Below, in pieces: positions 1-64,000 of a stretch of DNA of 64,000 nt. The notes beneath the pieces are model-generated. The model saw nothing but the letters and a program-made list of their open reading frames with translations. It had not been told where the DNA came from and searched no databases. Location: the NCBI GenBank assembly GCA_964453605.1, contig CAYVOI010000001.1, positions 166,276-230,275 of the forward strand, given 5' to 3'. Numbering within the stretch: position 1 is the stretch's first letter; every line of letters begins with the position of its first letter. The DNA is from an uncultured Gammaproteobacteria bacterium. GTDB lineage: Bacteria; Patescibacteriota; Patescibacteriia; Veblenbacterales; UBA10138. The translations under genes were made by a program, and so were the position numbers.

Positions 1-14
1 TTTTATGGCCGGAT

Positions 15-359
15 GTGCCGGGCGCCATGATGCCCACCGCCGGGCAGCTGCCATTTTTTATTTTTCTCTCGGCACTCGAGTCGCTCGCGTTTGGCATCGG
101 CGTTGCGTTTTTACTCTTTGGCTGGGCTGCTCTTCAGCGCTCCGGACGCACCGATGTTTTTACGCGCCTGGCCCTTATTGCCACTGCTTGGCTCATTGCC
201 TCATGGTGGCCGCACGATAATATGCATCGGGTAAACGGCTTGGATATGGCGGGCCTTCTCAAGATTGAGTATACTTTCCATTTCACCCTCATCCTCTCGG
301 GGTTTATCGTTGCAGCATACCTGTGGCGAGAGCTTAAGCACGCCCAGCGTACATTCTAA
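15..359 (+). CDS. membrane protein, possibly 5'-truncated by window edge (frame open to position 3; GTG at 15, ATG at 27)
   Basis: ORF track; hydrophobic helices (FFIFLSALESLAFGIGVAFLLFGW, LIATAWLIASWW); no in-frame stop upstream in window. Confidence 0.4.
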   Translation: MPGAMMPTAGQLPFFIFLSALESLAFGIGVAFLLFGWAALQRSGRTDVFTRLALIATAWLIASWWPHDNMHRVNGLDMAGLLKIEYTFHFTLILSGFIVAAYLWRELKHAQRTF

Positions 360-609
360 GGCGTCTACAAAAATGCCGGCCAAGGGCATTTGTTTTGCGG
401 AGACTGCGGGATACGGTCTTATTCCAAAAAGTTCGAGATCGGGGATGCTCCAGCTTGTGATAGGTTAATCCCGCTCGCGGAGCGTAGGTACCTGAAGGGC
501 GAGAGCACTCCGTATATGTGGGGTGCTTGCTTGTTCTTAAAGCCAAGTTTTGGCAAAAACTGCTATAATGAAACCGGCGTTTTCAATACTAAAAACTAAG
601 GTTTTTTAT

Positions 610-3600
610 ATGAAAATGAGAATTTTGTTGAGCATAGTCTTAGCTGGTTTGCTGTTTATAAGCTCTAGCCCAGCCTGGGCTCAGCTGGGTGGGGTAACAC
701 CACCAGTAGAACCAGCGCCAGTTTCAACTCCGGCCGAGCCAACAGTGGTAACGCCGCCAGCTGATACAGTCACCACTCCTACTGAACCAGTTACCCAAAT
801 CGTCACTCCGCCAGCCGACACCACGGCGCCGGTAATTTCTGGCGTAGCCAACCTCTCGCTCGCCGAGCACGATGCCACGATTGTGTGGACCACTGATGAG
901 TTGGCTGTTTCGACACTTGAGTATGGCACGAGCGCAAGTTACGGGCAGCAGGCCACCTTAGGCGTCAGTGCGCTGCTCGCGCACACCGCAGTTCTTACTG
1001 GTCTTAGTTCGGGCACCACCTACTACTACTGTATTCACGCCGCCGACTTAGCAGGTAACGCCGCCAACTCTTGTGGCCATACGTTCACCACTGCTGCGCA
1101 AACTGTTGTTCTCGACACCACGCCGCCCGACGTTACGCTGGTAACCGTGTCGCCGGTCACTGCCACAGGAGCAACCATTACCTTCACCACCAGTGAAGTA
1201 GGGAATGCACGAGTTGAATACGGAACAACTGCTGGCTATGGACAATCGACGCCGCTCGATACCGACCTTGCGCTCTCGCACAGCGTAACACTTAGTGGTC
1301 TCACGCCGAACACGCTGTACCATTACCGAATTATTACGAGTGATGAAATTGGGAACGAGAACATAACTCCCGACGAAACATTTACCACCACTACCCTGGG
1401 CGCACAAGCCAATGTTGGTTCTGCTGATACCACGCCCCCGGTTATTTCGGGCGTGGGTACGGTTACCCTCGGGCTCACCGACGCTACCATTGTTTGGGAA
1501 ACGAATGAGCTTTCCATTTCCACACTTGAGTACGGCACCACGCCAAACTACGGCTCGCACGCTACGCTTCCCTTAAGCGCACTGCTTGCACACAGCGCGA
1601 CCTTAACTGGCCTTGCCGCCAGCACAACGTACTACTACTGCATTCACGCCACCGATATCGCCGGAAATTCGACCACCTCGTGTCCGCACTCCTTCACTAC
1701 CCAGGCTACTAGCTCAGGGGGGTATGAAGCTATGCCGAATGTGCCCGTTACGCCACCCCTACAACCGGTCGAGCCGCCCCAACTCCCACAAACTCCTACG
1801 CCCGAGGTGCCTGGCTCTGGCGGGCAACTAGCGACTGTCACTATTACTGCGGTTGAAGCCAGTACTGTGAGTCAGACCGAGGTAACCATCACCTGGCATA
1901 CGGATGTGCCAGCCGATTCGCAAGTGTTCTATGGTGACAGTGAAAATCTAGGTAGTGCTAGTGAACTAAGCTTGACCCTTACCACCTCACACTCGGTTAC
2001 ACTTTCTGGCCTTACACCGAATACGAACTATGTGTTCCGCGTACAATCGAAACCAGTTGGGGCCCTCACTGCTACCACCCCCGGCTACTACGAGTTTACC
2101 ACCTTAAGCCACGAGGTACCGATTGTGGCGCCAGCTAACATTATAGCCGTTTCAGCTAGTGGAATTACCGCTACCAGCGCCACCATTACCTGGTTAACTG
2201 ACAAAGCTGCCACAGCGCACGTGGAGTACGGCATTTCGCCAGGCTATGGTGTTGTGTCCACGTCCAACCTAACACTCGCGACATCTCACGCCATAACTCT
2301 GACCGACCTGGAGCCCGCTACCGCCTACCATTTCCGCGTGAGATCGGTTGACGAGGCAGAGAATGAAACATTTTCGGAAGATTATACGTTTACCACTGCT
2401 GTCGCACAGTCTGGTTCCTCTGGGGGTAGCAGTGCGCTCAGCACCCCGGCCGCTATTACCGGATTAAGTGTTGGGGGATACGACAACGCCTCGGTAGAAC
2501 TTGTGTGGCACACTGAGAGCGCTAACGCCGACGTAGCCGCGCTCTACGATATTCGCTATAGTACTTCTCCCATTACTGCCGCAAGTTTCGAGAACGCTTC
2601 CCCTGCCCAAGCCACGCCAATTTACTACGGTGATGTAAGTCCACAGGGCACCACGCGCGCCTACATTGTGGCGGGGCTAGAGCCAAACACTATGTATTAT
2701 TTTGCGCTTACGTCGAAGCATGAGGCGAGCGCGTACTCCGATATATCAAACGTAGTTTCAATTACTACCAATAACACGAGCGTAGATACAGGAGCAGGAG
2801 AAGCTACGCCTGGTGTAGGGTCTAGTGCAGTGGGTGGTGGTAGCAGTGCTGGTGGTGGGGCTCTTGGTGGCTCAGTCAGTACACCGTACGGTGATGGCTC
2901 TGGCGGTACGTCCAGCGGGAGCTTTGAACCAACCATGGTAAAAGCCGAACCGGTTGACGGACAAATTGTTTTTTCCTGGCGTAACCCTGGAGAGCAGAAC
3001 TTCGTGCGTACGGTAATTGTGCGTAAAGTAGGTGGGTACCCATCATCGCCGGCCGACGGCACAACTATTTACGAAGGCCGCGGTGCCACCTACGCCGATA
3101 CCGTCCTTACGAATGGTGTAACGTACTTCTACGCGCTGTACTCCTATAACCACAGTAAAATCTACTCAAAAGGGCTATTGGTTTCCTTGGCGCCCAAGGC
3201 TGACATCAGGCAAGTACAGTTCAATGAAGGCGGAACACTGACCACCGTTGGCCCCGTATTCCATTTTGTCCGCAGCTGGAAACGGGGTGACAAGAACATC
3301 GAGATAGAACACTTGCAGGAGCTGTTGGTGGCTGATCGCGATTCATACCCCGAGCAGTACATCACCGGCTACTTCGGGGCACTCACCGAGGCAGCGCTCA
3401 GGCGTTTTCAGAAAAAGCACGGCCTCCCACAAACGGGAATTGTCGACGCCGCTACACAGAAGGAGCTGAATACTGTATCGCAGTCAGAAACCAGGTTGAA
3501 TATTCCCACCGACCTGGTGGTGTTTACTACCGATCTCAAGTTTGGGGATAGGGGCGAGGCGGTGAAAGATTTGCAACAGTACCTTATCTACGAAGGTAGT

Positions 3601-3747
3601 TACGCGGAGGCTATAATCAGTGGCTACTTTAGTACCTACACCTGGAAGGCGGTAAGGGCGTTCCAGGCCAAGTACACCATTAGCCCCGTCTCGGGCTACG
3701 TGGGGTATAAAACACGGCACAAGATGCAGCAGCTTGTCGGGTTATAA
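610..3747 (+). CDS. large secreted surface protein: signal peptide, multiple fibronectin-III-like repeats, two C-terminal peptidoglycan-binding (PG_binding_1-like) repeats
   Basis: Start moved to ATG 610 (AAGG 9 nt upstream, MKMRILLSIVLAGLLFISSSPAWAQ signal peptide); repeated ~95-aa units with motif TTYYYCIHA.D.AGN; C-terminal GYFG.LTEAALRRFQKKHGLPQTGIVD motif typical of PG-binding domains. Confidence 0.8.
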   Translation: MKMRILLSIVLAGLLFISSSPAWAQLGGVTPPVEPAPVSTPAEPTVVTPPADTVTTPTEPVTQIVTPPADTTAPVISGVANLSLAEHDATIVWTTDELAVSTLEYGTSASYGQQATLGVSALLAHTAVLTGLSSGTTYYYCIHAADLAGNAANSCGHTFTTAAQTVVLDTTPPDVTLVTVSPVTATGATITFTTSEVGNARVEYGTTAGYGQSTPLDTDLALSHSVTLSGLTPNTLYHYRIITSDEIGNENITPDETFTTTTLGAQANVGSADTTPPVISGVGTVTLGLTDATIVWETNELSISTLEYGTTPNYGSHATLPLSALLAHSATLTGLAASTTYYYCIHATDIAGNSTTSCPHSFTTQATSSGGYEAMPNVPVTPPLQPVEPPQLPQTPTPEVPGSGGQLATVTITAVEASTVSQTEVTITWHTDVPADSQVFYGDSENLGSASELSLTLTTSHSVTLSGLTPNTNYVFRVQSKPVGALTATTPGYYEFTTLSHEVPIVAPANIIAVSASGITATSATITWLTDKAATAHVEYGISPGYGVVSTSNLTLATSHAITLTDLEPATAYHFRVRSVDEAENETFSEDYTFTTAVAQSGSSGGSSALSTPAAITGLSVGGYDNASVELVWHTESANADVAALYDIRYSTSPITAASFENASPAQATPIYYGDVSPQGTTRAYIVAGLEPNTMYYFALTSKHEASAYSDISNVVSITTNNTSVDTGAGEATPGVGSSAVGGGSSAGGGALGGSVSTPYGDGSGGTSSGSFEPTMVKAEPVDGQIVFSWRNPGEQNFVRTVIVRKVGGYPSSPADGTTIYEGRGATYADTVLTNGVTYFYALYSYNHSKIYSKGLLVSLAPKADIRQVQFNEGGTLTTVGPVFHFVRSWKRGDKNIEIEHLQELLVADRDSYPEQYITGYFGALTEAALRRFQKKHGLPQTGIVDAATQKELNTVSQSETRLNIPTDLVVFTTDLKFGDRGEAVKDLQQYLIYEGSYAEAIISGYFSTYTWKAVRAFQAKYTISPVSGYVGYKTRHKMQQLVGL

Positions 3748-3909
3748 GGTGTACCATTCAGGTGTGTTTGTGTCGGCACCTTCCTCAAGGTGCCGCTGAC
3801 CTACGTGGTGCTCCTGGATGGTTTTGGCATGGCAATGCTGGCGTTCGTATTAATTTTCCTTTGAGCTAGGACCGTGCTAGGATATTTATGTTCTTCCACC
3901 CGGTAAAAC

Positions 3910-4959
3910 ATGAGTTGGTACGTAAGGCAATTCATCACCTGGCTTGCACCCATCGTTCTAGCGATGGCTGCTCTTACGCTGTTCCAACTGCAAGTCCATG
4001 AGCCATATGTAACCCAGCCAATCCCACCGCCCGCCACCCCGGCCGCTGCCCCAGCCAACCGCAGCCAACTGCAGCATAACATTAACGAACTCCTGGCGTT
4101 GGTGGATACCCATAACCCCCGCTTGGCGCTGCAAGAGCTGGCCAAGCGGATGCAGGTGAACAGCGAAGTGTTCAAGAATTGCCACGGCATCGCCCACACC
4201 ATCGGGCATGAGGCGTACAAGAAATACCGGGATTTTGTAATCGCCCTCCAGTACCAGGATAGCGTTTGTAGTGATGGCTACCTGCACGGTATCATTGAGG
4301 AGCGGTTTAGCTACGCCACGAGCGTAACCGCCTTGGCCAAGGAAATGAGCACCATATGCCACAGCGCCGTGGTAGCCGCCGGACGCTGCTACCACGGGGT
4401 TGGCCACGGGCTCATGTACTTTACTGGCAATGACCTGCCCCAAGCTATTCACCTGTGCGGCAGGTATAAGGGTGCCCCGCAGAGCCGCTGCTTTGAGGGC
4501 GTATTCATGGAGAATTTCATTTCCGACGACATCATTCACCCCTCTAGCTATCGCAGTAAGGAAGCGTTATTCTACCCCTGCCCCACTGAACCGTCCGGGT
4601 TGAAGTCGTACTGTTACTTCTACGTGCCATATTTTTACCGCAGCCTGCACGGTAACGACTACAGCCAGGCCCTCGCCTGGTGTACTACAGCTGAGCGGGC
4701 TGGCGTACTGCCGTGCATTCGGGGTGTGGGTAGCCTGGTTATGAAAAATCACCTTGATCAACCAAGCTACGCTGAACACGTCTGCAGCCAGCTACCAACC
4801 AAGCAGGCCCCCTACTGCATCGATGGTATGGTGAGTTACTATTTGACGTTTTACGACCACCTGGACCTGGCTGAGAACATGTGCGACCACCTGGCGGTGA
4901 GCAACCAGCCCGCCTGTCGGAGCGCAATTGTGCACCGCGATAAGCTGTTTGCTGATTAA
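3910..4959 (+). CDS. membrane-anchored Cys/His-rich repeat protein of unknown function
   Basis: N-terminal TM helix; six degenerate repeats of C-x2-G-x2-H-G/C-x-x-G-[IV]-G (CHGIAHTIGH, CSDGYLHGII, CYHGVGHGLMY, CFEGVFMENF, CIRGVGSLV, CIDGMVSYY); 22 Cys. Confidence 0.55.
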   Translation: MSWYVRQFITWLAPIVLAMAALTLFQLQVHEPYVTQPIPPPATPAAAPANRSQLQHNINELLALVDTHNPRLALQELAKRMQVNSEVFKNCHGIAHTIGHEAYKKYRDFVIALQYQDSVCSDGYLHGIIEERFSYATSVTALAKEMSTICHSAVVAAGRCYHGVGHGLMYFTGNDLPQAIHLCGRYKGAPQSRCFEGVFMENFISDDIIHPSSYRSKEALFYPCPTEPSGLKSYCYFYVPYFYRSLHGNDYSQALAWCTTAERAGVLPCIRGVGSLVMKNHLDQPSYAEHVCSQLPTKQAPYCIDGMVSYYLTFYDHLDLAENMCDHLAVSNQPACRSAIVHRDKLFAD

Positions 4960-4970
4960 CTCCTACGCCT

Positions 4971-5393
4971 GTGGCCAAGGTGCTAGTTACCACCATAGCT
5001 CTACTGCTGTTGGGTGCCGCTTGCGCCCACCCCCCGGCAGCCAGCCAAGCCCCCCTGCCCCCAGCCCAGGCTTCTCACCTCGCGCCCGCCCCGGCTGAGC
5101 CGGCTCTGTACCGGGTAGGGCACGTTACCTGGCACCCCCAGGGGTTTGTAAACCAACCTGTTCGTATCGTGGGGTACCTCCTGAGGCGCGAGGTGGGCTA
5201 CCTTTTATTTTCTGATGAAAACCACGGCCCGGTAACCCTGCACGACTTACCGGTTACTGGTTCCGGCCTTGATCTGGTAGCGTTCGGCCCAAAGTATCTA
5301 CTGTCGGGCGTGTTCCTGCCGTCCGGGTTGGTAGCGAGCAATAAGAACCCCTACCACTTGCAGCTTACCAGCCCGCCGCGGGTAGCACCCTAG
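4971..5393 (+). CDS. secreted or lipoprotein-like hypothetical protein
   Basis: Signal peptide MAKVLVTTIALLLLGAACAHP with possible lipobox; Pro/Ala-rich linker. Confidence 0.45.
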   Translation: MAKVLVTTIALLLLGAACAHPPAASQAPLPPAQASHLAPAPAEPALYRVGHVTWHPQGFVNQPVRIVGYLLRREVGYLLFSDENHGPVTLHDLPVTGSGLDLVAFGPKYLLSGVFLPSGLVASNKNPYHLQLTSPPRVAP

Positions 5394-5470
5394 TGCGAGG
5401 TGATTTGGTGTTTGGAAAAATCGGCTGCGCCTGCTACCATAGAACTACTTAAGCATTAAACAGGTCACCT

Positions 5471-5863
5471 ATGAACCCCGTAGTGCACTTTGAAATGCCG
5501 TACGAAGACCAAGACCGGCTGATACAGTTTTACTCCAGTGCGTTTGGCTGGAACATGCAAAAGACTGGTAAGGAAATGGGCGACTACGTTACCGCCTGGA
5601 CCGCTGAAACTGATGAGAACAGAATGGTAAAAACTCCCGGCGCAATTAACGGCGGCTTCTTCCCCAAGAAGCCAGACTGGCCGGCGCAGTACCCCTCGGT
5701 AGTTATTTCGGTAGCCGATATTAAAGCTGCTATGAGCAAAGTTACCGAGGCTGGCGGTAAGGTGCTGGGCGAACCGATGGAAATACCGGGCATTGGCAGC
5801 TACGTTTCGTTTACCGACACCGAGGGTAACCGCGTAAGCTTACTCCAGCCTAAGGGAATGTAG
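5471..5863 (+). CDS. VOC (glyoxalase/bleomycin-resistance fold) family protein
   Basis: MNPVVHFEMPYEDQDRLIQFYSSAFGW... typical glyoxalase-like N-terminus; ~130 aa. Confidence 0.75.
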   Translation: MNPVVHFEMPYEDQDRLIQFYSSAFGWNMQKTGKEMGDYVTAWTAETDENRMVKTPGAINGGFFPKKPDWPAQYPSVVISVADIKAAMSKVTEAGGKVLGEPMEIPGIGSYVSFTDTEGNRVSLLQPKGM

Positions 5864-5865
5864 CC

Positions 5866-6087
5866 ATGCCTAAGAAGCACGTTGTCAAACACCGCGACGG
5901 CAGCGTGTGGGGCAGAGGTTACCTCAGAAACGGTAAACCTGATGGGTACTGGGAGTGGTTTAGAACCGACGGCACCAAAATGCGCTCCGGCCACTTTAAA
6001 AACGGCCAGAACGTTGGTGAGTGGATAACGTACGACCATAAGGGCAAAGTGTATAAAGTAACAACGCTTAAACCTAAGAAGAGCTAA
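5866..6087 (+). CDS. MORN-variant repeat (YwqK-like) small protein
   Basis: Repeats GxW.W...G (GYWEWFRTDGTKMRSGHFKNGQNVGEWITYDHKGK); 2-nt gap after upstream gene suggests operon. Confidence 0.6.
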   Translation: MPKKHVVKHRDGSVWGRGYLRNGKPDGYWEWFRTDGTKMRSGHFKNGQNVGEWITYDHKGKVYKVTTLKPKKS

Positions 6088-6104
6088 TCTATATCTATAT
6101 CTAT
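6087..6104. repeat. (ATCTAT)3 microsatellite forming the entire intergenic spacer between MORN gene stop and PhnB-like start
   Basis: taATCTATATCTATATCTATGgca. Confidence 0.8.
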
Positions 6105-6561
6105 GGCAAAAATAACCCCTCACCTGTGGTACAACACGCAGGCAAAAGAGGCCGCTGAGTACTACGTTTCGGTGTTTCCGAATTCCAAGATTACCAACGT
6201 CACCACCCTACACAACACGCCATCGGGTGACTGTGATATTGTTTCGTTCGAACTTGTGGGCCAACCGTTCATGGCTATGAGCGCTGGACCGTTGTTTAAG
6301 TTTAATGAATCTATTTCCTTCATTGTGTCATGTGAAAACCAGGAGGAGATTGACTACTACTGGGGCAAGCTTTCGGCCGTGCCTGAGTCTGAACAGTGTG
6401 GTTGGTGCAAAGACAAGTTTGGTCTTTCTTGGCAGGTTGTGCCTGCCGATATGGCAAAAATAATGAGCCAAGGCACGCCGGAGCAAATTGATAGGGTGAC
6501 CCAGGCGCTCCTCAAGATGAAAAAGTTTGACCTGGCCACCCTAGAACAGGTGTACAAGTAG
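6103..6561 (+). CDS. PhnB-like VOC-fold protein (3-demethylubiquinone-9 3-methyltransferase-domain family)
   Basis: [30 protein letters not shown]... characteristic of PhnB/PF06983 family. Confidence 0.75.
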
Positions 6562-6588
6562 GCTTACGTCCCAGGTGTCGACAGTACC

Positions 6589-6616
6589 ATAAACGCCAAC
6601 CTCAGTTGGCGTTTAT
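6589..6616. terminator. bidirectional hairpin terminator between PhnB-like gene (+) and DUF1059 gene (-)
   Basis: ATAAACGCCAA-ctcag-TTGGCGTTTAT, 11-bp stem. Confidence 0.5.
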
Positions 6617-6638
6617 GTATTGCATGGAGGTATATGGG

Positions 6639-6812
6639 CTACGCCTCTTTGATATTGGCGCGCATAGCTGCATTACTCAAACCTTTAGCCATGTCGGGAT
6701 GTTCAACCTTAACGTGGGACATCATGGCGTTCATAACTTCTTTGTCAGTTTCACCTTGCGCCACAAAGGGGCAGTCGGCCATGCCCATGCTGGCACAGGA
6801 AAGCGTTTTCAT
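6639..6812 (-). CDS. DUF1059-family small protein (57 aa), not in supplied ORF track because it is <60 aa
   Basis: Manual translation of minus strand: MKTLSCASMGMADCPFVAQGETDKEVMNAMMSHVKVEHPDMAKGLSNAAMRANIKEA; paralogous to 7052..7237 and 11129..11314 (shared SC..G..DC.F...G....E....M..H....HP motif). Confidence 0.6.
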   Translation of the reverse strand: MKTLSCASMGMADCPFVAQGETDKEVMNAMMSHVKVEHPDMAKGLSNAAMRANIKEA

Positions 6813-7051
6813 AAAGCGTTAGTAGTTAGTTGATAAACCAACAGCGCGTAGAGCGCTGTTGGGTGCTTACCAGCATCTTAAAGAGTACTAGTAAACACAG
6901 AGTACAGCATAGCTTGGGCATAATGAATTAAGTGTGAACGTTTCGCTCATTGTTTGAAACACTAGTGCAGTTATGAGCGTTATATACCTACGCGTGGACG
7001 TGGCCCCGAGGTTGCGTCCAGGTGCGTTAACTATTAACCTGCATAAGGTTT

Positions 7052-7237
7052 ATGAAAATCTTATCGTGTGCTGACCTCGGCGTAGCTGATTGTAATTTTG
7101 TAGCTCGCGGTCAGAGTGAGCAGGAGGTTATTGGTAAGATGATGTCGCACGCCAAGCCCAGCCATCCGGACCTCCTGAAGACAGACCCCAAGCAGATGGT
7201 CTCGCTCATCAAGGAGCAGGTACCAGTTTCTGCCTAA
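7052..7237 (+). CDS. DUF1059-family small protein
   Basis: MKILSCADLGVADCNFVARGQSEQEVIGKMMSHAKPSHPDLL...; followed by strong terminator. Confidence 0.7.
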   Translation: MKILSCADLGVADCNFVARGQSEQEVIGKMMSHAKPSHPDLLKTDPKQMVSLIKEQVPVSA

Positions 7238-7249
7238 GTACATTATTAA

Positions 7250-7287
7250 CCCAGGCCGCAGCGGAGGCTGCGGCCTGGGTTGTTTGT
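7250..7287 (+). terminator. rho-independent terminator
   Basis: CCCAGGCCGCAGC-ggag-GCTGCGGCCTGGG followed by TTGTTTGT. Confidence 0.7.
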
Positions 7288-7305
7288 GCTGTAATTGAAA
7301 CCGTT

Positions 7306-7314
7306 TGGTATACT
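7306..7314 (+). promoter_or_regulatory. extended -10 promoter TGGTATACT upstream of M23 peptidase gene
   Basis: Motif TGnTATACT recurs ahead of many genes in this window. Confidence 0.45.
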
Positions 7315-7352
7315 GGGCGTTATATAGGTAACGGGATTCTTATTTCTTTCGC

Positions 7353-8375
7353 ATGTTGATGTGGAAACGCTGTAGCACGTTGGTCGCAGCTCTAGTGGTA
7401 GTGTGGGCGCAGTTTCCCGTGACTACTACCCTGGCCCAAGAAACTAGGCCAATAGTTTTCCCTACCGACGTTACCCAAACCACCTTTAGTGATGACTTTG
7501 GCGACCTACGTGCTGGGCACCTGCACGAGGGCATAGACATACTGGGCCGGAAAATGCTCCCCCTGTACTCGGCCGTTAACGGCTGGGTGAGGTACGTGGT
7601 TATTCCTGAAGCTTCCTACGGTTACGCCATAGTGCTCGAGGATGTTGATGGCTACACGTACCACTACCTGCACGTAAACAACGACAACCCAGGTACCGAC
7701 GATGGCTTAGGCGGCCCTGAGCACGCCTACGCCCCGGGTATTGAGCGTGGCGCCGCCGTTACCAAGGGGCAGCTCGTAGGCTGGATGGGGGACAGTGGTA
7801 ATGCGGAGAACGTGGGACCTCACCTGCACTTTGAAATTCGTTTACCCGACGGCACAGCTATTGACCCCTACCCAAGCTTAGTAGCTGCCCGCAACGTTGG
7901 CAGCTACAGCGTGAGCGAGGCCTTGGCAGGTAGCCCGGACATTAACACTGACAAGGGGTTACTGGCTATACCCGGTGTAACGCCACCTTGTGTGTCAGGC
8001 CGCAGGATTAAGCTCGCCACCTCCCGCGCCGTGTACTACTGCGGAGCCGATGGTAAGCGCTACGTGTTTCCCAACACCAAGGTGTACTACAGCTGGTACC
8101 GTGACTTTACCGGTGTCACCGTGCTAACAGCCCCACAAATGGCCAACATACCTCTCGGAGGCAACGTTACCTACCGCCCAGGCTACCGCATGATAAAAAT
8201 TCAAACCGACCCCAAGGTCTACGTAGTAGGGAAGAGTGGGGTTTTGGGCTGGGTAGGGTCGCAGGCTCTAGCTGCTGAGCTCTACGGCGACGCTTGGGCT
8301 ACTAAGGTGGACGACGTGCCCGATGCGTTTTTTGTGAACTACCAAGTGGGCGAACCAATCTTACGAGCCCGGTAG
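7353..8375 (+). CDS. M23-family metallopeptidase (peptidoglycan endopeptidase-like) with signal peptide and C-terminal domain of unknown function
   Basis: HLHEGIDILG ... GDSGNAENVGPHLHFEI motifs (HxxxD / HxH of M23). Confidence 0.8.
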   Translation: MLMWKRCSTLVAALVVVWAQFPVTTTLAQETRPIVFPTDVTQTTFSDDFGDLRAGHLHEGIDILGRKMLPLYSAVNGWVRYVVIPEASYGYAIVLEDVDGYTYHYLHVNNDNPGTDDGLGGPEHAYAPGIERGAAVTKGQLVGWMGDSGNAENVGPHLHFEIRLPDGTAIDPYPSLVAARNVGSYSVSEALAGSPDINTDKGLLAIPGVTPPCVSGRRIKLATSRAVYYCGADGKRYVFPNTKVYYSWYRDFTGVTVLTAPQMANIPLGGNVTYRPGYRMIKIQTDPKVYVVGKSGVLGWVGSQALAAELYGDAWATKVDDVPDAFFVNYQVGEPILRAR

Positions 8376-8382
8376 TGGTTTT

Positions 8383-8895
8383 GTGGTGTATACTAAGAGT
8401 ATGCGCTACAGCCAAGAGCAGTACGTGTGGGAAACACTCCGACTCGTGATGGGTTGGCTGTTCCTCTGGGCTTTTTTCGACAAGCTGTTTGGGTTAGGGT
8501 TTGCGACGCTGCCTGACAAGGCTTGGGCGGGGGGCGCCTCGCCAACCTACTGGTTTTTGAAGTTTGCTGCCACTGGCGCCATGGGTAGCTTTTACCACCA
8601 CCTGGCTGGTAGTGGACTAGTGGATTGGTTGTTCATGCTAGGGTTGCTAGCAGTGGGGGTAAGCTTAACACTCGGCATACTAGTGCGGTTGGGGAGTTTA
8701 CTGGGGGTGCTGATGGTACTGCTTATGTTTACCGCCCTCTCGCTCCCACCCGCCAACAACCCGCTGTTTGATGAGCACATTGTGTATGCCGTGGTCTTTT
8801 TTGGTATTCACGTTACCCGGCCTGGGTTGTGGCTTGGCTTAGGCAACTGGTGGCGCAGTACCACGTTGGTACGGGGGTACCCGTGGTTAGAGTAA
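8383..8895 (+). CDS. DoxX-family membrane protein
   Basis: 4 predicted TM helices, WLFLWAFFDKLFG motif typical of DoxX. Confidence 0.55.
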   Translation: MVYTKSMRYSQEQYVWETLRLVMGWLFLWAFFDKLFGLGFATLPDKAWAGGASPTYWFLKFAATGAMGSFYHHLAGSGLVDWLFMLGLLAVGVSLTLGILVRLGSLLGVLMVLLMFTALSLPPANNPLFDEHIVYAVVFFGIHVTRPGLWLGLGNWWRSTTLVRGYPWLE

Positions 8896-8909
8896 ACGTG
8901 TACAGAGGT

Positions 8910-8945
8910 AACAAAACATCCCGCTGGCCGGCGGGATGTTTTGTT
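8910..8945. terminator. bidirectional terminator hairpin between convergent genes
   Basis: AACAAAACATCCCGC-tggccg-GCGGGATGTTTTGTT, 15-bp stem. Confidence 0.6.
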
Positions 8946-8962
8946 AAGCCTAATGTAAAGAC

Positions 8963-9430
8963 TTAGAGGTTGTCCTGGCCTTGGCCGCCGCCTTCTTCAC
9001 CAGGGCTGCCGTGGCAAGCCTTGGCATCGGTACGGAACGTGCCCCAGGCAGATTTCACAGCCTTGTTATAGTCCATGCGCGCGGTACGCTTGGCCTTACG
9101 GAAGGCACTCCAGGCAGCGCGAATGGCAGCCCGGCGTGCCTTGGTATCAGTCATGCCCCAGGCGGTGTGGAGGGCCGAGGTGCGTGCTGACAGTGCGCTC
9201 TGCATAGCGGTGTTAAAGGCGTTCCAGGCGCTCACCGTGGCAGCTTCGCGCTTGTCGACTGCGCTCGTCATACAGGCGAGATCAACTGGTGACTTCGTCA
9301 TCATGTGTTCGCCGGTGTTCGTATTTGCGTTCGAGTTGGAGCTCTCGTCGTTAGCCTGGGCTGCCAGCGCAAAAACGCCGGTTAAGGCCAGGGTAGCGAG
9401 TGAGGCTCCTAAAATTTTCTTCAAGTGCAT
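8963..9430 (-). CDS. secreted hypothetical protein (Ala/Arg-rich helical)
   Basis: Signal peptide MHLKKILGASLATLALTGVFALAAQA; no recognisable domain. Confidence 0.5.
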   Translation of the reverse strand: MHLKKILGASLATLALTGVFALAAQANDESSNSNANTNTGEHMMTKSPVDLACMTSAVDKREAATVSAWNAFNTAMQSALSARTSALHTAWGMTDTKARRAAIRAAWSAFRKAKRTARMDYNKAVKSAWGTFRTDAKACHGSPGEEGGGQGQDNL

Positions 9431-9581
9431 AAGGTAGTGGTTAATGGTTATAGAGTAAAACGTTCGACCTTTGGGTGGTTACTACTATTATACGATATTT
9501 TACCAGATAAAGTTTCTCCTCCCTAGGCATATGTTCCTGAGGGGCCCTGGTTAACGTCAAAAAACCGCTAAGCTAAGGGTT

Positions 9582-9590
9582 TGGTATACT
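9582..9590 (+). promoter_or_regulatory. extended -10 promoter TGGTATACT, 7 nt before ATG 9597 (leaderless-type)
   Basis: Sequence ttTGGTATACTagaggcATG. Confidence 0.5.
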
Positions 9591-9596
9591 AGAGGC

Positions 9597-10211
9597 ATGC
9601 CAACGTTTGGTTTTACCGCCAGCGAACTTAAGGTTTTTAGGTCACTCCGTACTCCAGCCCTGATTCAGGACTTTTTGAACCGTATCCCCATTGTGGGAAA
9701 GGGCGGGGACCGCTGTCGGAGCCCCCGGCTGGTCCTTAAAGAACACCGGGCGCACTGTGTGGAGGGCGCGCTGTTAGGGGCTGCAGCCTTGAGGTTCTTA
9801 GGGTACCCGCCACTCATTGTAGATCTCCGATCTGCGCAACCAGACTATGACCACGTGGTGGCGGTGTGGCGTGCCCAGGGCCGCTGGGGAGCTTTGAGTA
9901 AAACAAACTACGGGGTGCTCCGGTACCGCGAACCCATTTACCGTGACATTCACGAGTTGGCTATGTCGTACTTTCATGAGTACTTTTTAGATACCGGCCG
10001 CAAAACGTTGCGGGACTTTTCTAAGCCTTTTGACCTCAGGCGTTTTGACAAGCGGCGATGGATGACCGTCGAAGAGGACGTGTGGTACATTCCCGAGGCT
10101 TTGGACAAGGTAGCACACACCGCGATACTGACCCCAGCGCAGGTGCGGAAGCTCCGGCGTGCCGACCCAATTGAAATTAAGCTGGGGAAACTTCGGCAGT
10201 GGAAGCCGTGA
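9597..10211 (+). CDS. hypothetical protein, possibly transglutaminase-like/papain-fold (Cys-His pair)
   Basis: AHCVEGALLGAA ... DYDHVVAVW spacing resembles transglutaminase-like core; weak. Confidence 0.45.
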   Translation: MPTFGFTASELKVFRSLRTPALIQDFLNRIPIVGKGGDRCRSPRLVLKEHRAHCVEGALLGAAALRFLGYPPLIVDLRSAQPDYDHVVAVWRAQGRWGALSKTNYGVLRYREPIYRDIHELAMSYFHEYFLDTGRKTLRDFSKPFDLRRFDKRRWMTVEEDVWYIPEALDKVAHTAILTPAQVRKLRRADPIEIKLGKLRQWKP

Positions 10212-10215
10212 GGTT

Positions 10216-11049
10216 ATGGTGAGCGTGCTCGCATTCCGTAAACAGGTTTGGGTGTGGTACCGTAGCCACGGCCGCCATAGTTTACCCTGGCGCCAAACGC
10301 AGAACCCCTACCGCGTGCTGGTGTCAGAAGTCATGCTGCAGCAGACACAAGTGCCACGCGTGCTGCCTAAGTACGCTGAGTTTGTGCACTCGTTTCCAAA
10401 CGTGCGAGCGCTCGCGCGAGCGCCACTCCGTAAGCTACTTAACGTTTGGCAGGGCTTAGGGTATAACCGCCGGGCGCTTAACCTGCGCAGGGCGGTGCAG
10501 GCAGTGGTAGGTACGCACCACGGCACAATGCCTAAGCGCGTGGCCGAACTAGAGCAGCTGCCAGGTGTGGGGCCGTACACGGCTCGAGCTGTAGCGAATC
10601 TAGCTTTTAACCAACCAGTGGCGCTACTTGAGACCAATATTCGTAAAGTTATTCTGCATCACTTTTTTCCTCGTCGTAAAAAGGTGACCGATAGAGAAGT
10701 AGTGGCTATTGCCGAACATTTACTCGACGCTAAGCGTCCCCGTGAATGGAATTTGGCACTCATGGACTACGGCGCCGCACACTTTAACGGTCGGGTACAG
10801 AACCCTAACCTGCGCAGCGCGCACTACACAAAGCAGTCCGCGTTTAAAGGCTCCCGTCGGTTTGTACGGGGTAAGGTAGTAGCTTTCCTGAGCCAACGCG
10901 GCTCGGTGAGTCGTGCCGAGCTCAGGCGCTACCTCAAAGCGCAAGGTCTTACGGCTCCCGAGCTAGCCCAGCTCAGTGCTGTGCTGGCGGCACTCAGCGC
11001 TGAGGGACTGGTTGTGCACCGGCGGACGCGGTATAGCTTGAGTGCCTAG
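10216..11049 (+). CDS. HhH-GPD superfamily base-excision DNA glycosylase (MutY/Nth-like) lacking the 4Fe-4S Cys motif, with C-terminal extension
   Basis: Start moved to ATG 10216 (MVSVLAF...); LVSEVMLQQTQV..., LPGVGPYTARAV HhH-GPD signature; no C-x6-C-x2-C-x5-C cluster. Confidence 0.7.
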   Translation: MVSVLAFRKQVWVWYRSHGRHSLPWRQTQNPYRVLVSEVMLQQTQVPRVLPKYAEFVHSFPNVRALARAPLRKLLNVWQGLGYNRRALNLRRAVQAVVGTHHGTMPKRVAELEQLPGVGPYTARAVANLAFNQPVALLETNIRKVILHHFFPRRKKVTDREVVAIAEHLLDAKRPREWNLALMDYGAAHFNGRVQNPNLRSAHYTKQSAFKGSRRFVRGKVVAFLSQRGSVSRAELRRYLKAQGLTAPELAQLSAVLAALSAEGLVVHRRTRYSLSA

Positions 11050-11128
11050 ATCCTGCTAGTTTATTCATGCCAGCTTCACCGCTGCCTGGCAGTGTTTTGG
11101 TACTTACCAAACTATAGCCACCTGGGTT

Positions 11129-11314
11129 ATGAAATCACTAGCTTGCCTTGACATTGTGGGGAGTAGAGCCTGCAGCTTTCTGGCTACCGGGGAAACTGAA
11201 GAAGAGGTAGTTGATGAAATGCAGCAACACGTAGAAGCTATGCACCCCAGCTTCGCTATTACGAGCGGCAAGCAGCTGATGGCCCTCATGCAATCAAAAA
11301 TGGAAGAAGTGTAA
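11129..11314 (+). CDS. DUF1059-family small protein (third paralog)
   Basis: MKSLACLDIVGSRACSFLATGETEEEVVDEMQQHVEAMHPSF... Confidence 0.7.
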   Translation: MKSLACLDIVGSRACSFLATGETEEEVVDEMQQHVEAMHPSFAITSGKQLMALMQSKMEEV

Positions 11315-11347
11315 GTAGCTAAAACCCACATGCAACATATTTGAAAA

Positions 11348-11374
11348 GAGCCCCTTGGGACCGGGGTTCTTTTC
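11348..11374 (+). terminator. rho-independent terminator
   Basis: GAGCCCC-ttgggacc-GGGGTTC followed by TTTTC. Confidence 0.5.
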
Positions 11375-11415
11375 ACTAATATTTTATGCGTATTCGTTTG
11401 GTATGCCGATAGCCC

Positions 11416-11445
11416 TTGACAAGTTTACTCTTAATGGGCTATAGT
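11416..11445 (+). promoter_or_regulatory. sigma70-like promoter TTGACA-18-TATAGT
   Basis: cccTTGACAagtttactcttaatgggcTATAGTac; ~100-nt leader follows. Confidence 0.55.
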
Positions 11446-11464
11446 ACACTGTTCTTTACCAAAC

Positions 11465-11522
11465 GTTTGTGATTTCCGATTGGAGGTCTCTATCCCCAGT
11501 TCTTTAGTCGTAAATCACAAAC
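11465..11522 (+). repeat. 11-bp perfect inverted repeat (GTTTGTGATTT ... AAATCACAAAC) in 5' leader of island gene
   Basis: Arms separated by 36 nt; read directly. Confidence 0.6.
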
Positions 11523-11548
11523 CATAACATAACAGAGGGAAAACTAAA

Positions 11549-12169
11549 ATGAATAATATGCTGCTGCCGACAGAAATAGATAGCATCTTTAGTTTACTTA
11601 GGGCTGCATTTCCCAACGTGAATCAATTTTCTGATGAGATACGTCAACTATTGATTCATAACGCGGCCGACGTAACTAAAGAAACCATTACCGCAATCAC
11701 CGATGCCTTAATACGACTGGTGGCGAGGACGACGACTACTATAGTACTTACTCTTGATGTTGATCGCTCTCGTTCGCCTGAAGAGATGCTTGAAGCGACG
11801 AAATTTTTTTCCAGGGAGTCGAGTACCGATGGTTCTCATCTAGCCAACATGCCACGTGCGGGCAGTACACGTCAAGTTGTAGAGCTGTTCCGGCTTGAAT
11901 CATATACTGTCGGTTATCAGTTAGAGCTGGAACGTAAGCGGCGTGGTTATAAAACGCTGCTTGATTCATACCAACTAGGGTCCATTGCGGAGAAATATCC
12001 CGCCTTCGCTGATGAATGTACGCTGGTTACTCAATGGAAGAAGCCGGGGAGCCCTTATTGGGTTAGCTTAGTTTTTAAGCAATACCAAGGAAGACGCTTG
12101 GCTTCAATCAGTAAGCGTGGTGAGAACTACGATTGGCGTGGTCCTTGTTGGTGTGGTGGCATTCGTTAA
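11549..12169 (+). CDS. hypothetical protein (ORFan) in AT-rich islet
   Basis: SD AGAGGGA upstream; local AT-richness contrasts with flanks; no recognisable domain. Confidence 0.5.
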   Translation: MNNMLLPTEIDSIFSLLRAAFPNVNQFSDEIRQLLIHNAADVTKETITAITDALIRLVARTTTTIVLTLDVDRSRSPEEMLEATKFFSRESSTDGSHLANMPRAGSTRQVVELFRLESYTVGYQLELERKRRGYKTLLDSYQLGSIAEKYPAFADECTLVTQWKKPGSPYWVSLVFKQYQGRRLASISKRGENYDWRGPCWCGGIR

Positions 12170-12232
12170 TTAAGTGCATGTCCGTTAAGAAAATTAGAGC
12201 CCCGCGATAACATCAAGGGGCTTTTATAATAT

Positions 12233-12255
12233 AAAAAACCACTCTCATCGAGTGG
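12233..12255 (-). terminator. terminator hairpin after tRNA-Glu
   Basis: minus-strand CCACTC-gatgag-AGTGG followed by TTTTT. Confidence 0.5.
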
Positions 12256-12266
12256 TGTGGAAGTAC

Positions 12267-12344
12267 TGGTACCGCCACCGGGATTCGAACCCGGGTTACC
12301 AGGATGAAAACCTGGCGTCCTAGACCGGCCTAGACGATGGCGGC
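12267..12344 (-). tRNA. tRNA-Glu (anticodon UUC)
   Basis: Minus-strand read GCCGCCATCGTCTAGGCCGGTCTAGGACGCCAGGTTTTCATCCTGGTAACCCGGGTTCGAATCCCGGTGGCGGTACCA; anticodon loop TTTTCAT; CCA encoded. Confidence 0.85.
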
Positions 12345-12489
12345 AAAAAAGTGAGCAGAATGTAAATGTCCTAACCATTACCCCGCCTCAAGCGGGGGCA
12401 GGGACGATAGGGCTGTGAGCGTAGGCATTCTAGGTTCTCCTAACACGTGCGTCAAGGCGCCAAGCCTTGCTCCGGGCCCCTGCCTTACC

Positions 12490-12495
12490 TATACT
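12490..12495 (+). promoter_or_regulatory. -10 box TATACT 8 nt before hsp20 ATG
   Basis: cctTATACTaagagcgtATG. Confidence 0.4.
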
Positions 12496-12503
12496 AAGAG
12501 CGT

Positions 12504-12950
12504 ATGGCTAAGCTTTTTGTGCCTGAGCGCTCCAGAATAGATGACACCCAACAGGTGGTGCCAAACGTGGCGGCTGAAGCGGTTGAAGCCGCCTGGGCCC
12601 AGGCTGAGTACGAGGGGCAACTTTCGGTGGACGTATACCAAACTGAAGAGGCCCTGGTCATTACCTCCACCATAGCTGGCGTAAATCCGGAGGACTTAGA
12701 GGTGACGCTCAACAACGACGTGGTGACCATACGGGGTAAGCGTCGGCCTGAGCAGGTGGTGCCACCGGAAGACTACTTCTACCGCGAGTGCTACTGGGGT
12801 GGGTTTTCGCGTTCCATTGTGCTGCCCATGGAGGTCAAGGCCGAAGCTGTGCAAGCCAGGCTTCGGCACGGGGTGCTAACCGTGGTTCTCCCCAAAGCTC
12901 TTCACCCTAAGGCCGTGGCGGTTAAGATTGAGCCGCAGGACGAAGCCTAA
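12504..12950 (+). CDS. Hsp20/alpha-crystallin family small heat-shock protein
   Basis: ACD core: LSVDVYQTEEALVITSTIAGVNPEDLEVTL...GVLTVVLPK. Confidence 0.85.
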   Translation: MAKLFVPERSRIDDTQQVVPNVAAEAVEAAWAQAEYEGQLSVDVYQTEEALVITSTIAGVNPEDLEVTLNNDVVTIRGKRRPEQVVPPEDYFYRECYWGGFSRSIVLPMEVKAEAVQARLRHGVLTVVLPKALHPKAVAVKIEPQDEA

Positions 12951-12953
12951 GGT

Positions 12954-14816
12954 ATGTGGTTTTGGGTTAGCCGCCATCGTGTACTTGGGTGGCTTGGTTT
13001 GGCAGTGTTGGTTATGGCTCTAGCTGGTGGGGCGTCGGTTGCTTACGTTACCGCAGCCTACCAGAGTAGGGTGCTGCCGCGGGTTCACGTGGGCGCGCTG
13101 GATCTCAGTGGTTTAACCCGTGATCAAGCTGAACGGCAGCTGCAGCAAGCCTGGGATAGGGTTACCTCAGCTGGTATACCGGTGAAGGCTGGGCCCTACG
13201 AGCTCACGCTCACGCCGATTGTGAGCTCGCCTACTGACCCTGACCTCACCTACGAGCTGGTGCACTTTGACGCGGCACGTAATGCCGAGCGTGCCTTTGC
13301 GCTGGGGCATAAGGGGCAGTGGTGGCAGCGCTGGTTCATGCCGCTTATTGCCCTGGCGCGTAAACCCATGCTTAAGCCTGAGTTTGAGATTAACGCCGAT
13401 CAGGTGGCAACGTACCTGAGGGAGAACTTGCCGCAGCTGGAGCAGCCACCCCACCCCGCCCGTATTGCTATTGATGATTTTGGAAACTTAAGCGCACTGC
13501 CCGAGGCACCTGGGTTGGCCATTGATGTGGCCGGTTTTGCTCGTGAGCTTGAGGGTGCACTTACCCCCCTGCGCGCGCCCCTTGAGGCACTGGAGGTGCA
13601 GCTCACCTTAGTCAAGCCGCAGCTCACTGAAGCCGAGGTGCTAGCCAAGCTTCCTGAAGTTCGCCAGCTCATGCAGCCTAACGAGTTGGTGTTTACCTTT
13701 GAGCAGACCACCTGGCACGCGTCCGCCAGAACCTGGCAGCGCTGGCTCGAGGTGCGGCCGGCGGAAGGTGGCCTTGGCGTTGGGCTAAGTGAGCAGGCGG
13801 CGGCTGAGTTTTTTACCGCCATTAGTGAGCAGGTGAACCAACCTACTCAGGACGCTCGGGTAGAAGTTGCCGAGGGTAGGGTAGCGACCTTTACGCCAAG
13901 CCGCCAAGGCCGCACGGTTGATGTAGCGGCTACCCTAGCCTCTGCTGAAGCCTTGCTCAAAACTGGCCAGTTCGCACCGTTGCCGCTCACGGTGCGAACT
14001 ACCGAGCCCACTATTACCACCGCTGATGCCAATAGCTTAGGCATTACCGAAATAATCGGCGTTGGTGTCTCCAATTTTGCCCGTAGCCCTAAGAACCGGC
14101 GCGCCAACATTCGTACCGGGGCAGCTAAGCTCAATGGTGTCATTATAAAGCCCGACGAGGAGTTTTCACTTGTTAAAACGTTAGGCGATATCAACCAGGA
14201 CGCTGGCTACCTGCCCGAGCTGGTTATCAAAGGGGACAAAACCATTCCTGAGTTTGGCGGCGGGCTGTGCCAAATAGGCACCACCACCTTCCGGGCGGCC
14301 CTGGCCACCGGCCTGCCTATCTTAGAGCGCCGTAACCACTCGTACCGTGTGCCGTACTACGAGCCCGCCGGCACCGACGCCACTATCTACGACCCCAAGC
14401 CCGACCTGAGGTTTAAGAACGACACGGGCCATGCCATACTCATTCAAACCTCTATTACAGGGGATACCCTCACGTTCGAATTCTGGGGTACCGCTGACGG
14501 CCGCACCGTGGAGCAGACAAAACCCCTGCTCTCTAACTTTGTGCATCCCGACCCGTCGAAGCTGGTTCAAACTGAAGATCTGCCCGTTGGCACCAAGAAG
14601 TGTACGGAGAAAGCTCATGTAGGGGCTGACGCCAAGTTCACCTACACCGTAACCTATGCGGACGGCCATGTAGAGAGCCAGGTGTTCAAGAGCCACTACG
14701 TGCCGTGGCAGGAGGTGTGCCTTATCGGCGTGCCCAAAGGCACTCTGTCGCCCACGCCCGCTGGTGGGCCAGAGGTGTTGCCTTCCGCTGACACCTCGGG
14801 GGCCATAGGGAACTAG
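12954..14816 (+). CDS. VanW-family protein (N-terminal TM anchor, PG-binding-like region, C-terminal VanW domain)
   Basis: GGGLCQIGTTTFRAALATGLPILERRNHSYRVPYYEP motif of VanW domain. Confidence 0.8.
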   Translation: MWFWVSRHRVLGWLGLAVLVMALAGGASVAYVTAAYQSRVLPRVHVGALDLSGLTRDQAERQLQQAWDRVTSAGIPVKAGPYELTLTPIVSSPTDPDLTYELVHFDAARNAERAFALGHKGQWWQRWFMPLIALARKPMLKPEFEINADQVATYLRENLPQLEQPPHPARIAIDDFGNLSALPEAPGLAIDVAGFARELEGALTPLRAPLEALEVQLTLVKPQLTEAEVLAKLPEVRQLMQPNELVFTFEQTTWHASARTWQRWLEVRPAEGGLGVGLSEQAAAEFFTAISEQVNQPTQDARVEVAEGRVATFTPSRQGRTVDVAATLASAEALLKTGQFAPLPLTVRTTEPTITTADANSLGITEIIGVGVSNFARSPKNRRANIRTGAAKLNGVIIKPDEEFSLVKTLGDINQDAGYLPELVIKGDKTIPEFGGGLCQIGTTTFRAALATGLPILERRNHSYRVPYYEPAGTDATIYDPKPDLRFKNDTGHAILIQTSITGDTLTFEFWGTADGRTVEQTKPLLSNFVHPDPSKLVQTEDLPVGTKKCTEKAHVGADAKFTYTVTYADGHVESQVFKSHYVPWQEVCLIGVPKGTLSPTPAGGPEVLPSADTSGAIGN

Positions 14817-14830
14817 CTCGTAGATAGACA

Positions 14831-14860
14831 AAACCCCGGCTCAGTGAGTCCGGGGTTTTT
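14831..14860 (+). terminator. rho-independent terminator after VanW gene
   Basis: AAAACCCCGG-ctcagtgagt-CCGGGGTTTTT. Confidence 0.8.
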
Positions 14861-15095
14861 GGGCAGAGTAGCCACGGTTATAGCTACCGTATCGCTACCG
14901 CCTGCGCTTCGGGGAACTGCGACCAGAGTTGGTAATAGTGATGCTGAGTCTGGTCATACGGTTGAACTTCCGCCACAGCCACGGTCGGTGGGGGAGTTCC
15001 CAGGCCCCAATCTGTTGGTGGGGGGAGATAAACTGCAGTATCTCGTTTACCGTGGTTCGCACCGGCAATTTGATGTCGCTCAACTCGAGCTGTAG

Positions 15096-15431
15096 GTGCG
15101 CACACGGGATGACGTTGTGAGGCGCTTTGAGCAAGAAGTAGAGTGGCGTGTCGCCACGCTCTCGTCCGCTGTGGCCGAAGACAACCACGTTCGGCGATTT
15201 ACGCTCGCGTTCGAGCGTCAGGTTAAAGCCCTCGAGGAGCTGGGTGGGAGGTTGGCTGGGGCCAAGGGCGACGCCGGCGAGCTGGTCGGCCGGGATTGGT
15301 CGGCTGTTAGCGTGGCTGTTTTCAGTCGCATTAAGAATGGCGATTTTAATGGACATAAGACCTCCTATGTTTGTTGGTGGTTGTTTGGGTTTGGTTGCCT
15401 GCTGTTACACGTTTATAACACAGTACCTTAG
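15096..15431 (+). CDS. uncertain small ORF (111 aa, helical N-part and C-terminal hydrophobic tail); GTG start immediately after an in-frame TAG that closes ORF 14844..15095
   Basis: G-enrichment at first codon positions and helical composition favour + frame over antisense ORF 14895..15356; plus-strand terminator lies downstream at 15654..15677. Confidence 0.3.
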   Translation: MRTRDDVVRRFEQEVEWRVATLSSAVAEDNHVRRFTLAFERQVKALEELGGRLAGAKGDAGELVGRDWSAVSVAVFSRIKNGDFNGHKTSYVCWWLFGFGCLLLHVYNTVP

Positions 15432-15653
15432 CATAACGTTTTAGTTCGTCAAGCTCGTAAAAAACAGGCACCCTTGCACGTTTGGGCACGCGCCCTACAC
15501 TTATGGAGAAACAAAAGATACCCCAGGAGGGGGTGGCAAGAAAATCTTCGTTGGCGTAGCTGAGCCAGAGCCCGGCTAGCCAGACAGTAGATTCCCATGC
15601 TTGTCGTGCCACCTCCTCTCGGGGTACCTGTAGTGTCTGCACTGTTCCGTACT

Positions 15654-15677
15654 AGGCCTTGTTTTAGGCCTGTTTTT
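15654..15677 (+). terminator. plus-strand rho-independent terminator with no annotated gene immediately upstream
   Basis: AGGCCTTGTTTTAGGCCT followed by GTTTTT. Confidence 0.55.
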
Positions 15678-15781
15678 CTAGTGTTTCGCCCATAGGCAAG
15701 GGTACGAAACATGCCAGCTTAGCACAGGGGCCGAACCTTGTCAAGGCCCATTGGTTAGTACGTTAAAAGGTAAAAATAATA

Positions 15782-15811
15782 GAGGCTACTCGCAATATTG
15801 CGAGTAGCCTC
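15782..15811 (-). terminator. perfect 14-bp-arm palindromic terminator downstream of minus-strand 312-aa gene
   Basis: GAGGCTACTCGCAA-ta-TTGCGAGTAGCCTC; T-run follows on minus strand (complement of AAAAATAAT). Confidence 0.7.
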
Positions 15812-15886
15812 TTAAGTTGCGAACCCTAGACCCAAGCCGCCTTGGGCGGAACACAAGGTTCAATTATTCGAACATCAAGGTACAGA

Positions 15887-16825
15887 TTACTGCGGTAGGA
15901 AGCCGGACACCGCGCCGCAGTTCCGATCGACAAAGCCAACCCAGTAGCCGACGAACCTCAGCTGACCGTCGTAGAAGCGGAAGTACAGCGAGAGCGAGAA
16001 ATCGCCATCGGCCTCAAGAGAATATTCGTCTCCTGCACAGTTCATGTCGAGTTCCTCGGTACGGACCGCGCGATCCGGATGCGTCAGCAACATGCAGCCG
16101 ACCTGAAACGCGCCGAGACCAAACTCGGTGAGCTTGTTCATGAGCTCGCGGCTGCGCTGGGTAGATTTGCCGCGGTACTTCAAGCCGAACTGACACGGAA
16201 TGACGAGCATGTCGCCAGGCTGCTGCTCGCCGATCCTGCCCAGGAACTTCGTCGTGCGTTCGCACTGACGAACGTACTCGGGACCGAGCTCGCCCTCGCG
16301 GTAGTTCTGGAACTTCCTGGTCGAGCCGATGATGGCGACAACTTTCTGCAACGCCTCGTGGTACGTCGGTGCGACCTTGTCGGGTCGCGGAATAGCGAAG
16401 TACCCCTCGGCACCGGCAGGTAACGTGAGTGTCGGCAGAACGGTTTTGATCCATTTGTTCGTCTGCTCAACCTTGAGCTCTGGGAAGTGCTTCGTCAGAA
16501 TGGCAATTTGTTCGGCAAGCGGCTTGTACGTGTACTCGGGCGGATAGGTGTAGCTCGAGGCCACTTCCTCGTCGGCGTACTGGTCGGAGACTGTCAGGCT
16601 CTCGATTTTTGCCAGAACCGCGTCAACCGCTGCGTTCTGCAGCTTACCGCCGCTCTTGATCACGACCTGGGCGTAGGTTTTGTCGAGCGCCACGCGCTTG
16701 CGAACAAGCTCGTACACCTTGGGTGCCATGTCTTCGAATAAACGTTTGATTTGCTTCCACTGTTCGTCGGTCGCTGGTTCGACCGTTGCAACTTCAGATG
16801 TCATTGATCCGTTGATCATGATCAT
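15887..16825 (-). CDS. hypothetical protein, 312 aa, unknown function (true start may be second/third Met near 16819)
   Basis: Longest ORF with natural composition in locally GC-skewed region; SD AAAGGGGA upstream; dedicated terminator. Confidence 0.6.
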   Translation of the reverse strand: MIMINGSMTSEVATVEPATDEQWKQIKRLFEDMAPKVYELVRKRVALDKTYAQVVIKSGGKLQNAAVDAVLAKIESLTVSDQYADEEVASSYTYPPEYTYKPLAEQIAILTKHFPELKVEQTNKWIKTVLPTLTLPAGAEGYFAIPRPDKVAPTYHEALQKVVAIIGSTRKFQNYREGELGPEYVRQCERTTKFLGRIGEQQPGDMLVIPCQFGLKYRGKSTQRSRELMNKLTEFGLGAFQVGCMLLTHPDRAVRTEELDMNCAGDEYSLEADGDFSLSLYFRFYDGQLRFVGYWVGFVDRNCGAVSGFLPQ

Positions 16826-17057
16826 CCCCTTTCTTTATGTTTGTGAAACAATAGCGGTTTATGGCAGGTGCAAACCTTACGTAGTATCTATATTCGTTTA
16901 CCCCTACCAACCTAACTAAAACTATCTGGTTTCAGTTACGTTGGCGGGGGTAACATAATTTGTTAAGGAACAACCTATAGTACCCTTATTTTCAGGCGTA
17001 GTCAATAGCTAGTGCCTTGCCGCACAGCCCTCTGCCACGGTATGCTGAAGGTGCGCT

Positions 17058-18095
17058 ATGGCAACTGAAGAACAAGCAGCTCCGCGCCTTGTAACTGGCG
17101 AGGAACAAACTACAGACCGCGAGCTCGACACCCAGCTCCGGCCAAAGTCTTTGCGTGAGTACGTGGGGCAAACCCAGGTTAAGGCGAACTTAGAAATTTT
17201 CTTGGAGGCCGCTCGCCAGCGCGGCGAACCGATTGAACACGTGCTGCTCTATGGCCCACCGGGGTTAGGTAAAACTACGCTGGCCCACATTATTGCAGCC
17301 GAGATGAAGGCGCCTATCAAGGTAACTTCGGGCCCGGCCATTGAGCGTGCGGGGGACTTGGCGGCCATACTTACCAACCTTGAGCCGGGGAGTATTCTCT
17401 TTATTGATGAAATTCACCGTCTGAACAAGGTGATTGAGGAGGTGCTGTACCCGGCGATGGAGGAGTACGCGCTTGATTTGGTAATTGGTAAGGGGCCGTC
17501 AGCGCGTACGCTCCGGCTCGACTTGCCAAAGTTTACGCTCATTGGTGCCACTACGCGCTACCACCTACTTTCTGGGCCTCTCCGAAACCGGTTTGGTGCT
17601 ACCTACCGCTTGAATTTTTACCAGCCAGAGGAAATGGCGAAGATCGTGGAACGCTCTGCTAAGCTCCTCAGCCTACCTTTAGGCAAGGGGGCGAGTGAGG
17701 CGGTGGCTATTCGCTCGCGCGCTACTCCGCGGGTTTCCAACCGGCTCCTCAAGCGCGTGCGGGACTACGTTCAGGTGAAGGGTAGTGGCGCGGTGACGCC
17801 TGAGCTCGCCATTGCCGCGCTCGATCAGTTGGCAGTGGACCCGGTAGGGCTTGACGATCTAGACCGGCAAATCTTGCGGATTATTATAGAGAAGTTTAAG
17901 GGTGGCCCGGTGGGGCTAAACTCAGTGGCCGCCGCGCTCCAGGAGGAAATGGGCACCATTGAAGAGATTTACGAGCCCTTCCTCATGCAACTCGGGTTTC
18001 TGGCCCGAACTCCGCGGGGTAGGGTGGTGACCGAGGCGGCCTATGAGCACCTGGGGCTCCCTGTCCCAAACCAAAACCAGCACCGCTTGGTCTAA
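17058..18095 (+). CDS. ruvB: Holliday junction branch-migration ATPase RuvB
   Basis: [12 protein letters not shown]...[18 protein letters not shown], sensor motifs, 345 aa. Confidence 0.95.
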
Positions 18096-18098
18096 CCT

Positions 18099-18350
18099 AT
18101 GGCTATTCCGTTCACTATATTTTTAGGGCTCTACCTACTAGCAGTGTTCATTGTGCTCCTCTTCGGGCTGGCCAGTCTGTATCACCTCTTGAAGTTTGGG
18201 GTGCTCTCTACCACCTCGGTCACTATGACCTTTCTGCTCTGGGCCGGCACCATTAGTATTTTGTTTGCCTCATATCGTTTTATTTCTGCCTTTGATTGGA
18301 GCCAGAGTTTCGATGTGGTGAACTTTGCGGTGAGCCTCAAACCGTTCTAG
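18099..18350 (+). CDS. small membrane protein (2 TM)
   Basis: Hydrophobic 83-aa ORF immediately after ruvB. Confidence 0.4.
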   Translation: MAIPFTIFLGLYLLAVFIVLLFGLASLYHLLKFGVLSTTSVTMTFLLWAGTISILFASYRFISAFDWSQSFDVVNFAVSLKPF

Positions 18351-18361
18351 CCCTTACCCCG

Positions 18362-18931
18362 ATGCTCTCAGCTAAAATTTTGCCGCAACCACTGCCTGGT
18401 GAGCACATTGTGTTCATGCTCAGGCGGCACTGGTTAGTATTTACCCGTATCGTGCTGTTCTACCTGGTTCTGTTGCTGCTACCCCTGGTGGTGCGCTACG
18501 TGGTACAGAACTACTACCCCGGCGTGCTCGACGTTATTTTCAGTGGAGGGTTGCTGGAGGCGCTGTTCCGCTTGGGCGTTAGTTTGTACTTTTTGGCGGT
18601 GTGGGTGTTCTTCTGGAGCGCCTGGGTGGACTACTACCTTGACCTCTGGGTGGTAACCAATGAGCGTGTGATTAAGTTTGAACAAGATGGTTTGTTTAAC
18701 CGTACCGTGGCCGAGCTCAGGTTACTCAAGGTGCAGGATGTCTCGGCTACTACGCGCGGGCTCCTCAGCACGTTCCTTAACTTTGGCGAGGTGCGGCTCG
18801 AAACCGCTGGCGAGGAATCAGAACTCACCTTCACCTTTCACCAGGTACCTGGACCAAGTGTAGTGTCAGAGAAAATACTCCACCTGGCCGACGACTGCAG
18901 GCACGAGCACCAAAGCGAGAGCGGAACCTGA
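18362..18931 (+). CDS. membrane protein with bacterial PH domain (DUF304/YdbS-like)
   Basis: Start moved to ATG 18362 (MLSAKIL...); two TM helices then WVVTNERVIKFEQDGLFNRTVAELRL...FGEVRLET pattern. Confidence 0.6.
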   Translation: MLSAKILPQPLPGEHIVFMLRRHWLVFTRIVLFYLVLLLLPLVVRYVVQNYYPGVLDVIFSGGLLEALFRLGVSLYFLAVWVFFWSAWVDYYLDLWVVTNERVIKFEQDGLFNRTVAELRLLKVQDVSATTRGLLSTFLNFGEVRLETAGEESELTFTFHQVPGPSVVSEKILHLADDCRHEHQSESGT

Positions 18932-19026
18932 AGGGTCCCTAGGCCTTGACAGAAAAGGCCAGTAGTGCTAACCTAGTCCAGATAAAAACCCGGCTTACAG
19001 CAGGGTTTTTGTTATACCAGAACCCT

Positions 19027-19485
19027 ATGTATCACACTGCAAAAATTCAGTTTATTCGCCTACCTGTGCTATTAGCTGCGTTAATTTGCCTCTCTCTAGA
19101 GGCACTGTTTCCGCACCTGGCGCTAGCACAGGCAGGGAGCATTCCTGACTACACTCCAGCGGGCCTGAGGCTCCCCGTAGCGGCTGCGCGCCCCGCTCGT
19201 TTGGTGGTTCAGGTGCTGGTGACGGCATATTCGTCCACTCCTGATCAAACCGACTCTTCTCCGTTCACCACGGCTAACGGTACCACCGTGCACACCGGCG
19301 TGGTGGCGGCAAACTGGTTACCATTTGGTACCCACGTCAGGCTGCCGGAACAGTTCGGTGGGCAGATGTTTGTGGTGGAGGATAGAATGAACCAGCGTTT
19401 TGCCAAGCGCCTCGACATTTGGATGCCAACCAGGGAACAAGCTGTAACCTGGGGCGCCCGCTACATTACCGTGGAGGTGCTGTAA
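19027..19485 (+). CDS. 3D-domain protein (MltA/YuiC-like lytic transglycosylase fold) with signal peptide
   Basis: Start at ATG 19027 (MYHTAKIQFIRLPVLLAALICL...); VTAYSS.PDQTDSSPFTTANGT....GVVAAN..PFGT.V core. Confidence 0.7.
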   Translation: MYHTAKIQFIRLPVLLAALICLSLEALFPHLALAQAGSIPDYTPAGLRLPVAAARPARLVVQVLVTAYSSTPDQTDSSPFTTANGTTVHTGVVAANWLPFGTHVRLPEQFGGQMFVVEDRMNQRFAKRLDIWMPTREQAVTWGARYITVEVL

Positions 19486-19636
19486 CGGTTTGGCCCCAGA
19501 GACTGTCTGAGCTTCAGACAGTATGTAGCCTAGTTGCCGCCCGCCATGAGTTCAAAATTACGGCGGGTTTGCTTATGCATGTAGCCTTGCTCCAGGGCTT
19601 ATTTTTTGTTAGAGTTCGATGTGCCTTGTACGCATT

Positions 19637-19711
19637 GGGCCTGGTAGCCAAGTAGTAAGGCAGGGGTCTGCAAAACCCCTATACGCGAGTGCAATTCTCG
19701 CCCAGGCCTCC
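19637..19711 (+). tRNA. tRNA-Cys (anticodon GCA) with atypical T-loop (G at position 55)
   Basis: GGCCTGGTAGCCAAGTAGTAAGGCAGGGGTCTGCAAAACCCCTATACGCGAGTGCAATTCTCGCCCAGGCCTCCA: 7-bp acceptor stem, 5-bp anticodon stem with loop CTGCAAA, 5-bp T stem, U73 discriminator (Cys identity), CCA encoded. Confidence 0.6.
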
Positions 19712-19765
19712 ACGTTTTTGTCTTTCAGTCAGTAACCACCCCTCGCGGGTGCTTACTGCCTCGAG

Positions 19766-19774
19766 TGATATACT
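19766..19774 (+). promoter_or_regulatory. extended -10 TGATATACT 8 nt before polA ATG (leaderless-type)
   Basis: gaGTGATATACTtaccctgtATG. Confidence 0.45.
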
Positions 19775-19782
19775 TACCCTGT

Positions 19783-22530
19783 ATGGCAACTTCGGCCAAA
19801 CTCGTAGTGTTTGATGGTAACGCGTTGCTGCACCGGGCCTACCATGCCCTGCCGCCCCTCACTACCAAAGACGGCGTTCTGGTGAACGCGGCCTATGGGT
19901 TCACGACCATTTTTTTGCGCGTGCTCAAAGAGCTTAGGCCAACGTACGTGGCTGTTACCTTCGACCGCAAAGAGGCCACCTTCCGGCACCAGGCGTTTAA
20001 GGAGTACAAAGCTCAGCGCATAAAAAAACCCCAGGAGCTCTACGACCAGATTCCTATTATTAAAGACATACTCAAAGCTTTTAACCTGCCAACCTATGAG
20101 GCAGTCGGGTTCGAGGCTGATGACGTTATTGGGTCCATAGCTGCGCGAGCGGGGGAACTTAAGCCCCCACTGGAAACCGTTATAGTAACTGGCGATCTCG
20201 ACACGCTGCAACTGATAGACGACCATACCAGCGTGTACACTTTAAGGAAGGGCTTGGGCGAAACAGTTACCTACGATGTGGCGGCGGTGGAGGAGCGCTA
20301 CGGCCTAAAACCTGAACAGCTTATAGATTTTAAGGCGCTCCGCGGGGACCCGTCGGACAACGTGCCAGGGGTTAGGGGAATTGGCGAGAAAACCGCCCTC
20401 GAGCTCTTGAAGCACTACGGTAGTCTAGAAGCTATCTACCAACAGCTTAAGGCCGGTAAGCTCACTAAAGCTTCACCCAAGGTAGTTGAGCTTCTCAAGG
20501 CTTCAGCAGCCGAGGCGGAACTTTCCAAGAAGCTCGTCACTATTGTGCGGGATGTGGATTTTAAGTTTTCGCTGGAGGATTGCCGTCTTAAGGGTTTTGC
20601 GACTGACAAGCTGGTGGAGCTGTTTCAGCGTTTGGAGTTTAAATCCCTGCTTCCTAAAATTCCCGAGCTTCAGGCTAAGCTCAACTTGACGCCACTCGCG
20701 AGTGCATCAGCTAAGCCAGCTGCACCTTTGGGTACGTACCACCTGGTGCAAGAGTCGGCTGAGCTTGCCACGTTAGTAGAGGCAGTTAGGGGCGCCGCGG
20801 AGTTAGCAGTTGATACCGAAACCACCTCCGTAAACCCTTGGGGTGGCCGCTTGGTTGGGGTGAGTGTCAGCCTAAAGCGCGGTGAAGGCTACTTTGTGGC
20901 GGCCACTCCGGTGCTCCTGAAAACTAAAGAGTGGAAAGCGTTTATGGCCGTGCTCGCGAACTCTCGCGTGAGCAAAACCGCCCACAACGCCAAGTACGAC
21001 CTGGAGGTGCTGGAGCAAGCAGGCCTGCCCCTTAGCGGTTTAACTTTTGATACCCTAGTGGCCGCCTACCTTTTGCGCTCAGGCGAGCGAGGGTTGGATC
21101 TGAAATCACTAGTGTTTCAAGAGTTCGGCGTGCAGATGACGACTATTGAGTCCCTAATTGGCAGCGGGAAAGATCAGAAAACTATGGCCGAGGTGCCGCT
21201 TCCTGACGTTGCTCAGTACGCCTCGGCCGACGCAGACTTTACCCTGCGGCTTAAGGAGAAACTCGAGCCGCAGCTTAAGGCCATGGGCCTGAGTGAGTTG
21301 TTCAACGAGGTAGAAATGCCGCTGGTGCCGGTGCTAGCTCAAATGGAGGCAGCGGGGGTTAAAGTTGATGTGGCCTACCTTGCGAGTTTGGATAAGGAAT
21401 TAACTACCACCCTAGCTAAGCTGGAGAAGAAAATTCACAAGCTGGCAGGCAGCGAGTTTAACATCAACTCTCCTAAGCAGCTTAAAGAAGTGCTGTTTGA
21501 TAAGCTCAAGCTGTCACCAGAAGGCCTCCGACACACCAAGAGTGGCGTTTCTACGGCCGCCTCGGAACTAGAGAAAATGCGAGGGTTGCACCCGGTTATT
21601 GACCAGCTGTTCGAGTGGCGCGAACTTTCGAAACTGCTTTCGACTTACGTGCAGGCACTGCCAGAACTGGTGAACACCAAAACTGGTCGGGTGCACACAA
21701 GCTACAACCAAACCGTGGCTGCCACGGGCCGCCTGTCATCCTCCGACCCAAACCTGCAAAACATCCCCATACGCGGGGAGTGGGGTGGTCGCGTGCGGCG
21801 GGCGTTCGTAGCCGAGCCAGGCAACAAGCTAGTGTCGGCTGACTACTCGCAGATCGAGCTCCGCATAGCCGCTCACCTAGCCAAGGACAAGAAAATGGTA
21901 CAGGTGTTTAAGCAGGGCCAAGACATTCACACCTCTACAGCGGCGTTTATTTTTGACGTCGCCCCTGACCAAGTTAGCCCTGACCAGCGCCGCAGCGCCA
22001 AAGAGGTGAACTTTGGCATACTCTACGGCATGGGCGCCTGGGGTTTGTCCGAGCGCACTGGCCTCTCGCGTACCGAAGCTCAGGACTTTATTGATCGCTA
22101 CTTTAAGGCCTACCCCAAAGTTGCCGAGTGGGTAGAGCAGACCAAGGCCGAGGCGCACAGCCAAGGCTACGTCACCACCATCTTAGGGCGCCGGCGCAAC
22201 TTGCCTGAGGTGAACTCTGGTATGGCGCAGGTCAGGGCAGCGGCTGAGCGTATGGCCGTAAACTTGCCTGTACAGGGCACAGCCGCTGATCTTATGAAAA
22301 TGGCCATGGTGAGCGTAGCGGCTAAGTTGCCCAGCGTTAGCAAACAGGCGCGCATGATTATGCAAGTGCACGACGAACTGGTGTTTGAAGTGCCAGCGGC
22401 TGAAGTTGAGCAGGTGGCGAGGGTCGTAAAGCATGAAATGGAGCAAGCCCTTGAACTCACCGTGCCGATTGTCGTGGAAGTGAAAGTAGGGGACAACTGG
22501 AGCGAAATGGAACCTTTGGAAATAAAGTAG
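19783..22530 (+). CDS. polA: DNA polymerase I
   Basis: 5'-3' exonuclease N-domain (LVVFDGNALLHRAYHA), degenerate 3'-5' exo region, polymerase motifs A/B/C (DYSQIELR, RRSAKEVNFGILYG, QVHDELVFE). Confidence 0.95.
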   Translation: MATSAKLVVFDGNALLHRAYHALPPLTTKDGVLVNAAYGFTTIFLRVLKELRPTYVAVTFDRKEATFRHQAFKEYKAQRIKKPQELYDQIPIIKDILKAFNLPTYEAVGFEADDVIGSIAARAGELKPPLETVIVTGDLDTLQLIDDHTSVYTLRKGLGETVTYDVAAVEERYGLKPEQLIDFKALRGDPSDNVPGVRGIGEKTALELLKHYGSLEAIYQQLKAGKLTKASPKVVELLKASAAEAELSKKLVTIVRDVDFKFSLEDCRLKGFATDKLVELFQRLEFKSLLPKIPELQAKLNLTPLASASAKPAAPLGTYHLVQESAELATLVEAVRGAAELAVDTETTSVNPWGGRLVGVSVSLKRGEGYFVAATPVLLKTKEWKAFMAVLANSRVSKTAHNAKYDLEVLEQAGLPLSGLTFDTLVAAYLLRSGERGLDLKSLVFQEFGVQMTTIESLIGSGKDQKTMAEVPLPDVAQYASADADFTLRLKEKLEPQLKAMGLSELFNEVEMPLVPVLAQMEAAGVKVDVAYLASLDKELTTTLAKLEKKIHKLAGSEFNINSPKQLKEVLFDKLKLSPEGLRHTKSGVSTAASELEKMRGLHPVIDQLFEWRELSKLLSTYVQALPELVNTKTGRVHTSYNQTVAATGRLSSSDPNLQNIPIRGEWGGRVRRAFVAEPGNKLVSADYSQIELRIAAHLAKDKKMVQVFKQGQDIHTSTAAFIFDVAPDQVSPDQRRSAKEVNFGILYGMGAWGLSERTGLSRTEAQDFIDRYFKAYPKVAEWVEQTKAEAHSQGYVTTILGRRRNLPEVNSGMAQVRAAAERMAVNLPVQGTAADLMKMAMVSVAAKLPSVSKQARMIMQVHDELVFEVPAAEVEQVARVVKHEMEQALELTVPIVVEVKVGDNWSEMEPLEIK

Positions 22531-22533
22531 CCT

Positions 22534-23577
22534 ATGCCTCGCCGTGCCGCTGCTGTAAAAAAGGAAAAGCCACTCGCTGCTAAAGTCTCGGCCGTGCAGC
22601 TGTGGTACGGGGAGAACCAGTCACTCCTCAGCTTAGAGGTGGCCAGGTGGCGCGACGAGTTTGCCAAGCGCCACCCACAGGCAGTAATTACCCGTTTAGA
22701 GTATAAGCCCAGTGAGGCTACAGAATTTTCTGGCAAGTTGCACCAGGCTGCCTACGGCGGTGGGCTGTTTGTGGATAAGCGGTTAGTAATAGTGTACAAC
22801 GTGCTTAAGGCTGAGGCTAAGGGTGAAGTGGCAGAGCTAGTGAAGCAGCTTACACACGAAGCGCCCGAGGGGTTGTTTCTACTCTTGGTTGAAACTGATA
22901 AAGTTGCCTGGTCCAAACCTCTGGCCGCGGCGATAAAAAAGTCGGAGCAGGTAACCTTGCGAGAGTTTAGCAATTTGCCACCAGCTGAACTGGAGCGTTG
23001 GATAGTGGCACGCGCCAAAGCCGAAGGTGGCAATGTGTCACCAGCAGTAGCACGGCTCCTCGCTGCTCTCACCGGTAATGACTTTTTAAAGCTCACCCAA
23101 GAAATTGCCAAACTCACCGCCTACCGCGGGGCAGCCGAGGTCAGGGCAGCTGACCTTGACCTGCTAGTCACCTCAACGTTGCAGGACGACGTGTTTGTAT
23201 TTGTGGAGGCAGTGGGGAGGCGCGACATGAAGGCTGCCTCCGCAGCCTTAACTCGCCAGTTTGACCAGGGTACCAGCGCGCAGCAACTGGTAGGGTTGCT
23301 GGCCTGGCACCTCAGGGTGTTAACTGGTGTACGGTTGGCGCTGGATGATGCGACCGGCAAACCAACTGCCCGCGAACTCGCCGAAACGTTAGGCCTGCAC
23401 CCGTTTGTGGTTACTAAAGCGTTGCAGCAGATTCCCTACTACTCAGCTGACCGTTTGGCGTGGCTCTATGGTGAGCTGTCGAACCTCGACGTGGCCCTTA
23501 AGACCAGCCAAACTGACCCGCAGGTGTTGTTTGGGTTGTTCCTGAGTAAGCTGGCTACACTTAGTGTGGTGAGATAG
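22534..23577 (+). CDS. holA: DNA polymerase III delta subunit (HolA-like)
   Basis: 3-nt gap after polA; size and helical clamp-loader-like composition; weak motif support. Confidence 0.6.
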   Translation: MPRRAAAVKKEKPLAAKVSAVQLWYGENQSLLSLEVARWRDEFAKRHPQAVITRLEYKPSEATEFSGKLHQAAYGGGLFVDKRLVIVYNVLKAEAKGEVAELVKQLTHEAPEGLFLLLVETDKVAWSKPLAAAIKKSEQVTLREFSNLPPAELERWIVARAKAEGGNVSPAVARLLAALTGNDFLKLTQEIAKLTAYRGAAEVRAADLDLLVTSTLQDDVFVFVEAVGRRDMKAASAALTRQFDQGTSAQQLVGLLAWHLRVLTGVRLALDDATGKPTARELAETLGLHPFVVTKALQQIPYYSADRLAWLYGELSNLDVALKTSQTDPQVLFGLFLSKLATLSVVR

Positions 23578-23750
23578 TTCTTGGCGGAGGTAGGGGACTC
23601 AGAGTTGCGAAGCCCGCCCCCTACCTCCGCCGCCTCCACCCCCGGCACGCCCGGGGTGCGCCGGGCGAGGCCAAACGAATTTGCTATGCACAAACTACCA
23701 CAGCACGCACAATTCTGTTGCCTCGCCTCGCCGCCCAACCTGCACATACC

Positions 23751-23780
23751 AAAACAAAAGCACCCCTCACCGGGGTGCTT
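23751..23780 (-). terminator. terminator hairpin downstream of rpsT
   Basis: AAGCACCCC-ggtg-AGGGGTGCTT on minus followed by TTTGTTTT. Confidence 0.6.
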
Positions 23781-23796
23781 AATTCGTGCTAGTGAT

Positions 23797-24060
23797 TTAC
23801 TTCTTCAAAGCGTGGAGAGCTTTCATCAGGCGAGACTTCAGGCGCCCGGCAGTGTTGGCCTTGAGCACACCCTTCTGGGCAGCCTTGTCCAAGGTCTTAA
23901 TGGCAGCCTGTACAGCTGTGGAGGCTTCTTTGGTCTTGGCGGCCATAGCTTTACGGGCGGCCCGTACGGCTATTTCCACCTTGGTGCGGACACCCTGGTT
24001 GTAGGCAAAGTGTTTCTTGGTTTGTCGCCAGGCTTTGGCAGCGGCAGCTTTGTTCGGCAT
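23797..24060 (-). CDS. rpsT: 30S ribosomal protein S20
   Basis: MPNKAAAAKAWRQTKKHFAYNQGVRTKVEIAVRAA... typical S20. Confidence 0.9.
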   Translation of the reverse strand: MPNKAAAAKAWRQTKKHFAYNQGVRTKVEIAVRAARKAMAAKTKEASTAVQAAIKTLDKAAQKGVLKANTAGRLKSRLMKALHALKK

Positions 24061-24116
24061 GGTCGTCAGTAATCAGTAATACAATAATTATAGTAGCCAG
24101 GTTATGGTAGCGGCTC

Positions 24117-24145
24117 TTGACTAAGCTGTCAATACGGCGTATGAT
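24117..24145 (+). promoter_or_regulatory. sigma70-like promoter TTGACT-17-TATGAT for paralog A
   Basis: cTTGACTaagctgtcaatacggcgTATGATtag; palindrome CCACCTAATTTAGGTGG at 24155..24171 near predicted TSS. Confidence 0.55.
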
Positions 24146-24239
24146 TAGTTGTTACCACCTAATTTAGGTGGTACTCAACACAAATAAACCCCAAGAGCAA
24201 TGGGGATTCGTTTACAAATAAAGAAAGGAAGGTGTGCGA

Positions 24240-24847
24240 TGCCAAATCGTGAGCCTTTATCGTACCATGCTGGGCACGAGTTCCTGCTCAAGCTCGAGCA
24301 AGCCGGATTAACTACCCAGGACATGCAAGCTATTACCGAGTGCCCTGGTAATACTAAGGCGTTAAAGCTGGTCAACTACGTTCGTCGTGGATATCCTGAC
24401 ATCATCGTTCCGTCTAGCATTATTCAGGCCGAACCGTTCGACCCCGTTGCCTTCTTACGTCAAGGCTGGTCTATCGAAAGGGAAGAGCAGGACGAGCGCT
24501 CCCTGGCGCTAACCGAAGTTGACCTTAGTAAGGTCAAGCTCAAAACCTACCTTCGGAAAGGTGAAGTCAGCATCACGGGCGAAGAAAAGCTCAACCGCGC
24601 AAAAGCAAGCGGTGACATCCGCCTTGACGCCAGGTTCTTCATGGCCCTCTGGAATAACAAAAAACTTATCCCCGAAAGCTGGAAGGGTAAGACCATCTAT
24701 TTCGATGGCACCATCCTCCGGAGCCCGAGTGGGGGCCGTTGCGTCCTCTGCCTGTACTGGCTCGACGACCAGTGGGACTGGAGCTACTACTGGCTTGAGG
24801 ACGGTTGGCACGCTGACGAGCCCTCCGCTGTTCTCGCCGCCGCATAA
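24240..24847 (+). CDS. hypothetical protein, paralog A of a two-member family in this window (conserved ~140-aa C-terminal module ending ...PSAVLAAA)
   Basis: Start at ATG 24240 with SD AAGGAAGG; aligns with 46022..46663 over EEQDERSLALTEVDLSKV...IRLDA...YFDGT.LR...LCLYW.D.Q.DW.Y.WLE.GW...PSAVLAAA. Confidence 0.6.
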
Positions 24848-24933
24848 TGCGGGGCAGGCAAGTTAGTTCTTTGAACTTTGGTCTTTGGTTTTTGACCTTA
24901 GACACTGAGTGCTTAGAGCTTTCGTAATGTTTT

Positions 24934-24971
24934 ACACCCGTGTTCACCGTAGTGAGCACGGGTGTTTTATT
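24934..24971 (+). terminator. rho-independent terminator after paralog A
   Basis: ACACCCGTGTTCAC-cgta-GTGAGCACGGGTGT followed by TTTATT. Confidence 0.6.
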
Positions 24972-24993
24972 GTCTGGTGGTAGGGCTGCAGTG

Positions 24994-25431
24994 TTACGGC
25001 CTTAAAAGACTGCTCTTGTAGCGTTCAGGGTGGAACGGTTTAAGGCGCACCAGCCTGACTTTTAGTCCGAGTTTTGTCAGGTCTTTGGTCAGTGAGTGTG
25101 TCCGTGTCATTTGGTCGTAGCCCAGGACAATAACATCAGGCTTGAGTTTGTGTACCAGGTTGTAACGATGGCTAAACTCACGCTGACCAAGCAGGCCTTG
25201 GGTAACAGATTTTACTCGGCGTATATTCCGCAGCCTGGTTCGCTCATGGTCTATAGGCCAGTGGCCTTTGAGTTTGTAGACGTTGCGGTCGCGGGCCACT
25301 ACTACTATAAGTTCCTGGCCCAAACGTTTGGCTTGGCGCAAAAACCACCGGTGCCCGGGGTGGAGTAGGTCAAAGGTGCCAAAGGCAAGGACTATGGCTG
25401 GTTTTTTACTTTTGGGTTGACGTTGTGGCAT
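24994..25431 (-). CDS. cytidylyltransferase-like nucleotidyltransferase (FAD synthase RibL / glycerol-3-phosphate cytidylyltransferase family)
   Basis: FGTFDLLHPGH (HxGH nucleotidyltransferase motif), 145 aa. Confidence 0.7.
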   Translation of the reverse strand: MPQRQPKSKKPAIVLAFGTFDLLHPGHRWFLRQAKRLGQELIVVVARDRNVYKLKGHWPIDHERTRLRNIRRVKSVTQGLLGQREFSHRYNLVHKLKPDVIVLGYDQMTRTHSLTKDLTKLGLKVRLVRLKPFHPERYKSSLLRP

Positions 25432-25493
25432 AGCTACGGTAAGGTAAGCAAACTAAAACCAAACAACTGTACATTACCTAGCAAAGGACAACT

Positions 25494-26135
25494 ATGAAGA
25501 AAAAGCAAGTAAAACCAGCGCGCCGGTGGCTTGGCTACCGTCTTGAAATAAAGCGAGGGAAACCATACCTCTGCCTGACCCAGCTCCAGTGGGAAGGGCT
25601 TTTGAGAAAGCTGGCCTGTAAGTTGATCGACGCTGAGTATGTGCCCGATTTCATCATAGGTGTGGCTAAGGGCGCCCAATGGGCCAGTAGTTTTTCAACC
25701 CAGCTGGAGGTTGACTGGGGCCTGTGGGCAATTCGGCGCTACCGCAAGCAGCGTGGTCACGAGGCCGACAGAGCCAACAAGCAAACCGATATTGCACCCC
25801 ATATTACCACCTACAGTGATTGTTTGGAACGATTGACCAACGGGGAACAGCTCGATATCCTCCTCGTTGAGGACCTTACCGATAAAGGGGATACTTTCAA
25901 GGACGCTATCCTGTGGCTGCGCAAGAACTACGGCCAACGCTTTCAGATTAGAACAGCCTGTATCTGGCGTAAGCGATCCTCAGATTTTATGGTCGATTAC
26001 TTTGTGGACGAGATCAGCTTCGAACCATCGACTGGTAAAATGCCGTGGATACGGAAGGTGGATGAAGATACGTTTAAGCGGGTGTTCACAGGTGTGCCCA
26101 TGCGGCGCTGGAAAAAGATAAAGACGAAGAAATAG
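25494..26135 (+). CDS. phosphoribosyltransferase (type I PRTase) domain protein
   Basis: ILLVEDLTDKGDT matches PRPP-binding motif (V/I)LLVDD..DTGxT. Confidence 0.6.
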   Translation: MKKKQVKPARRWLGYRLEIKRGKPYLCLTQLQWEGLLRKLACKLIDAEYVPDFIIGVAKGAQWASSFSTQLEVDWGLWAIRRYRKQRGHEADRANKQTDIAPHITTYSDCLERLTNGEQLDILLVEDLTDKGDTFKDAILWLRKNYGQRFQIRTACIWRKRSSDFMVDYFVDEISFEPSTGKMPWIRKVDEDTFKRVFTGVPMRRWKKIKTKK

Positions 26136-26158
26136 GCCGTGGTATATACGGTGTAAGG

Positions 26159-28177
26159 CTACCTGGTTCTCCGGGTGGCCTTTCTTTTTTTACCCGTTAG
26201 TTTGGTAACTTCTGCTAGCTGGTCCCGCAAGGTAGCCGCGCGTTCGAACTCGAGGTTCTGAGCAGCGAGCTCCATTTGGTTGGTGAGGTCCGCTGCTATG
26301 TGCTTAAGTTCTTCTGGCGGTAACTTCCCGAGTTCCAGGTGGGTAAGGTCCAACGTTTCCTCGGCACCTTTTTTACTGCCAGCGAGCCTATCGTCGGCTA
26401 TGGCGCGAACGATAGTTTGCGGTGTTATGCTGTGTTTTTGGTTGTAGGTTTGTTGCGCTTTGCGCCGGCGTTCCACCTCAGCAATGGCGCTGCGCATGGA
26501 ACCGGTGATAGTGTCGGCGTACATAATAACGTGACCCTCGGCGTGTCTAGCAGCCCGGCCCATAGTTTGAATGAGCGAGGTGTGGGAGCGTAGGAACCCT
26601 TCCTTATCGGCATCTAGAATAGCGACTAGTGATACTTCCGGCAGGTCTAACCCTTCGCGCAGCAGGTTTATGCCTACCAACACATCGTACTTGCCGAGGC
26701 GTAAGTCGCGGAGTATTTCTAAGCGTTCCATAGTGTCGACATCAGAATGTAGGTACTGCACCTTTATACCTTCGTCCTGCAGGTAGTCAGCTAGGTCCTC
26801 GGCCATGCGCTTGGTGAGCGTGGTGATGAGCACACGCTGGTGTTTCGCAATACGCGCCTTGACCTCGTCCACCAGGTTATCCACCTGGTGCTTAGTGGGT
26901 TTTATTTCCACCGTAGGGTCCAACAGCCCGGTGGGGCGAATGAGCTGTTCTACTGTGTTTTGCGAGAGCTTGCGTTCGTACTCCGCTGGGGTGGCTGAGA
27001 CGTAGATAAGCTGCTTCAGGCGCTGGTTAAACTCGTCAAAGGTCAGGGGCCGGTTGTCGAGTGCGCCAGGCACGCGGAAGCCGTAGTCTACTAGTGTTTG
27101 CTTGCGGCTGCGGTCGCCAGCGTACATGCCCCCGACTTGCGGAATGGTCATGTGCGACTCATCAATAAACACCAGCGCGTTTTTGGGGAAGTAGTCGAGC
27201 AGGGTGTAGGGTGGCTCCCCGGGCTTGCGGCCGTCGAAGTAGCGCGAGTAGTTTTCTATGCCGTTGCAGTAGCCGGTGTTTTTCAGCATTTCTAGGTCAA
27301 AGTTAGTGCGCTCTTTGAGGCGCTGCGCCTCCAAGAGCTTACCGGCTTTGGTGAATAGGGCAATTTGCTTTTCCATGTCGCGGCGAATGTCGGTAAGCGC
27401 TCCCTCAAACCGTTCGGCTGGAGCTACGTAGTGGCTGGCTGGGTACACGTCGGCCTGGGGGAGTGTGGTCACCACATCGCCCGTTAAACTGTCGCACTCC
27501 TGCAGGTTGGTTAGTTTGTCGCCGTCGTAGCTTAGGCGCAGGTACCTGTCGAGCGAGTCGGCGGGGAAAATGTCTACGGTTTCGCCGCGCACGCGGAACG
27601 TGCCGCGGTGAAAGTCCATATCATTCCGTTGGTACTGGAGCTTAGTGAGCTCTCGCAAGAGCTTTTGTCGTGGGAAGGTTAAACCGATTTTAAGAGTGAT
27701 GCGCACTTTAGCGTACTCTTCAGGGCTACCTAAGCCGTAGATGCATGAGACTGAAGCCACAATCAGGGTGTCGGGTCTCGAAAGCACACTCTGCGTGGCA
27801 GCGTGGCGGAGCCTGTCTATTTCCTCGTTCAGTTGAGTTTCTTTTTCAATGTAGGTGTCGGAGGCGGGGATGTAGGCTTCAGGCTGGTAGTAGTCGTAGT
27901 AGCTTACAAAGTAGTGCACGGCGTTTTCGGGAAAGAAACTACGAAATTCACTGGCGAGTTGGGCGGCCAGAGTTTTGTTGTGGGAGATGACGAGTGTCGG
28001 GCGTTGCACTTTGGCGACCACAGAGGCCATGGTGAACGTCTTCCCAGAGCCAGTAACGCCAACTAGGGTTTGGTGGTGCAGGTTTTTTTCTACGCCCTCA
28101 ACTAGCTTGGCAATGGCTTGAGGTTGGTCTCCCGTAGGTTTAAATGGAGCAACGAGGCGGAACTTATTTTGTGTCAT
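26159..28177 (-). CDS. uvrB: excinuclease ABC subunit B (UvrB)
   Basis: Start at internal ATG (MTQNKFRLVAPFKPTGDQPQAIAKLVEG...; E. coli UvrB begins [21 protein letters not shown]); GSGKTFT Walker A, C-terminal UVR domain ATLRDQLAEV. Confidence 0.95.
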   Translation of the reverse strand: MTQNKFRLVAPFKPTGDQPQAIAKLVEGVEKNLHHQTLVGVTGSGKTFTMASVVAKVQRPTLVISHNKTLAAQLASEFRSFFPENAVHYFVSYYDYYQPEAYIPASDTYIEKETQLNEEIDRLRHAATQSVLSRPDTLIVASVSCIYGLGSPEEYAKVRITLKIGLTFPRQKLLRELTKLQYQRNDMDFHRGTFRVRGETVDIFPADSLDRYLRLSYDGDKLTNLQECDSLTGDVVTTLPQADVYPASHYVAPAERFEGALTDIRRDMEKQIALFTKAGKLLEAQRLKERTNFDLEMLKNTGYCNGIENYSRYFDGRKPGEPPYTLLDYFPKNALVFIDESHMTIPQVGGMYAGDRSRKQTLVDYGFRVPGALDNRPLTFDEFNQRLKQLIYVSATPAEYERKLSQNTVEQLIRPTGLLDPTVEIKPTKHQVDNLVDEVKARIAKHQRVLITTLTKRMAEDLADYLQDEGIKVQYLHSDVDTMERLEILRDLRLGKYDVLVGINLLREGLDLPEVSLVAILDADKEGFLRSHTSLIQTMGRAARHAEGHVIMYADTITGSMRSAIAEVERRRKAQQTYNQKHSITPQTIVRAIADDRLAGSKKGAEETLDLTHLELGKLPPEELKHIAADLTNQMELAAQNLEFERAATLRDQLAEVTKLTGKKRKATRRTR

Positions 28178-28291
28178 AAAAGGTAGGACATGCGAGCTGA
28201 CTTGCCCCGTGGGGAACAGTCCGCCTAGTGGCGGAGAGTTCTCCTTCGGGGTCGCCCGTGGGCTTAAATGGTGCCTTGAGCTTGAACTGCA
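28163..28291 (-). other. 42-codon leader ORF upstream of uvrB whose first 14 residues (MQFKLKAPFKPTGD) mimic the UvrB N-terminus; overlaps uvrB start by 11 nt in another frame
   Basis: Manual translation of minus strand: MQFKLKAPFKPTGDPEGELSATRRTVPHGASQLACPTFYDTK*; -10 TATACT (28302..28307) lies 10 nt upstream of its ATG. Confidence 0.5.
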
Positions 28292-28301
28292 TAGGTTTAG
28301 G

Positions 28302-28307
28302 TAGTAT
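28302..28307 (-). promoter_or_regulatory. -10 box TATACT for uvrB transcript (minus strand), 10 nt before leader-ORF ATG
   Basis: minus-strand read ggtcTATACTacctaaacctATGcag. Confidence 0.45.
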
Positions 28308-28379
28308 AGACCGGTTGGCGAAGAAAAAAAATAAAGTAGCCCTCGGTCAGACTGCTTTGTCAACACGAGTTCCAAGCTC

Positions 28380-28385
28380 TATAAT
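28380..28385 (+). promoter_or_regulatory. -10 box TATAAT 6 nt before ruvA ATG (leaderless-type), divergent from uvrB promoter
   Basis: ctcTATAATgaggctATG. Confidence 0.5.
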
Positions 28386-28391
28386 GAGGCT

Positions 28392-28961
28392 ATGATAGCT
28401 CAGGTAGCTGGCAAAGTTGTTGGTAAAACGCCGCGTTCAGTGGTAGTCCAAGCTTCTGGCGTGGGCTATGAAATTTTTTGCACCAAAGACCTGCTGACGC
28501 GGCTGCCTGACGGCAAAGAGGTAGGGCTGTTTACCTACCTGAACGTGCGGGAGGACGCGCTCGAGCTCTATGGTTTTGCCAGCCAGAACGATCTAGCTTT
28601 TTTTAAGCTGCTCCTTGGTGTTTCCGGAATTGGCCCCAAGTCAGCGCTTAACATTCTAGAAGTTGCGAAGCCCGATGACATTCGCCGGGCCGTGGTGGCG
28701 CAAGATGCTGGCAACCTCCATGCTCTGCACGGCCTGGGCAAGAAGACGGCTGAGAAGTTGGTGGTGGAACTTAAAGACAAGCTGGAGGCAATAGAGCCGG
28801 GCGGCAGTACGATGAGTGACGACCAAGCTGTGCTTGAGGCGATTGTGAACCTAGGGTACTCCACCAACGAGGCCCGGAGTGCGCTACAGGCGACCAAGGG
28901 CGTTGCTGGTGGGCTAGAGGCTAAGGTTAAAGCTGCGCTTAAAGCCCTGAGCCGGTCATAG
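28392..28961 (+). CDS. ruvA: Holliday junction DNA helicase RuvA
   Basis: MIAQVAGKVVGK...VGYEIF...LYGFAS..DLAFFKLLLGVSGIGPKSALNIL. Confidence 0.9.
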   Translation: MIAQVAGKVVGKTPRSVVVQASGVGYEIFCTKDLLTRLPDGKEVGLFTYLNVREDALELYGFASQNDLAFFKLLLGVSGIGPKSALNILEVAKPDDIRRAVVAQDAGNLHALHGLGKKTAEKLVVELKDKLEAIEPGGSTMSDDQAVLEAIVNLGYSTNEARSALQATKGVAGGLEAKVKAALKALSRS

Positions 28962-28964
28962 CTT

Positions 28965-29978
28965 ATGGAAGTGCATTCCATAAGTGCTGAGGCACTCGCC
29001 GAGTTCGTTTCACGTGAGCCCGGAACCCCGGGTTCGTTTTTACAAACTGCGGCGTGGGGAAAGTTTCAGGCCGAGCTTGGGCATAAGGTTGAGCTCTTAG
29101 GGTTTTGGGAAGTGAGGGACCTGGTGGGTACTGCAGTTGTCCTCTACCAGGCCTTGCCTGGTGGGTTACGCTATGCCTACGTGGCTCGGGGGCCAGTGAG
29201 CCTAACGCACTATAGAGAAGTAAGTCAGTTGCTGGTGGAGTACTACAGAAACAAAGGCATGGTGTTTTTGCGCCTCGAGCCTCCACAGTCGGTTGGTGAC
29301 CAGCTCCTTAGGTTTATGCAGGCACCCGACGTTCAACCGCGCGCTACGGTAGTCATTGACCTTACCCAGTCAACAGCGGAGCTCTTGAGCCAGATGCACG
29401 AAAAAACTCGTTATAACGTTCGCCTGAGTGAGAAAAAGGAGTTAACCTGGCGCCTCCGTGGCGCTGAGGGGGCGGGCGGGTTTTGGCAGCTGCTTAAAAC
29501 CACAGCCGAACGTGACGGGTTTTCGCCTCACCTTGAGCACCACTACCGCAAGCTCCTCGAGCTCTATGGTTCAGTCCACCTGAGTGCCGACGTTGAACTG
29601 GCAGTACGCTTAAGTGAAGTTTCGCTGGGGAGTGAGGTTTTGTCTTCTAACCTCATGTTGTTTTCCCGCGGTGTTGTTACCTATCTCCATGGTGCTTCAA
29701 GCAGCAGCCGACGTGAACTCATGCCAACTTACCTCAACCACTGGCGAATAATGCAAGAAGCTAAGGCCCTGGGTTTCACTCGCTACGACCTTTGGGGTGT
29801 GGCTCCGCACGATAACTCAAAACCTTCATGGGCGGGCATAAGCCGTTTTAAGCTCGGCTTTGGGGGTAACTACCTTGGTTACGCTGGAGCGTTTGACTAC
29901 CGTTACCGTCTCTTTCTCTACACACTCTACAAGTTGGGTAGAGCTATACGTCGCTCAAGTCTAGCTGCTGAATTATGA
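28965..29978 (+). CDS. FemAB-family aminoacyltransferase (peptidoglycan interpeptide bridge formation)
   Basis: N-terminal FemAB-like region (FLQTAAWGKFQAELGHKV), GNAT-like duplicated fold length ~337 aa. Confidence 0.7.
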   Translation: MEVHSISAEALAEFVSREPGTPGSFLQTAAWGKFQAELGHKVELLGFWEVRDLVGTAVVLYQALPGGLRYAYVARGPVSLTHYREVSQLLVEYYRNKGMVFLRLEPPQSVGDQLLRFMQAPDVQPRATVVIDLTQSTAELLSQMHEKTRYNVRLSEKKELTWRLRGAEGAGGFWQLLKTTAERDGFSPHLEHHYRKLLELYGSVHLSADVELAVRLSEVSLGSEVLSSNLMLFSRGVVTYLHGASSSSRRELMPTYLNHWRIMQEAKALGFTRYDLWGVAPHDNSKPSWAGISRFKLGFGGNYLGYAGAFDYRYRLFLYTLYKLGRAIRRSSLAAEL

Positions 29979-30937
29979 CACCTCTGGAGTGTGCCATTCT
30001 CAGGGCCATAACCTGGTTTGACCTATGGCACTACCCGCTCACCGCGTTTGAGTGCTGGCAGTATTTGTACCAGGAAGGCGAGTACTTAGGTACGGTTACT
30101 CCCTGGGAAGTGCGTGTGGCGCTCGCCAGGTTAACCGAGCGTGGAGTGCTACGGGTTACCAATGGCTTTTGGCGACTAGCTAGTGCGCCGCCGCACCTCT
30201 CGGAGCGGCAGCAGCGGGCACGCTGGAGTATTGGTAAGCACCAGCGTGCTCGAGCGGGCGCGCGGCTTATTGCCTCCCTACCTTTTGTGAGGCTGGTAGC
30301 TCTCGGTAACAGCGTGGCCTTTAGTGCACCGCGGACAGCAGAGAGCGACATCGACCTCCTCATAGTGGTGCAGCCCGGGCGGTTGTTCTTAGCGCGGTTG
30401 TGGGTAACTCTGGCCGTGCACCTTTGCGGTTGGCGGCGGCACGGTACCAAAGTGCGCGACCGCCTCTGCCTGAGTTTCTACCTCGATCAGAACAGCTTAG
30501 CCCTGCAGCCATTTGCCTACCCCGACGACCCCTACCTCAAGTTTTGGTTAGCGACCCTGGCACCACTCCTCGATAGCGGAACATACCGACGGCTCCTTAG
30601 TGCGAACTCTTGGGTGGCAGATAGCCTTAGTAACCTAGGCTTCCAGGCTGAGAGCTACGTGGCGAGTGCTACAGCCGTGCCAGCTGGCTCGAGGTTCGTG
30701 CAGCGTGCGCTTGAAGTACTCTTCTCTGGTGGTTTTGGCAACTGGTGCGAGTACCTGTCAGCGCGGCTGCAGCTTCCACGCATGCGTCGCTATGTCGGCG
30801 AGCACCTGGGCGATGGTACAGGTGATGTGGCGGTATCGGCTCAGGTCATAAAAATGCACCTCTCGGACCGTCGCCGAGAATTCGCGCGCGCGTTTCGCCA
30901 GAAGCTCGAGGCTGTTACGCCAGCAGCTCGGGGGTAG
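29975..30937 (+). CDS. nucleotidyltransferase (Pol-beta superfamily) domain protein
   Basis: GNSVAFSAPRTAESDIDLLIVV resembles GS-x9-13-DxD NTase motif; 4-nt overlap with upstream gene. Confidence 0.5.
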   Translation: MTPLECAILRAITWFDLWHYPLTAFECWQYLYQEGEYLGTVTPWEVRVALARLTERGVLRVTNGFWRLASAPPHLSERQQRARWSIGKHQRARAGARLIASLPFVRLVALGNSVAFSAPRTAESDIDLLIVVQPGRLFLARLWVTLAVHLCGWRRHGTKVRDRLCLSFYLDQNSLALQPFAYPDDPYLKFWLATLAPLLDSGTYRRLLSANSWVADSLSNLGFQAESYVASATAVPAGSRFVQRALEVLFSGGFGNWCEYLSARLQLPRMRRYVGEHLGDGTGDVAVSAQVIKMHLSDRRREFARAFRQKLEAVTPAARG

Positions 30938-30940
30938 CCT

Positions 30941-31669
30941 ATGGTACCTCCGGTGGTTATTTCGGCGGCGGGCAGGGGCACACGCATGAACGAGCTGACA
31001 CACGACAAGCCCAAGCACCTTATCTCGGTGGCTGGTCGGCCGTTTCTCAGGTATGTACTGGACAACTTGTACAAGGCCGGAGCCCAAGAGGTGTACTTGG
31101 TCATTGGTCACCAGGCCCAAGCTGCCTACCAGTTCGTGGAGGCTTACCGTAAGCGCTACCCGGTACACGTGGTAAACCAGTTTGAACGGGTAGGCTCCGA
31201 GCGTTACGGTACGCTGATGCCGCTCCTCAGTGTTGCTCCTGAACTCCAGGGTCAGCCGGTGGTGGCAGTGAATGGTGATAACCTTTACTCAAGCCACGAC
31301 CTCAGTGATTTTTTTAAGCTTGTTTCTGGGTGTGCAGTAGCTGGTGTTGAGCACGAACACCCGGAGCGCTATGGCGTGTTGGTGCACGAGAGTGGCATAC
31401 TGAAGCAGATTATAGAAAAGCCCACCTCGCCACCTTCGCGGCTGGTCAACACCGGACTCTATGGTTTTAGCAGCGCTATGTGGCAGGTCTTGCCTGAGGT
31501 CGGACTGTCTCCCCGGGGGGAGTACGAGCTTACCGATGCCGTGAGCCTGCTGGCGAGGCAAGAGCCAGTGCGGGTTTTCCCCATTGCCGACTACTGGCTC
31601 GACTTTGGCCGGCCAGAAGATATCCCTAAAGTCGAGGCGGTGGTTGCCAAAGCTGGTCACGGCCGCTAA
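30941..31669 (+). CDS. sugar-phosphate nucleotidyltransferase (NTP_transferase family)
   Basis: VVISAAGRGTRMNELTHDKPKHLISVAGRPFLRYVLDNL N-terminal signature. Confidence 0.8.
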   Translation: MVPPVVISAAGRGTRMNELTHDKPKHLISVAGRPFLRYVLDNLYKAGAQEVYLVIGHQAQAAYQFVEAYRKRYPVHVVNQFERVGSERYGTLMPLLSVAPELQGQPVVAVNGDNLYSSHDLSDFFKLVSGCAVAGVEHEHPERYGVLVHESGILKQIIEKPTSPPSRLVNTGLYGFSSAMWQVLPEVGLSPRGEYELTDAVSLLARQEPVRVFPIADYWLDFGRPEDIPKVEAVVAKAGHGR

Positions 31670-31690
31670 CCTGTACACGTTCCCCTACAC

Positions 31691-31762
31691 GCCCTCGTAG
31701 TTCAATGGATAGAACGTAGGCCTCCGAAGCTTGAGATGCAGGTTCGATTCCTGCCGAGGGCA
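31691..31762 (+). tRNA. tRNA-Arg (anticodon CCG), CCA not encoded
   Basis: GCCCTCGTAGTTCAATGGATAGAACGTAGGCCTCCGAAGCTTGAGATGCAGGTTCGATTCCTGCCGAGGGCA; anticodon loop CTCCGAA. Confidence 0.85.
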
Positions 31763-31951
31763 AAGAACTGGGCTTCAGATAGGGCCTGAAATGAGGGCAC
31801 GCCGCCGCCGGGCGCAAAGGCGGGTACTTATTATGGCACGTGCTTTTTAGACCTAGCCTTAGCGGCCAGGAGGAGTTTGTAGTATACTATGTGGTAGAAC
31901 TTTACCGTTCACTCCTTGTTGGGAGCTTGAGCATTTATACTTAAACTGCCT

Positions 31952-34327
31952 ATGGATTTCGCCCAAAGCATGGCCGAAACCTTTGCCCCCAAGACTGCCC
32001 ACCCGGCCAGCCGCTACCTCGATGCTGTCTTGGTCTGGGGGTTACGGGTACTTACCCTACTCTTACCTCTCACTTTTCTACCGTGGACGTTCGAGGCGTT
32101 TGAGCTCAACAAGCAGTTTTTGCTCCTGGGGGGCGGGGTGGCGCTCCTGGCGGTGTGGGTGGGGAGCGTGGTACTAGCCCGGGAGGTACGCTGGGTGAGG
32201 TCTGTGCTCAACTGGGCCGTGCTGGCGTTTCTGGCGGTTGTGGTCGTTTCTACCGTTTTTTCTATTGATAAGGTTACCTCTATCTTAGGTTTCTACGGTC
32301 GGTTCAACGGTGGGTTAGTGAGCGTTATAGCGTACGTGGTGTACTACTTCCTGGTGCTCCACGTAGTACGGCGCGAGGGCAACGTTCGCTGGCTCGTTGG
32401 CAGCTGGCTCACGGGCGTGGGTGTGGCGGCGTTGGTGCTCGCGCTTAACCTGTTCGGCGTTCATGCCCTTGGGTTTTTCCCGTTGGGTCAGGCCAGTAGC
32501 TTTACACCGCTGGGCTCGTCACTCAATGCCCTAACGCTCATCCTTGGAGCCAGTTTCCCCTTGGCACTGTTCTTTGCTCACTCAGCGCGGACGACCGTTG
32601 GTCGAATGTTCAGTTTACTGTTCAGTGTACTAGTGCTGGCCGTGGTATTCCTGGTTGACTACCAGCTCGGTTGGGTGGCCCTGCTCACCGCTTCGGTAGT
32701 GTGGCTGGGGTTTGTGTTCTGGAAGAACGAGACCGTTGGGTTCCAGTGGACCATTCTGCCGGCCGTGGCACTTCTCTTGGTGGTAGTTGGCTGGCCGGTG
32801 GTTACTACCCAGCTCACGCGTCGTTCGATTCCCGTAGAAGTTAACCTGTCTCTGCCCGCGAGCTGGAAGATAGCCAACCAGAACATTAAAGCCAACCCGC
32901 TCATTGGCACTGGACCCGAGACCTTTATCTTTGGTTTTTCGAAGTACAAGCCGGACCAGTTTAACCAGAGCGATTTCTGGGCTTACCGCTTCGACAAGTC
33001 TGCCTCCGAGCTTAGCCAGGCTTTTGGCACCATGGGCATTTTGGGCTTGGCGAGCTACCTCGGCATTCTCCTGCTCGGCCTGTACCTCGCCTGGCGGACT
33101 ATTTCGCATCGTGCGCACGAGGACTGGTACCTCCGAGCAGCCGTGGTTACCAGCTACCTCGTACTCGCGGTTGGTAGTGTGCTCTACTTTTCTAACACCG
33201 CGCTGGCGTTTATGTTCTGGCTGGTGCTGGCGTTGCTGGCTGGCTTTAGCTCAGCCGGTAACCGTGAGCTTACGCTCAAGGGTAGCCCGCGCATATCGTT
33301 CTTGTTTTCGTTTGGCTTGGCAGTGGTGGTGCTGCTGGCCGCTGGTGTGTGGGTTGGTATAGTGCGGTTCTGGTCAGCTGACTACGCCTACGCCAAGGCC
33401 CAAGGTGCGGCACAGCTCGAGCAGGCCCAAGGTGAGTTGCAAACTGCAGTAAGCTTGAACCCGTGGCGCGATACCTACCGCGTAGGCCTAGCTCAGGTGT
33501 ACCTGGGGCTCGCGAACCAGCAAGCCAGGCAGCCAGCCGGTGACACCGACGCTAAGCGTAAAGCGCAACTCGCACAGCTTCAGCAGTACATAAGCAGCGC
33601 CATCGCCGCCGCCCGCTCCGCCACCGACCTCAGCCGCGAGAACGTGTTCAACTGGGAGTCGCTGGGTTCCATCTATCGCGGCACGGTGCCCTACGCTCGG
33701 GATGCCCAGGCCTGGGTCATCAGCTCATTCCAAGAGGCTATTAAGCTTGAGTACTCCAACCCCGCGCTCCACACCGAGCTCGGCAAGGCGTACCTGCTCT
33801 CTGCCAGCCAATCCAAGGCGCAGGCCAGTACCACTACTGACCAAGCTGCCAAGGCTAAGCTCGACAGCGACACGGCCACAAACTTGGGGTTGGCTATAGA
33901 GCAGTTCAAAGTCGCCATACAGCTTAAGGCGCAGTACACCCCGGCCCACTTCAATGAGGCCCTGGCCTACGAACTCCAGGGAAAAATTGATGATGCTATT
34001 GCCAAGCTCGAGAGCATCCGCAGTTTTAACGCTACGGACGTAGATGTGCTCTACGAGTTGGGGAGCCTGTACTACAGCAAGGGGAACTACGACCTCGCCC
34101 TCTCTGCCTTTAGCACCATTACCAGCTTAGTCCCGAACCACAGCAACGCTCACTACGGTCTCTCACTGGTGTACCAAAAGAAGGGGGACAAGGACAAGGC
34201 GGTGGCGGAAATGCAGAAAGTGCTGGACCTTAACCCCGGCAACCAGCAAATTCAGCAGCAGCTTGATGCTCTGAAGACTGGTGCCGCTCCAGCAGCTCCC
34301 ACTACCCCGACCACTCCCAAGCAGTAG
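31952..34327 (+). CDS. O-antigen ligase/Wzy-like polytopic membrane protein fused to C-terminal TPR repeats
   Basis: >=10 TM helices in N-terminal 470 aa; C-terminal region with TPR-like repeats (AHFNEALAYELQGKIDDAIAKLE, YELGSLYYSKGNYDLALSAF). Confidence 0.7.
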   Translation: MDFAQSMAETFAPKTAHPASRYLDAVLVWGLRVLTLLLPLTFLPWTFEAFELNKQFLLLGGGVALLAVWVGSVVLAREVRWVRSVLNWAVLAFLAVVVVSTVFSIDKVTSILGFYGRFNGGLVSVIAYVVYYFLVLHVVRREGNVRWLVGSWLTGVGVAALVLALNLFGVHALGFFPLGQASSFTPLGSSLNALTLILGASFPLALFFAHSARTTVGRMFSLLFSVLVLAVVFLVDYQLGWVALLTASVVWLGFVFWKNETVGFQWTILPAVALLLVVVGWPVVTTQLTRRSIPVEVNLSLPASWKIANQNIKANPLIGTGPETFIFGFSKYKPDQFNQSDFWAYRFDKSASELSQAFGTMGILGLASYLGILLLGLYLAWRTISHRAHEDWYLRAAVVTSYLVLAVGSVLYFSNTALAFMFWLVLALLAGFSSAGNRELTLKGSPRISFLFSFGLAVVVLLAAGVWVGIVRFWSADYAYAKAQGAAQLEQAQGELQTAVSLNPWRDTYRVGLAQVYLGLANQQARQPAGDTDAKRKAQLAQLQQYISSAIAAARSATDLSRENVFNWESLGSIYRGTVPYARDAQAWVISSFQEAIKLEYSNPALHTELGKAYLLSASQSKAQASTTTDQAAKAKLDSDTATNLGLAIEQFKVAIQLKAQYTPAHFNEALAYELQGKIDDAIAKLESIRSFNATDVDVLYELGSLYYSKGNYDLALSAFSTITSLVPNHSNAHYGLSLVYQKKGDKDKAVAEMQKVLDLNPGNQQIQQQLDALKTGAAPAAPTTPTTPKQ

Positions 34328-34386
34328 GGCTTCATTAGTTCATTTTCCGTCCAGCCCCCGCCTTGGTTAGACGGGGGCTGGAGTTC

Positions 34387-34392
34387 TATACT
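34387..34392 (+). promoter_or_regulatory. -10 box TATACT 9 nt before Mur ligase ATG
   Basis: ttcTATACTgagtaagctATG. Confidence 0.4.
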
Positions 34393-34401
34393 GAGTAAGC
34401 T

Positions 34402-35763
34402 ATGTCTGGTATTAAAGCCACGGTTCGTAAAGTTATACCCAAGTGGGGCTTAGGCCTCTATCATGCAGGTTATGCGTTTATTGCTGCAGCACGTTACGGG
34501 TTTCCCGGGCGGCGTTTAGTTGTGGTTGGCATCACTGGTACTAAAGGGAAGTCGACCACCTGTGCAATGGTGTGGCATATTTTACGTTCGGCTGGTTACA
34601 AAACCGGCCTTATCTCAACGGCGCAACTTTCGAGTGGCGGCGAGGCTAGAATTAGTGACCTAAAGATGACCATGCCCTCGCCGTTTTGGTTGCAGGGGTT
34701 TTTGCGAGACATGGTCCTGGCGGGCTGCACGCATGCAGTTGTCGAAACTTCTTCCGAGGGCTTAGCCCAGTGGCGCAGTTTAGGGATTAACTACCGTGTA
34801 GCAGTGTTCACAAACTTGGCCCCTGAGCACTTGGAAGCACATGGCAGCTATGCCGCCTACCGGGCAGCTAAGGGCAAACTCTTCCGCTTAGTAGGGGGGT
34901 CTGGTGGCACGAATGTAGTAAACCTCGACGATGCTGAGGCCAGGTACTTTCTGCAGTTTCCTACGCAGTCACGTTATGGTTACACATTACACGACGCACA
35001 CCCTGATGGTTTGACTAAAACATTCGCTGCTCAGGTGCAAGAGGTGACACCACGGCAGGCCCGGTTTACGTTTGGTGTTATACCAGTTGAGCTGTCCGTA
35101 GGTGGTGAGTTCAATGTGTACAATGCCCTGGCTGCTCTGGCTGCAGCACAAGCTGTTGGTGTCCCGCTAGAAAAATCAGCTGCAGCACTTGCAACTTTTT
35201 CTGGTACACCTGGGCGTTTGGAGTTTGTAACTTCTGAACCGTTTAACGTGGTAGTGGACTACGCCCACACACCAGAGTCGCTCGAGGCGGTATACTGTAC
35301 CCTCAAGCCGTCGACCGAACCTACGCCAAATCACTACCTGTCAAATTTGTCCGGCCGGACAAATTTGACAGGGCTTAACGGCCGGTCCCGTTTGATTGCA
35401 GTGTTAGGCTCTTGCGGTGGCGGGCGCGATAAGGCTAAACGCGAGCCGCTCGGGAAGTTGGCTGGGTACTACGCTGATCTGATAGTAGTGACAGACGAAG
35501 ATCCCTACGATGAAGATCCATTAAGCATCATGCAGTCCGTGGCTACGGGTGTCAGAGCGGCCGGAAAAAAAGAAGGAGAAAATTTTTGGATTGTGCCAGA
35601 GCGTAAGGAGGCAATCCGCCGGGCTATGTCACTTGCTCGAGCAGGGGATACGGTGGTCATAACCGGCAAAGGCGCCGAGCAGTGGCTGTGCGTTGCAGGT
35701 AACAAAAAAATTCCCTGGGACGATCGCCAGGTGGTACGTGAGGAGTTAGTTAAAGCTTCCTAG
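34402..35763 (+). CDS. murE: Mur ligase family protein (MurE-like UDP-N-acetylmuramoyl-tripeptide synthetase) with short N-terminal extension and internal insertion
   Basis: VVGITGTKGKSTT P-loop, DYAHTPESLEAV, GSCGGGRDKAKRE motifs; ~15-aa insertion between DYAHTP and GxCGGxRD motifs coincides with palindrome. Confidence 0.75.
   Translation: MSGIKATVRKVIPKWGLGLYHAGYAFIAAARYGFPGRRLVVVGITGTKGKSTTCAMVWHILRSAGYKTGLISTAQLSSGGEARISDLKMTMPSPFWLQGFLRDMVLAGCTHAVVETSSEGLAQWRSLGINYRVAVFTNLAPEHLEAHGSYAAYRAAKGKLFRLVGGSGGTNVVNLDDAEARYFLQFPTQSRYGYTLHDAHPDGLTKTFAAQVQEVTPRQARFTFGVIPVELSVGGEFNVYNALAALAAAQAVGVPLEKSAAALATFSGTPGRLEFVTSEPFNVVVDYAHTPESLEAVYCTLKPSTEPTPNHYLSNLSGRTNLTGLNGRSRLIAVLGSCGGGRDKAKREPLGKLAGYYADLIVVTDEDPYDEDPLSIMQSVATGVRAAGKKEGENFWIVPERKEAIRRAMSLARAGDTVVITGKGAEQWLCVAGNKKIPWDDRQVVREELVKAS
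35337..35372. repeat. perfect 36-bp palindrome (18-bp arms, no spacer) inside Mur ligase coding sequence
   Basis: CCTGTCAAATTTGTCCGG|CCGGACAAATTTGACAGG read directly; encodes in-frame YLSNLSGRTNLTGL. Confidence 0.9.
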
Positions 35764-35778
35764 GACTACAACTGCACC

Positions 35779-36801
35779 ATGATTCATATTTTATCGTTGC
35801 TCTGGAACCTGCGCCCTCTAGCGGCTGCCCTAGTGGTGGTAGTGGTAGATTTTGGTATGGTCTGTTTGCTCATGTGTTTAGAGGGTCGTCCGCCCTGGCA
35901 GCGCACGCTTTACAAAACGTTTGTCTATAATGATACGGTGTTTATCCCGCTTTACATTGCTATGGCTGTTGTTGTCATGCAGCCTGTGAAGGCAGCCTCT
36001 ACGTTTTACACTTTTCCTCGATGGCACATGGGGCTCCTGGTGGTAGGCTTTGTCGTTTCCTTCCTCATTGAGTACATTGCCGTCAAACGTGGTCAGTTCA
36101 CAGTGAGCCAAGAGTTAAGCCCTTCTAAGCTTTGGCATACTTTTATCTTTGCAATTATATTTTATTGGTCGCTGAGTTCACTAGTCCTAGTAGCGGTAAT
36201 CCACCGTCCGTTGTGGGCGATGGGCCTTATTGCGCTATCGTTCCTAGGTTTTGTTTATACGTGCTACCTAGACCTTATACTACCCTGGCCCAAGGACGCA
36301 CACCTAGAAGGGACCTATATACCCTGGAAGTGGCAAGTTAGGGGACAACAAGAAATCGCCCAAGACAGCCGGGAGGTAATACGACAAAATTTGCACCAAG
36401 ATGAAGATACCTATAGGGGTGTAGTTATTGAAGAGTCGCTTCAAAGCAAAGATATACTTCGAAAGTTGAAGATTGTCTCCACTAAAGTGGAACAGGTGAC
36501 TGAGAAACACCATACGCCTTGGTTGCAACAGTGGACGCTACACGCCATTGAAGTACCTAGTAGCCAGGCCGAGGGGGTTGCTGCGACGTTGAGCAAAGTC
36601 CTCGACTACAGCCATGGTGGCGCTTGGTATGCTGATTTTAAGAATACTACTCATCACTACATAATTTTTCTAGACAAAGTTTTTTCTATTGATAGGCAGA
36701 GCAAACAACAGTACGACGAGGCTAAGCGCTATGGTATGAGTTTAGGCATACCGGAGTACCAAGTTGATTTTCATCCCGAGGTTAAAACTTGGGAGAGGTA
36801 G
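35779..36801 (+). CDS. polytopic membrane protein with cytoplasmic C-terminal domain, unknown function
   Basis: 5-6 predicted TM helices then soluble 150-aa tail. Confidence 0.5.
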   Translation: MIHILSLLWNLRPLAAALVVVVVDFGMVCLLMCLEGRPPWQRTLYKTFVYNDTVFIPLYIAMAVVVMQPVKAASTFYTFPRWHMGLLVVGFVVSFLIEYIAVKRGQFTVSQELSPSKLWHTFIFAIIFYWSLSSLVLVAVIHRPLWAMGLIALSFLGFVYTCYLDLILPWPKDAHLEGTYIPWKWQVRGQQEIAQDSREVIRQNLHQDEDTYRGVVIEESLQSKDILRKLKIVSTKVEQVTEKHHTPWLQQWTLHAIEVPSSQAEGVAATLSKVLDYSHGGAWYADFKNTTHHYIIFLDKVFSIDRQSKQQYDEAKRYGMSLGIPEYQVDFHPEVKTWER

Positions 36802-36817
36802 TGTTACGCTTTGCAGT

Positions 36818-37357
36818 ATGCCAGAGCAACCCACTCAGATAGATGCTTTAGCTCAAGTGCTCTGGGATTACAATCACCTTGAGCAGCCTATTAAGCCGGC
36901 TGATTGTATTTTTGTGCTCGGTAGTCATGATTTACGTGTAGCTAGGCGAGGTGCAGAGTTATTTTTACAGGGTTATGCTCCTAGGATTATTTTTTCTGGC
37001 GGTTTTGGTAGGTTGACTCGAATTACTAAAAAACTTTTAGCAGAGAATCATATTACGCTACGCACCGCTATCGTGGTACAAAAACCATATATGCTTAGGC
37101 GCGCTTACGCGGCACTGCGTAAGCAATGGCCTGAGCTGGAGGTGATGATGACTGCTCCCGCAATTACATATCAAGAATACCCCGATGCATTTACATCTCG
37201 TGGGCGACTCATACATGTACTAGTTGGTGATACCCAACGCCTTAGGTTATATGCTGAGCGTGGGTTACAAATACCACAAGAAATACCGGATGCGGTTTGG
37301 GATGCTTACTCTGAGCTCGTTAAGCTGGGCTATAATAAACACCTAGTTGTTACCTAG
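36818..37357 (+). CDS. YdcF/ElyC/SanA (DUF218) family protein
   Basis: Start at ATG 36818; ADCIFVLGSHDLRVARRGAELFLQGYAPRIIFSGGFG core. Confidence 0.7.
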   Translation: MPEQPTQIDALAQVLWDYNHLEQPIKPADCIFVLGSHDLRVARRGAELFLQGYAPRIIFSGGFGRLTRITKKLLAENHITLRTAIVVQKPYMLRRAYAALRKQWPELEVMMTAPAITYQEYPDAFTSRGRLIHVLVGDTQRLRLYAERGLQIPQEIPDAVWDAYSELVKLGYNKHLVVT

Positions 37358-37507
37358 TTCTAGGGGTTCGGCCTACCACCCATGGCATACTAGATCTAGT
37401 ATCTGTGGATAACTTTGATCAAGGGATTATCTTTTTGCTTAAAATAGGCAATTTTGTAAAGAAAAGCTTGTTCTTCATCAAAACCTCAGGTTTTGCCACT
37501 TGACAGT

Positions 37508-37536
37508 TTGACAGTGGAAAACCTGTCTGTTAGACT
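37508..37536 (+). promoter_or_regulatory. candidate rpoBC promoter TTGACA-17-TAGACT (tandem TTGACA)
   Basis: cacTTGACAgTTTGACAgtggaaaacctgtctgtTAGACTcaa; ~145-nt leader with hairpins precedes rpoB. Confidence 0.4.
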
Positions 37537-37681
37537 CAATATACTTTGTTTTGTTACCTGTAAGCTAACTTTAGCCCTTAGCTTGGCGCACGCCTGCATG
37601 CGTCCCATTGTTCTTGCTTGAGCTTTGCAAGAATTAGACATCTCGTCCCCAAGAGTCCCATATGGGGAAGAGCTATTTTTT

Positions 37682-40600
37682 ATGTCTGCCAAATTAATTA
37701 GCACTGCTACCTCGCCACTTAACGAGCGTAAATCCTTTACACCAATAAAGGATACTATTCCCTTGCCTGACCTGATTGAGGTTCAGAAGGCCTCGTACAA
37801 GTGGTTTTTTGATGAAGGCTTAAAAGAGCTGTTCGACGAAATTTCGCCGATTCGTGATTTTATCGGCCGGGACCTCGAGCTCTACTTTTTGGATTACTAC
37901 TTGGATGAGCCAAAGTTTGACGAGGTGACGGCTCGTGTGAAGAACACCAGCTTCGAAGCTGCGCTCCGCGTGAAGACCAGGTTGGTCAATAAGAAGACTG
38001 GTGAAATTAAAGAGCAGCAGGTGTACCTCGGCGACTTCCCGATCATGACCCCGAGGGGTACGTTTGTGGTGAATGGTATTGAGCGCGCGGTAGTTTCGCA
38101 GCTCATTCGCTCGGCGGGTGTGTTCTTTACCTCGGAGTTCCTGCGCGGCCGGAGGTACTACGGCGCAAAGATAATCCCGAACCGCGGCGCCTGGTTGGAA
38201 TTTGAAACTGATTTGAACCACGTGCTGTGGGTGAAGATAGACCGTAAGCGCAAGGTGGCGGTGACCTCACTGCTCCGTGCTTTTGGCTACAGCTCAGACG
38301 CCGACATCAAACCACTGTTCACTGATGTGGATACTAGCCCTGAGGTGCAGTACATAGCCGCCACGCTCGCCAAAGACACGGCTAAGGACGAAGCTGAGGG
38401 GTTGATTGAGGTATACAAGCGCATTCGCCCTGGCGACCTGGCTACGGTAGACAACGCCAAGCAGCTCATCCACAACATGTTCTTCAACTTCGCGCGCTAC
38501 GACTTTGGCCGGGTAGGCCGCTACAAACTGAACCAGCGCTTTGGTTTTAAGCTGGAGAACAGCAAGGAGACCAGGGTCTTACGGCCAGAGGACTTGGTCA
38601 TGATTGTGAAGGAGATTATTCGCCTCAACAACGCCCAGGCCGAGCCAGACGACATTGACCACCTGGGAAACCGCCGCGTACGCGCGGTAGGCGAGCTGGT
38701 GCAGAACAAGTTCCGCGTCGGGTTGGCGCGCTTAGAGCGTATTATCAAGGACCGCATGTCGACCCTAGACATTTCGACTTTGACGCCAAACCAACTCGTG
38801 AATGCGCGCCCTATCATCGGGGCTATTAAAGAGTTCTTTATGAGCTCGCAGCTTTCGCAGTTCATGGATCAAACCAACCCGTTGGCTGAACTCGAGCACA
38901 AGCGTAGGCTTAGCGCTATGGGCCCTGGTGGTCTTTCGCGCGAACGCGCCGGGTTCGACGTTCGCGACGTTCACCGCACCCACTATGGCCGCATTTGCCC
39001 CATTGCTACGCCAGAAGGTCCAAACATCGGTTTGGTTGGTCACCTAGCTTCTTACGCCCGGGTAAACAGCTACGGCTTTATTGAAACACCGTTCCGGCCA
39101 GTAGTGCACGATGTAGCCAACGACGGCAAGGCCGCGGTTGGTGAAAAGTTGAGGCAAGACGTTACCGACTCCTCGGGCAAGGTTTTGGGTAAGCAGGGGG
39201 AGAGTGTGAACGCTTCACTAGCCCAGGCGCTTAAAGCCAGTGGCGAGAAGACCGTGCCAGTGGTGCCGCACGTGCTGGACGAGGTGGTGTGGCTCGACGC
39301 GTTTGAGGAAGAGCGCAACGTAACTACGGCCGCCACCACTTCGCTTGATGAGAAGGGCTACTTCTTGACTGAGCGTGCTGAAATTCGTCTCCACGGCGAG
39401 CCGACTATTGACGTAGTGGCAAAAATTGACTACATGGACGTGTCTCCTAAGCAGATTGTGTCGGTGACCACGTCGCTCATTCCGTTCCTGGAGCACGACG
39501 ACGCCGTGCGTGCGCTGATGGGCACCAACATGCAACGTCAGGCTGTGCCGTGCATTAAGCCGCAAGCGCCGGTGGTTGGTACCGGTGTGGAGGGTAAGGC
39601 AGCGCAAGACTCAGGCCAGGTGCTGGTGGCTGAGCAGAGCGGTGAAGTGGTAGCGGTGCAGGCTGACCGGATTGAGGTGAAAGACGACAACGGTAAAGTG
39701 CATGTCTACAATTTAGGAAAATTCGTACGCTCCAACGCTTCGACTTGTATGAACCACAAGCCGATTGTGGCCAAAGGACAACACGTGAAGAAAGGTGACG
39801 TGTTGGCTGATGGTGCCGCGACCCAGGTAGGGGAGCTGGCGTTGGGGCAGAACGTTTTAGTTGCCTACTTGCCGTGGGAAGGCGGTAACTACGAAGACGC
39901 GGTGCTCATTTCGGAACGCCTGGTGAAGGACGACCGCTACACCTCTATCCACATCGAGGACTACACTATCGACGTTCGCGACACCAAGCTTGGGCCTGAG
40001 GTGGTGACCCGCGACATTCCGAACGTAGGTGAGGAAAAGCTCAAAGACCTGGACGAGGGTGGCATTGTCCGTATTGGCGCCGAGGTCTCCTCGGGTGACA
40101 TATTGGTCGGGAAAATTACGCCAAAAGGTGAAACCGAGCTCTCAGCTGAGGAAAAGCTGCTCCGCGCCATTTTCGGTGAAAAAGCTAAGGATGTTCGGGA
40201 CTCCTCGCTCTACCTGGAGCACGGTGAGCACGGCAAGGTGGTAGGCATCAAAATTTTTTCACGCGAGAACGGCGACCGCTTGCCCTCTGGTGTTATCCAA
40301 TCTATTCAAGTTTCTATTGCGCAGCTTAGAAAAGTGCAGGTAGGCGACAAAATGGCTGGCCGCCATGGTAACAAAGGTGTTATTTCGAAGATCGTGCCCA
40401 TTGAGGATATGCCCTTCTTGGCTGATGGCACGCCAGTCGACATTATTTTGAACCCCTTAGGTGTGGCCTCGCGTATGAACATCGGGCAGATTCTGGAAAC
40501 GCACTTGGGGCTGGCGGCCTGGACACTAGGCTACCGTGTGGCCACGCCAGTTTTGGACGGTGTGCCCGAGACCACCATTCGCTCTGAGCTCAAGAAGGCA

Positions 40601-41080
40601 GGGTTCCCTGAGACTGGTAAGCTGAAGCTGTACCACGGCCGTACCGGTGAGCCGTTCGACGAGCCGGTGACCGTTGGTGTTACCTACATGCTGAAGCTGA
40701 ACCACTTGGTGGAGGACAAAATCCACCAGCGTTCTATTGGTCCGTACTCACTGGTAACGCAGCAGCCCCTTGGCGGCAAGGCGCAGTTCGGTGGTCAGCG
40801 CTTTGGTGAAATGGAGGTGTGGGCGCTCGAAGCCTACGGCGCGGCACATACGCTGCAGGAAATTTTGACCATTAAGTCTGATGACGTCCCTGGCCGCTCG
40901 AAAGCCTATGAATCCATTATTAAAGGCGAAGCTATTAAGAAGCTTAACGTGCCTGAGTCGTTCAACGTGCTCATTCGTGAACTCAAAGGCCTAGGGCTTG
41001 ATGCCGAACTCTTGAAGGGTGAGCAGGTGGTGCCTATAGACCAGCCCGAGCGACCAAGGGCTTCAGAGTCAGCGAGCTAA
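37682..41080 (+). CDS. rpoB: DNA-directed RNA polymerase subunit beta
   Basis: Start at ATG 37682 ([12 protein letters not shown]...); conserved RpoB blocks throughout. Confidence 0.97.
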
Positions 41081-41090
41081 TTGTAACCCT

Positions 41091-44000
41091 ATGTTTCCTG
41101 AACGCGACTACCTCAACGTCAACGACTTCGACTCCATCCGCCTGAAGCTGGCCTCACCGGAAGGCATTGCCAAGTGGTCGTACGGCGAGGTGACGAAGCC
41201 TGAGACTATTAACTACCGTACGCAGAAGCCCGAGAAGGACGGCTTGTTCGACGAGCGCATTTTCGGTCCCACCAAAGACTGGGAGTGCTACTGCGGTAAG
41301 TACAAGCGCGTGCGCTACCGCGGCATCGTCTGTGATAAGTGTGGTGTGGAGGTTACCCGCTCGGTGGTGCGGCGTGAGCGCTTTGGCCACATTAAGCTGG
41401 CCTCCCCCGTCTCCCACATTTGGTTCCTCCGCGGTGTGCCCTCCAAGATTGGGCTTACCTTAGGGCTATCGGTGCAGGAGCTCGAAAAGGTGATCTACTT
41501 TGCCTCGTTCATTGTAACCCAGGTGGATGAGCCTAAGAAGCAGGCACTCTTAGAACAGGTGACGGCCGAGTACAAGTCCAAGCGTAAGTCGATTGAGGCC
41601 GAGGCCTCGCAGAAGCTCGGCGAGGCACCCAAGCGGCACACGGGCAAGGAGCTCGAGCGCGAGCGTAAGTTGATTGAGACTTTGAAGCAAGATAAGCTCA
41701 AGAAACTCGACGAGGCGTACGAGATCGCCCGGCGCGAGCTCAAAGACCTGAAGGTGCTCCAGATTATTTCGGAGAGCCAGTACCAAGACCTCTCCCTCAA
41801 GTATGGGGCAGTGTTTGAGGCCAGCATCGGGGCGGAGGCGATTCGGAGCCTCTTGGAGCGGGTAGACCTGAAGAAAGAAATCAAAGCACTCGAGGCTGAA
41901 GGTGAGAGCGTGGCGGCTAAGCAGAAGAAAGCAACCCGTAGGCTCAAGCTCTTAAAGAGCTTGGCCGCGGTGGGCCTGCGGCCTGAGTGGACTATTCTCA
42001 CCATGCTGCCGGTGATTCCGCCAGACCTTAGGCCCATGGTGCAGCTCGACGGTGGCCGGTTTGCAACTTCCGACCTTAACGACCTCTACCGGCGTGTGAT
42101 TAACCGTAACAACCGCCTGAAGCGTTTGCTCGAGCTTAATGCGCCAGAGGTTATCTGCCGCAACGAAAAGCGCATGCTGCAGGAAGCGGTGGACGCCCTC
42201 ATCGACAACAGCGCCCGTCACGGCAAAACAGTGACCGCCTCCACTGGCCAGCGCCGCATGCTCAAGTCTATTGCCGACATTTTGAAGGGTAAGCAGGGGC
42301 GCTTCCGCCAGAACCTTTTGGGTAAGCGTATTGACTACTCGGGTCGCAGCGTTATTGTGGTGGGCCCTACCCTGGAGCTCCACCAGTGCGGGCTACCCAA
42401 GCGCATGGCCTTGGAGCTGTTTAAGCCTTTTGTTATTTCTAAGCTCATCGCGCGCGAGCTGGTACACAACGTCAGGAGCGCCAACCGTTTCATTGAGTCT
42501 GGCCGGCCAGAGGTGTGGGACATTCTAGAGGAAATTATTAAGGGCGCTCACGTGCTTTTGAACCGCGCGCCCACGCTCCACCGCCTGGGCATTCAAGCCT
42601 TCCAACCCATACTCATTGAGGGTAAGGCTATTCAGGTGCACCCGCTGGTGTGCCCAGCCTTTAATGCCGACTTCGATGGCGACCAAATGGCCGTGCACGT
42701 GCCCCTGACGGAGGAAGCCAAGTGGGAGGCGGCCAACATTATGCTCTCGTCCAAGAACCTGCTTAAGCCTGCCACGGGCGAGCCAGTGTCCACGCCGTCA
42801 CAAGACATTGTGCTCGGTTGCTACTACATGACCAACCAAGGTGCTGTGCCTGAGGGGGCTACGCCCAAGGCGTTTGCTGATCCAGCTGAGGCGGTGATGG
42901 CGTACCAGAACGGTTACATAACCTTGCAGCAACCTATACGTGTCCGCTACGAGGGCGAGCGGCTCGTAACGTGCGTGGGCCGTTTGCTGTTCAACGAGGT
43001 GCTGCCCGAAGAGCTCAGGTTTTTCAACAAATCGGTGGACAAAAAAGCGCTTAAAGGGTTAGTCGCCGAGACACTGTCGCGCTACGGCATTCTGGCTACC
43101 GCCAAGTTCCTCGATAAGCTCAAAGAGATCGGGTTCCAGTACCTCACGCGGTCCGGGCTTTCCTGGGGCATGTCAGACTTACCCTCGCTCCCTGAGCGGG
43201 AAGAGGTATACGCCAAGGCTGAAACTGAGGTAGGGGAAATTCATGACCAGTACCAGCAGGGGCTGCTTACGGAGGAAGAGCGTCATGCTAAGGTGATCGA
43301 GATTTGGGCGCAGGTCAAAGAGCGCGTTACCGAGCTGTCACGAAAAATTTTGCCGAACCATGGTTCGGTCTACTCCATGATCGAGTCTGGCGCGCGTGGC
43401 TCGTGGGGCCAGATCACACAGATGATGGGTATGAAGGGTTTGGTCACCAACCCGGGCGGCGAAACCATTGAGCTGCCGGTCAAGGGAAACTTCAAGGAAG
43501 GTTTCGACGTGCTGGAGTACTTTATCTCCACCCACGGCACCCGTAAGGGCCTCACTGACATTGCGCTCCGCACTGCGAACGCCGGCTACTTAACGCGCCG
43601 TTTGGTGGACGTAGCCCACGATATTGTGGTGGTGGAGCAGGACTGTGGCGACAGAGAGGGTATTGTGTTTACCACCGTCGAGAGCGAGGAAATGGGCGAC
43701 CCCTTGGGCAACCGCGTCGTCGGGCGCTTCTTGCTCCAAGAGGTGAAAGACGACAGCGGGAAGGTGGTCGTGAAGAAGAACGAGCTGGTGAGCCCAGAGC
43801 AGGGTAAGAAGATAAGCAAGCTAGGGCTACCAGAGCTTAAAGTTCGCTCGGCCCTGACCTGTAAGACCAGGCGCGGTATTTGCCAGCGGTGCTACGGCTT
43901 TGACCTCGGCTGCAATGCCTTGGTAGAAATTGGTACTGCGGTCGGCATCATCGCCGCGCAGTCGATTGGTGAACCAGGTACCCAGCTCACCATGCGCACC

Positions 44001-45074
44001 TTCCACACCGGCGGTGTGGCCTCAGCTGAGGACATTACCCAAGGTTTGCCGCGCGTGGAAGAGGTGTTCGAAACCAGGCCCGTGAAGCGTCCAGGGCTCC
44101 TTTCGCCCGCTGACGGCAAGGCGGCAGTAACGAGCCGCGGCCGCCAGAAGTTCATTACCCTGAGCTTTCAAGACGCGGTCGAAGAGCGCTTCCCGCTCTC
44201 AAAGTACGCTGGCGCTAAGGTGCTGGTGAAAAAGGGTGCTAAGGTGGCCGCTGGCACGCCGCTCTTTAAGGTGGGCGAAGCCCAAGTTTCAAGCACTCAC
44301 GGCGGTACTGTCACCCAAGTGGCCGACGCCGTGGTGGTCGCCGGTACTGGTACGGTGAGTAAAGAGTTTGCCGTACCGATTGGTGTAGCGCTGTGGGTGC
44401 GGGACGGTGATCTGGTAGCGAAGGGTCAGCAGCTCACCGAAGGGTCCTTAGACCTGCACGAGCTCTACGCGCTTAAGGGTAAGGACGCGGTGCAGAAGTA
44501 CATCTTAAAGGAAATTCAGTACATCTACTCCTCCCAAGGCCAGAAGCTCAACGATAAGCACATCGAGGTTATCATCCGCCAGCTGTTCTCTAGGCTCTAC
44601 GTGACCGAGCCGGGGGACACCGATTTGCTGCCCGGCGAGGTGGTAACGGTAGCACAGTTTGGCGAGGCCAACGACGAGGTAGCAGAGGGTGGCACCAGGG
44701 CTACCGCCGAGCACCTACTCCTGGGGATTACCAAGGCCTCGCTCTCTACCGATAGCTTCCTCTCGGCCGCCAGCTTCCAAGAAACGGCCCGTGTGCTTAT
44801 CGACGCGGCTGTCACCGGCAAGGTAGACAAGCTCCGCGGGCTTAAGGAGAACGTCATCATCGGCCGCCTGATTCCAGCTGGCACAGGCTTAGGGCCCCAA
44901 GCTGAACGCCTCAAAGAGGCCATGGTAGAGGTTGAGCGTGAGCAAGCAGCTGCCCGCGCCGCGGCTAACGCTCGCCGCGAGGCAGAACTTGCGGCCTCTA
45001 TTGCAGCTGCTCATGCCGAACTAGCCCCGGTGGTGAGTGAAAGTGCTCCGGCCATACCCGTTGAGGAGGTGTAG
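41091..45074 (+). CDS. rpoC: DNA-directed RNA polymerase subunit beta'
   Basis: Zn-binding [26 protein letters not shown] catalytic motif, 1327 aa. Confidence 0.97.
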
Positions 45075-45097
45075 TTTGGGAGCCTGGAAGTTATAAA

Positions 45098-45127
45098 CCC
45101 CACGGGTGGCCACCCGTGGGGTTTTGG
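45098..45127 (+). terminator. rho-independent terminator after rpoC
   Basis: CCCCACGGGTGG-CCACCCGTGGGG followed by TTTTGG. Confidence 0.8.
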
Positions 45128-45279
45128 TTATGCTGGCAGCGCGACCTAAAGCCCTTGACAAAACATCCGTTTCACGCCATCATAACTTGTTACTGTGCCG
45201 GTACGGACATTAACAAATTAACCCCTGAATAGCGCGGAAAAATATTCAATTCACACATCTAGGGAAGGAGTAAGGAAAA

Positions 45280-45900
45280 ATGTTAAAACAAAATCGACCA
45301 CCCTCGGTCGCTAACTTGGTGGCGCTGGGTAGGAAATTGGCCTACGGCGTTCTCATGGTAGGGTTTATAGGCCTGCTGCTGGGTAGCCAGGTTAACGCCC
45401 AGCCACCCAAGCACATCAAGCTCGGCACCCTGAAGAACGCCGATGCCATTCGCCAGGCCCTTACAGGGCAGGGCTACCGTATCAGCGATTGGGCCAGTAA
45501 TATTCTCAGTAAGCCAGCCTTCACGGTGGCAAGCGCAGAAACCAGCCTTGAGCTAGTGCAGGTGGCGGTCGGCGAACTTGGCTTTGAGCAAGGACACACT
45601 CTGATCGTCGGCTACCCTGACGTTAAGCTGCTAGTTACTCGTGAGCAAATTTACGACCGTGCCCTTAAGAAGGGTCTCGTGCTCTGCCCTGCGGAGGTGG
45701 GCCCACAGCTCAGGCTACAGTACCCAGACCAACCCATGGGCGAATGGATGCTAATTGCCATTGAACCAATCGCTGACTCGGGTGGCGACCTCAACGTGTT
45801 CTGCGTCGAGCGCGATAGCGCTGGTTGCTGGCTCCACGCCTGCACCGACGCCGGCTACTGGGATCAACGCACTCGTTGGGTGTTCGCTCGCCGCCATTGA
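45280..45900 (+). CDS. secreted/membrane-anchored hypothetical protein
   Basis: N-terminal hydrophobic segment LAYGVLMVGFIGLLLGSQVNA; no recognised domain. Confidence 0.5.
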   Translation: MLKQNRPPSVANLVALGRKLAYGVLMVGFIGLLLGSQVNAQPPKHIKLGTLKNADAIRQALTGQGYRISDWASNILSKPAFTVASAETSLELVQVAVGELGFEQGHTLIVGYPDVKLLVTREQIYDRALKKGLVLCPAEVGPQLRLQYPDQPMGEWMLIAIEPIADSGGDLNVFCVERDSAGCWLHACTDAGYWDQRTRWVFARRH

Positions 45901-45925
45901 TAAATCGGCGGTTTAGGCGTATACT
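45897..45925 (+). promoter_or_regulatory. sigma70-like promoter TTGATA-17-TATACT for paralog B (overlaps stop of upstream gene)
   Basis: caTTGATAaatcggcggtttaggcgTATACTac; hairpin CCGTAGCTGTACGG in leader. Confidence 0.55.
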
Positions 45926-46021
45926 ACTTTGTTACCGTAGCTGTACGGCAACAGCTTAACAAACGCCCGAGGCCGTAACCTTGGGACCATCAAACAATAA
46001 ACATACATAAGGAGATACACC

Positions 46022-46663
46022 ATGGGTAAATCCGTAAGTACGGACCAATCTCATGCCATTATGGCTGCACTGGCCACGAACGTAGATTGGGCGCAGTTAA
46101 ACCCTGACTTGCTCCAAGAGCAAGTTGTTCGAAACGCCACCGAAGCCGGCAGGCACTTTACCGCTTTCCTTAAAGCGGGCGCCCGCCTGGTTTCAAACCA
46201 GCCCACCATCATCACCATCGACCGGTCGCAGCCGTTTGACCTGGCTAAATTCATAGGCCCAGGCTGGTTCATCGAAGAGCAAGAGCAGGACCAGCGCTCC
46301 CTGGCACTCACCAAAGTTGACCTTGCCAAAGTCGAACTCATTACCTGCCTCAAGCCGGGAGAGGCCCAGGTTGGTGGCGAGGAGAGGCTGAAGCGCCTCA
46401 AACAGGATGGCCGCATCCGGCTCGATGCTAAGATCTTTCAGACACTCTGGGAGAACCAGAGCCTCATTCCTGGGGCCTGGAAAGAGAAAATGAACGGTAA
46501 TACTACGTACATCTACTTCGACGGCACTCCTCTGCGCAACCCGCGCGGTAGCCGTTACGCCCTCTGCCTGTACTGGCGCGACGGCCAGTTGGACTGGTGC
46601 TACCGCTGGCTTGAGTACGGCTGGGGCTCTAACGCGCCGTCGGCGGTTCTCGCCGCCGCATAA
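46022..46663 (+). CDS. hypothetical protein, paralog B of 24240..24847 family (shared C-terminal module ending ...PSAVLAAA)
   Basis: SD AAGGAG; strong amino-acid and ~80% nucleotide identity to paralog A over the last ~120 nt, divergent N-terminal 70 aa. Confidence 0.6.
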   Translation: MGKSVSTDQSHAIMAALATNVDWAQLNPDLLQEQVVRNATEAGRHFTAFLKAGARLVSNQPTIITIDRSQPFDLAKFIGPGWFIEEQEQDQRSLALTKVDLAKVELITCLKPGEAQVGGEERLKRLKQDGRIRLDAKIFQTLWENQSLIPGAWKEKMNGNTTYIYFDGTPLRNPRGSRYALCLYWRDGQLDWCYRWLEYGWGSNAPSAVLAAA

Positions 46664-46801
46664 TGCGGGGCAAGCAAGTGCTTAGCACTTTGTAAAAATA
46701 TAAGCTTCATTGGCCACTAATCCTCAGTCTTCGCAACAATCTCTACCCCCTCATGTTCGTATCGCACGAGCGTGAGGGGTTTTCTTTTGCTAAAATTTCG
46801 C

Positions 46802-46807
46802 TATACT
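46802..46807 (+). promoter_or_regulatory. -10 box TATACT 15 nt before ftsK ATG
   Basis: cgcTATACTaaaggggtacacgctATG. Confidence 0.4.
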
Positions 46808-46822
46808 AAAGGGGTACACGCT

Positions 46823-49051
46823 ATGCTACGCCAGAACCAAGAAGAGAACGTAAGGCCCAAAAGTTCTAGCTCAGTCACTGGTTTGGAAACAGCCACTAAG
46901 CATGGTTTGGTAGTTGTTTTTTTGTTCGCCCTGGGGCTTATCACCGCCCTGGCGTTCTTTGGACTGGCTGGTGTGGCAGGTGAAACTATACGGCAGGCGC
47001 TTTTGTTCTTACTCGGTTGGGCCGCTTACGCTGTGCCACTGGCATTCTTGGTGTTGGCCTACTCGCTGCTTAGCCCAGGTCGCAGCTTCCGCTGGCTGCA
47101 CGTGGTTGGTCTTATCATCCTTACCCTGGGGGTTACCGGGTTGCTCCACTCTACGGTACCAGCTAAGGAGCAGTGGTCGGCGGTGCTAGCTGGGAGCGGC
47201 GGCGGCGCCTTAGGGTACATCAGCTTAACGCCGCTCATGAAGGTGTTGGGGGTCTACGGTGCGGCTGTGTTTTTAGTGGCGTTTGTAGTTGGCGGCATAC
47301 TCATACTCTTTGAAACTTCGCTCCAAGGTTTGGGTCAGGGGTTATCAAACGTGTTTGGTCAGGTACGTGGCAAGGTAAAGCTGCCAGAGGTTCACTTGCC
47401 TAAAACTCCAGAAGTACATGATGGTAGCGATGATAGGCCATCCGTGTTCAGTAAGGTGTTCAAGAGTCGGGTGGTGGAGGCGCCAACATCTCCTCCCACA
47501 CGTAAACCAGAGCAGCCACCGCTGTTAGAGCTTAAACCCTCGCCGCGACGCCCCGCGGTTCAGCTTTCGCTCGACCTTTTGGAAGACCGGGTAGGGAAGC
47601 CGACCTCGGGTGACATTCAGGCTAACCAGGAGAAAATACAAAAGACGCTACAGAACTTTGGTATTGAGGTAGAAATGAGCGGTGTCAACGTCGGGCCGAC
47701 CGTAACCCAGTACACTCTGGCTCCGGCTGAGGGCGTGAAGCTGTCGCAAATCACCAGCCTGTCGAACGACCTGGCCCTGGCTCTGGCGGCCCACCCCATT
47801 CGCATTGAGGCGCCTATTCCTGGAAAGTCGTTAGTTGGTATCGAGGTGCCTAACCAAGCCGTGGCCACGGTGGGCCTAAAAGAAATACTTGCGTCGGAGG
47901 CATTTAAGAAGCGTGCCTCAAACCTCACAGTTTCTATTGGTAAAGACGTGGCGGGTGGCGCGTTTGTGGCGGACATCGACCGCATGCCGCACTTGCTGAT
48001 TGCTGGCGCCACTGGCTCGGGTAAGTCGGTCTGTATAAATACCATCATCATCTCCCTGCTCTACACGAACTCGCCAGATGACTTGAAGCTCATTCTGGTG
48101 GACCCGAAGCGCGTGGAACTTACGCCCTACAACGAAATTCCGCATCTCTTAACCCCTGTTATCACCGATACCACCAAAACCATCAACGCGCTCAAGTGGG
48201 TGGTAGGCGAGATGGATAGGCGCTACCAGGTCCTAAACCAAGCTGCCAAGCGCAACCTGGCGAGCTATAACCAAGGCGCTGGGGAGAAGCTGCCGTACAT
48301 TGTGGTAGTAGTAGACGAGCTGGCAGATCTTATGGCGGTGGCGGCGGCGGACGTAGAAACGGCCATTATCCGCTTAGCGCAGATGGCCCGGGCAGTTGGT
48401 ATTCACCTGGTGGTCGCTACCCAGCGGCCCAGCGTGGACGTTATCACTGGGCTCATTAAGGCTAACATCACCTCCCGCATCGCTTTTGCCGTGGCCTCGG
48501 GCACTGACTCACGGACCATTTTGGATACCGCTGGCGCTGAAAAGCTCCTCGGGCGCGGTGACTGTTTGTTCGTATCAGCCGAGCTCAGTAAGCCCAAGCG
48601 CTTGCAGGGTGCCTTCATTAGCGACGCTGAAATTGAGCGGGTAACGGCGGCGCTGAAGCAAGACGCCCAGCCAGACTACAACCCTGAGGTAGTAGTGAAG
48701 CGCGGCGGTGGCAGCGCGGTTGTCGGGGGTAGTGATGATGACTCTGACGATGAGCTTTTGAACGAGGCCAAGGCCGAGGTAGTGAGGGCTGGTAAGGCGT
48801 CGGCCTCGCTCCTGCAGCGTAGGCTTAGGGTAGGCTACGCTCGGGCCGCCCGCCTGCTTGACCTCCTGGAGGAACGAGGCATTATTGGCCCCGGGGAAGG
48901 TGCTAAGCCACGCGATGTGTTAGTGAGCCGCCGTGATATTGAACAAGATTTTGCTACTATGCCTGACGAGACGGAGGTTGACGAGAGCTCAGAAACGGAG
49001 GATGATACAACGGTAGTTGAGGAAGCAGGAGAGCCTGAAGAAACCCTATGA
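46823..49051 (+). CDS. ftsK: DNA translocase FtsK/SpoIIIE
   Basis: Start at ATG 46823; N-terminal TM helices, linker, motor domain (LLIAGATGSGKSVCIN Walker A, DELADLM Walker B), C-terminal gamma winged helix. Confidence 0.9.
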   Translation: MLRQNQEENVRPKSSSSVTGLETATKHGLVVVFLFALGLITALAFFGLAGVAGETIRQALLFLLGWAAYAVPLAFLVLAYSLLSPGRSFRWLHVVGLIILTLGVTGLLHSTVPAKEQWSAVLAGSGGGALGYISLTPLMKVLGVYGAAVFLVAFVVGGILILFETSLQGLGQGLSNVFGQVRGKVKLPEVHLPKTPEVHDGSDDRPSVFSKVFKSRVVEAPTSPPTRKPEQPPLLELKPSPRRPAVQLSLDLLEDRVGKPTSGDIQANQEKIQKTLQNFGIEVEMSGVNVGPTVTQYTLAPAEGVKLSQITSLSNDLALALAAHPIRIEAPIPGKSLVGIEVPNQAVATVGLKEILASEAFKKRASNLTVSIGKDVAGGAFVADIDRMPHLLIAGATGSGKSVCINTIIISLLYTNSPDDLKLILVDPKRVELTPYNEIPHLLTPVITDTTKTINALKWVVGEMDRRYQVLNQAAKRNLASYNQGAGEKLPYIVVVVDELADLMAVAAADVETAIIRLAQMARAVGIHLVVATQRPSVDVITGLIKANITSRIAFAVASGTDSRTILDTAGAEKLLGRGDCLFVSAELSKPKRLQGAFISDAEIERVTAALKQDAQPDYNPEVVVKRGGGSAVVGGSDDDSDDELLNEAKAEVVRAGKASASLLQRRLRVGYARAARLLDLLEERGIIGPGEGAKPRDVLVSRRDIEQDFATMPDETEVDESSETEDDTTVVEEAGEPEETL

Positions 49052-49752
49052 CCCGTTTTTCTACCCATGAACTATCGCAACCCGCCTACGGTGGTGCTGC
49101 ACTAGCCGCTGCTAGGTCTGCACGTAGGCTAACCGTGGCTCAGGTGAGTCGGGTTTTGAAACTCAGACGCCAGCACATTGAGACCATGGAGGAGAGCCGC
49201 TGGTACGACCTGCCGTCAGGTAGCTACGGGCGCTACTTTATTCGTTCCTATGCTGAGTTTTTAGGTTTGGATCCGCAACCCCTTTTGGTGCACTACGGCG
49301 AGATAACTCAAACGTCTCCAACCCTGGCAGCCGTGCGCCCGGCGGTGGTAACTCAGAAACTAGACCGTCCCCTCACACACCCCTTGCGCCGTTTGCTCTT
49401 GGCTTCGGCTGTCGCGGGGTTACTTTTGTACTTGGGGCTGGCTGCTTGGCACACCTTTCTCCCACCTGAGCTCACCTTGGTGAGTCCGGCAGCTGATGCT
49501 GCTACCGCCAGTTCAAGCTTTACGGTGCGCGGCCTCACTCAGCCGGGGACTAAGGTAACCATAAACGGTGAAGCGGTTCAGGTTTCAGAACAGGGTGACT
49601 TTAGTACGCTACTGGCCTTGACACCCGGCCTCAATACCATTACCGTAGTAGCGCAGAAAGCTTACAGCCGGGCGAGCACGCTGCAGCGGCAGGTGTTCTT
49701 CACCCCAGCCCCGGTGGGCCTCGCACCTGCAGCCACACCCACCACACCCTAA
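49048..49752 (+). CDS. RodZ-like HTH (XRE-family) membrane protein
   Basis: LTVAQVSRVLKLRRQHIETMEE...YGRYFIRSYAEFLGLD (HTH_25-like), single TM, Pro/Ala-rich tail; ATGA overlap with ftsK. Confidence 0.6.
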   Translation: MTRFSTHELSQPAYGGAALAAARSARRLTVAQVSRVLKLRRQHIETMEESRWYDLPSGSYGRYFIRSYAEFLGLDPQPLLVHYGEITQTSPTLAAVRPAVVTQKLDRPLTHPLRRLLLASAVAGLLLYLGLAAWHTFLPPELTLVSPAADAATASSSFTVRGLTQPGTKVTINGEAVQVSEQGDFSTLLALTPGLNTITVVAQKAYSRASTLQRQVFFTPAPVGLAPAATPTTP

Positions 49753-49775
49753 GCTCGACGTAATTCCTCCATACT

Positions 49776-50822
49776 ATGCCACCAGTCAAACGAGACGACG
49801 GCAAAAAAGCACAGCCAGAGCTGAGCGGCCGCGAGAAAGCGGCCCAGCTCGCCATAGACCAGATTAAAGAGCGTTTTGGTGAGGGCGCCATTATGAAGCT
49901 GGGCGAGGCGCACGCCATGGCGGTGGAGGTGGTGTCTACCGGTTGCCTGAGCCTGGACCTGGCACTAGGGGTTGGCGGTATGCCGCGCGGTCGGGTGATA
50001 GAGGTGTACGGGCCCGAAGCTTCAGGTAAAACTACACTGACACTCCACGTGATTGCCGAGGTGCAGAAAATGGGTGGCCTGGCAGCCTTTGTGGACGCCG
50101 AGCACGCCCTAGACCCAGTCTACGCTAAAAAGATCGGGGTAAACATCGACGAGCTATTCATTTCTCAGCCCGACACCGGCGAGCAGGCGCTGGATATTGT
50201 AGACACTCTGGTGCGCTCGAACGGCATGGACGTTATCGTGGTGGACTCTGTGGCAGCCCTCACCCCCAAGGCAGAAATTGAGGGCGATATGGGTGACAGC
50301 CACATGGGCCTGCAAGCCAGGCTCATGAGCCAGGCTTTGCGCAAACTTACCGCTATAATCTCCAAGAGTAAAACAGTAGTTATATTCCTCAACCAAACCC
50401 GCATGAAGATTGGTGTGTTCTTCGGTAACCCGGAAACCACGACTGGCGGCATGGCTTTGAAGTTCTACTCTTCAGTACGCCTGGAAATCCGCCGCATTGG
50501 TCAGCTCAAGCAAGGTGAGCAGATGGTCGGAAACCGCGTGCGGGTAAAGGTAGTTAAGAACAAAGTCGCCCCGCCGTTCCAGGTAGCGGAGTTCGACATT
50601 ATGTACAACGAGGGCATTTCGCTCCCCGGTGATTTGCTTGACATTGGCACACTTCAGGAGGTGGTCAAGAAAACCGGCAATACCTACGCTTTTGGTGAAA
50701 CTAAGCTCGGCGTGGGGCGGGAGGCCGCCAAGCAGTTCGTGCGTGAGAACCCGAAAGTGGCTAAGGAGATTAGGGAAGCAGTGGTAGAGAAGGTTAAACT
50801 ACAGCGCGCAGCAGAGAAATAG
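49776..50822 (+). CDS. recA: recombinase RecA
   Basis: [24 protein letters not shown], full-length conservation. Confidence 0.97.
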
Positions 50823-50833
50823 TATACCTTTCG

Positions 50834-50857
50834 AAAAGCCCCATTCAGGGGCTTTTT
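50834..50857 (+). terminator. rho-independent terminator after recA
   Basis: AAAAGCCCC-attca-GGGGCTTTTT. Confidence 0.8.
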
Positions 50858-50890
50858 AGGTTTACCAGTCGGTACTATACTTTTAAGCGT

Positions 50891-51667
50891 ATGCTGCCTG
50901 TGTATATTAGGCGTTTCTTGGTTGACCCGCGGCGGCGGGTGGCGCTGAGTTTAACGCTGGTCTGGCTCATAGCCGCCTGGCACTACGGCTTTGGGCAGTT
51001 TTTGTGGTGGCCGGCAGTTTGTGCTGTGGTAGCAGAAGCTACCGAGGTGTTGTGGCACGCCTTGTTCCAGCGGCGTTTTATTTTTAACTACTCGGCGCTA
51101 GTCACCGGGCTTCTCATTGGGCTTTTGGTGTACCCGGGGGCCTATGTTTTGGCTGTGGCGCTGCCGGTGGCAGCGATCATTTTAAAACGGTTATTGTACC
51201 CGAAAGAGCGGCCCATGTTTAACCCTGCCGCCTTAGCAATAGTCCTGGCGGCTCTGCTCCTTAATGTGCCCACCTCGTGGTGGGGCGTGGCTTGGAGCCC
51301 ATGGTTGGGCCTGGCACTAGCCTTGAGTGTGCTAGATGTACTGTGGAAGCTGAAGCTGTGGATGGTACCGTTTACGTTCCTGGTAGGTTACGCCGCCTAC
51401 CTCAGCCAATCAGGTGGGCTGGCTGGTGCCTGGCCGCTGCTCTTTGATGGTACCGTGCTGACGTTTGCTTTTGTGATGCTGCCTGAGCCAAGGAGCGGGG
51501 TGCAGGGCTTGCCACTGATTGGCAAGCTGACGTTTCCTGTGGTTGTGCTCGGCAGTATAGTTTTGTTAGCTCGCTGGCCTGCCCCTTCACTCGACCCGCT
51601 ACTTACTGCCTTGCTCATAACGTCGCTACTTTTTTCGTTGCGCCGCTTAGCATCAAAAACTCATTGA
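50891..51667 (+). CDS. polytopic membrane protein, unknown function
   Basis: 7-8 hydrophobic helices; TATACT -10 at 50876..50881. Confidence 0.5.
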   Translation: MLPVYIRRFLVDPRRRVALSLTLVWLIAAWHYGFGQFLWWPAVCAVVAEATEVLWHALFQRRFIFNYSALVTGLLIGLLVYPGAYVLAVALPVAAIILKRLLYPKERPMFNPAALAIVLAALLLNVPTSWWGVAWSPWLGLALALSVLDVLWKLKLWMVPFTFLVGYAAYLSQSGGLAGAWPLLFDGTVLTFAFVMLPEPRSGVQGLPLIGKLTFPVVVLGSIVLLARWPAPSLDPLLTALLITSLLFSLRRLASKTH

Positions 51668-51725
51668 GATAAAAATAAACAGAGCTTGGTAGAGCCAGCT
51701 CTGTTTGCAAAACGACGAAGGGAGT

Positions 51726-52520
51726 TCAGCATAGTGTGACTCCGTCACCTACGTGGATCACACCTACGGATAGGTGGTTCATATTTCGGCCAAAGAGCAC
51801 TGTGTTTCCGAGCCCGCGGTAGGTGCTTAAGGTAGCGAGAGGTTCAGCACCTTTTTCGCTGGTGGCTTGGTTTATGGTGGTAGTAACACACCGCTGGCAC
51901 CCGGTGGTGCCGATGAACCCTACACCGTTAACCACGATTTCGCCCCACCGGTCTTCAGCATAAGGTTCTGAGCCAGTGACCACTATATTCGGCCGAAACC
52001 TGTTCATGGGCAGCGGTTGCTCATTTTTCTCCCGCAGACGGCGGTTCAGGTCTTCGAGCGAGGCTTCACCGAGGAGCATAAAGGAGTAGGCGTCGGCGTA
52101 CGCCACCCTGACGACAGCAGATTTTGCCGGGCGAATAGTGTCCCTCGGCATGCGTACCAGTCGGCAGCGGCGGCCGAGGAACTCACTGAGCCATACAGCC
52201 ACCTCTTTGCCCTGGTATACGCCTACCGTGGTGTCCTCGTGTACGGTAACAGCTAGGCCCTTGCCGCCTCGTCGTTCGAGTGGAACGTCGATATTGGGCA
52301 TGGTGGGGGCAGAGAGCTTGAGCACCTCAGCGGTAATAGCGGTATGGATCAGGCAGAGCCCGGGGACTTCGCGCTGGCTCAAGAACCTGCCAGCTTCATT
52401 GATTACCATCCACTCTCGGTCATACTGTAAGCCACGCTCAGCTACCACCGCTCGCCGTTGTGAAATCCCTTGGCATGATTTCACTGGGTAGGTGTTAATT
52501 TGCGTAACAGTTACGTTCAT
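51726..52520 (-). CDS. MOSC (MoCo sulfurase C-terminal) domain protein
   Basis: MNVTVTQINTYPVKSCQGI... MOSC_N beta-barrel plus MOSC domain with conserved Cys (GTTGCQRC). Confidence 0.75.
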   Translation of the reverse strand: MNVTVTQINTYPVKSCQGISQRRAVVAERGLQYDREWMVINEAGRFLSQREVPGLCLIHTAITAEVLKLSAPTMPNIDVPLERRGGKGLAVTVHEDTTVGVYQGKEVAVWLSEFLGRRCRLVRMPRDTIRPAKSAVVRVAYADAYSFMLLGEASLEDLNRRLREKNEQPLPMNRFRPNIVVTGSEPYAEDRWGEIVVNGVGFIGTTGCQRCVTTTINQATSEKGAEPLATLSTYRGLGNTVLFGRNMNHLSVGVIHVGDGVTLC

Positions 52521-52642
52521 GGTTTATTCTCCTTTGGTTTTGATTTTTCTTTTTGGTATTGAGAGCTCATCTTAGCCTCAGGCAATTATTTTGTCAAACA
52601 AAAACTGCCCACGCTGGGTAGGCAGTGCGCTGGGAATTGAGC

Positions 52643-53209
52643 TTAGGCTCGCTCTACGTAGGTACTGGTTTCAGTGTTCACCACCACGAGTTCGCCCTCT
52701 TTTATGAACAGGGGAACGTTTACGGTGAGGCCAGTTTCGAGCTTAGCCTGCTTGGTGCCGCCGGTAGCAGTGTCGCCCCTGACCCCAGGCGGGGTCTCCA
52801 CTACCTTGAGCGTAACTTTCTTAGGTAGCTCCACGGTAATGGGGGAGCCGTTGAAGTTCAGAATGTTGACCTCTAAACCCTCTTTCAGGAACTTAAGCTG
52901 GTCGCCCAAGGTCTCTTTGGAAAAGTCGAATTGCTCAAAACTCTCCTGGTTCATGAAGTGGCAGTGGGTGTCATCGGCGTAGAGGAAGCTAGCCTTAGTG
53001 CGCGACATGTCGGCCTCCTCCACCTTGTCGCCGGGTTTAAAACTCTGTTCTAGCACGCGGCCGGTAAAGAGGTGCCTGAGTTTGGTGCGCATCACCGGCT
53101 TGCGCTGGGCGGTGCGCATGAACGAAGCCTCCAAAACCTGGTAGGGTTCTTCGTTCACCAGAATGTTGAGGCCAACTTTAATGGAGTTGAGGGAAGGGAG
53201 TACTGACAT
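52643..53209 (-). CDS. efp: elongation factor P
   Basis: Start at ATG 53209 (MSVLPSLNSIKVG...; track start 53218 is TTG); KPGKG-like loop region and full-length EF-P similarity. Confidence 0.9.
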   Translation of the reverse strand: MSVLPSLNSIKVGLNILVNEEPYQVLEASFMRTAQRKPVMRTKLRHLFTGRVLEQSFKPGDKVEEADMSRTKASFLYADDTHCHFMNQESFEQFDFSKETLGDQLKFLKEGLEVNILNFNGSPITVELPKKVTLKVVETPPGVRGDTATGGTKQAKLETGLTVNVPLFIKEGELVVVNTETSTYVERA

Positions 53210-53297
53210 AGGTAGCAAATAACAACTAGCGAATGGCCAATAGTATTTAGATTCAGGCAGAGTTTAGGAACCAGCCACTCGGAACCGGGAACTAATA

Positions 53298-53543
53298 TTA
53301 CTTCATGACGAATGGTACCAAGGCCATGGTGCGGGCGCGTTTGACCGCCAGGGCAAACTTGCGCATGTGCTTGAGGCAGGTGCCGGTACGGCGGCGGGGT
53401 AGCAATTTGCCGTGGCTGGAGGTGAACTTCTGTAAAATGCGGGTGTCTTTATAATCAATATCGTTCAAACCATTGACGCAGAAGTAGCAGACGCGGACTT
53501 TAGGCGCTACCGTGGTAACTTGTTTGCGGTGGTTACTTGGCAT
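53298..53543 (-). CDS. rpsR: 30S ribosomal protein S18
   Basis: ...YKDTRILQKFTSSHGKLLPRRRTGTCLKHMRKFALAVKRAR... Confidence 0.9.
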   Translation of the reverse strand: MPSNHRKQVTTVAPKVRVCYFCVNGLNDIDYKDTRILQKFTSSHGKLLPRRRTGTCLKHMRKFALAVKRARTMALVPFVMK

Positions 53544-53561
53544 GGGTGGGTACTTAGGTGC

Positions 53562-53993
53562 TTAAAACGGAATGTCTTCCACGTTTACTGTTGGTTCTTC
53601 GGCTGAGGCTGGTGCAGCAGCCGGTTCGGGCATGCTCTGCGGCTCCTGAGTTTGCGGCCCGCCGTTGGCGCGGTCGAGCATGATGAAGTTTTCTGCCACT
53701 ACCTCGGTGCGCCAGTGCTTTGTTCCTTGGGCGTCGTCCCAGCTGCGGGTTTGGAGCCTGCCCTCCACATAGATTTTCATACCGCGCCGTAGGTACTGGC
53801 CAGCGATATCCGCTAAGCGGCGCCAGGCCACGACGTTGTGGAACTCGGCTTTCTCTTGCCGTTCGCCAGCGGGGTTGGTCCAGCGCATGTTGGTGGCAAT
53901 AGAGAACGTGGCCACGTTAGCGCCCTGGGTGGTGGTGCGCACCTCCGGATCGCGCGTTAAGTTGCCGATGAGCATTACCTTGTTGAGGTCCAT
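53562..53993 (-). CDS. ssb: single-stranded DNA-binding protein
   Basis: MDLNKVMLIGNLTRDPEVRTTTQGANVATFSIATN...; acidic C-terminal tail EDIPF. Confidence 0.9.
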   Translation of the reverse strand: MDLNKVMLIGNLTRDPEVRTTTQGANVATFSIATNMRWTNPAGERQEKAEFHNVVAWRRLADIAGQYLRRGMKIYVEGRLQTRSWDDAQGTKHWRTEVVAENFIMLDRANGGPQTQEPQSMPEPAAAPASAEEPTVNVEDIPF

Positions 53994-54015
53994 AGGGGTA
54001 GTAGTTAAGGTTACG

Positions 54016-54495
54016 TTACTTAACTTCTTCTTCCAAAATTTGTTCCAGCTTTTTGTCGAGCTCTTCCAAGTTTACCTTGGGTTGCTCCTCGGCGGCTGGC
54101 GCAGCCGGAGCTAAGGCGGCCACCTTAGTCGCTTCCTCAGCCTTAGCGTGGAGCCGGGCGAGCTTGGCTTGTAGTGCCCGTTCGCGCTCTAGCTGCTCGG
54201 GTGACTTGACCTTCTTATCTACTATCATAGCCCTGAGTACGTCAGGCGACAGGCGGAACCAATCGTTAATCTGTTTTACCTTGTCAGTCGGCAGGTCGCA
54301 CTCCAGCACCACATAGTGGCCATGGCGTACGTGGTTTATAGGGTAGGCCAGCTTGCGTTTGCCCAACGAGTCCTCGTGGGTAATCTTGGCGCCGGCCGCG
54401 GTCAAGGTGGCGCGTACCTTGTCCTGCACTGCCCCGGGCTCATCGCCAGTTGCCTTCAGCGGGACAATGTACATGATTTCGTAGTGGTTTGTCAT
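54016..54495 (-). CDS. rpsF: 30S ribosomal protein S6 with C-terminal Ala/Glu-rich extension
   Basis: Start at internal ATG (MTNHYEIMYIVPLKATGDEPGAVQDKV...). Confidence 0.9.
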   Translation of the reverse strand: MTNHYEIMYIVPLKATGDEPGAVQDKVRATLTAAGAKITHEDSLGKRKLAYPINHVRHGHYVVLECDLPTDKVKQINDWFRLSPDVLRAMIVDKKVKSPEQLERERALQAKLARLHAKAEEATKVAALAPAAPAAEEQPKVNLEELDKKLEQILEEEVK

Positions 54496-54640
54496 AAAGG
54501 TGGTCTGACTAACAAAAAAACGCTTGAAGTTAAGAGGTTGGCCCTCACCTGTACGTCGCGCCCGTAAGGGCGGACCGGTGAGGCCCCGTGGTCCCGCAGT
54601 GCGGGATTTTACGGGGGTGGAGCGCTCAAAAAGCGCTAGC
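54496..54640 (-). promoter_or_regulatory. structured 5' leader of rpsF-ssb-rpsR operon (candidate S6:S18 autoregulatory leader)
   Basis: ~145 nt with nested hairpins (GCGCTttttgaGCGC, CCCGCActgCGGG, long-range CCTCACC...GGTGAGG) between promoter and rpsF ATG. Confidence 0.45.
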
Positions 54641-54647
54641 GGGGGGA

Positions 54648-54676
54648 AGCTTACCACAGGCCTAAAGCATTGGCAA
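54648..54676 (-). promoter_or_regulatory. promoter TTGCCA-17-TGgTAAGCT for rpsF operon (minus strand)
   Basis: minus read cTTGCCAatgctttaggcctgTGGTAAGCTtcc. Confidence 0.5.
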
Positions 54677-54699
54677 GCCCCTAACGTACAGCGCTAGCA

Positions 54700-54708
54700 T
54701 GGTATACT
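54700..54708 (+). promoter_or_regulatory. extended -10 TGGTATACT 10 nt before methyltransferase ATG, divergent from rpsF promoter
   Basis: caTGGTATACTggggctacctATG. Confidence 0.5.
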
Positions 54709-54718
54709 GGGGCTACCT

Positions 54719-55915
54719 ATGCCAACCTACGTAGCCATGCTAGGGCGAGAGCCAGAACTTAGCGTGGCTGAAGTTGTGGCACTCGCCACGCGTCTTGGCC
54801 TGAAGCTCACCTGGGCTGACCTGAACCAGCGCTACGCTGTGTTTGAGGTTGACTGCGAAGCTGCTGAGCTCAAGCCATTAGCTGGTTTGGTTAAGCTTGC
54901 TCAGGTAGTAAGCACTGTTCCGAGCACAAAAGAAGCTCTGTTCGCCCTGGCGCACGATACGTTAACGGAGAGCGGCTACGACCAGTGGCACTTTGGGTTT
55001 AGCTGGTACGGCCAGCCCCCCCGTTGGTTAACTGCTGTTGGTATGGAGCTGAAGCGTGCGGCCAAGGAAGGTGGTCGGCGTGCACGTTTGGTTGTGGCAC
55101 GAGGGGCGGAGCTTTCCTCCGTTGTGGTAGCAAAGAACAAGCTGTTGCCGCCTAAGGGTTGCGAGTTTGTTGTTTTTCCCAAGGAGTCAGAGGAACTTTT
55201 GGTAGCCAGGACACTTTGGGTGCAAGAGTTTGAAGCCTGGGGCGAGCGCGACTACGGCCGGCCAGAGCGTGATGCTAAAGTTGGCATGCTGCCACCAAAG
55301 CTGGCGCACATGATGGTGAACTTAGCTCAAGTTCCAACCGAGGGGAAAATACTCGACCCATTTTGTGGGTCAGGCACCGTGCTGCAAGAGGCGGCGGTGT
55401 TGGGGTATCAGAATTTAATTGGTACCGATAGCGACGCCCGGGGTGTCGAGCGCACGCGAGCGAATTTTGCCTGGCTCAAACAGCACTATTCAAACATAGC
55501 CGAGCCCGAGCTTGCGGTGTCTGACATTCGCAAACTCCTCTCCACCCTTCAGAACAGACAGTTTGATGCCATTATTACCGAACCTTACCTTGGGCCACCG
55601 CTTCGGGGTAAGGAACAGCAAGGTGAGCTTCGGAAAGTAGCGCAAGAGCTCACCGAGTTCTACAGTGCAGTGCTTAAAGTGCTGGCGCAAGCGTTGCGTG
55701 CCGGCGGTCGCCTGGTTATGGTGTGGCCGGTGGTCCGAGGGAGGGGCGAAGAGCACCTGCTTGCTTTGGTGACTCACGCTCACGACCTAGGCCTTAAGGT
55801 GCAGAACCTGCTGCCCGATAGCGCCCCCCACACCTGGCATCGCAAACGCGGCTCGCTGCTCTACGAGCGGCCGGACCAACACGTGGCCCGGGAGATTTTC
55901 GTTTTCGGCAAGTAG
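54719..55915 (+). CDS. THUMP/TRM11-like SAM-dependent RNA methyltransferase
   Basis: KILDPFCGSGTVLQEAAVLGY (motif I), IITEPYLGPP (NPPY-like motif IV) typical of N2-G/N6-A RNA MTases. Confidence 0.65.
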   Translation: MPTYVAMLGREPELSVAEVVALATRLGLKLTWADLNQRYAVFEVDCEAAELKPLAGLVKLAQVVSTVPSTKEALFALAHDTLTESGYDQWHFGFSWYGQPPRWLTAVGMELKRAAKEGGRRARLVVARGAELSSVVVAKNKLLPPKGCEFVVFPKESEELLVARTLWVQEFEAWGERDYGRPERDAKVGMLPPKLAHMMVNLAQVPTEGKILDPFCGSGTVLQEAAVLGYQNLIGTDSDARGVERTRANFAWLKQHYSNIAEPELAVSDIRKLLSTLQNRQFDAIITEPYLGPPLRGKEQQGELRKVAQELTEFYSAVLKVLAQALRAGGRLVMVWPVVRGRGEEHLLALVTHAHDLGLKVQNLLPDSAPHTWHRKRGSLLYERPDQHVAREIFVFGK

Positions 55916-55986
55916 TAGTTTGCATCATTTTGTTATGTGGACATCGTAGATAGTGCCAATAAGATGCCACGTCTATTTTATAAGGA

Positions 55987-56020
55987 TAAAAAATAGAGCC
56001 GACAACGAATTGTCGGCTCT
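55987..56020 (-). terminator. terminator hairpin downstream of minus-strand 122-aa gene
   Basis: AGAGCCGACAA-cgaa-TTGTCGGCTCT; T-run on minus strand. Confidence 0.6.
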
Positions 56021-56034
56021 TGGATTGTCTAAAC

Positions 56035-56403
56035 CTACCATCTTCTTTCGATATAGACCGAGCCGCTGCGCCTGTGCGTGTTCACCTCAATATAGGCTTT
56101 GAGCTGCAGCTCAGGCATTCTCTCAGGAGATACTGTGGCCTCGATCTCGAAGTTGTCCTTGTTGATTTTTGAGCTGTGTATATCTTTAAGTATCACCACC
56201 CGACCCTTGCCGAGACCCATTTGTTGGTGACGGATGGCCTCTTCACCAGTGACGTATTGGGGCTCTATGGTAAACCACACCCGTTCTTGGATCAGTATTT
56301 GGGGGTACCCAGAGGCGATGAGAAGTTCCATTTTTGATGGGCCACTAATTGTCCAAAAACAGAAATGGGTCTTCAGCAGTTCCTCGTGCTTCGTAGTTGC
56401 CAT
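56035..56403 (-). CDS. hypothetical protein (122 aa)
   Basis: Start at ATG 56403 with SD AGAGGGG 8 nt upstream; dedicated terminator; no recognised domain. Confidence 0.45.
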   Translation of the reverse strand: MATTKHEELLKTHFCFWTISGPSKMELLIASGYPQILIQERVWFTIEPQYVTGEEAIRHQQMGLGKGRVVILKDIHSSKINKDNFEIEATVSPERMPELQLKAYIEVNTHRRSGSVYIERRW

Positions 56404-56621
56404 GACGACAACCCCTCTCTTTGGTTTACAGCGCTTTGGGGGCGCTTTCCCCGTTATCCGCCCGGGGCGGACCACCTAACCATAACGGCTAGGAATTCAT
56501 TAACCAATGTTTTTGGTTAACACTTATTTGTATACCAAATCGCTAATGCTGTCAAGCCCTAAACACTAAACCTAAAGTGGCAGCTATCGTTAGGTAGTGT
56601 TGCTTGTTGTTTTTATAGACT

Positions 56622-56653
56622 GGGTTTTTATGTCCAGCTGGACATAAAAACCC
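56622..56653. repeat. perfect 32-bp palindrome (16-bp arms) in AT-rich intergenic region
   Basis: GGGTTTTTATGTCCAG|CTGGACATAAAAACCC. Confidence 0.9.
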
Positions 56654-56797
56654 AACCAGGGCTGCTCCTCAGGTGAGGGCAGGATTAGTCTTCCAGGTAG
56701 TGGACGGTAGGGCCTATTACGTCGCCGTCGTGTTTTGTTGAGTATAGGAATCTTTCGTGCGAAAGGTTCCATGGTGGTTCTGTAGAGCATTTGGTAT

Positions 56798-56827
56798 TTG
56801 ACAAAAGTCGTCGGGGGGGGGTAGAGT
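56798..56827 (+). promoter_or_regulatory. candidate promoter TTGACA-18-TAGAGT whose spacer contains a G9 homopolymer (56813..56821)
   Basis: tTTGACAaaagtcgtcGGGGGGGGGTAGAGTagg, 35 nt upstream of ATG 56862. Confidence 0.45.
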
Positions 56828-56861
56828 AGGACTGGTCATAATTATTAACTGATAACCATAT

Positions 56862-57569
56862 ATGGATAGGGGAGAACTTGATTTAAATCGAGAAGACGAA
56901 GCCTATAAAGAACTATTGAAAAAAGCCAGTCTACTAATAGATGGGCATTTTGACAACCCCACATTTTTTAGTTATGAGCAGAAAGTTACACAATGTGAAC
57001 CTATACCCAATCAACCCGATTACAATTTAATTACGGCCGTAATTAATGACCGGGGGACATCATCTGCCATTGAAGACATTGGTTTTTTTATTTTAGGTAA
57101 CGATGGCACTCTTTTAACGGAAACGCCAGACCTGATTAGTGCAAAAGAAAAAAGTCTAAATATAAAGCTTGATAAAAGTAAAGAGATGCTACCAGGACCA
57201 GTTGCTCGGGCGACGGTACACCGCAGCGTGGACTCAGGCTCATTTGGGTCCGTTGATTACAATAATAAGAGTTATAAAGTCAGTTATGCGTTTACCGATA
57301 GCGGCACTCTGCTTATAAGAAGTAAGTTGGCTAGAGAGGGACAGGAAACAATTATACCCGTTACCGATAGGGATGTAATGAATGTCGAGGATAGGTCTGA
57401 GCATGAGTACAGTGTCAGCGAGGATACCGAAGAGATTACTGAAGAGTTGAATTTTGATTTACAAAAGCTGTATCTACACCATAAGCGAACCATTAGACGT
57501 CCCGGTACAAAAGATGTAGTTCGAGATCTATCGGCCAGTCTAGTAGAGGTTAAAGAGTCGGGAAGTTAA
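56862..57569 (+). CDS. hypothetical protein (ORFan) in AT-rich islet
   Basis: 235 aa, acidic, no domain recognised; local AT-richness. Confidence 0.5.
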   Translation: MDRGELDLNREDEAYKELLKKASLLIDGHFDNPTFFSYEQKVTQCEPIPNQPDYNLITAVINDRGTSSAIEDIGFFILGNDGTLLTETPDLISAKEKSLNIKLDKSKEMLPGPVARATVHRSVDSGSFGSVDYNNKSYKVSYAFTDSGTLLIRSKLAREGQETIIPVTDRDVMNVEDRSEHEYSVSEDTEEITEELNFDLQKLYLHHKRTIRRPGTKDVVRDLSASLVEVKESGS

Positions 57570-57666
57570 GCCAAGCTCCGAAAAATTATCGCATGTGCAG
57601 GTTTTAGTCGAAAATATTGATTTTAGTCTACGTAGTGACACATAGGTGAGGAACACGCGAGCTGTT

Positions 57667-58728
57667 TTAGGTGCTGAATCTAAAGTGGCAAATGTCGCCG
57701 TCGTGCACCACGTAGTCTTTGCCTTCCAGCCGGAGCTTGCCAGCTTCCCGCGCGCCGCTTTCGCCACCGGCAGTTACAAAATCTGCGTAGGCTATTACCT
57801 CAGCACGAATAAAACCCTGTTCAAAGTCGGTGTGAATAACACCAGCGGCTTGGGGTGCTTTGGTGCCCGCTGTTATAGTCCAAGCGCGTGATTCCTCCGG
57901 CCCGGTGGTGAAGTACGTTATGAGGTTAAGCAGTTTGTAGCTGGCGTGGATAAGTTTGTCGAGCCCGCTCTCTTGAAGCCCAAGATCTTTGAGCATGTCG
58001 CGGGCCTCGTTAGGCGCAAGGTCAGCCAGTTCAGCCTCGAGCTTGGCGGAAATTTGAATGTTAGGGAGTAGGGAGTAGTCAGTAGCGAGTAGGTTTTCGT
58101 CAGAGTTTATAACGTAGAGTAACGGCTTGGCTGTTAGGAGTTGTAGCTCGCGCACGAGTTCTGCTTCTTCCTCGTTCAGTTCTAGGGTTCGTGCAGGCTT
58201 GCCCTGGTTCAGGTGTTGGGCCGTTCGTTCCAGCGCAGCTATTTGTTTGCCAACAGTTTTATCTTGTCCGGTTTTAAGCTTGGGCCGGAGGCTCTGGAGG
58301 CGTTTTTGCACGGTGCTTAAGTCCGCCATGGCGAGCTCCAGGTTTATAACTTCAGCGTCCCCCGTGGGGTCTACCTTGTTCGCCACATGGATAATGTTGG
58401 GGTCCTTAAAGGCTCGCACCACTTGGACAATAGCATCCACCTCGCGAATGTTGCTGAGGAATTGGTTCCCCAAACCTTCACCTTGGTGGGCATTTTTCAC
58501 TAAACCAGCAATGTCCACAAACTCTATGGTGGTGGGAATAGTTTTGGCTGATTTAGACAGCTCGGTGAGTTTAGCTAGCCGCTCGTCCGGCACCTCCACC
58601 ACCCCGACGTTAGGGTCTATGGTGGCAAAGGGGTAGTTCTCAATCACTACCTGTTTGCGGGTTAGAGCCTTGAACAGGGTCGACTTGCCAACGTTGGGCA
58701 GGCCCACAATACCAACTTGGAATGACAT
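57667..58728 (-). CDS. ychF: ribosome-binding ATPase YchF (Obg-family GTPase)
   Basis: Start at ATG 58728 (MSFQVGIVGLPNVGKSTLFKALT...); TGS domain at C-terminus. Confidence 0.9.
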   Translation of the reverse strand: MSFQVGIVGLPNVGKSTLFKALTRKQVVIENYPFATIDPNVGVVEVPDERLAKLTELSKSAKTIPTTIEFVDIAGLVKNAHQGEGLGNQFLSNIREVDAIVQVVRAFKDPNIIHVANKVDPTGDAEVINLELAMADLSTVQKRLQSLRPKLKTGQDKTVGKQIAALERTAQHLNQGKPARTLELNEEEAELVRELQLLTAKPLLYVINSDENLLATDYSLLPNIQISAKLEAELADLAPNEARDMLKDLGLQESGLDKLIHASYKLLNLITYFTTGPEESRAWTITAGTKAPQAAGVIHTDFEQGFIRAEVIAYADFVTAGGESGAREAGKLRLEGKDYVVHDGDICHFRFST

Positions 58729-58791
58729 AAGCCACTTCACTCTAGCGTACTTTTTGTCTTTAGCAAACCTTGCGGTATACTGAAGCCCGGT

Positions 58792-59247
58792 ATGACCCGC
58801 GTAGTATTAGATACCAACGTACTTATAAACGCTGACCGTGGCGAGTTTAGCTACGGTAAGCGTATTGTAGAGCTGGTGCAGCAGGGGAAGATAGCTGCCG
58901 TAACCTCTCACCCAGTGCGGCGCGAGAACGAACTCCTAGTCGACCGTTTAGTCACCGACCCTAAGCTTAAGCGTGAGCTGGTGGAGTTTTTAGGTTTGGC
59001 TCAGCCGGTTGTGGCAGCATCAGTTGCCGTTACGCTCGAGGACCAGGAGGACGTTAAGCTCCTGGCGGCGGCGGTAGGTGGTAAGGCAGAGTTTTTGATT
59101 ACCGATGACCGGCATTTGCTTGAGGTAGAGGAGTACGAGGGGGTGAGGGTTGTTACGCCAGCGCAGTTCTGGCAGTGGTGGCAGAAATATGAGGACGAGG
59201 TAGGGGAAACGTGGGGTGCGTGGACCAGGGGTATCTTAGGTCGGTAG
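58792..59247 (+). CDS. PIN-domain protein (VapC-like nuclease fold), no adjacent antitoxin
   Basis: MTRVVLDTNVLINA...ITDDRHLL acidic PIN residues. Confidence 0.65.
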   Translation: MTRVVLDTNVLINADRGEFSYGKRIVELVQQGKIAAVTSHPVRRENELLVDRLVTDPKLKRELVEFLGLAQPVVAASVAVTLEDQEDVKLLAAAVGGKAEFLITDDRHLLEVEEYEGVRVVTPAQFWQWWQKYEDEVGETWGAWTRGILGR

Positions 59248-59254
59248 ATAAGAA

Positions 59255-59290
59255 AACCGTTCAGAGAGCAATGCTCTTCTCTGAACGGTT
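59255..59290 (-). terminator. terminator hairpin between PIN gene and minus-strand 87-aa gene
   Basis: AACCGTTCAGAGA...TCTCTGAACGGTT; T-run on minus strand. Confidence 0.55.
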
Positions 59291-59307
59291 GACTACTGAG
59301 TAGGTCG

Positions 59308-59571
59308 CTAGACTGCTAGGGCCATTTCTGGTTGAATTCCCGGCTCCATGGTGGCTTTGATGCCATTGGTCTGCAGAATCTGCAGGTGTTCGTCGGTGCC
59401 CTCGCACACTAGCATGAAGGGTGGGGTGACCTGGAGCCCGGAAGCTTGTGGCTTGGCATTCAAGCCGGTGAGGGTGCGAATCTTCTTGACCATTTCTCTG
59501 TAGGGAGGAATCATGGGGTGAGTCGCGGCCGCCTCAACTGTTATTTTCTGCACGTGGCTTGCAGCTGTCAT
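59308..59571 (-). CDS. hypothetical small protein (87 aa)
   Basis: ORF with downstream terminator; no recognised domain. Confidence 0.4.
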   Translation of the reverse strand: MTAASHVQKITVEAAATHPMIPPYREMVKKIRTLTGLNAKPQASGLQVTPPFMLVCEGTDEHLQILQTNGIKATMEPGIQPEMALAV

Positions 59572-59670
59572 AGAAACCTCGTTGTTGTATGGTGATTTTG
59601 GTTTGTAAAAACTTCGTATCCTTTTTAGGCAAGGATACGTCGAGTTGCCCCTACTGTCAAACCCTGTGTG

Positions 59671-61503
59671 TTAGCTTCTAGCCAGTGCAGCTTGGCGTTT
59701 GGCTTCGTTTTCGTCCAGTATCAGTTTACGAATGCGAACATTTTTGGGTGTAACTTCAACCAGCTCGTCAGCTCCAATGTATTCTAGAGAGTCTTCCAGG
59801 TCCATGGTGTGGGGGGTGTTGAAGTGTTCGGCGGAACCATCACCCTTGGAGCGCATGTTAGAAAGCTGCTTGGCCTTACACACGTTCACGCGAATGTCCC
59901 CTGGGCGCGAGTTCTGCCCGACCACTTGGCCCTTGTACACCTCTACCCCTGACCCAATGAACATAACGCCGCGGTCTTGCACGTTGAGAAGGCCATAGAG
60001 GTTGCTGGTGCCGCTTTCGTGCGCCACCAAGCTGCCCTGTTCGCGTTCGTGCCAGCCCCCGGGATCGGCTTGGTACTCAAAGAACATGGTGTTCATAATC
60101 CCCAAGCCGCGGGTGTCGGTGAGGAACTCAGTACGGTAGCCAAACAAACCCTTGGTCGGCACCGCAAACTCGAGGAACGTAATGCCGTTCTCCACCCGCA
60201 TTTCTTTAAGTTCGCCGCGCCGAGCGCCCAGTTTTTGTATGACTACACCAGCGTGTGCCTCGGGCACTTCAATAAATACCAGTTCATACGGTGTCAGGGT
60301 AGCACCGCCTGCTTGTTTATTGATTACCTGGGGCTGGGCGACCTGGAACTCATACCCCTCACGCCGCAAACGCTCAATCAAAATAGCCAAGTGCAGCTCA
60401 CCCCGGCCTGACACCACCCATCCGCCAGGCGGCGGTCCACTAGCGTCGTCTTCTACCCGAAGGGCCATGTCAGTTTCGAGCTCTTTGTAGAGCCGGTCCC
60501 TGACCTGCCGCGAGGTTACAAACGTGCCCTCGCGTCCGGCGAACGGGGAGTTGTTAACACTGAATGTCATTTTTACCGTGGGCTCCTCAATCTTCAACAA
60601 GGGGAGTGCTACCGGGTTCACGGGGTCAGCTACGGTTTCACCAATCGTGACGTCGGAAATTCCAGCCAGCGCCACAATGTCCCCAACGCTGGCGGAGGTT
60701 ACCTCCACCCGCCCCAAACCCTCAAACGTCATCAGAGAAACTAGGCGACACTTTTCGCTCTGGCCTTGGCGGTTGATGTGTGCCACCTCTTGCCCAGCCT
60801 TAACTGTGCCGTTCATGACCTTGCCAGTGGCGATGCGGCCCTTGAACGTGTCACCGCTGATGGTAGTAACCAAAATTTGTAAAGGCTTGTCAACCTCGCC
60901 CTTGGGCGCTGGCACGTACTTGAGGATAGCCTCAAAAATGGGGTTGATGTCCGTCATCTTGTTTAAGTCCGGCTCAAAGCCAGCTTTGCCGTCGCGGGCT
61001 GAGGCGTACACAATGGGGAAGTCGGCGGCTTCGTCGCTCGCCCCCAGTTCCACAAACAGGTCAAACGTTAGTCCGTGTACGTGGTCTATGCGGGCGTCTG
61101 GTTTATCTATTTTGTTTATGACCACAATAACCTTAAGCCCCATCTTAAGTGCCTGCTTTAGCACGAACCTGGTTTGGGGCATGGGGCCTTCCTTAGCATC
61201 CACCAGCAGCAGACAGCCGTCGGCCATGGTGAGTACGCGCTCTACCTCGCCGCCAAAGTCGGCGTGGCCGGGGGTGTCGATGATATTGATCTTGGTCCCT
61301 TGCCAGTTTATGGAAGCGTTCTTAGAGAAAATGGTGATACCGCGCTCACGCTCCAGCTCATTTGAATCCATGATCAATTCCTTGCTCTCCATTTCCTTAC
61401 CGAGCTTGGTTTTAGATTGGCGCAGCAAAGCATCGACCAGGGTAGTTTTACCATGATCGACGTGTGCAATGATAGCTACGTTACGAATGGAATTAGAGGT
61501 CAT
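59671..61503 (-). CDS. typA: translational GTPase TypA/BipA
   Basis: Start at ATG 61503 (MTSNSIRNVAIIAHVDHGKTTLVDALL...); EF-G-like domain series. Confidence 0.93.
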   Translation of the reverse strand: MTSNSIRNVAIIAHVDHGKTTLVDALLRQSKTKLGKEMESKELIMDSNELERERGITIFSKNASINWQGTKINIIDTPGHADFGGEVERVLTMADGCLLLVDAKEGPMPQTRFVLKQALKMGLKVIVVINKIDKPDARIDHVHGLTFDLFVELGASDEAADFPIVYASARDGKAGFEPDLNKMTDINPIFEAILKYVPAPKGEVDKPLQILVTTISGDTFKGRIATGKVMNGTVKAGQEVAHINRQGQSEKCRLVSLMTFEGLGRVEVTSASVGDIVALAGISDVTIGETVADPVNPVALPLLKIEEPTVKMTFSVNNSPFAGREGTFVTSRQVRDRLYKELETDMALRVEDDASGPPPGGWVVSGRGELHLAILIERLRREGYEFQVAQPQVINKQAGGATLTPYELVFIEVPEAHAGVVIQKLGARRGELKEMRVENGITFLEFAVPTKGLFGYRTEFLTDTRGLGIMNTMFFEYQADPGGWHEREQGSLVAHESGTSNLYGLLNVQDRGVMFIGSGVEVYKGQVVGQNSRPGDIRVNVCKAKQLSNMRSKGDGSAEHFNTPHTMDLEDSLEYIGADELVEVTPKNVRIRKLILDENEAKRQAALARS

Positions 61504-61598
61504 ACTTGTTTTGCCGTGGCCTGCCCCGTAGTTCCGCCCCAAGCGGATACTGTGGGGTCGACGTGGGCGATGATAGCAACATTACGGATGTTCTGCAT
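61500..61598 (-). other. 32-codon leader ORF upstream of typA: MQNIRNVAIIAHVD + tail; residues 4-14 mimic TypA residues 6-16 with only synonymous differences; stop overlaps typA ATG (ATGA)
   Basis: Manual translation of minus strand: MQNIRNVAIIAHVDPTVSAWGGTTGQATAKQV*; a (D/G)HGKT-coding remnant follows in the typA frame after a 35-nt non-homologous segment. Confidence 0.5.
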
Positions 61599-61654
61599 GG
61601 TTGGAATAAAAATAGCTCGAGGAGCAAGTCGCTTACCTCAAGCAACCTTAGGCC

Positions 61655-61683
61655 ATGATAGGTGGAATTGCGCGCGCTGTCAA
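61655..61683 (-). promoter_or_regulatory. sigma70-like promoter TTGACA-17-TATCAT for typA (minus strand)
   Basis: minus read ggTTGACAgcgcgcgcaattccaccTATCATggc. Confidence 0.6.
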
Positions 61684-61712
61684 CCCTGGTTTGGGTAGCG
61701 TTAACTAGATAT

Positions 61713-61755
61713 AATTAAAAAAGAGCCTCCAGCAAAAAAATTTTGCTGAAGGCTC
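61713..61755 (-). terminator. rho-independent terminator downstream of minus-strand gene 61831..62697
   Basis: GAGCCTTCAGCAAAA-aattt-TTTGCTGGAGGCTC then TTTTTTAATT on minus strand. Confidence 0.7.
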
Positions 61756-61830
61756 AAGAGTATCCGCCTTCATCCCACTTAGCGGGACTACGGCGGACAG
61801 GCAAGAGGAACGAGTCCTCCCCGCGCTCCT

Positions 61831-62697
61831 CTACGCGGGGCGAGCAAGGTTCGAGATTGGTTTTGGATACTTCCGGGAGGCACCAGCGCCAAGGTGGCAG
61901 CCACGGACGTTATCCATGGAGTAGCTCATGCTGAACCCATCAGAACCGAGGTAGCCACCTTCGAAGCGGAAAACGTCCGAAGAAAGGTCCTTACACCGAG
62001 CATACCGATTGGGGTTGGCTCGTACTCCTGTTTTCTTGAAGTAGTGGAACGACTTCACGGTTTCCTCGATGGCGAGTGGAAGCTCGTAGTCAGCGCCCAC
62101 CATGACTTGCTGCTCCGGGGTGGTCTTGTTTTCTGACTTCGGCACAATCTCAATGTGCGTCAGGTACCACCGCAGCTCCATCGTTACCGTGGCAAGGTTC
62201 TGGTCACTGTACCCGGCGTTGTCGTAGGTGTAGAATTTGGGCTGTCCTGTGGATGGGTAGAACTCCCTGAACTTCACGATGGAGAGCTTCTCGCCCTTGA
62301 TTTCCTCAAGCCCGACGTGGGCAAAGTGGCAATCGCGCACGGTTTTGCCACACAGCGGGCAGGTGGACAGCAGCACCTCCTCGTTCCAGGGGAATAGCGC
62401 CAGCTCCTTGAGCTGCTTCTTGGTGTAGATGCCACCGTAGGTGGCAACCCAGTCTTCGGGGCCCCAGTAGTTTTTGCCCATGATGGCACGGGCAATACGC
62501 TGGTCGAGCGAGGGTTCGATGCCCCGACGGAGCATGAAGTTGGCGACCTTTTTGTTGAACGGGTCATTCTCATCATCAAGCTGAGTGATGATAGCAGCAC
62601 CTTGGCTACCGAGGTTATTGAACAGCTTGCTCAGGGCAGTGTTATGCTTTCCCACGGGAACTGTCCAAACAGTTCCTTCTTTTGGTGAGTTTGGCAT
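61831..62697 (-). CDS. hypothetical protein (288 aa) with CxxC...CxxxH putative metal site
   Basis: SD AAAGGAG 7 nt upstream; CPLCGKTVRDCHFAH motif; no family recognised. Confidence 0.55.
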   Translation of the reverse strand: MPNSPKEGTVWTVPVGKHNTALSKLFNNLGSQGAAIITQLDDENDPFNKKVANFMLRRGIEPSLDQRIARAIMGKNYWGPEDWVATYGGIYTKKQLKELALFPWNEEVLLSTCPLCGKTVRDCHFAHVGLEEIKGEKLSIVKFREFYPSTGQPKFYTYDNAGYSDQNLATVTMELRWYLTHIEIVPKSENKTTPEQQVMVGADYELPLAIEETVKSFHYFKKTGVRANPNRYARCKDLSSDVFRFEGGYLGSDGFSMSYSMDNVRGCHLGAGASRKYPKPISNLARPA

Positions 62698-62852
62698 TGT
62701 AAATCTCCTTTTTGCTTTGGCCTTTTGAGGCTTTAGCGGTTTGTATTTTCCTCTGTACCCGAGGCAGGGTGCCTTTCCTTGTATGTGTTGGTTACGGAAA
62801 GACAGGTCAACGTAACACGTTGGCCATGCTTATGTCAAGCAAGTAGATTGTT

Positions 62853-64000
62853 TTACTCAGTGCTGCTCTGCTCGCGCCACAGCGCGGCGTAGAGCCCAGG
62901 TTGGGCTACCAGTTCGGCGTGCTTACCCAGCTCAACCACCTGGCCCCGCTCTAGCACGTAGATGCGGTCCGCGTGCGCCACGGTCGAAAGCCGGTGGGCA
63001 ACCAGAACCGTCATGAGGTTCGGACGTGTGCTCGAAATGGCGCGGATGGTGGCGGTGATGGCGCGCTCGGTAATAGAGTCCAGGCTCGAGGTAGCCTCGT
63101 CAAAAATAATGAGGTCAGGGTTCCTCAAGAGTGCGCGCGCAATCGCCAGGCGCTGGCGTTCACCGCCCGAAAGCTTGATACCCGCCTCCCCAATGCGCGT
63201 GTCGAGCCCCTGTTTGCCGCGCTCCAGAATGCTCTGCGCCTGCGCTTGGTCCAGCGCCTTCAGGCAGTCACCGTCGGTAGCCTCTGGCCGCACGAACAGC
63301 AGGTTCTCGCGGATGGTGCCGGCGAAGAGCTGAGTTTCCTGGGATACGTAGCCAATGTGGCGCCTGAGCTCGTCTACGTCAATAGTGTTCGACGGTATGC
63401 CGTTCACGCTTACCTGTCCGCTGGTTGGTTGGTATAAGCTTACCAAGAGCTTCACCAGGGTCGTTTTGCCTGAGCCTGATGGGCCAACAAAAGCTACAGT
63501 CTCTCCGCGGTTTACTTCCAGGTTTACACCCTCGAGTGAGGTGTTGGCCGCACTGGCGTAGCTAAAGCTTACGTTGGTAAAACTCAAGTGGCTAATAGTC
63601 CCCGTTGGTTTAGGATTGGCTGGTTTAACCTCAGGTTTGAGCTGTAGAATTTCCTCCAGCTTGTCCAGGCTGGCCGAGGCTTCTTGGTAGTTGGCGGTCA
63701 CCGTGCCAAACTCACTGAGCGGCTGGAACAGGAAGAACGAGTAGAACAGCAGGCTAAAGAACTGCCCCAGGGAGATGCCACCCTGGAACACGTACCACAG
63801 CATGAGCAACATAATGCTAGAGCGGAGTGCGTTGATAACCGTGCCCTGCACAAAGCTCAATTTACGGATGAGCTTCACCTTCTTAAGTTCCAGCTCGAGG
63901 ATTTGCTCGTTCACGCGGTTGAGCCTCAAGGTTTCCTGTTCGTCGAGCCCCAGGCTCTTTACGAGCTCTACGTTGCGCAAGGTTTCGGTAGTGGAGCCAG
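62853..64000 (-). CDS. ABC transporter ATP-binding/permease (MsbA-like exporter), N-terminal part beyond window
   Basis: Walker A GPSGSGKTT, signature LSGGERQRLAIARAL, Walker B LIIFDEATSSLD; TM region at high-coordinate end. Confidence 0.85.
   Translation of the reverse strand, partial: GSTTETLRNVELVKSLGLDEQETLRLNRVNEQILELELKKVKLIRKLSFVQGTVINALRSSIMLLMLWYVFQGGISLGQFFSLLFYSFFLFQPLSEFGTVTANYQEASASLDKLEEILQLKPEVKPANPKPTGTISHLSFTNVSFSYASAANTSLEGVNLEVNRGETVAFVGPSGSGKTTLVKLLVSLYQPTSGQVSVNGIPSNTIDVDELRRHIGYVSQETQLFAGTIRENLLFVRPEATDGDCLKALDQAQAQSILERGKQGLDTRIGEAGIKLSGGERQRLAIARALLRNPDLIIFDEATSSLDSITERAITATIRAISSTRPNLMTVLVAHRLSTVAHADRIYVLERGQVVELGKHAELVAQPGLYAALWREQSSTE

Follow-up and report, generated by a model that had tools for sequence, protein, structure and literature searches.

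Judged from sequence comparison, the short open reading frame (uORF) that precedes typA in the window, i.e., the whole 64-kb stretch of DNA analyzed here, is the ancestral start of typA itself and not an evolved mimic of its N-terminus. We consider it likely that the original 5' end of the gene was stranded by a gene-preserving cassette, an insert of about 101 nt placed after codon 14. The first-pass annotation had described the uORF as an N-terminal-mimic leader peptide, and this description did not survive comparison with the closest relative, where the ancestral start is present as a single copy.

The displaced start of typA

The features of the region are listed in Table 1. The promoter-like site matched the consensus at 11 of 12 positions, against 0.3 expected from shuffles, and the functional gene encodes a protein identical to a database entry (P0001, 100% identity, 610 aa) and 91% identical to a second one (P0002). 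The uORF, the repeat, the remnant and the ATGA overlap reported by the first-pass annotation are all real in the minus-strand sequence. The direct repeat pairs positions 61558-61590 with 61457-61489 (33 nt, 85% identity, spacing 101). The six changes over the codons for IRNVAIIAHVD were confirmed, codon by codon, to be all synonymous. The duplication of about 50 nt from the 5' end of typA was likewise borne out, as was a frame-breaking insertion that splits the upstream copy. When the HGKT codons were included, 9 of 45 nucleotides differed between the relic and the working copy, again all synonymously, and the synonymous share expected of random single-base changes in this stretch is 24-29%. 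The interruption had been given as an unrelated segment of 35 nt followed by GHGKT. The remnant does read in the typA frame, but the segment between GAC and CAC measures 38 nt (61556-61519), the 35 nt plus the 'G' codon being the same stretch parsed differently, and far from being unrelated it belongs to a conserved palindromic element family, called E here.

Table 1. Features of the typA 5' region and of the matching uvrB structure in the window.
Feature	Position	Strand	Description
Native typA promoter-like site	61655..61683	(-)	TTGACA 61683-61678, 17-nt spacer, TATCAT 61660-61655
Native typA leader	61605..61643	(-)	Hairpin GCTTGAGG...CCTCGAGC (from folding), then U-rich tract TATTTTTATT, directly before the old ATG
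Relic uORF, whole	61598-61500	(-)	32 codons, ATG 61598 to TGA 61502-61500, product MQNIRNVAIIAHVDPTVSAWGGTTGQATAKQV
Relic part a	61557..61598	(-)	Ancestral typA ATG and codons 2-14 (MQNIRNVAIIAHVD)
Element E in typA	61519..61556	(-)	38-nt palindromic insert CCCACAGTATCCGCTTGGGGCGGAACTACGGGGCAGGC between old codon 14 (GAC) and codon 15 (CAC)
Relic part b	61507..61518	(-)	CAC GGC AAA ACA (HGKT), old G1/P-loop codons 15-18
Junction	61500..61506	(-)	AGT, new typA ATG 61503-61501, overlapping the uORF stop TGA 61502-61500
Putative typA cassette	61456..61556	(-)	101 nt: E, relic part b, junction, new ATG and replacement codons 1-16 ending GTC GAT
Functional typA	59671..61503	(-)	610 aa, MTSNSIRNVAIIAHVDHGKTT...
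Sister instance at uvrB	28164..28292	(-)	Relic MQFKLKAPFKPTGD 28292-28251, E 28250-28200, spacer, new ATG 28177-28175, uORF stop TAA 28166-28164

The length of the typA cassette equals the repeat spacing of 101, and its boundaries were placed by analogy with the uvrB cassette of loci L089 and L092. Apart from the gene's own codons the insert was without coding capacity, and no ORF lies inside the 101 nt. No Shine-Dalgarno-like sequence was present in the 14 nt preceding the new ATG (ACGGCAAAACAAGT), and the sequence ahead of it is unlike the native typA leader. The duplication exceeds what coincidence would give: three scans of the 64 kb for duplicated N-terminal coding sequence found typA and uvrB only.

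The N-terminus of P0002, the 604-aa TypA of the closest relative, is MQNIRNVAIIAHVDHGKTT, and its MQNIRNVAIIAHVD portion is identical to the relic peptide. At that locus (L081) the typA start occurs as a single copy, E is absent, and a promoter (TTGACA-17-TACTAT) lies about 55 nt ahead of the ATG, in the same layout as in the window. A hairpin and U-tract immediately 5' of the typA ATG were also observed in L081, L066, L047 and L041. Moreover, CACGGCAAAAC, from relic part b, agrees at 11 of 11 positions with the native L081 sequence after GTCGAC. The relic and the working copy each differ from L081 at 7 of 45 nucleotides, all of the differences being synonymous in both. Of 80 other Patescibacteria typA loci, 78 had no second N-terminal copy, and this relative had none either, so that the uORF is not conserved among close relatives of the gene. 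The promoter and leader geometry, together with the identical MQNIRNVAIIAHVD-HGKT peptide in a single-copy closest relative, identify the upstream copy as the ancestral start, and the synonymous-only pattern is consistent with a coding segment stranded recently beside a diverged replacement. When identity was followed in sliding windows along typA of the window against L081, no mosaic breakpoint marking imported DNA was detected, at an identity of 80% that gives poor resolution, and no clear pattern emerged for uvrB against L082 and L083 either (about 78-80% identity throughout).

Element E and the cassettes of uvrB and typA

Seven inserts were aligned, and their ends were invariant (GACCCC...ACGGGGC). 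The outer stem of the element, CCCC(G)/(C)GGGG, is invariant, and its inner stem covaries. Pairing was found in 92% of the alignment cells against 75% in shuffles, with 0 of 500 shuffles reaching the observed value, and slid controls gave 32-53%. All five inner-stem pairs were changed on both sides. GAC stands directly 5' of E in the aligned inserts, flanking duplication is absent, and in several copies a CTAC/GTAG-like tetranucleotide adjoins the stem. A covariance model, R1, scored the typA copy at 49.6 bits and the window uvrB copy at 50 bits, both being in the training set, and it recovered copies on which it had not been trained in L083 (E-value 5e-5) and L092 (E-value 5e-13). Over the 64-kb window, its strong matches were the two training copies only, inside the typA and uvrB relics. 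These alignment and model results indicate that E is a real structured element family and not random filler. The same scan returned one weak hairpin in the rpsF leader, and elsewhere one intergenic copy of E was seen in L009.

Beyond these copies, local alignment of the typA and uvrB inserts with other window sequence gave similarity no higher than shuffled queries. Two candidate readings were dropped: E as an abundant window repeat, neither short-pattern matches nor local alignments exceeding shuffled queries, and membership of the family for the hairpins at 61763-61797 and 56457-56471. Scans of viral sequences returned one exact match to the outer module (L091); a looser pattern gave at least 120 mostly chance matches, among which the R1 scores were weak, and these scans gave no evidence of common carriage of E by phages. 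No transposase, nuclease or recombinase was found linked to E, an adjoining 288-aa ORF had no Pfam match, and Rfam returned nothing for 61400-61850 at E-values up to 10 and three tRNAs only for the whole window. Literature searches covering palindromic, REP and MITE elements and coding insertions in Patescibacteria turned up no account of this architecture.

The first-pass annotation was right to see the same phenomenon at uvrB, where the architecture matches that of typA; there, E measures 51 nt and the insert, by repeat spacing, 124 nt, again with no coding capacity apart from codons of the gene. In a relative (L082) the site is empty and reads GGCGAC^CAA. The element follows codon 14 (GAC^) of uvrB in the window and in L083, L085, L086/L087, L089, L090 and L092, i.e., beyond the window, in seven Patescibacteria loci with six distinct sequences, and an eighth, L088, keeps the 3' part only. 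Either E or a remnant of it occurs in every long-N-terminus uvrB examined, and among the relics only L083 relic 1, a decayed copy, lacks E. The gene is kept both where that relic has decayed and where it has been lost (L088). Relic sequence 3' of E is not conserved, and in some working copies the target is mutated (GGAGAC, GTCGAT). Between genomes, relic peptides are 0.71 identical to each other, against 0.66 for the working copies. Concerted evolution of relic and new copy was not supported (identity 0.72 within genomes vs 0.69 between genomes, p = 0.16).

Two of these loci carry the case for transfer. The uvrB gene bodies of L089 and L092 share 70% nucleotide and 71% amino-acid identity and their leaders upstream of the relic 52%, whereas E plus spacer is identical at 96 of 100 positions and new codons 1-22 at 89%; the cassette is also flanked on both sides by about 15 nt that do not differ between the two loci. 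The relics are host-specific, each agreeing with the native N-terminus of its own clade. Since the cassette is nearly identical between gene bodies that are only 70% alike, and the relics belong to their hosts, the uvrB cassette has, on this sequence evidence, demonstrably moved horizontally as a unit between hosts, leaving the gene functional.

For typA, one locus with E is known. The typA genes of L055 and L080 contain another type of cassette, with about 90% identity over roughly 85 nt in hosts whose TypA proteins are only about 70% identical, and this cassette is absent from L066, L071 and L074, close relatives of these hosts. In both, the new ATG is served by a strong Shine-Dalgarno sequence. 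An argument that the new copy in L055 had been recoded was withdrawn, its 9 of 45 differences from L066 falling within the gene-wide range. A metagenome scan for the L055/L080 spacer pattern gave one chance match, not in typA, and in-frame duplicated N-termini were not found among over-long database proteins.

Proposed mechanism and alternative explanations

In the scheme that we favor, the stranded 5' end would still carry the native promoter and U-rich leader of typA as well as its start codon and first 18 codons, the insert having entered at GAC|CAC, in DNA that codes for the G1/P-loop. The insert would comprise the 38-nt E, 12 nt of old typA (HGKT), a 3-nt junction with the new ATG, and a second, synonymously different N-terminal copy fused in frame to the rest of typA. 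The native promoter and initiation region would still place ribosomes on the old ATG; these would read the 32-codon relic through E, stop at the TGA that overlaps the new ATG, and probably reinitiate there to give normal full-length TypA. The initiation region of the relic is indeed the ancestral ATG, leader and promoter, as in L081. The overlap of uORF stop and typA start (ATGA), already pointed out by the first-pass annotation, has counterparts elsewhere: in all 11 relic ORFs examined, the stop falls at -10 to +11 nt of the next ATG, for which the null probability is 0.03-0.2 per case, with a product of about 7e-12 over cases that are not fully independent. Where the DNA is GC-rich, a Shine-Dalgarno sequence is missing at the downstream start. 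The recurrent stop-start geometry argues for termination-reinitiation coupling. The Shine-Dalgarno sequences of L055 and L080 and the loss of the relic in L088 show that the relic is not always needed.

A rather unlikely alternative is an origin in place, without mobility. In this lineage, a segment holding the typA start, with a few leader bases and about 18 codons, would have been duplicated in tandem; E would later have entered the spare upstream copy, where alone an insertion is tolerated, and the two copies would then have diverged. The HGKT remnant beyond E suits this account, as it implies that E sits inside continuous old typA sequence and that a cassette of E plus new start is alone insufficient; so do the lack of a mosaic breakpoint against L081, the failure to find a second typA locus with the E cassette, and the uvrB spacers before the new ATG, which resemble a native -10 box and start (GCTATAAA..ATG vs TATACT..ATG). 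A spare copy should, however, gain nonsynonymous changes, and 0 of 9 changes are of that kind, an outcome with a P of about 1e-3 to 2e-2 were 3-5 of the changes to lie in the relic. Nor has the relic diverged from L081 any more than the working copy (7 vs 7). Duplication in place also sits poorly with a sequence 5' of the new ATG dissimilar to the native leader and with an equivalent uvrB structure that demonstrably moved between hosts as a unit, and it leaves unexplained the presence of E in every relic bar the decayed one of L083.

Selection for a functional leader peptide, kept TypA-like and regulating typA, is improbable. It would account for differences that are synonymous only, for uvrB relic peptides as well conserved as described above, and for a stop-start geometry universal among relics, yet the closest relative and 78 of the 80 other typA loci do without the peptide, its part after E is not conserved, and relics decay or vanish while the gene stays (L083 relic 1, L088). 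The relics also fit the native N-terminus of each host, as expected of recently displaced starts, and we know of no mechanism by which such a typA-like leader peptide would act. Recoding, i.e., a ribosome hop from Asp to Asp or removal of the segment from RNA or DNA to give MQNIRNVAIIAHVD-HGKTT..., has very little to recommend it. Take-off and landing codons both specify Asp (GAC to GAT in typA; GAC to GAC in L083, L086 and the window's uvrB), and the relic peptide is intact, with a hairpin starting directly 3' of the take-off codon. Set against these points, the second copy always has its own ATG and a complete N-terminus, the new ATG in L055 and L080 has a strong Shine-Dalgarno sequence, L088 retains the gene without the relic, no stop follows the take-off codon (the next codon in typA is CCC), no Rfam intron or ribozyme matched, and the gaps from relic ATG to new ATG are 95-153 nt. 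The bypassed gap of T4 gene 60 is about 50 nt. Finally, tandem joining of two strain variants of the typA 5' end during assembly is scarcely credible. The copies do differ as alleles of related strains would, but E and the junction are not allelic sequence, the contig of the window is reported as 876 kb, and relic, E at the same codon, spacer and new start recur in that order in ten further loci, which represent nine distinct sequences and come from NCBI, JGI, ENA and Logan assemblies. This repetition disposes of misassembly, which had been named as a possible refutation.

Returning to the favored reading, the cassettes would form a class of miniature, enzyme-less, gene-preserving Patescibacteria insertions, as the uvrB transfer shows and as the typA anatomy suggests by analogy. 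Each would consist of E, a spacer and replacement start and N-terminal codons entering the 5' coding region of a conserved gene, the host's own start being left as a coupled uORF once the gene is restored. As a candidate route of insertion, a cassette-bearing allele might have served as template in the repair of a site-specific break; hairpin-directed single-strand transposition and recombination after DNA uptake are the other candidates. Since a single typA locus with E is known and an origin in place is conceivable, the mobility of the typA cassette is argued by analogy only, and an enzyme responsible for it is likewise presumed. More tentatively still, E-cassettes may constitute an undescribed, 'self-rescuing' mobile class, in which an enzyme acting in trans would recognize the hairpin and a conserved ...GAC^ site within the first codons of housekeeping genes, with the start and N-terminal codons carried along or regenerated; this is an idea that we would not yet bet on. 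A point against the favored reading is that E is rare in the 64-kb window, unlike an abundant REP or MITE repeat.

If the favored reading is true, tiny selfish DNA with no enzyme of its own can occupy the most conserved housekeeping coding sequence of reduced genomes, and it becomes clear why odd 'duplicate N-terminus' uORFs occur in Patescibacteria and why the +3-residue N-termini of UvrB are patchy there. Annotation would then call for caution, as false N-terminal extensions and wrong start calls could arise. There would also be direct evidence that uncultivated bacteria of distant relationship exchange segments of about 100 nt horizontally, natural test cases for termination-reinitiation where translation signals are poorly known, and, in the enzyme that recognizes E, a candidate sequence- and structure-specific DNA tool. 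A self-rescuing class, if it exists, could colonize conserved coding DNA without killing the gene, and its uORF would give a new handle on the translation of that gene.

Comparison with known systems

The elements e14 and phage 21 integrate in icd, and SXT/R391 elements in the 5' end of prfC, which, like typA, encodes a translational GTPase and is entered near its 5' end. Such elements are kilobase-sized and have their own integrase and defined att cores. The cassettes share with them insertion within the coding region of a conserved housekeeping gene and a replacement gene segment with mostly synonymous differences, which keeps the gene working, the native fragment remaining; a substitute together with a remnant was found in uvrB of L089 and L092, and the typA anatomy is alike. 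The inserts described here, in contrast, are of about 100-125 nt with a palindrome and no encoded recombinase, and the displaced start lies directly upstream, where it is apparently reused as a coupled uORF. Element E resembles REP/RAYT sequences, IS200/IS605-derived elements or MITEs in being small, with a hairpin, a conserved stem and a variable interior, in its position immediately 3' of a fixed ...GAC^ without target-site duplication, and in the CTAC/GTAG-like tetranucleotide that adjoins the stem of several copies. Unlike these elements, it is not abundant or dispersed and travels with gene-specific coding arms; no RAYT or TnpA partner was identified within 64 kb, and its membership in these groups is tentative.

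Rickettsia palindromic elements are palindromic and selfish and occur, without being lethal, in ORFs of unrelated housekeeping genes, where in-frame insertion makes them part of the encoded protein (PMC10969869). Element E, on the other hand, is excluded from the protein, and function is kept through a duplicated start and N-terminus. As with homing introns, inteins and endonuclease genes, the target is conserved-motif DNA (the typA P-loop and a uvrB N-terminal motif), the identical flanks of about 15 nt in L089 and L092 resemble a co-conversion tract, and the target is mutated in some working copies; unlike in those systems, there is no endonuclease gene or splicing element (Rfam negative), and the gene is saved by duplication. 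Bypassing of the T4 gene 60 type is similar in its matching Asp codons, but the gap here holds an ATG-led complete N-terminus and no stop follows the take-off codon. As in termination-reinitiation uORFs, the relic stop overlaps or adjoins the downstream start, e.g., in ATGA, with the difference that the upstream ORF is here a fossil of the start of the same gene rather than a separate gene or a dedicated leader.

The displaced typA start

On the minus strand, the working typA start is preceded by a relic, i.e., a stranded 5' end of the same gene, interrupted after codon 14 by a palindromic insert. The relic frame remained open for 32 codons, and its closing TGA overlapped the typA ATG (ATGA). 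The direct repeat comprised 33 nt with 85% identity and a spacing of 101, and codon comparison of relic and working copy revealed 9 differences over the 45 nt encoding IRNVAIIAHVDHGKT, all of them synonymous. Three window-wide scans, based on DNA repeats, peptide identity, and BLOSUM scoring, detected N-terminal duplications only in typA and uvrB. The duplication in the typA leader described by the first-pass annotation was confirmed, and its structural reading was right.

Features of the typA and uvrB start regions in the window
Feature	Position	Strand	Sequence or remark
Terminator of the preceding gene	61755-61723	minus	upstream of the typA promoter; 15-bp stem, T-runs on both strands
typA promoter	61683-61655	minus	near-consensus TTGACA-17-TATCAT, 11/12 consensus matches
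typA leader, hairpin and U-rich tract	between promoter and ATG 61598	minus	
typA relic ATG	61598	minus	
typA relic, 14 codons	to 61557	minus	MQNIRNVAIIAHVD, last two GTC GAC
38-nt palindromic insert	61556-61519	minus	CCCACAGTATCCGCTTGGGGCGGAACTACGGGGCAGGC
HGKT remnant	61518-61507	minus	CAC GGC AAA ACA
Junction and working start		minus	AGT, then ATG ACC TCT AAT TCC, ATT CGT AAC ... GTC GAT CAT GGT AAA ACT
typA working gene	ATG 61503-61501, stop at 59671	minus	
uvrB relic	28292-28251		MQFKLKAPFKPTGD, last codons GGC GAC
uvrB 51-nt palindrome	28250-28200		CCCGAAGG...CACGGGGCAAGT
uvrB new ATG, after a spacer	28177		
uvrB relic stop	28166-28164		

The window belongs to a member of the Patescibacteria. 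Among 5.8 billion proteins, the sole close TypA relative was P0002 (91% identity), and its N-terminus, MQNIRNVAIIAHVDHGKTT, matched the window relic peptide followed by the HGKT remnant exactly. The P0002 locus, L081, contains a single copy starting with ATG CAA AAC ATT CGT, with a promoter of the same type about 55 nt upstream and, likewise, a leader with hairpin and U-tract. The uninterrupted site reads GTCGAC^CACGGCAAAAC, and the window remnant was identical to it at 11/11 positions. When compared with L081, the relic and the working copy each showed 7 differences in 45 nt, again all synonymous, the synonymous share expected of random changes being 24-29%. This pattern is as expected for a recently working start displaced by a diverged replacement, and unlike that of a long-idle spare copy. 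The arrangement of the window was found in none of 80 species-representative typA loci, and a more sensitive scan of typA loci returned two only (L055 and L080), with a different insert. On sequence evidence, the upstream typA copy is the ancestral start and not a mimic; the "mimic uORF" proposed in the first-pass annotation is replaced by a stranded ancestral start plus a gene-preserving insertion cassette.

In several Patescibacteria, typA lacks a Shine-Dalgarno sequence, and a GC hairpin with a U-tract abuts its ATG, e.g., CCCCC..GGGGGATTTTTTAATTTT ATG. This arrangement was observed at 440-488 of L081, just upstream of the gene in loci L066, L047, and L041, and at 61605-61643 of the window; the structure is terminator-like and may contribute to the initiation signal.

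The palindromic element family E

The uvrB start of the window is built like that of typA. All but one of the fetched loci from relatives encoding a long UvrB N-terminus (MxxxxF...) had an upstream short-type relic; those with relic and insert were L083, L085, L086/L087, L089, L090, and L092, and their inserts started with CCCG directly after the codon 14 GAC and ended with ..ACGGGGCRAG. In L088, the relic was deleted, and of the insert only the 3' portion remained, along with the spacer. An empty site, GGCGAC^CAA, was found in L082 (89% UvrB identity). The window typA insert was close to the L085 and L090 uvrB inserts, and is organized as CCCACAGTA-TCCGC-loop-GCGGA-ACTACGGGGCAGGC versus CCCGAAGTA-TGCCG-loop-CGGCA-ACTACGGGGCGAGC in uvrB. 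An alignment of seven of these inserts, named E, showed an invariant outer helix, CCCC(G)/(C)GGGG, and an inner helix with changes on both sides at 5/5 pairs. Paired cells amounted to 92%, versus 75% in shuffled alignments, a value reached by 0/500 shuffles, and slid controls gave 32-53%. R1, the covariance model of E, recovered the untrained L083 and L092 copies; an unfiltered search of the window gave no strong matches besides the two training copies, in typA and uvrB. Locus L009 holds an intergenic copy, and no E family was found in Rfam. Judged by this conserved pairing, the 38-nt typA insert is a member of the structured element family E.

Other hairpins were observed. The leader of rpsF, a gene upstream of ssb with its ATG at 54495, includes an E-like one, CCCCGTAAAATCCCGCACTGCGGGACCACGGGGC, at 54583-54616 (minus strand); this hairpin matched R1 weakly (17.5 bits, E = 0.003), with no gene-start duplication beside it. 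At 56400-56480 (minus strand), the leader preceding a 122-aa ORF that starts at 56403 has a small uORF, MVRWSAPGG*, which includes the hairpin TCCGCCCCGGGCGGA; another GC hairpin comes next. A strong hairpin at 61763-61797, after a 288-aa ORF (-25.6 kcal/mol, z = -4.6), resembled the typA insert in parts only (GCGGGACTACGG), and this likeness was not above that of shuffles. In the viral contig IMGVR_UViG_3300028388_004259 (L091, 6995-7043), the E outer module CCCGAAGTA ... ACTACGGGGC surrounds a perfect, AT-rich palindrome, with portal-like and terminase-like genes on either side; R1 gave it no score at E up to 0.01. This match may be due to chance or may represent a genuine phage-borne copy of E.

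Cassette transfer and rival explanations

Cassettes, i.e., E, spacer, new ATG, and replacement N-terminal codons, were compared between hosts. The body of the UvrB protein P0127 (locus L089) was 91% identical to P0128, whose short N-terminus, MNFKLKSPFKPTGD, was exactly the L089 relic peptide. The working N-terminus of L089, MSKAS-FILKSSFKPTGD, had the 12-residue core of P0153, a protein with a body only 70% identical, and the cassette at the P0153 locus, L092, was almost identical to that of L089. Leaving out a nested 20-nt hairpin of L089, E and spacer agreed at 96/100 nt and new codons 1-22 at 89% of nt, versus 70% for the gene bodies and 52% for the leaders upstream of the relics. Differences inside E fell within its inner stem and loop, each host had a relic of its own (MNFKLKSPF in L089, MKFILKSPF in L092), and identity extended about 15 nt beyond the cassette at both ends, like a co-conversion tract. 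Collectively, these sequences show for uvrB that the cassette is transferred from one host to another in one piece. Long-type and short-type N-termini were interleaved in the UvrB tree, in agreement with recurrent gain, or with gain combined with loss. In L083 (3238-3437), two rounds were observed: a decayed short-type relic, MFKLELTSKPAYT*, a long-type relic, MSQNKFRLVAPFKPTGD, with a 78-nt E containing a nested palindrome, and the working copy.

The extra hairpin of L089, CCTGCCTACCGGCAGGCAGG (1159-1178), is nested just after E and absent in the L092 cassette. At native uvrB starts (window 28293-28315, L082, L086, L089, and L090), a -10-like box (TATACT or TAAAAT) is separated from the ATG by only 6-14 nt, and spacers before new starts often have TATAAA about as close. 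Such spacing suggests uvrB transcripts with a short leader or none, and the cassette may contain an additional promoter.

In typA, the general cassette design recurs with a different insert. L055 (1656-1770) and L080 (about 2359-2500) show the native leader, a relic reading MNIRNVAII or MKKLRNIAII, a 57-nt or 83-nt insert of unrelated sequence, ATTATTGCCAC with the same 1-nt deletion in both, AGGAGRAATTAAATA, and a new ATG with a strong AGGAGG and a complete N-terminus. The spacer into the new codons, roughly 85 nt, was about 90% identical between them, with TypA proteins only about 70% identical. The insert of L055 is flanked by ATTAT, and the L055 leader and first 20 coding bases were identical to the native start of L066. 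The structure was absent from L066, the nearest relative of L055 (97% amino-acid identity), and from L071 and L074, the nearest relatives of L080.

A mimic leader peptide kept by selection is contradicted by its absence in close relatives, by the host specificity of the relics, and by cases in which a relic was lost or had decayed. For typA, an exclusively local duplication with a later, tolerated insertion of E is unlikely; it fits the synonymous-only pattern poorly and the uvrB transfer evidence not at all. Misassembly was excluded, since the architecture recurs in independent assemblies, and bypass or splicing is unnecessary, each second copy having its own start.

Expression, origin and known systems

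Returning to the displaced start, the native promoter and initiation region would keep serving the gene, and ribosomes would read through both relic and E, stop at the new ATG or beside it, and start again there. Relic ORFs were open through the insert in 11/11 cases, stopping at -10 to +11 of the next ATG, with ATGA overlaps in three. The chance of such a stop is 0.03-0.2 each, with a product of about 7e-12 for cases that are not fully independent. The L089 relic ORF still stops beside the new ATG despite its frame change because the spacer GCTATAAAAAACTTATGA has stops in two frames. No Shine-Dalgarno-like sequence precedes the new ATG in the GC-rich cases, window typA included. From this geometry, we infer termination-reinitiation at the new ATG. 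Dependence on the relic probably varies, since the new ATG has a Shine-Dalgarno sequence in L055 and L080 and the relic is gone from L088.

The insertion site of E lies 3' of ...GAC, and the target is not duplicated; E has asymmetric ends, with CTAC adjoining the stem in several copies. These ends and the site recall hairpin-directed single-strand transposition of the REP or IS200/IS605 type, and the location in conserved motifs and the identical L089/L092 flanks are reminiscent of break-repair homing. Both the HGKT remnant downstream of E and the resemblance of the uvrB spacers to a -10 box suggest that the first cassette arose from a local start-region duplication, with E in the upstream copy. 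The typA cassette of the window may have been imported or may have formed locally. No partner enzyme for E was found, and the 288-aa ORF just upstream of typA had no Pfam match. This ORF (61831-62697, minus strand), with a Cys-rich stretch, CPLCGKTVRDCHFAH, lies between an ABC-transporter gene and the typA promoter; in L081, typA directly follows the ABC-transporter gene, so that the ORF is an insertion next to the cassette relative to L081.

No description of the architecture of relic, E, and new start was found in the searchable literature. Some integrative elements supply a replacement for one end of the gene they enter, e.g., e14 or phage 21 in icd and SXT in prfC. The cassette is closest in function to these, but is miniaturized to about 100 nt, has no integrase, and would reuse the displaced start as a coupled uORF. 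Palindrome E has a REP or IS200/IS605-type form, but lacks the abundance of such elements, and no transposase for it is known. Rickettsia palindromic elements also reside in ORFs, but in frame and within the protein (PMC10969869).
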